IMG/VR virus record: IMGVR_UViG_3300035183_001077
Strand: one strand, 5' to 3'
DNA: 20,000 nucleotides
DNA from: an uncultured virus (IMG/VR IMGVR_UViG_3300035183_001077)
Lineage: Duplodnaviria; Heunggongvirae; Uroviricota; Caudoviricetes
Shown: positions 1-20,000 of the stretch, in pieces
How the letters are laid out: the number at the start of each line of letters is the position of its first letter
How positions within the stretch are numbered: position 1 is the stretch's first letter
The notes under the pieces: generated by a model
What the model saw: the letters and a program-made list of their open reading frames with translations, nothing else
The model's database searches: none
What the model was told of the DNA's origin: nothing
Program-made: the position numbers and the translations under genes

Positions 1-443
1 TAATAAATAAGGAACTATACCTGGAAGCAAATCAAACAATTAAAACTAAGTACGACTGGAGCGGGCAAATCTATTCATGGAATCGCCTAAGTAAAGAAGA
101 GCTTGATTTCAGCAGAAGAATTGTTGGAAAATATATATATCAAGAACATGATTTTGATGAAATAGACATTAATAAAAAACCGCATGGTAGGGTTGTTCAT
201 CTGCAGGATAATGGAAAAATAATCGACACTTCAGTAAAAAGCAATGGCGTATTGACTGGATGGAGCATCAGAATACATAATAATAGACCTCAAATAATCC
301 TGTTTTCCAATCATAACGGTCATAAACCTTTCGTGTCCGTATATTCGTTTCTCAACGAAGAACGACCACATATATGGGTCGGCAAAACAAGGTTAATCAA
401 TACACATAAGAGCTACAGCGTAAGTCTGGAAAAGGTCAGGTAA
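1..443 (+). CDS. Hypothetical protein, 5'-partial, with a weak MORN/YwqK-like repeat segment
   Basis: The frame of the listed 252..443 ORF is open back to base 3 (INKELYLEANQ...KPHGRVVHLQDNGKIIDTSVKSNGVLTGWSIRIHNN...), so the gene starts left of the window. The HG..NG..NG..GW spacing loosely resembles MORN-variant repeats. It converges on and overlaps the next gene by 8 bp. Confidence 0.6.
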   Translation, partial: INKELYLEANQTIKTKYDWSGQIYSWNRLSKEELDFSRRIVGKYIYQEHDFDEIDINKKPHGRVVHLQDNGKIIDTSVKSNGVLTGWSIRIHNNRPQIILFSNHNGHKPFVSVYSFLNEERPHIWVGKTRLINTHKSYSVSLEKVR

Positions 444-900
444 GTGAAAATATCTTTTTCAAAGGTATAGACAAGGTAAAGTAAACTACAGGAGATTGTA
501 TTTCAACTTTATCTTTGTCTGTTAGCTTGACAACTTCATCTTTCATAGCGAAGAAGTCTATTTTGCAACAATAAATGGCCGCGTAAATAGCTGCGTCTGA
601 TTCCATCTTGAAAGTAAGTTGTGGTCTAACAAACACATTGTCTGAATTAATATCCTGATTCATAAAATTAGGACCAGTCAACATAACTGTAGAATAATAA
701 AAGTCATCAGATACCGTAGCATTTAATATTTTATAGTTATCTTCGCTGGTTGAACCTGAACAAAAACCATTTCTCGTATGATACCTCAGCCAACATGGGC
801 GACATTGAGACACGTCATAATCAGAATCAGGTACAAACCCAGAACAAAAGCCTTTACTGTGAGGCGGAAAATAAATCCTTTCCAGTTTCAAGTTTCCCAT
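436..900 (-). CDS. Hypothetical protein (154 aa) with a duplicated GFCSG motif
   Basis: ATG preceded by AAGAGGT Shine-Dalgarno; last gene of the minus-strand run. Confidence 0.75.
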   Translation of the reverse strand: MGNLKLERIYFPPHSKGFCSGFVPDSDYDVSQCRPCWLRYHTRNGFCSGSTSEDNYKILNATVSDDFYYSTVMLTGPNFMNQDINSDNVFVRPQLTFKMESDAAIYAAIYCCKIDFFAMKDEVVKLTDKDKVEIQSPVVYFTLSIPLKKIFSLT

Positions 901-1039
901 TATTTACCTCTTGCTCAATCGTTTTGATTTTTTCAGAAAAGAAATCCAAAAGTAATTGTTGAAATTTAAATAAATCCGGCAATGGTGGGAAATCGCTCTT
1001 CTTACTTTCAATAAATTTAAATAATGATGAATTATTCAT
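854..1039 (-). CDS. Small hypothetical protein (about 61 aa)
   Basis: Fills the gap between 1042 and 900. The ATG at 1039 lies 2 nt after the upstream TGA (translational coupling) and is preferred over the TTG at 1045. Confidence 0.55.
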   Translation of the reverse strand: MNNSSLFKFIESKKSDFPPLPDLFKFQQLLLDFFSEKIKTIEQEVNNGKLETGKDLFSASQ

Positions 1040-1041
1040 AA

Positions 1042-1398
1042 TCAACTACCATTGATTGGTTTGTCTTCCACTGCCTGCTCACTAGTCCATACTTCAGGTT
1101 TCTTAACGTCAACCATAATTGGCACTTTTACCGTATATTGCCGTTCGATATAAATTTGATAAGAATCGCTAACATTATCAGCTGTAGAAGGAAGTTTTTT
1201 ATCGCCATTTTTATTCATGTAAGACTTAGCCGGTACAACGACTAAGCCTTCTCGTGGTACATTAGCTAAATTAACAGAAACATTGTTATTCTTAGCAGCT
1301 TCTTGCTCCGTAGGCACTTTACCTCGCAAATCTCGCAATACCGCATAAACTACAACTCCGACCAATACTACAGATACACCAATACTGACCCACATCAT
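1042..1398 (-). CDS. Small membrane protein with one N-terminal transmembrane helix (118 aa)
   Basis: AAGGAG SD; hydrophobic WVSIGVSVVLVGVVVYAVL followed by basic RDLRGK. Confidence 0.8.
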   Translation of the reverse strand: MMWVSIGVSVVLVGVVVYAVLRDLRGKVPTEQEAAKNNNVSVNLANVPREGLVVVPAKSYMNKNGDKKLPSTADNVSDSYQIYIERQYTVKVPIMVDVKKPEVWTSEQAVEDKPINGS

Positions 1399-1416
1399 AG
1401 CGTATTCTCCTTTTGT

Positions 1417-2382
1417 CTACTGGTTGGTTTTTCGTCTTCTAAGCAGCAAAATCAATCCAGCCAGTATCGACTGCCCTACAGTGTTTCCAACTATCACGTA
1501 ATTTTCCCAATCAACTCCTGGCGATGGAGGTTTGGGCTGTGGTTCCGGCGCAGGTTTGGGTTCAGGTTTAGGTTCAGGTTTGCGTAAATCCGGTACTTCT
1601 TTTTGCAACTTATCCGCTAAAGCCGGATCTACTTTTCTCAGAGCTTCAAAAAGACCAGCAGACACATCATTCGGATCCGGTTGATGGTGTACCAAAACAG
1701 CTTTGCCATTCGTATCCCTAGGCCCAAAAACTGTCATACCGTCAGGTAAAGATACTTGTCTGTTATCAGCGGTAGTATATTTTATTTGCCAATCATCAGG
1801 CTTGAAATATTGAAACTTGAAATAATTATTAAAAGCTGGATGCAGCTTGGAAATTTCATTTTTGAATTGCAAGGATAAGTTTTCTGATCCAACAACTACA
1901 GCAGTCAGTTTAGCATTTTCTGATCTCCAGTCCAGTTCTCCAAACCTAGAAAGATCGTATTTTATACCTTTTTGTCTATCCATATTCCATCTGATTATAT
2001 CTATACCATAATTCGGAATACGATTAGGTGTCATCATATCAGTCGATTTCTCTGGTTTGGCCGCCTCAAGTAATAATCCTGACAAGTCAATCTTATTTTC
2101 TTCGCCACCAACTATGCAAACCCACACATGCCTGTGCTTAGTACCAATGCCAATCCAGTAAGTCTGTCCTTTCTTCAAATCGTATAATTCAAATTCTCTC
2201 CTGGTACCCAATGTTTTCGATTGATATTCCTGATCATTGTCTAACAAAAATAGTAAAGGCACATTCTGCAATACTTCAGGAACAGTTATTACCAATCTAG
2301 TAGTATCATTATTGCTTTGTCCATTTAATGAATTTATAAAAATCAATAGGGTAGCCACATAAATCAGACTGGTTTTTTTCAT
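1417..2382 (-). CDS. Exported protein with signal peptide, Pro-rich stalk and C-terminal membrane anchor (321 aa)
   Basis: AGGAG SD; MKK plus hydrophobic N-terminus; KPEPKPEPKPAPEPQPKPPSP linker; ends in ILAGLILLL-RRRKTNQ. Confidence 0.8.
   Translation of the reverse strand: MKKTSLIYVATLLIFINSLNGQSNNDTTRLVITVPEVLQNVPLLFLLDNDQEYQSKTLGTRREFELYDLKKGQTYWIGIGTKHRHVWVCIVGGEENKIDLSGLLLEAAKPEKSTDMMTPNRIPNYGIDIIRWNMDRQKGIKYDLSRFGELDWRSENAKLTAVVVGSENLSLQFKNEISKLHPAFNNYFKFQYFKPDDWQIKYTTADNRQVSLPDGMTVFGPRDTNGKAVLVHHQPDPNDVSAGLFEALRKVDPALADKLQKEVPDLRKPEPKPEPKPAPEPQPKPPSPGVDWENYVIVGNTVGQSILAGLILLLRRRKTNQ
1525..1581 (-). repeat. Short coding tandem repeat (AAACCTGAACCY unit) encoding a Lys-Pro-Glu-Pro linker
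   Basis: Minus strand reads AAACCTGAACCT AAACCTGAACCC AAACCTGCGCCG GAACCACAGCCC AAACCTCCA. Confidence 0.8.
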
Positions 2383-2385
2383 AAT

Positions 2386-3045
2386 TTATCTCCTCAAAAT
2401 ATCTACCGGCACTGGTGGAGGCGGGTCATCAAGTAAAACAACTACCCATGAACTGTCTCCACCGAGATGACTGCTTTTTAATCTTTTGAAAAATTCATCT
2501 TTGCTCATCCACTCCCATGTATTAGGATAATTGTTGTCTAAACAACATACAAGATTATCTCCAAAAAATACACAATTTACCATGTGTGCTATTCTGGCGC
2601 CAGTCCTATCAGATCCATATGTAACACAAGCCATACGATTGGTTTTAGCAGCATATTCTAATAATTTAATACAATTATCCATGCCTTCTACCTGAATATA
2701 ATTTTCATAATTAAATTTTCCCTTGAGATATTTGTCAACTTTTGCCGGATAACCACCGCCAGGTTGAGAGCGCATATAATTAAACAAGTCTTTAAGTTTC
2801 TCTACATTCTGCCATCTCGCCGCATGAGTTATTGAAGCCCAAACACATAATCCAGCACCGTCAATACCTCCTTTATTCCTAATATGAAATTGGTTTGGCA
2901 GAGGACACTGTACTTCGGTACCCTGATATACTGGTTCATCAGTTACAGTGCTGTTTTTACCGAAATCGGTTTGTGTAAAACAAACGTAAGTAGGCACTAA
3001 AATATTTAATATTAATAATGCAAGAAGCAAAACTTGCCTCATCAT
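2386..3045 (-). CDS. Secreted papain-like / C39-like cysteine peptidase (219 aa)
   Basis: N-terminal signal-like segment MMRQVLLLALLILNILV. Candidate Cys-His-Asp triad in papain-clan order: GAGLCVWASI, IAHMVNCV, CLDNNYP, followed by WMSKDEFFKR as in C39-like domains. Confidence 0.65.
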   Translation of the reverse strand: MMRQVLLLALLILNILVPTYVCFTQTDFGKNSTVTDEPVYQGTEVQCPLPNQFHIRNKGGIDGAGLCVWASITHAARWQNVEKLKDLFNYMRSQPGGGYPAKVDKYLKGKFNYENYIQVEGMDNCIKLLEYAAKTNRMACVTYGSDRTGARIAHMVNCVFFGDNLVCCLDNNYPNTWEWMSKDEFFKRLKSSHLGGDSSWVVVLLDDPPPPVPVDILRR

Positions 3046-3053
3046 TTTCCCCC

Positions 3054-3761
3054 TCAGGACTTCTTATCGTTAGATATTACCTCTGAGCTGTATACCAGTC
3101 CAGGCTGATTATTATATCTTCCTCCTCTATCAGAATAACTCAAAGAACACTGTTTTTCAGCAGAAAAGAAAATAATTTGCCCAATACCTTCATAAGGATA
3201 TAATCTCACAGGAAAATCTGATGAATTAAATATTTCTATAGTTAATTTACCGCACCACTCGGGTTCAAGTGGCGTCATATTTAACATTATTCCACACCTG
3301 GCGTAAGAACTTTTTCCAATACAAATAGCTATTACATCTCTAGGAATCTTAAACCACTCAAGACTTTCTGCCAAACAAAATGAATGTGGTGCTAAATAAA
3401 AAGCGCCTTGAATGGTTACTTCTTCAAACAACGATTTGGAATAGTCTGGTTTTTTTGGATCCAGGTTGAATCCTGAAATAGATCTTCTAAGAAAAGCAAA
3501 CTTGTCTCCTAGCCTGAACGTATAACCATAACTTGAAAGACCGTAGCTTAACATTCCAGAATTAACAAATCTATCACAAAGAGGTTGAATAACAATTCTT
3601 TTAACAATTTCGCTGTCAGGTAAAACCCCGCATATCCGTGCAGAGTCTTCAGCAATTATTTCAGTTATTTTTACTTGTTCTTCTCGATTTACAGTTTCCG
3701 TTTTTTCTTCTCCCATGAAGCAGCAGCATTTACTTTCAGACAATGCTGGATCCTGATGCAT
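3054..3761 (-). CDS. dcd: dCTP deaminase
   Basis: SYGLSSYGY, GKSSYARCGI, TPLEPEWCG..TIEI, YPYEGIGQ and SYSDRGGRYNNQ are canonical Dcd motifs. Start moved from 3845 to the ATG at 3761, which has a GAAGGAG SD 6 nt upstream. Confidence 0.95.
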   Translation of the reverse strand: MHQDPALSESKCCCFMGEEKTETVNREEQVKITEIIAEDSARICGVLPDSEIVKRIVIQPLCDRFVNSGMLSYGLSSYGYTFRLGDKFAFLRRSISGFNLDPKKPDYSKSLFEEVTIQGAFYLAPHSFCLAESLEWFKIPRDVIAICIGKSSYARCGIMLNMTPLEPEWCGKLTIEIFNSSDFPVRLYPYEGIGQIIFFSAEKQCSLSYSDRGGRYNNQPGLVYSSEVISNDKKS

Positions 3762-5409
3762 GTTCGTCTCCTTCTGTGGCTTTGGCGTAATACATCTTGT
3801 TTTCTCTATCATAACCGATGATATGAGAAACGTCAATGAACCCACCCTCTATTTCATCAAAAAATAATATACGATCATTTTCGTCAATCGGGTCATAACG
3901 TAATTTTGTACAGTACAACCGTGTATACCTACCTGTTTTTATGGCATTATCAGCCGAAGTTATAAGAGAAGGTGCTGAAATACACAAACAGGCATCAAGC
4001 TTTTCAGCAAAGTTCCTGGCTTCAGCCGCAAAAGTGTGATCAGCCAGTTCAGGCTTGCGACGATTAGCTTCTGTACCAAATTGATGAAACAGCCAGACAA
4101 TACAACTGTATTTCTTTGCAATCTGCTTCTTAAATATCGTTGGGCACGAACCTATAGCTGTTCGGAAAGAAAACTGGTCTCTTGACTCTGGCGACATCTC
4201 CATCATTGCTCGTACATAATCTATAATCACGCCGCCTATTTCATATTTTGCTGCCATGTGCTCAACGGACGAACAGACAAACGAAATTCCCAAATCTTCT
4301 TTATCTACTTCTACAACATCTATAAAGTGTATTGGCAGCTGGGATAATAGGTTTCTACTATATTCAAACCTCTCTCTTTCTGACATTACCATATTTGCTG
4401 CTATAAATTTTGGCATATTCTTTTTTTCATAATCACACGTACCAAATACATCAGCTAATTGAGAAATATCAGTTAATTTTCTTAATTTAGACAGGGGTAT
4501 TTTGGCAAGATAACTGTGAGCTATTTCAGCCAACCTATCAGCACTTACTTCAAAAGTATATAAAAAATAATGTTTATAAACGTAAGTTTCATCGTTTTGC
4601 CGTTTCTGGTATTCTCGTAGGCCATAGTTAACCAGCAGTTGAACGGCCAGAGTAGTTTTTCCACCACCATAGTATCCTAAAATACCGCCTATTTCACCAG
4701 CAGCCAGACCGCCTCTCAACAATTCGTCTACTGCTGTAAAACCAGAAGAAACAATCCTTCGTACATTAGGCATCCAATTACTATTACTGACATCTTTAAC
4801 CATCTGTGTATCAATAACAGAAACACGTTTGGCTGTATCTTTCAAAAACTCATCAAGGTTTTCGATTACTATATTTTCCGATGAACTCAATGTAGCCAGC
4901 AAATCCTGACTTACTTTGTTAGCTAAAAATTTCTTTAATAATGAAACAATATAACTGCTAGGCAATAAATCTTCACCAGTTTCAGAACGTTTAGCATTCC
5001 AGTTACGCCAGAGTTTCAACAATCCGTTTTCTTTATTCAAAAACCAAAATATATGATTAACAAAAATATCAGATGATACTGCAGAAAAGTCATCGTCTTG
5101 CTCGTTGTTTATACCAGCTTCTATATCTTCGTCTGACAGTTTCTTAGATATTCTCAATATTTCAGATAACTTCGTTTCTATAATATCTGGCCAGATATTT
5201 CTATCAATTTTTTGCTGCTCTAACTGTTGTATTTGATTCCATAACCACCTGGGAAGGGCATCACGATAAGTTGAAATATATTTATTAAAATCAAGACTAT
5301 CAGCCTGTGCTTTGATAAAGGGGTATTGGCACAGGCCTATTATGAGGGTGGTAATCTCAGTAAGAGAGAGTGGGGAAGAAAATTGAATTCGGACTTGTTT
5401 GTTAAGCAT
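3736..5409 (-). CDS. DnaB-like (SF4) replicative helicase
   Basis: SGFTAVDELLRGG, Walker A GYYGGGKT, Walker B VIIDY, WLFHQ motif, AEARNFAEKLDA (H4-like) and a KLR arginine finger. Confidence 0.88.
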   Translation of the reverse strand: MLNKQVRIQFSSPLSLTEITTLIIGLCQYPFIKAQADSLDFNKYISTYRDALPRWLWNQIQQLEQQKIDRNIWPDIIETKLSEILRISKKLSDEDIEAGINNEQDDDFSAVSSDIFVNHIFWFLNKENGLLKLWRNWNAKRSETGEDLLPSSYIVSLLKKFLANKVSQDLLATLSSSENIVIENLDEFLKDTAKRVSVIDTQMVKDVSNSNWMPNVRRIVSSGFTAVDELLRGGLAAGEIGGILGYYGGGKTTLAVQLLVNYGLREYQKRQNDETYVYKHYFLYTFEVSADRLAEIAHSYLAKIPLSKLRKLTDISQLADVFGTCDYEKKNMPKFIAANMVMSERERFEYSRNLLSQLPIHFIDVVEVDKEDLGISFVCSSVEHMAAKYEIGGVIIDYVRAMMEMSPESRDQFSFRTAIGSCPTIFKKQIAKKYSCIVWLFHQFGTEANRRKPELADHTFAAEARNFAEKLDACLCISAPSLITSADNAIKTGRYTRLYCTKLRYDPIDENDRILFFDEIEGGFIDVSHIIGYDRENKMYYAKATEGDEHASGSSIV

Positions 5410-5431
5410 AGCTCCAACACCTGCTTAGAAC

Positions 5432-5461
5432 AGTATAAACAACCAACCAGGTTGGCAACAA
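5432..5461 (-). promoter_or_regulatory. Putative sigma-70-type promoter for helicase-dcd with a palindrome in the spacer
   Basis: In a 54-bp gap: -10 TATACT (5437-5432); -35 either TTGTTG (18-nt spacer) or TTGCCA (15-nt spacer); inverted repeat CCAACC-N-GGTTGG at 5443-5455. Confidence 0.45.
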
Positions 5462-5463
5462 CT

Positions 5464-6279
5464 CTATTCAATCAAGGACTGGTAATCTGTTTGTAATTTA
5501 TTAGACAGCTTAGTTAAAGCCGATTCAAGCCCGTCTCTTATTGCCGATATCACCAGGTCTTTAATAATTTCTCTTTTTTCATCCAGAAGTTTACCAAGGT
5601 TTATTAATATTTTAGGTAAAATCTGTGTTTTGAAAATAGATAAAATTTTATCAGTAATCCACCCTTCATAAGCTCTTTCACCAAAAACAGGCTTGTCCTC
5701 ATCTTTATATTGTGCCTCTTTGTCCTCATGCTGAACTGCAGGTTGTTTTCTCCTTCTATCACGCAAAAATAAAATAAATTTTATTAAATTGAATACAAAC
5801 GAACCAATTGAAAGCAAAAGCATCAGAACTGGCGGAAATGCTATTCCATATTTTTTTGATATTTCTTTAAATTTTGCAACAACTTCTGCCTTTTCATTAT
5901 CACGCAATCTGCCTTCTCTACCATAAATCTTGGTTTTATATAATTCTTCCAGCTCATTAGCGTATTCTTCAAGGACATCGTCAGGTAAATCTCTTAATCG
6001 GCGGCTGATAGTTTCAAATTCCTTCTTACCCTGTTCCGCTACTTCAGCAGAAATGGCAAAATTCTGAAAATCTTCGTCGTTTTCTTCAACTTGAATTCTT
6101 TTTTCCAAATCTTTCAATACATTTTCATGAGTTATCATATTTACTCGGTGAGTTTCTACATCTTCATATATTTCTTCTCTGTCAAGCATTTGATCAAGCA
6201 ACTCTTTAGGTAAATTTTCAAAAACGTTCTTCAATACCGGCAGCATCAAACTTTCTAAATCTAATTTATCTTGAGCCAT
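5464..6279 (-). CDS. Membrane protein with acidic helical N-terminus and one central TM helix (271 aa)
   Basis: AGGAG SD; IAFPPVLMLLLSIGSFVFNLIKFILFL followed by RDRRRK; amphipathic C-terminal helices. Confidence 0.8.
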   Translation of the reverse strand: MAQDKLDLESLMLPVLKNVFENLPKELLDQMLDREEIYEDVETHRVNMITHENVLKDLEKRIQVEENDEDFQNFAISAEVAEQGKKEFETISRRLRDLPDDVLEEYANELEELYKTKIYGREGRLRDNEKAEVVAKFKEISKKYGIAFPPVLMLLLSIGSFVFNLIKFILFLRDRRRKQPAVQHEDKEAQYKDEDKPVFGERAYEGWITDKILSIFKTQILPKILINLGKLLDEKREIIKDLVISAIRDGLESALTKLSNKLQTDYQSLIE

Positions 6280-6306
6280 GCCTTACTCCTGTTTCTTACT
6301 GGTTTA

Positions 6307-7122
6307 TTATACTACACCAAATGCAGTTTCGCCGAATTCTTTTATTTTATGATCAATATTACCTTTAATTTGCGAAATTCTTGCCGGAGTTAATTTATAT
6401 TTCTTAGCAATATCTGCAAGCTGTTTTGGTTTTTTACCATACATTCCGTATATTTCTTCCATAATAGCCTGATGTAACGGGTCTAAAGATAAATATACAG
6501 ATTCTAAAAGTAATTTAAATTTTTGTTCTTTGACGCCTGGCCGTTCTACAATAACTGTACCTGTACCTACACCCCTTACTGACTCGCCCTCTTCTCCACG
6601 TTCTTCCACACCTTCACCAATGATATTTAGTGATTTTCCCAAAACCTTCTCAATTTTTTTCAAAGAAATACCAGTATAATCAGCAATTTGGGCAGCAGAA
6701 GGCTCGTGCCCAAGTTTGTTTGCTAATTCTTTAATTGCCGCGTTTATTTTATTTCGCAACAAAGCTTCTTTAGATGAAATATACGTAGGATAAATTTCAT
6801 AGCGAGTATCTTCCATTAGGCGTTTTAACCGCGTATACAAATGCGTAGTCATGCTGGATTTGGTTGGATCATAATCTTTAATTGCTTTTAGAGCATAATA
6901 TTTGGCTCGCCCACGTAATAAATCGCTGTCAAACGTTCCGCCGTATACATTTAATGTTTTAGTAAGCACAGGATTTATCAAATTTATAAATTCAGACAAT
7001 TTTTTTGGAGAAAAGTTAGACTTTACAAGGTTATAAAATGGTACCCGTAATTCTTTCTCAAGCTTTAATTTCTTATCCTCAGCAAAAGATTCTGGCGTTG
7101 GATAATCTCTGATTATATTCAT
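6307..7122 (-). CDS. Phage RNA polymerase sigma factor, sigma-70 family (FliA/WhiG/SigB-like group 3 layout)
   Basis: Region 2 AIKDYDPTKSSMTTHLY, region 3 ELANKLGHEPSAAQIADYTGIS, region 4 HTH LADIAKKYKLTPARISQI. Confidence 0.88.
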   Translation of the reverse strand: MNIIRDYPTPESFAEDKKLKLEKELRVPFYNLVKSNFSPKKLSEFINLINPVLTKTLNVYGGTFDSDLLRGRAKYYALKAIKDYDPTKSSMTTHLYTRLKRLMEDTRYEIYPTYISSKEALLRNKINAAIKELANKLGHEPSAAQIADYTGISLKKIEKVLGKSLNIIGEGVEERGEEGESVRGVGTGTVIVERPGVKEQKFKLLLESVYLSLDPLHQAIMEEIYGMYGKKPKQLADIAKKYKLTPARISQIKGNIDHKIKEFGETAFGVV

Positions 7123-7131
7123 GATAATTCC

Positions 7132-8841
7132 TCATGGTATTGTGTTAATATAGGAAGGATCTACCCATAGCGGATGGAAACCATAATAAGGAAATGATGA
7201 AACGATCCAGTCTTTCACTTCTTCATATCCTCGTACATGAGACAATGAAAAAGTTACTCCGGCCTTCTTTTCATTAATATCATACTCCAGCTCTACGGCA
7301 GTAATTTGTCCAATCATAGCCAGTTTATCTTGGTAATCATCTTTACGAAGAAAATTATATCCAAGTACTTTGGCTATTGTACCAGGACCTGGCATCATAC
7401 CATAATATTTAATTGCATTAATAATTGGCATTACCACAATCATACGCCGTGTCTCATAAGCTAATTTGTGAAATGTCGATCCAGCAATCAACGTACCAAG
7501 TTTTGTCATATTCATATAGTAGAGAGTTGTCCAATATTGCATAAGAACATTTGTCCATGCAGTCATCCAGTTCTGGACATAATTCAATTGAAACGTATTT
7601 AACCATTGCTGTACATTCTGTACATATAAATCAGTCAGAGAAGACCCTTTCATCCACGCTGGAGCTGGAATAACCAGCAACGAACCTGACATAAAGTTAT
7701 TAAAATAATTAGGAAAATTAAACCATGCAACATCATAATAACCAGCAATTGCTGTTTCCTTAGCTAATAACATTCCTGTATGTGGTAATTGACTTTCAGC
7801 AACAAGCACTACTCCACGCACATCCTGACGCACTTCGCCAGAAACTTTCATATAAATATAATCCCGCGGACTGAAAGTAAATTGATAATACGGACTTATT
7901 GGATTGTTTGGTATAATGTAAGCATCAGCACTATAACTTGGAGCAATTAAAAAGTCCCAGGTAGCACCAAGATCAAGCAATCTGGCAAACAGTGTAGCGT
8001 TAGTCCACGAAGTAACGTCTGTTCCAACAAGAGATTGAGCTAGAACTTCAGCATAGCCATACCCATATGTCCACATAAATCGTTTAGCATCATTATTCAT
8101 CTGTAAAATGAATATCATTCTGCCAAGAGAACTAGCTGCTCGTCCTTGACCAATAAACGGCAGTACTGGTTTCCCAGTATATTGAGTCAACTTTAACGCA
8201 GCATAATTAGTCAATAGACTCGAACCAAGAAGTACAAAAAGATAAGATTGAACTACCCCACCAAAATTAAAAAGCGAAAAATAAGTTCCAGGCAACATCT
8301 TTCGCAGTAAATCATATGATGTAACAGGAAGCTGCATAGTTAAAATTTGTTGAAATGTCGGTACACCCAGAAATAAATTAGCATTAGAAAAATCAGCAGG
8401 ACTTGAAGGATGAATCATACCTGTAGTAACACTGCCAAATCCAGCCTCAATTAACCTGCCTACTACATGAAATTCAACAAGAACTTCTTCATGAGTGAAC
8501 GAAGCATTAGCCGAATAAACATACCCTTGAAAAACTGGAATAGAACCAGCACCTCCACCCATCAAAGCTACTTGTAAGGTAATAGCGCATGGATTTAATT
8601 TTAATAAATGCTTCCAGGCTAATGGCCAATTTGGTGATACGGCGAAATCATCAATAATTGAAGGAATGCTTCTGGTAGCATGACATAAAATGGCTAATGG
8701 AGTAGAAAAAGTAGCTTTAGGAACATCATTTAATTTATATTCTATTTTACAATTACGTATTGGCAAATTTAATACTAAATTAGCCGGTGGGATAGTAATA
8801 GTTGCTGTCATCTGATATTTAACGACTACAGTTGTAGGCAT
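7132..8841 (-). CDS. Putative baseplate hub protein (T4 gp27 / P2 gpD / Mu gp44-like)
   Basis: N-terminal beta-strand pattern (CKIEYKLNDVPKATF...VFQGYV), C-terminal PGPGTIAKV...GQITAVELEY...TFSLSHVR pattern typical of hub proteins, and position after tail genes. Inferred, not database-confirmed. Confidence 0.5.
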   Translation of the reverse strand: MPTTVVVKYQMTATITIPPANLVLNLPIRNCKIEYKLNDVPKATFSTPLAILCHATRSIPSIIDDFAVSPNWPLAWKHLLKLNPCAITLQVALMGGGAGSIPVFQGYVYSANASFTHEEVLVEFHVVGRLIEAGFGSVTTGMIHPSSPADFSNANLFLGVPTFQQILTMQLPVTSYDLLRKMLPGTYFSLFNFGGVVQSYLFVLLGSSLLTNYAALKLTQYTGKPVLPFIGQGRAASSLGRMIFILQMNNDAKRFMWTYGYGYAEVLAQSLVGTDVTSWTNATLFARLLDLGATWDFLIAPSYSADAYIIPNNPISPYYQFTFSPRDYIYMKVSGEVRQDVRGVVLVAESQLPHTGMLLAKETAIAGYYDVAWFNFPNYFNNFMSGSLLVIPAPAWMKGSSLTDLYVQNVQQWLNTFQLNYVQNWMTAWTNVLMQYWTTLYYMNMTKLGTLIAGSTFHKLAYETRRMIVVMPIINAIKYYGMMPGPGTIAKVLGYNFLRKDDYQDKLAMIGQITAVELEYDINEKKAGVTFSLSHVRGYEEVKDWIVSSFPYYGFHPLWVDPSYINTIP

Positions 8842-8848
8842 GTTTTTA

Positions 8849-9400
8849 TTACCACGCTTGCCCTACATATGCTGGTAAAATAATGCCACAGGAAAAATTA
8901 ACATAAGGAATGTTATCTATTGCATTAGAAGACATTTTAAATTCAACCATCATTCCAAGCAAATTAACTATTTCAAACGTACATCCACTAGAATCACATC
9001 TTGCCAGACCAAACTTTAAATTCAAAAAATTATTGCTAGAAAATGCATTTCTAGATTGAACGTAATCTTTTAATAATGATATGAAATGCGAACCGCCTGT
9101 ACCACCAACTACGCCTGGGGCGAAGGATATTCCGCTCAAACTGCATTGGTGCGGCGCCAGTGTATTCATCATAAACTGGCTTGTCAAGAAAGGATAATTA
9201 TAAATTTTTACATTTGTATTGATTTGCAGCGATGCATTAAGAATTACTGTATAAAGATTATTTGCAAATAACCCGTCAACGTCCGCAATGATATAAAATC
9301 GTGTTTCATAAACAGTTTCATTAGTTGTTCCTGGAACCTGCCTTTTATAAGGTATACCAACTACTATAGCACGATAATCATATTTGATTATTTGCGACAT
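8849..9400 (-). CDS. Putative tail-tube-fold baseplate / tube-initiator protein (183 aa)
   Basis: Beta-rich, low-charge, virion-like composition; ..CSLSGISF..LLGMMVEFKM..FSCGIIL pattern; TAATG overlap with the upstream gene. Confidence 0.4.
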   Translation of the reverse strand: MSQIIKYDYRAIVVGIPYKRQVPGTTNETVYETRFYIIADVDGLFANNLYTVILNASLQINTNVKIYNYPFLTSQFMMNTLAPHQCSLSGISFAPGVVGGTGGSHFISLLKDYVQSRNAFSSNNFLNLKFGLARCDSSGCTFEIVNLLGMMVEFKMSSNAIDNIPYVNFSCGIILPAYVGQAW

Positions 9401-9939
9401 TATTTTTGCACTTTTCCAGGTAATGCTATACTAATTGTAGATAAAAGTATAGGTAAATTCCTTGATGAGGCATAAGTTAAATTCCATGATTGAATTAATC
9501 CGACAAAATCAGGTGGTGAAGTTGGCTCAGCCTGAGGAGCAAGATCTCTAACGTATACTTCTGCCAAGTACTCAATTTTTCCTTGTGTCGGATCCATTGA
9601 GCTTCTTAAAGTACTATTCAGCCACGATAACGTGCTAATTCTACCAATGGAAATACCTGTCATACCTAAAGATATTGGGTCTAGCATTCCTTGAGCAAAT
9701 AGCAGCCCAGTTATTCCAAGAATGGCCGGCCCAGGTTCAAAAATAGAAATATAAGAATCTCCCCAGACACTCATGGCAAGAGCATAATTAGTTTGATTGT
9801 GAAAATTCAAACCGGCTCCGAAAAGGAAAATTTCGTTTTTGCTGAGTGTAGAATCTTTGATAGTTAACCATACTTTCACATTTCTGGCTCTAAAAGTATG
9901 AACAGTGTAAATTTTATTGTGATACGTCAGCACCTGCAT
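9400..9939 (-). CDS. Putative tail-tube-fold baseplate / tube-initiator protein (179 aa)
   Basis: Same size and pattern as its neighbour (..LGITGLLF..FVGLIQSWNL..STISIAL); lies between the chaperone genes and the hub. Confidence 0.4.
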   Translation of the reverse strand: MQVLTYHNKIYTVHTFRARNVKVWLTIKDSTLSKNEIFLFGAGLNFHNQTNYALAMSVWGDSYISIFEPGPAILGITGLLFAQGMLDPISLGMTGISIGRISTLSWLNSTLRSSMDPTQGKIEYLAEVYVRDLAPQAEPTSPPDFVGLIQSWNLTYASSRNLPILLSTISIALPGKVQK

Positions 9940-9941
9940 AA

Positions 9942-10250
9942 TTATCCAAAACTAAAGTTAGTAATACCAGGTATTTTCAGGCTTGAAGGCGCACTTATAC
10001 CAGTGCCACTGTTTCCAAAACCGGTACCGCCTAAATTGATATTTCCAACATTAATTGGTGGCAGGTTTATGGTTGGAGAACCACCTGAATTGAAGGAATT
10101 ACCAAATGTAGAAGAAACGTTCACTGGTGGTGGAGACAGACTAGCAGAATCAAAAATAGGTCTCAAACCATTGTTATGGTTAAAAGCGTTCGCTGATATA
10201 GCTTCCTCATTACCAGCAACACCTTTAATAAAGTCATTTATTTCCAGCAT
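9942..10250 (-). CDS. Gly/Ser/Pro/Asn-rich low-complexity protein (102 aa) in the tape-measure position
   Basis: AAAGGAG SD 6 nt before the ATG; tightly packed between its neighbours. Confidence 0.7.
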   Translation of the reverse strand: MLEINDFIKGVAGNEEAISANAFNHNNGLRPIFDSASLSPPPVNVSSTFGNSFNSGGSPTINLPPINVGNINLGGTGFGNSGTGISAPSSLKIPGITNFSFG

Positions 10251-10587
10251 GTGTTGCTCCTTTTAATAATGAATTATAAATTTTGATCATCTCCTGCATT
10301 CTATCATATGACGATGTAAATAGTTTTCGGTTAAGCATGAATAATGAAACATAATTCAAATTATTACATATTTGGTCAATAATATTAGAAACTCTAGATG
10401 TATCCATAGCATGAGAAGCCAAAGCATCTCCCATAGTCTTAATTGCAACGAGTCTAAGTTCAATCAAATACTTTGTTTTCAGGTATCTCTTAATAAATAT
10501 AAACTTTTTGTCTTTACTGCTTAATAACTCTAACTGTGTGGACCTCAAAAAACAATTAATCAACTCATGGCAGATTGGTGTGAAATA
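10234..10587 (-). CDS. -1 frame extension (lambda gpT-like moiety) of the tail assembly chaperone
   Basis: The listed 109-aa ORF has only a TTG start with no convincing SD. Its frame is open upstream exactly to the slippery run at 10596-10587, where a TGA closes it. Confidence 0.7.
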   Translation of the reverse strand, partial: YFTPICHELINCFLRSTQLELLSSKDKKFIFIKRYLKTKYLIELRLVAIKTMGDALASHAMDTSRVSNIIDQICNNLNYVSLFMLNRKLFTSSYDRMQEMIKIYNSLLKGATHAGNK

Positions 10588-11138
10588 AAAAAATTTTCAG
10601 ATGTTATCTCCTTCCTTAATTTTTCCTCTAAAGTAACAAACGATTCATACAAATGACATATAATACGCCACGCATTCTCTGATTTTATTATTGATTTCTT
10701 CAACCATACAGGATTTATCAGACCAGCCTCTTCTGCTTCCTTTGTCAAAAGAAGCTTATCGTATTTAACAAAATCGCCATTTTTAATTAATATTAACGAC
10801 TGGGCAGCTCTCCATGTCAAAATTTCATTTTTGACAATTATTTCAGGCATATTTTTACAATTTTCGGCAACATATTTATAAATAGCATCAGCTGTTTCCG
10901 CAGGAATAGAACGAAAACGTACTTCAATTGTGCCCTTATTTATAAAATAGCTCTTTTCAAATGGAGTGTCATATAATATATTTTTTACCATTGTTTCAAT
11001 ATCTTCATCAGAAAATTCAGATTCTTTAATTACTTCGGGAATATTTGGCGGTGAAGTAGAGCTTAATTTCTGCAATTCAGAAAGTGTATCTGTGTTATCT
11101 GACACGTCATTAGTGTTCAAATTAGACAGCACGGGCAT
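10560..11138 (-). CDS. Putative tail assembly chaperone (lambda gpG-like role), 192 aa
   Basis: Strong GGAGGTG SD; acidic N-terminus, IEVRFRSI strand then helical region; ends with ENFF on a slippery sequence, as expected for G/GT-type chaperones. Confidence 0.65.
   Translation of the reverse strand: MPVLSNLNTNDVSDNTDTLSELQKLSSTSPPNIPEVIKESEFSDEDIETMVKNILYDTPFEKSYFINKGTIEVRFRSIPAETADAIYKYVAENCKNMPEIIVKNEILTWRAAQSLILIKNGDFVKYDKLLLTKEAEEAGLINPVWLKKSIIKSENAWRIICHLYESFVTLEEKLRKEITSENFFISHQSAMS
10587..10613 (-). promoter_or_regulatory. Programmed -1 ribosomal frameshift signal
   Basis: Minus strand AAGGAG-ATAACATCTGA-A AAT TTT TTT: two overlapping X-XXY-YYZ heptamers (A-AAT-TTT, T-TTT-TTT) in the correct phase, with an internal SD-like AAGGAG 11 nt upstream. 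Confidence 0.75.
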
Positions 11139-11158
11139 AATTCACCTCCAAATTAATT

Positions 11159-12937
11159 TTACACACACGGCTCCTGACTACCAATAGATTTTTGTTTAAA
11201 GTTATGCTGTACCTGTTGACAATTATTACTAACGCTGGAAATATAAGTTCCATAACTAGGAATATTTTCCGGATAAATTAAAATATCGTTTTTAGATTCT
11301 CCAGTAGGAATACAGTGGTTAGGGGCCTCTACTCCAGCTGGCATAATACCCACACTTCTTTCTACAATAATAACTGGAAAGCCGTATGGACAGCTGCACC
11401 CAGGAGGAGTAACCTGATCTGATTGCACTTCTACGTCAGCCTCATCAGCAAAAGTATCAGCAACAATCAGGTCTGCCACAATATTTTCGGCGAGAATACC
11501 TTTTATTTCAGCAAATTCTGCTTGTAAAGGTAACGAAGCAATAACCTTATCTCCCATAACAGTAATTCCTGGTAAACCATCTATTAATAATCTTATTTGC
11601 GATCCGGAACATAAATCCATCGTATATTGTGAATAAACTTGCAGATTCGGCGCTGCCCTGATACCAACACCTTTTGTAGAGCTACTTATTGCAACACCAT
11701 TTCCACGCAAAATAATATCATCGCTTATACCAACTATATTGGTTGGAGCGAACATTTTGATACTGGAAGTTAATGAATTTAATACTATTCCACCAGTATT
11801 GTCAATCGCAATATAGCTTCCATTCGAGCTGACCAGTGCTATACTTCCATCATCGGCAATATAAAAATAACTTCCCATAATATTTCCACTAGTGGCAACC
11901 GCGAATTCCCCGGAGTGGGCTATAAATCGTTCAAAAGCCAGGGCCTGGGCTCTTCCAATAAAAAATTCTGGGTAGAGTGCTTTAGAATACTGTACAGAAT
12001 AGGACATGAAATTGGAAGCACATACACCTTTATTACAGGCGTTATACCTATATCCAGTAAGATGGCTGACTGCTCCAACCTGATAAGGCATTCCAGTTCT
12101 AACAACAGAATTCAGCGATGATGTTACTCCCAGCAATATACCACGAGTAGTTAACAGGTGATATGTGCCCGGTAATCCAATATTTTCAAATACGGCTGCA
12201 CCACCACCTATTACAAGCATTCTCGTATGACCTTCATTAGCCAATGATCCTTTAAATTCAACAAAACCGGAGCAATTACCACTCAAGTCGCCTTTAGATA
12301 CTTCTACATGGTAATTTTCCTGCTGATGAGCATAACAGGCAAAATGGTAAAACGGTGTAGTAAAATCCAACCTAGAACCAGCTAATTTTAAAGTTTGATC
12401 AAAAAATGAATATGACAAATGGGTAGAGGCATCACCAAGATGAGAATAAAATGGACTGAACAAAAACCTATTCCCAGTAAAAGACGCAAGAGCATAATCT
12501 CCTGGCATTAAACCTGTTAACTGACTGGCAAATCCGGTCTTCTGAAAGTACCTGTAACCGTCAATAGCTGCTTGATCAGAAGCCAACGGAAATTCTCTAT
12601 CGGTTGAAATATCAACAGGGTAAGTGAACGCCGTAGAAGGCCATCTTTCAGTTGGTAACGTTCCTATAATATAAGCATCATTCTTTTTTACAGCTACAAT
12701 AACCCTAGTTCCAGGAACAAGAGGTTCATACACATCTACCCCGAACATGCCAACATTAGCACAAGCCGAACCTCGACAATCTATTGCAAGCCTTACCGGC
12801 CCAGCGCCCGATACTCTGGCTACGCGTGTTGGTACATTGTAATCAATAACAATACCTACACACAATACAGCATCCTGTACCAAACGCGGTACCTGTTGCT
12901 GTCTTTCATGAAAGTCGTGGTTAGCAAGCTGAGGCAT
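11159..12937 (-). CDS. Putative baseplate central spike (gp5/gpV/VgrG-like), 592 aa
   Basis: N-terminal OB-fold-type motif PGTRVIVAVKKNDAYIIGTLP. Later short beta-strand repeats (YFYIADDGSIALVSSNGSYIAIDNTGGIVLNS...) typical of triple beta-helix spikes. Confidence 0.6.
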   Translation of the reverse strand: MPQLANHDFHERQQQVPRLVQDAVLCVGIVIDYNVPTRVARVSGAGPVRLAIDCRGSACANVGMFGVDVYEPLVPGTRVIVAVKKNDAYIIGTLPTERWPSTAFTYPVDISTDREFPLASDQAAIDGYRYFQKTGFASQLTGLMPGDYALASFTGNRFLFSPFYSHLGDASTHLSYSFFDQTLKLAGSRLDFTTPFYHFACYAHQQENYHVEVSKGDLSGNCSGFVEFKGSLANEGHTRMLVIGGGAAVFENIGLPGTYHLLTTRGILLGVTSSLNSVVRTGMPYQVGAVSHLTGYRYNACNKGVCASNFMSYSVQYSKALYPEFFIGRAQALAFERFIAHSGEFAVATSGNIMGSYFYIADDGSIALVSSNGSYIAIDNTGGIVLNSLTSSIKMFAPTNIVGISDDIILRGNGVAISSSTKGVGIRAAPNLQVYSQYTMDLCSGSQIRLLIDGLPGITVMGDKVIASLPLQAEFAEIKGILAENIVADLIVADTFADEADVEVQSDQVTPPGCSCPYGFPVIIVERSVGIMPAGVEAPNHCIPTGESKNDILIYPENIPSYGTYISSVSNNCQQVQHNFKQKSIGSQEPCV

Positions 12938-12943
12938 AGGATC

Positions 12944-13393
12944 TTAGGTCTCAGAGAAGTTCAATCTGAAAAATAAAAATATCAAAGTTCTTAAAAATAC
13001 GAAATTCCCAGAATCAAATTTTAATTGGGCTTCTATTGGATAAACATCCATTAAAGTTATTCCAGAAGACTTTTGAATGCCGCTACCTCCATCAGAACAA
13101 TTATAAACTTCTAAAGTCATATTTGTTCCGTTTACAGTAGGGTTTAATAAATTTTGAAACGCTGATTTTTCAACCATAGCCTCCACAAAACTAGCTTTGC
13201 CAACAGGTTCTTTAAAAATAAACATTGGATTAGTCGTATTTGCCGGAACAATTACTTCGGGTTGAATACCATAAGCTACTTCACAATAATGGAAGAAAAA
13301 TTCACTGCTATCAACGCCACCTCCTTGGAAATGAACGTAGGTAACTCCTGGACCGACTATTATTGTTTTAGTGGTATCAATTATATTTGGCAT
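12944..13393 (-). CDS. Putative tail-tube-like protein, paralogue 3 (149 aa)
   Basis: Tube-like size and beta-rich composition; C-terminal ITLMDVYP...FDSGNFVF motif shared with the two upstream genes. Confidence 0.5.
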   Translation of the reverse strand: MPNIIDTTKTIIVGPGVTYVHFQGGGVDSSEFFFHYCEVAYGIQPEVIVPANTTNPMFIFKEPVGKASFVEAMVEKSAFQNLLNPTVNGTNMTLEVYNCSDGGSGIQKSSGITLMDVYPIEAQLKFDSGNFVFLRTLIFLFFRLNFSET

Positions 13394-13421
13394 ACATTAT
13401 TATATATGTTAATCAACAACA

Positions 13422-14003
13422 TCAATTATTAGTAATATCAGTAATATCAATTTTAAGAAAAGCATATGTGGCATGATTTACAAAGATAAAGTTATCAGCA
13501 GAAATTTGCCCACCAGCACCAATGGGTGTGCAATGAATCAATTTAATAAGTTTTTTATTAAAAGCTCCGGCTGAGTTAGACAAAGGGAAAGATATTTTCA
13601 AAGTTGGAGAAGCGCTTTCAGTAACAGTATTCGGAGCCTGTAATTGCAACGATGATTTTTTACATAACGTCTGAGTACCAATATTAGTACCCACAGAACT
13701 ATATGGTACAGCCAACCATGCAATTCTGGCAATACCAACGTTGGGCAGGGAAATAATAACTTGATTTTTCTTATTTGGAATAGTATTAGCACTGCTGTTA
13801 ATATCGGACAATGTTAGAGCGGTAAGAAAATTCATAAGTTGTGCTTGTGTTTGCCATATTAGTTCTACTCTGGCTATAAGTTGAGATCCTGGAAATAGAT
13901 AGTTGGCAGCAGCTGGACCCTGGTTAGCATTAACAAATTCAACATAAACTCCTTGCAATTCAACACCAGTAGTTCCTTTTAGTGTTAATAGCTCAGTAGG
14001 CAT
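13422..14003 (-). CDS. Putative tail-tube-like protein, paralogue 2 (193 aa)
   Basis: C-terminal IKLIHCTP...ISADNFIF motif matches both neighbours. Confidence 0.45.
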   Translation of the reverse strand: MPTELLTLKGTTGVELQGVYVEFVNANQGPAAANYLFPGSQLIARVELIWQTQAQLMNFLTALTLSDINSSANTIPNKKNQVIISLPNVGIARIAWLAVPYSSVGTNIGTQTLCKKSSLQLQAPNTVTESASPTLKISFPLSNSAGAFNKKLIKLIHCTPIGAGGQISADNFIFVNHATYAFLKIDITDITNN

Positions 14004-14006
14004 TTT

Positions 14007-14456
14007 CTATGCTCCGTAATTGGCAAAAGCAAACTTCATTTCCTGAATAAAAACAAAATTGGAGCTATCAATATAACCTGACGATTGTACAATAAAAGCG
14101 TTTTCAAAATTTATTGTTACTGATGATCCATTGCAGGAAAAAGAAACACTGACTGCTCCACCACCACCACACGGGTTTCCTCTTCGGAAACCTGCTTCTA
14201 TTGCATTAATAGCTGAAACATATTCGTTATTATCACTAGTAGGTAACAGAATTTGCATAAACTGACCTTGCCCAAGAGCTGGTAACGATAACAAAACTGC
14301 ACGTCTATCAAGACCAAAAATCGGTTGCGTTTGTCTTGTCAAATCAAAAGATACAGCCCGAACAATACCAGAAACACCCACACCAGCAATATTAAACGTT
14401 GCTGTAATCGTATCAGGATTAGCCGAGCCGATAGAATTAGGTTCTATAATTGGCAT
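14007..14456 (-). CDS. Putative tail-tube-like protein, paralogue 1 (149 aa)
   Basis: VRAVSFDLTRQTQPIFGLD (beta-hairpin loop typical of tube proteins) and C-terminal INFENAFI...IDSSNFVF. Confidence 0.55.
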   Translation of the reverse strand: MPIIEPNSIGSANPDTITATFNIAGVGVSGIVRAVSFDLTRQTQPIFGLDRRAVLLSLPALGQGQFMQILLPTSDNNEYVSAINAIEAGFRRGNPCGGGGAVSVSFSCNGSSVTINFENAFIVQSSGYIDSSNFVFIQEMKFAFANYGA

Positions 14457-14459
14457 AAG

Positions 14460-15314
14460 TTAATATATGTTGTAAACTTTGATAGATTTTCCCTGATCCG
14501 TAAGTTCTATGACCCCACAACCACACGAAGCCGTTTCAATCCCTTTAGCAACTACATAATTAGGATAGTAACCTTCTCTCACTCCTGACGACCTAATAGG
14601 CGCTAATTTATTATAATATCCAGATGTTCTAATTAAGTATACATCTTTATATTTTATGCCATCAGATTCAAATTTAATTTTGGAAGTTTTTGTTACCAGA
14701 GGTTCATGCAAATGCCCCAACCACATCACATCAACGTTTTCTAAATACATTAATAAATCAGCAAAATTTCCTATTCCCTTCGTTTTTCTCGAACCAGTAC
14801 CCCAACCATGATGGTAAAAAATATTTAAATTTCTCCTGCTTTTACCTTCTACAGAGTATTTGATAAAACCACAATAACCGCCATAACATATCTGGCTGCC
14901 AGTTTGATTATTTAATCTAAAAATTAAAGTATTCAAAATATCCAAACTTGCTCTTTTACTAAAACTTGTTTCATGGTTGCCAGTACCTATCATATCTATA
15001 TTTACAGCAAAATCTCTCAAAATATTTTCAGCCAGACGTAATTGAGCACCAACAAAATCTGAACTTTTCAGCAACCTTTTGTCCATACTTTCGATACTGA
15101 ATCTCGGATCAGTCAGCGGAACTACATCAAACAAATCACCATTTATAAGTATCCTGGCTTGCTCTTTTTTAGCCTGCTTCAGATGTGATACAAGCAGTTT
15201 CTCATTAAAGTGGGCTGAGCCGATATGTATATCACTGAAAAGATATATTTTACCGTTCGGCGGTATTGTCCTGGACTTACAGATGACTATGTTATCTGCT
15301 ATAGATTTGGGCAT
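14460..15314 (-). CDS. Calcineurin-like metallophosphoesterase
   Basis: All five motifs present: SDIHIG, NGDLFD, GNHE, HHG, GHLH. Confidence 0.92.
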   Translation of the reverse strand: MPKSIADNIVICKSRTIPPNGKIYLFSDIHIGSAHFNEKLLVSHLKQAKKEQARILINGDLFDVVPLTDPRFSIESMDKRLLKSSDFVGAQLRLAENILRDFAVNIDMIGTGNHETSFSKRASLDILNTLIFRLNNQTGSQICYGGYCGFIKYSVEGKSRRNLNIFYHHGWGTGSRKTKGIGNFADLLMYLENVDVMWLGHLHEPLVTKTSKIKFESDGIKYKDVYLIRTSGYYNKLAPIRSSGVREGYYPNYVVAKGIETASCGCGVIELTDQGKSIKVYNIY

Positions 15315-15332
15315 ATCGCGGCTAATTAATGG

Positions 15333-18284
15333 TTAGCCGCATCCAGAAGTTTCACCGCATCGTGAACATACAAAACAAGTACCTGCGGCGAGCATTTGAG
15401 CTCCACAAGATTCACAAATTCTTCCACTTAAGGCCATATCTTCCTTCTTTTCTTCTGTATTATACTTTTCATCACCAAGAAAATCTTTTGCCAGCCTTCT
15501 GGCAATGTAATCTATAATTGAAAATGCCTGAGGAATGTCCTTATCTCCTGTAAATCCATGCGGTTCAAACCGCATATATGACAGTTTCCTGCACAAAACC
15601 TCAAGAGGAACACCATACTGCAGGGCAATAGAAAAAGTAATCCCAAACGCAGCCAGCAAACCTGCCAGAGTGCTTCCTTCTTTTGAAATATTAATAAATA
15701 TTTCTCCAGGCATTCCATCTTCGGGATTTATACCAACAATTAAATATCCCGATGTCCTATTAACTTTGAATTTTCTTACAATTGCATTCCTGACCTGAGG
15801 CAATTTTCTACGTTTAATAATATATTTATCTTCCCCAGAATAGTCTGGATCGCTATTGTCAACATTGTTCATTTTGTTTTCGTCCTCTTTATCAGTTTTT
15901 ACTTTTTGCAACGGCTGATACGCTTTTGAGTTGTCTCTGTAAATAGCAACGCATTTAACTCCTTTAGTATAGCTTAGTTCTATGGCTTTTTTAATATCTT
16001 CTACACTGGCATGTTCTGGTAAATTAATAGTCTTGGAAATACCCATGTTAATAAATTCCTGAGCGGCAGATAAAACATTGATATGGTCTTCATATGTTAA
16101 TGCATGTTTACATATACCATTAGGCCATGCTGTAGCAAAAATAAGCTTATGTTCATCATTAACGAGATTACCAACATCTTCGCCGTCAAGTAATTTATCT
16201 TTAATTTTATCAACATGAGAGGGGCTGTAAAGTTCATTCAAAACTGTCAGAACAGAATTAGCAACGATACGCATTTTACCACCGCCAACAAGGTATTTAT
16301 CGTAGACAATAGACAATATTGGTTCTACTCCAGTTGTTTCGCAGCCCATAAACAATCCAATAGTACCTGTAGGAGCAATGCATGTAAGCTGGGCATTTCG
16401 TAATGTCAGGCTTTTATCCTTAGCCATTGTCATCAAATTATTAAATTTCTTCCCGGCTTCTATAAGATATTCAGTCATAAAATTGTTTTCTTCATCAGTT
16501 AAACCATTATCAGTTCTAAAATCAAGCCATTTCTTTACCCGTGAACTGTAAATATTTAATAAATCTTCACACGACGAATAATCCTGACAATGAAACTTAC
16601 CAAAACATTTACCCAGTAAATTAGACATAGTCATAGCTTCAGCAGTAAGATAACTGCAATAAGCCGCTGTCATAAACAAAGACTTGGGACTACCGTATTT
16701 ACAACAACTTTCCAAAATTACTTTTCCTAAATTACAAATCCCTAAGCCCAACGTTCGGTATAACAAAGTTTTATAACAAATATCATCTGACGGAAAGCCT
16801 CCCATATCAAGCAAACAATCCATACTGATAATGGCAGTGTCTATTACAGTCTTATAGTCAACAATATTTTCAATATGTTCCAGGTTTATAGAGGCTAGGT
16901 TACAACTTGTGTTATCAAACCAAAGATATTCTGAGCAGGGATTACTTGAATTTATAGTTTCTACCTTTGTTGTTCGATATTTATTAATCATATCAGAAAA
17001 CTGAATACCCGGATCTCCACAACGCCATATACCTTCAGCAATAAGATTAATTAACTTAGCTTCCCTTTCTTTGCCAGCAAGATAGTTTCCCATGAAAGCA
17101 TCAGAAATACGGACAGAAACATTAGCGTTCTGGAGCCATACTGAAGTAGCGTCATAACCGGCATTGGCAAGTGTATGAGCTTTATCTTCTTCATGTTTTT
17201 TCATTGTTATAAATTCTTCAATATCAGGATGATCTGCCGATAAAGTAAACATGATTGCCGATCTTCTTGTCCTTCCTCCTGATTTCATTACTCCACCAGT
17301 AGCATCAACAACTTTCATAAATGAAACAGGACCACTAGCCGTACCGCCATTAGATAACTTTGCTCCTGCATGACGCAACTTAGACCAATCCATACCAGCT
17401 CCTGAACCAAACCTGAATATCTTTGCAGAAGTAGTAACTGCATTGAAAATCGCTTCAATTGTATCTTCAATACCAATGATGTAGCACGCACTTATCTGAG
17501 GATAATGGAGAGGATCCTGCAAGGAAACCCTATCCAATTCCATGTATTCAGGTGCGATAGATCCACCCTCATAACCAAAAACCTTTTTTTCTCCTGAAGA
17601 GATAATTCGTTCTATATCCCAATCGAAAGTACTTACAAGCGTTTCAACTGACTTGTTTGACCAAATTATTATTTTATTTAATAGATATCCATCCCCGGAG
17701 GTAACAGTTTTGAAATCCAGCTTGTCCTGATCAGAGCGAAACAACATTTCTTTGACATAATAAAAACCATGCCCGACGTTAAACCATACTGGACTGTTAA
17801 AGGCAAAATAACGTTGTATAAGCAACAAAAATAGCTGTTTGAAAAACTTTGCAACTGTATTCTTTAATTTTTTCACACCTTCTTTATCATCAACGAAATC
17901 GTCCCTCATACGCAAATACAACATACGACTAACATGCCATGCTACGCAAGAAATCAAATCATAGACGCTATTTTCATCAAAAGTAAACTTTCTTTCTTCA
18001 AAATTCCACAAGTGCCTGGCAAAAGTGGTTTCAGTTATGTTTATTTTTTTAAAATACTTATCCCCTGCTATATAGCATGCTCTATCATCCCAAAACTGCG
18101 GAGCTATGACAATTTTTTCGCCTTTATTAGGAATATTTATAGATAAAACTTTATGATCATAAATTAGCTTCTCAGGATACTTATATAATAACGGTTGATC
18201 GAGAATGTAGTCCATCAGTGAATGCAGTAATGCTTTTCCACTTTCCAAAACCTTTTCGTTCTTTTTTTCGAGTACTGCTGACAT
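15333..18284 (-). CDS. nrdJ: Class II (adenosylcobalamin-dependent) ribonucleotide reductase with TSCPD domain and C-terminal zinc ribbon
   Basis: NSPVWFNVG, PQISAC, GSGAG, SGPVSFM, KSGGRTRR, NPCSEY, CNLASINL, IAPTGTIG, ISKTIN, AIYRDNSK. C-terminal GEIFINISKEGST...ALQYGVPL...FEP (TSCPD) and CESC...CSRC. Start moved from the GTG at 18344 to the ATG at 18284, which has an AAAGGAG SD. Confidence 0.96.
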   Translation of the reverse strand: MSAVLEKKNEKVLESGKALLHSLMDYILDQPLLYKYPEKLIYDHKVLSINIPNKGEKIVIAPQFWDDRACYIAGDKYFKKINITETTFARHLWNFEERKFTFDENSVYDLISCVAWHVSRMLYLRMRDDFVDDKEGVKKLKNTVAKFFKQLFLLLIQRYFAFNSPVWFNVGHGFYYVKEMLFRSDQDKLDFKTVTSGDGYLLNKIIIWSNKSVETLVSTFDWDIERIISSGEKKVFGYEGGSIAPEYMELDRVSLQDPLHYPQISACYIIGIEDTIEAIFNAVTTSAKIFRFGSGAGMDWSKLRHAGAKLSNGGTASGPVSFMKVVDATGGVMKSGGRTRRSAIMFTLSADHPDIEEFITMKKHEEDKAHTLANAGYDATSVWLQNANVSVRISDAFMGNYLAGKEREAKLINLIAEGIWRCGDPGIQFSDMINKYRTTKVETINSSNPCSEYLWFDNTSCNLASINLEHIENIVDYKTVIDTAIISMDCLLDMGGFPSDDICYKTLLYRTLGLGICNLGKVILESCCKYGSPKSLFMTAAYCSYLTAEAMTMSNLLGKCFGKFHCQDYSSCEDLLNIYSSRVKKWLDFRTDNGLTDEENNFMTEYLIEAGKKFNNLMTMAKDKSLTLRNAQLTCIAPTGTIGLFMGCETTGVEPILSIVYDKYLVGGGKMRIVANSVLTVLNELYSPSHVDKIKDKLLDGEDVGNLVNDEHKLIFATAWPNGICKHALTYEDHINVLSAAQEFINMGISKTINLPEHASVEDIKKAIELSYTKGVKCVAIYRDNSKAYQPLQKVKTDKEDENKMNNVDNSDPDYSGEDKYIIKRRKLPQVRNAIVRKFKVNRTSGYLIVGINPEDGMPGEIFINISKEGSTLAGLLAAFGITFSIALQYGVPLEVLCRKLSYMRFEPHGFTGDKDIPQAFSIIDYIARRLAKDFLGDEKYNTEEKKEDMALSGRICESCGAQMLAAGTCFVCSRCGETSGCG

Positions 18285-18335
18285 AATTGCTCCTTTATCC
18301 GACAGGTTTGCCAAATAGGGTAGGCTGGTAAAACC

Positions 18336-18363
18336 ATTATACACTAGCGGCGCTGATTTTCAT
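18336..18363 (-). promoter_or_regulatory. Possible sigma-70-type promoter upstream of nrdJ
   Basis: Consensus TATAAT at 18341-18336; ATGAAA (4/6 match to TTGACA) with a 16-nt spacer; about 50 nt before the SD-supported nrdJ start. Confidence 0.4.
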
Positions 18364-20000
18364 CCTGATAAGACGAAGAGTTGAAAAACTTAACAGCAAA
18401 ATCAGGCCATGCCGTTAACTCCCATAATGCCACTACGGCAAAATTAACAGCATGAACAAAATCATCAGATAGTGCTGGGTTTCTCTGAATTAAGTACTGG
18501 TCTTCACCCATTGGGTGTTCAACTTTTTCTTCAAAAATAGATAGAAAGTGAAGTAATAGATTATTTCCTTCGGGATTATCATCAGTGTATTCAAAGAACT
18601 TTATCAATCCTAATTTGATAGCGGCACATAAAATCTGAATACTTCTTGATTTATGCAAGCGGCATACCTGCCGCATTGTCGTAGCCAGACTCTGTTTATT
18701 GCTGGCTTTGATTAATAATTTTCCACCAACAGAACCATAATATTGTACCGGTAAAATATTAACATTCCCGTGTTGCATTAATAATATTTCTCTCAAACTA
18801 CCAGACGGATTAGCATCATGGGCAAGAATATTTATTCTGCACTTATTAAAGTAATACAAAATGGACTTTACCTCTTCGAGAGGGTCGTTCTGCCCAAATC
18901 TGATACCACGTAGAATATGGCATTGACCATACTTGTAGGCAGCTATAGCCAAAGTAGTCCTTGACAAACCACTTTCACCGCCACCACCCCAATCTATACC
19001 CATTGTAATTACAGAGTAATCTTTAATTTTTCCAAACAAATTTTCATCTGTATTTGGGCCGAGCGTTGCATTTCTAACTAAATCTTCTCTAGAAACCAGC
19101 TTCACACCTTCATCTTCAGATTCTCCTAAAATTTCATTTTTAAAAGATGCAAACCCGCCAACAAGGTTTTCTTGTTTATGTAATAACTCTGCCCAGGCTC
19201 TGGGGCTGGAATAGTGAACTGGTATCAATGGTTGGGGGATATGGTATCCAACGAAATCAAATCTTTTTTGTGGGTTGCCATGAACCCAGAATCCTTTTCT
19301 TGGACTTATTGGTACGCCACACTTCGCACAAATAAGACCTGGCCTTTCTTCAGAAATATCTGGTCGGACTGGGCCGAGCATTTTTAATAAATCGCATTTT
19401 GATGAAGCTATGTTTTCATATTTGCAATTATCGCAGGGAATGCACCACTCGGCTTTACTCGACCGTTGCCATAGCCATTCGATAGGGTTATCAAGAGTTT
19501 TCGCTGTGCCTGTGTATATTCTTAGACGCCAGAAAGAATGGGAAAGGCATTCATTCACCACATCAGTAAACTGTAAATCAATATCCTGAACTTCATCGTA
19601 ATTAATAGCATCCGCCGGCGCACCACGTATTCTCGTGGGATCTGTATGCATTGAGCACAATCTTATATTTGAGTTATTAGTAAAACTCTTTTCCATTATG
19701 GTTCTACGGCAATCGTTATTAATAAATTCATTTTTGAATGGACTGGAATCTATCAAAGGTCTGATATAATCAACACTCATACGCTCTACATGGACATGTA
19801 ATGGAGCGACAACAAGCCGTCTAAAACCTGGTATTAGCCAACACAATAATACTTGATGAGCAGAAATAGACAACGTTTTTCCAACCTGACGACCACACAT
19901 AAATAACATTTGCGACGGGACTTCCATTTTGAACAGTGGTTCAAACAGGAAATGATCAATCAGAGTAAACGGTTTACCATTCCACCTAAAAAAATAAGGT
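18344..20000 (-). CDS. terL: Terminase large subunit (gpA-like with zinc-binding insert), 5'-partial
   Basis: Walker A GRQVGKT, Walker B INYDEVQD, coupling motif TGT, CDNC...CAKC, nuclease MGIDWG and DDFVHA. The frame stays open past 19927 to the window edge (PYFFRWNGKPFTLIDHFLFEPLFK-M). Confidence 0.92.
   Translation of the reverse strand, partial: PYFFRWNGKPFTLIDHFLFEPLFKMEVPSQMLFMCGRQVGKTLSISAHQVLLCWLIPGFRRLVVAPLHVHVERMSVDYIRPLIDSSPFKNEFINNDCRRTIMEKSFTNNSNIRLCSMHTDPTRIRGAPADAINYDEVQDIDLQFTDVVNECLSHSFWRLRIYTGTAKTLDNPIEWLWQRSSKAEWCIPCDNCKYENIASSKCDLLKMLGPVRPDISEERPGLICAKCGVPISPRKGFWVHGNPQKRFDFVGYHIPQPLIPVHYSSPRAWAELLHKQENLVGGFASFKNEILGESEDEGVKLVSREDLVRNATLGPNTDENLFGKIKDYSVITMGIDWGGGGESGLSRTTLAIAAYKYGQCHILRGIRFGQNDPLEEVKSILYYFNKCRINILAHDANPSGSLREILLMQHGNVNILPVQYYGSVGGKLLIKASNKQSLATTMRQVCRLHKSRSIQILCAAIKLGLIKFFEYTDDNPEGNNLLLHFLSIFEEKVEHPMGEDQYLIQRNPALSDDFVHAVNFAVVALWELTAWPDFAVKFFNSSSYQDENQRR

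What the first reader, a model, noticed from the sequence alone, without database searches (positions are those of the whole stretch)
7132..14456. Tail module with up to five tube-fold genes and only a 102-aa ORF in the tape-measure slot: possible short tail of stacked, distinct rings
Seen: the order is tube-like x3, spike, chaperone G/GT, 102-aa ORF, tube-like x2, hub. There is no long helical tape-measure gene and no sheath gene in the window. Established: in long-tailed phages the G/GT chaperone is normally followed directly by a tape measure of hundreds to thousands of residues, which sets length at about 0.15 nm per residue; tube rings rise about 4 nm. Inference: a 102-aa ruler would specify about 15 nm, only a few rings, close to the number of distinct tube-like genes here. 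The virion may have a short tail made of one ring per paralogue on a myovirus-type hub and spike. The simpler alternative is that the tape measure and sheath lie elsewhere in a shuffled genome.
Basis: partly seen in the sequence, partly recalled or inferred. Interest (0 to 1): 0.72.

Follow-up and report, generated by a model that had tools for sequence, protein, structure and literature searches.

The report
Phage tape measure split in two
In this uncultured phage only a 102-residue stub sits where the tail's ruler gene belongs; related phages with such a stub carry the ruler's large helical part far away, mostly beside genes of a kind thought to be packed into the head, which points to a very short and probably sheath-less tail.

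Summary
The gene order is real and I found no sign of misassembly. The module belongs to a clade of ~135-235 kb uncultured phages whose usual order is sheath, tube, spike, G/GT, slot protein, initiator, F6, hub, sigma. Of 37 tail regions read, 31 have a 705-1730-aa slot protein, 2 have 500-611 aa and 4 have 110-212 aa. In all 4 short-slot relatives the large helical domain of the long slot protein is a separate gene ~50 kb away, in or beside ligase/2H/pyrophosphatase (polyvalent-type) genes. Trees make this a repeated, derived move. A sheath is missing genome-wide in 2 of the 4 and present in 2. So the tape measure is probably split, not absent. The window's own genome is not held, so its sheath and relocated domain could not be checked. 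One tube fold is shown, four are weakly supported. 'One ring per paralogue' lacks support: both sheath-less short-slot relatives have one tube gene. A short tail remains likely but is inferred. The scan had not noted this on other DNA.

The parts
14007..14456 (-). Tail tube protein T1 (149 aa), orthologue of the clade's tube family F11
   Evidence: hhalign probability 51%, E 1.5e-4; 0 of 300 shuffles reach its score; model pLDDT 74 built with the family alignment matches Hcp/tube chains, best Z 11.2, rmsd 3.8, 111 aligned
13422..14003 (-). T2 (193 aa), probable divergent tube paralogue; not a sheath remnant
   Evidence: 1 of 300 shuffles reach its tube-profile score, no score against the sheath profile; low-confidence Atlas model (pLDDT 0.35) has tube/Hcp neighbours at TM 0.34-0.44 by query; lead only
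12944..13393 (-). T3 (149 aa), probable tube paralogue
   Evidence: 0 of 300 shuffles reach its tube-profile score (4.7 bits); hhalign probability 7%; weak
11159..12937 (-). Central spike (gp5/VgrG-like), 592 aa; relatives 860-1064 aa
   Evidence: family F1 profile E 2.5e-14; one F1 member has a sub-threshold DUF2345 hit; position
10560..11138 (-). Tail assembly chaperone G (192 aa)
   Evidence: family F7 profile E 6e-11; hhalign probability 96%
10587..10593 (-). T7 slippery run for the -1 frameshift that makes GT
   Evidence: in-frame T run in 21 of 21 G genes examined; open -1 frame
10234..10563 (-). T part of GT (about 301 aa as a fusion)
   Evidence: position and frame; no significant match to the relatives' T profile
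9942..10250 (-). 102-aa Pro/Gly/Ser/Asn-rich ORF in the tape-measure slot; probable residual ruler or plug
   Evidence: synteny; RBS and codon use; composition; no significant match to either end of the long slot proteins
9400..9939 (-). T4 (179 aa), probable tube-initiator paralogue (family F8)
   Evidence: 7 of 300 shuffles reach its score; model pLDDT 44 and fold search inconclusive
8849..9400 (-). T5 (183 aa), probable second F8 paralogue; not the F6 gene that relatives have here
   Evidence: 2 of 300 shuffles reach its F8 score; F8 and F11 profiles are related (probability 65%, E 6e-5); no F6 match
7132..8841 (-). Baseplate hub (gp27/gp44-like), 569 aa
   Evidence: Atlas feature neighbours include Gp44-like/GpP clusters at 0.96; family profile E 1.8e-22
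6307..7122 (-). Sigma factor; follows the hub as in most relatives
   Evidence: phrog_351 E 2.7e-12; synteny

Best explanation
The slot gene of this clade normally encodes a long protein: a conserved ~600-700-aa helical domain (F9N), a variable stretch and a short beta-rich end. In several lineages F9N has moved to a gene ~50 kb away, in or beside polyvalent-type genes, and a 100-210-aa low-complexity stub stays between G/GT and the tube initiator. The window's 102-aa ORF is most likely such a stub (shown: position, expression signals, the pattern in relatives; inferred: that its own genome holds a relocated F9N). Mechanism (inferred): F9N is the ejected, cell-entry part of the tape measure; once it rides in the head, the stub alone is chaperoned by G/GT, anchors in the hub and sets a short tube, about 13-15 nm if compact and at most about 30-35 nm if extended (roughly 3-9 rings). 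The tail is probably non-contractile but keeps a myovirus-type hub and spike.
For: Short slot goes with relocated F9N in 4 of 4 relatives: G074 E 7.7e-12, G017 1e-10, G019 1.9e-9 among 6199 ORFs with a profile that did not contain them, G061 5.3e-33. Of 38 records searched, 29 have F9N at one place only, next to the spike or in the slot, 4 only away from it, 1 (G060) at both, 4 none; G067 also shows a second copy, 1 of 5 more records. Relocated copies are fused to or flank 2H-SAK, InPase, SET, LigD_N/ligase domains; InPase polyvalent proteins are predicted to be virion-packed and injected (PMC5512222, passages). In G061 F9N lies behind 2H and SET domains, in G060 before a ligase, and G060 keeps an intact slot copy, so a relocated copy need not be a ruler. 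The G061 copy is sister to the G014 slot copy, matching the tail-gene tree. The G061 stub keeps the family's C-terminal motif (0 of 200 shuffles). For no sheath: F6 stands before the hub at 250-333 aa in 30 of 32 profile rows and is 155 and 163 aa in sheath-less G060 and short-sheath G065; it is absent in G017, G019 and at this place in the window.
Against: The window's genome is not held, so neither relocated F9N nor sheath could be sought; the genes upstream of the tube (F13, F2) and the wedge genes are also outside the window, so the module was rearranged and a sheath may have moved with them. Two of four short-slot relatives keep a full sheath. G085 and G092 (500, 611 aa slots) show no F9N anywhere searched. 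The 102-aa ORF matches neither end of long slot proteins (162 and 22 of 200 shuffles score as high), nor do the G017, G019 and G074 stubs. F9N has no Pfam tape-measure hit; its role rests on position. In G017 and G019 the relocated gene is a stand-alone ORF beside a ligase, with no 2H or InPase seen. The window joins G017/G019 only weakly and on long branches (terminase 81; not in the hub tree). Trees 69, 119, 130 are quick searches without the mixture model.
Confidence: 0.5

Rival explanations
1. Ruler in trans: the relocated ~600-aa domain still fills the tube and sets a normal tail of about 75-90 nm, with or without a sheath; the stub is only the baseplate anchor, a genetic version of a cleaved tape measure.
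For: G061 and G074 keep a full 945-1037-aa sheath with 180-212-aa stubs, which is easier to picture on a longer tail; G017, G019 and G074 encode F9N as a stand-alone 582-610-aa ORF; G/GT is kept in all.
Against: F9N is embedded in enzyme polyproteins in G060 and G061; G060 and G067 carry a second copy beside an intact slot copy; four of five relocated copies lack matches to the middle of the profile and are on long branches.
Confidence: 0.25
2. One reading: no large tape-measure domain anywhere; the tail is a fixed stack of one ring per tube paralogue.
For: Three tube-like genes before the spike and two initiator-like genes were seen in no relative (at most two tube genes: G009, G012, G097); five rings of about 4 nm would fit a 102-aa ruler; stacks of distinct tube-fold proteins exist in the RcGTA tail (PMC7296036, passages).
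Against: G017 and G019 have a similar stub with one tube gene and one initiator; all four short-slot relatives keep F9N elsewhere; only T1 has a demonstrated tube fold; G/GT is kept. (A short tail that uses the paralogues as distinct rings is compatible with the best explanation; only the counting mechanism is rejected.)
Confidence: 0.12
3. The 102-aa ORF is a vestige or an unrelated small gene; tail length is set by another, unrecognised protein elsewhere.
For: No homology of the ORF to anything searched; low complexity; large unassigned ORFs exist in G017 and G019 (up to 997-1000 aa).
Against: Strong RBS, typical codon use, overlap with the T stop; similar stubs persist in four relatives; G017 and G019 stubs share an N-terminal SVVTGL motif.
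Confidence: 0.11
4. Misassembly or a recent deletion in a defective genome.
For: A 57-base stretch (9890-9946) is not bridged by a listed contig of the second run.
Against: No joints, even depth, identical sequence over 9947-12760 in a second study; intact reading frames on both sides; same architecture in relatives.
Confidence: 0.02

Closest known systems
Salmonella phage Arash (OQ632216.1; PMC10585845, passages): myovirus, contractile tail 140 nm, virion RNA polymerase
   Same: Best phage-collection match of the terminase (27.6%); its gp6, gp12, gp13 hit the clade's F8, F14, F4 profiles and gp2 weakly the G profile (E 0.01); sigma gene amid the tail genes; sheath present.
   Different: Its slot gene by position (gp4, my assignment) is 1097 aa, about 0.128 nm per residue; it gave no F9N match.
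Rhodobacter capsulatus gene transfer agent tail (PMC7296036, PMC8718954, passages)
   Same: Very short non-contractile tube (five rings of 38.3 A) with a short tape measure (113 + 83 + 20 residues); several tube-fold paralogues stacked.
   Different: Siphovirus-type tip; helical trimeric ruler about twice as long as this ORF; five rings from one gene; nothing about a relocated domain in the passages read.
Lambda-type G/GT chaperone followed by the tape measure (PMC3556154, passages)
   Same: Frameshifted chaperone pair directly upstream of the slot.
   Different: The slot protein is 102 aa, non-helical, against 1964 aa for a 295-nm tail in phiCbK.
Phage polyvalent proteins (PMC5512222, passages)
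   Same: 2H phosphoesterase and InPase domains beside or fused to the relocated F9N in G060, G061, G074.
   Different: The text has no occurrence of 'tape measure'; a tape-measure domain as cargo is my inference.
mReC phages with multi-subunit RNA polymerase (PMC7481178, passages)
   Same: G019 encodes RNA polymerase beta-type subunits, capsid, portal, terminase, wedge.
   Different: Membership was not tested by a tree; the paper's main text does not mention a sheath (0 occurrences).
Podovirus ejection proteins such as T7 gp14-16 (recalled, no call)
   Same: Works like the proposed model: entry proteins stored in the head, short external tail.
   Different: No homology shown; this phage keeps tube, hub, spike and G/GT genes.

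Membership tests
Canonical tape measure protein | Gene directly after the G/GT chaperone pair and before initiator and hub | tested here: met
Canonical tape measure protein | Long, mostly helical chain | tested here: not met
   102 aa, 52% P/G/S/N, 19% helix-favouring residues against 51-54% in the body of long slot proteins
Canonical tape measure protein | Homology to the slot proteins of relatives | tested here: inconclusive
   no match above shuffles to N- or C-terminal profiles; G061 and G085 slot ORFs do match the C-terminal one
Canonical tape measure protein | Length sets tail length | not testable with these tools
   no isolate
Contractile (myovirus-type) tail | Sheath gene | not testable with these tools
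   absent from the window; genome not held; absent in G017, G019, G060, present in 20 of 21 near-complete records
Contractile (myovirus-type) tail | Tube protein of Hcp/gp19 fold | tested here: met
   T1 model
Contractile (myovirus-type) tail | Hub and central spike | tested here: met
   (profile and feature evidence, no structure)
Contractile (myovirus-type) tail | Wedge (gp6/J-like) gene | not testable with these tools
   outside the window; kept in sheath-less G017, G019, G060
Five tube-fold paralogues | T2-T5 adopt the tube fold | tested here: inconclusive
   shuffle counts 1, 0, 7, 2 of 300; T4 model unusable; T2 Atlas lead
RcGTA-like short tail | Short helical trimeric tape measure | tested here: not met
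   composition is non-helical
Polyvalent proteins (for the relocated domain in relatives) | Fusion or neighbourhood with 2H, InPase and similar domains | tested here: met
   G060, G061, G074; in G017 and G019 only a LigD_N/ligase neighbour
Polyvalent proteins (for the relocated domain in relatives) | Packed in the head and injected | not testable with these tools
   predicted for the class in PMC5512222
mReC clade | Deep-branching RNA polymerase beta and beta-prime genes | not tested
   PHROG hits in G019 only; no tree; not in the window

The most novel reading that the evidence does not exclude
A myovirus lineage has become a short-tailed, sheath-less phage by moving the ejected domain of its tape measure into head-packed polyproteins, leaving a ~100-residue disordered ruler on a myovirus hub and spike, with the window's three tube and two initiator paralogues forming distinct rings; the clade preserves the steps (full sheath; shortened sheath in G065; no sheath in G060 with two copies; no sheath and stub in G017/G019).
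Probability: 0.3. Interest if true: 0.85.

Novelty: new variant of a known kind. Interest (0 to 1): 0.66.

Why it matters
Tape measures are thought both to set tail length and to help DNA entry, and the two roles are hard to separate. Here they appear to have been split into two genes at least three times in one clade, and the clade also shows graded sheath loss. If the stub alone sets length it would be about half the size of the RcGTA ruler, whose tail a review calls the shortest of those it compares (PMC8718954), and it would link long-tailed and podovirus-like entry strategies. It also warns that tail length predicted from the gene after G/GT, and morphotype predicted from baseplate genes, can both be wrong. 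I found no report of a split or relocated tape measure in four searches of the open library; subscription papers are largely not covered.

Tried and rejected
Own genome: not held. Close relatives with DNA context: none found in viral contigs, metagenome contigs (best 41% terminase identity) or GTDB contigs, although proteins 92-97% identical exist; so the 102-aa ORF could not be aligned with a close orthologue. Spike against annotated phages: no match. Terminase flanks do not reach the tail module in relatives. My first conclusion, that G017 and G019 have no tape-measure domain at all, was overturned by a wider profile. T2 as a sheath remnant: rejected. T5 as F6: rejected. Extra ORFs between sheath and tube in G085 as tube paralogues: rejected. 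T4 structure: pLDDT 44, best Z 3.7, inconclusive. PhageMin_Tail PF10145: 0 of 5 genomes. PDB sequence searches with tube and F6 profiles: nothing significant. Complex prediction of G (2 copies) with the 102-aa ORF: no verdict, score 0.02, not used. No RNA holder listed. The spike-only tree did not finish. A K-x-A motif that might mark head-protease sites occurs in 6 of 8 ORFs of the relocated clusters, without a background control; not used as evidence. No supplements were read; those of PMC7481178 and PMC10585845 could bear on clade membership and virion content.
Full report
Observation. The ORFs, order and coordinates are as described, all on the minus strand. Library scans name only the flanking genes: terminase, phosphoesterase, sigma factor, helicase. 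The 102-aa ORF starts inside the end of the T frame, has an AAAGGAG site and ordinary codon use. Contigs of two studies show no joint; one spans the whole module, the other spans 9947-12760 without a difference. X1 may be the source of the window, so only X2 is independent, and it does not visibly bridge 9890-9946.

Finding relatives. The window's genome is not held. Terminase homologues led to viral contigs, and a hub profile matched 23 of 31 records, 12 of 12 near-complete. I read 20 tail regions, later found more through the capsid protein and read 17 more (chosen to include the records with weak or no slot match, so short slots are enriched). The usual order is F13, F2, sheath (PHROG sheath hits), tube F11, spike F1, G, T, slot protein, F8, F6, hub, sigma, F5, F14, wedge. 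Profiles place the window's spike, G and hub in these families. The G/GT slippery run is in frame in 21 of 21 rows. So the 102-aa ORF does occupy the tape-measure slot.

Slot lengths. Of 37 regions (G010 and G027 are near-identical), 31 have 705-1730 aa (median 1231), G085 and G092 have 500 and 611 aa, and four have short low-complexity ORFs: G017 (110 aa from an internal ATG, 137 from a TTG), G019 (147), G074 (180), G061 (212). G019, G061 and G074 have terminal repeats.

Where the rest went. The first profile of long slot proteins found nothing in G017, G019 or G074 but found a copy in G061 about 52 kb from the tail. A profile of the first 750 residues from 31 sequences then found separate ORFs of 582-610 aa in G074, G017 and G019 (E 7.7e-12, 1e-10, 1.9e-9 among 6199 ORFs), with conserved motifs in register. 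Over 38 records, 29 have the domain at one place by the spike, four only away from it, G060 at both, and four (G085, G092, a fragment, Arash) none (that profile contains the three relocated copies, so one search is the independent test). G067 also has a second copy. The relocated copies lie in or beside ORFs with 2H-SAK, InPase, SET and LigD_N/ligase domains; such InPase proteins are predicted to be virion-packed and injected (PMC5512222, passages). A tree of spike, hub and sigma needs 3 changes for the short slot; in the domain tree the G061 copy is sister to the G014 slot copy and the G060 and G074 copies group with the G060 and G065 slot copies (six near-duplicate rows dropped). The move is therefore derived and repeated, probably by duplication and then loss from the slot. 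These are quick trees with long branches.

Sheath. It is found in 47 of 49 further records, 20 of 21 near-complete; the misses are G060 and a fragment. It is absent from G017 and G019 by three searches, yet both keep the wedge gene. G065, sister of G060, has a 666-aa sheath lacking about 240 profile positions. G061 and G074 have stub and full sheath, and G060 has no sheath but a 705-aa slot protein, so the two traits are not locked. For the window the evidence is indirect: no sheath directly before the tube, but F13 and F2 are missing there too; no F6 before the hub, where full-sheath relatives have it and sheath-poor ones have it shortened or lost. I put sheath loss at about 0.6.

Tube-like genes. 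T1 is a tube protein (the model leaned on the family alignment). T2 and T3 score weakly above shuffles against the tube profile, T4 and T5 against the initiator profile, itself related to the tube profile; the T4 model failed. Three plus two is more than any relative showed, which is a real peculiarity, but G017 and G019 manage a similar stub with one plus one, and two tube genes occur with very long slot proteins. Paralogue count does not explain the stub.

How it most likely works. Shown: position, G/GT, the split in four relatives, sheath loss in three. Inferred: the window's genome holds a relocated domain (about 0.75); that domain is head cargo rather than ruler, because it is fused to enzymes in two genomes and coexists with an intact slot copy in two; the stub then sets the length. 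At 0.15 nm per residue (PMC3556154, passages) or 0.128 (Arash, 140 nm over my positional assignment of gp4; PMC10585845, passages) it gives 13-15 nm; as an extended chain (0.31-0.35 nm per residue, general knowledge) up to about 35 nm. For scale, the RcGTA ruler of about 216 residues fills five tube rings and the distal ring (PMC7296036, passages). The main rival, a ruler acting in trans with a normal tail, stays open, and the full sheaths of G061 and G074 favour it somewhat.

Comparison with the known. It works like a short non-contractile tail with head-stored entry proteins; it is not shown to be a member of any podovirus or GTA family, and the stub fails the long-helix test for a canonical tape measure. 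Searches (listings and abstract starts only) gave no report of a split tape measure. I read passages, not whole texts, of PMC7481178, PMC8718954, PMC5512222, PMC7296036, PMC3556154, PMC7824862 and PMC10585845, and no supplements. Labels such as gp27-like, VgrG-like, initiator and T7 ejection proteins are partly recalled.

Verdict. Real feature; new variant of a known kind; interest 0.66. The comparative result (repeated split and relocation, graded sheath loss) is well supported in relatives; its application to this phage and the tail length are inferred.

Noticed in passing
L314 (G060), L320 (G065): Sister genomes with graded sheath loss: G065 has a 666-aa sheath missing about profile positions 149-389, G060 (226 kb) has none; both have a shortened F6 gene.
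   Followed up: partly
L357:5405-9457, L323:9387-12560, L341:8133-10967: Polyproteins joining the tape-measure domain, 2H phosphoesterase, SET, InPase and DNA ligase domains in different orders, with K-x-A motifs near some domain borders.
   Followed up: partly
L133:2574-6935, L134:1239-3089 (G019): RNA polymerase beta-type subunits, suggesting the clade is related to mReC phages.
   Followed up: no
window 11159-12937: The spike is 592 aa, about 270-470 aa shorter than in relatives; hub and spike sit on long branches in both the window and G017/G019.
   Followed up: no
window 1417-3045: Two secreted-looking ORFs: 219 aa with Cys and His motifs, and 321 aa with PEPK repeats and a C-terminal hydrophobic stretch plus basic tail; no library match. 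They remind me of Planctomycetota proteins (recalled, untested).
   Followed up: no
window 18344-20000: The terminase frame is open to the window's edge (551 aa; a 97% relative has 576 aa), so the true start lies outside the window.
   Followed up: partly
window 14460-18344: A phosphoesterase and a 1003-aa ORF that reads like a ribonucleotide reductase (recalled motif, not scanned) lie between terminase and tube genes, where relatives have F13, F2 and the sheath.
   Followed up: no
G003:C1:63075-63979: The major capsid protein match is split over two frames (frameshift, intron or sequence error).
   Followed up: no
L316:9299-10801, L317:10073-11908: G085 and G092 have 500- and 611-aa low-complexity slot proteins with a sheath and no detected F9N domain; unexplained by my model.
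   Followed up: partly
window 2011-2179, 11220-11423, 12761-12814, 14100-14520: Short variant contigs in both runs indicate co-occurring related strains.
   Followed up: no
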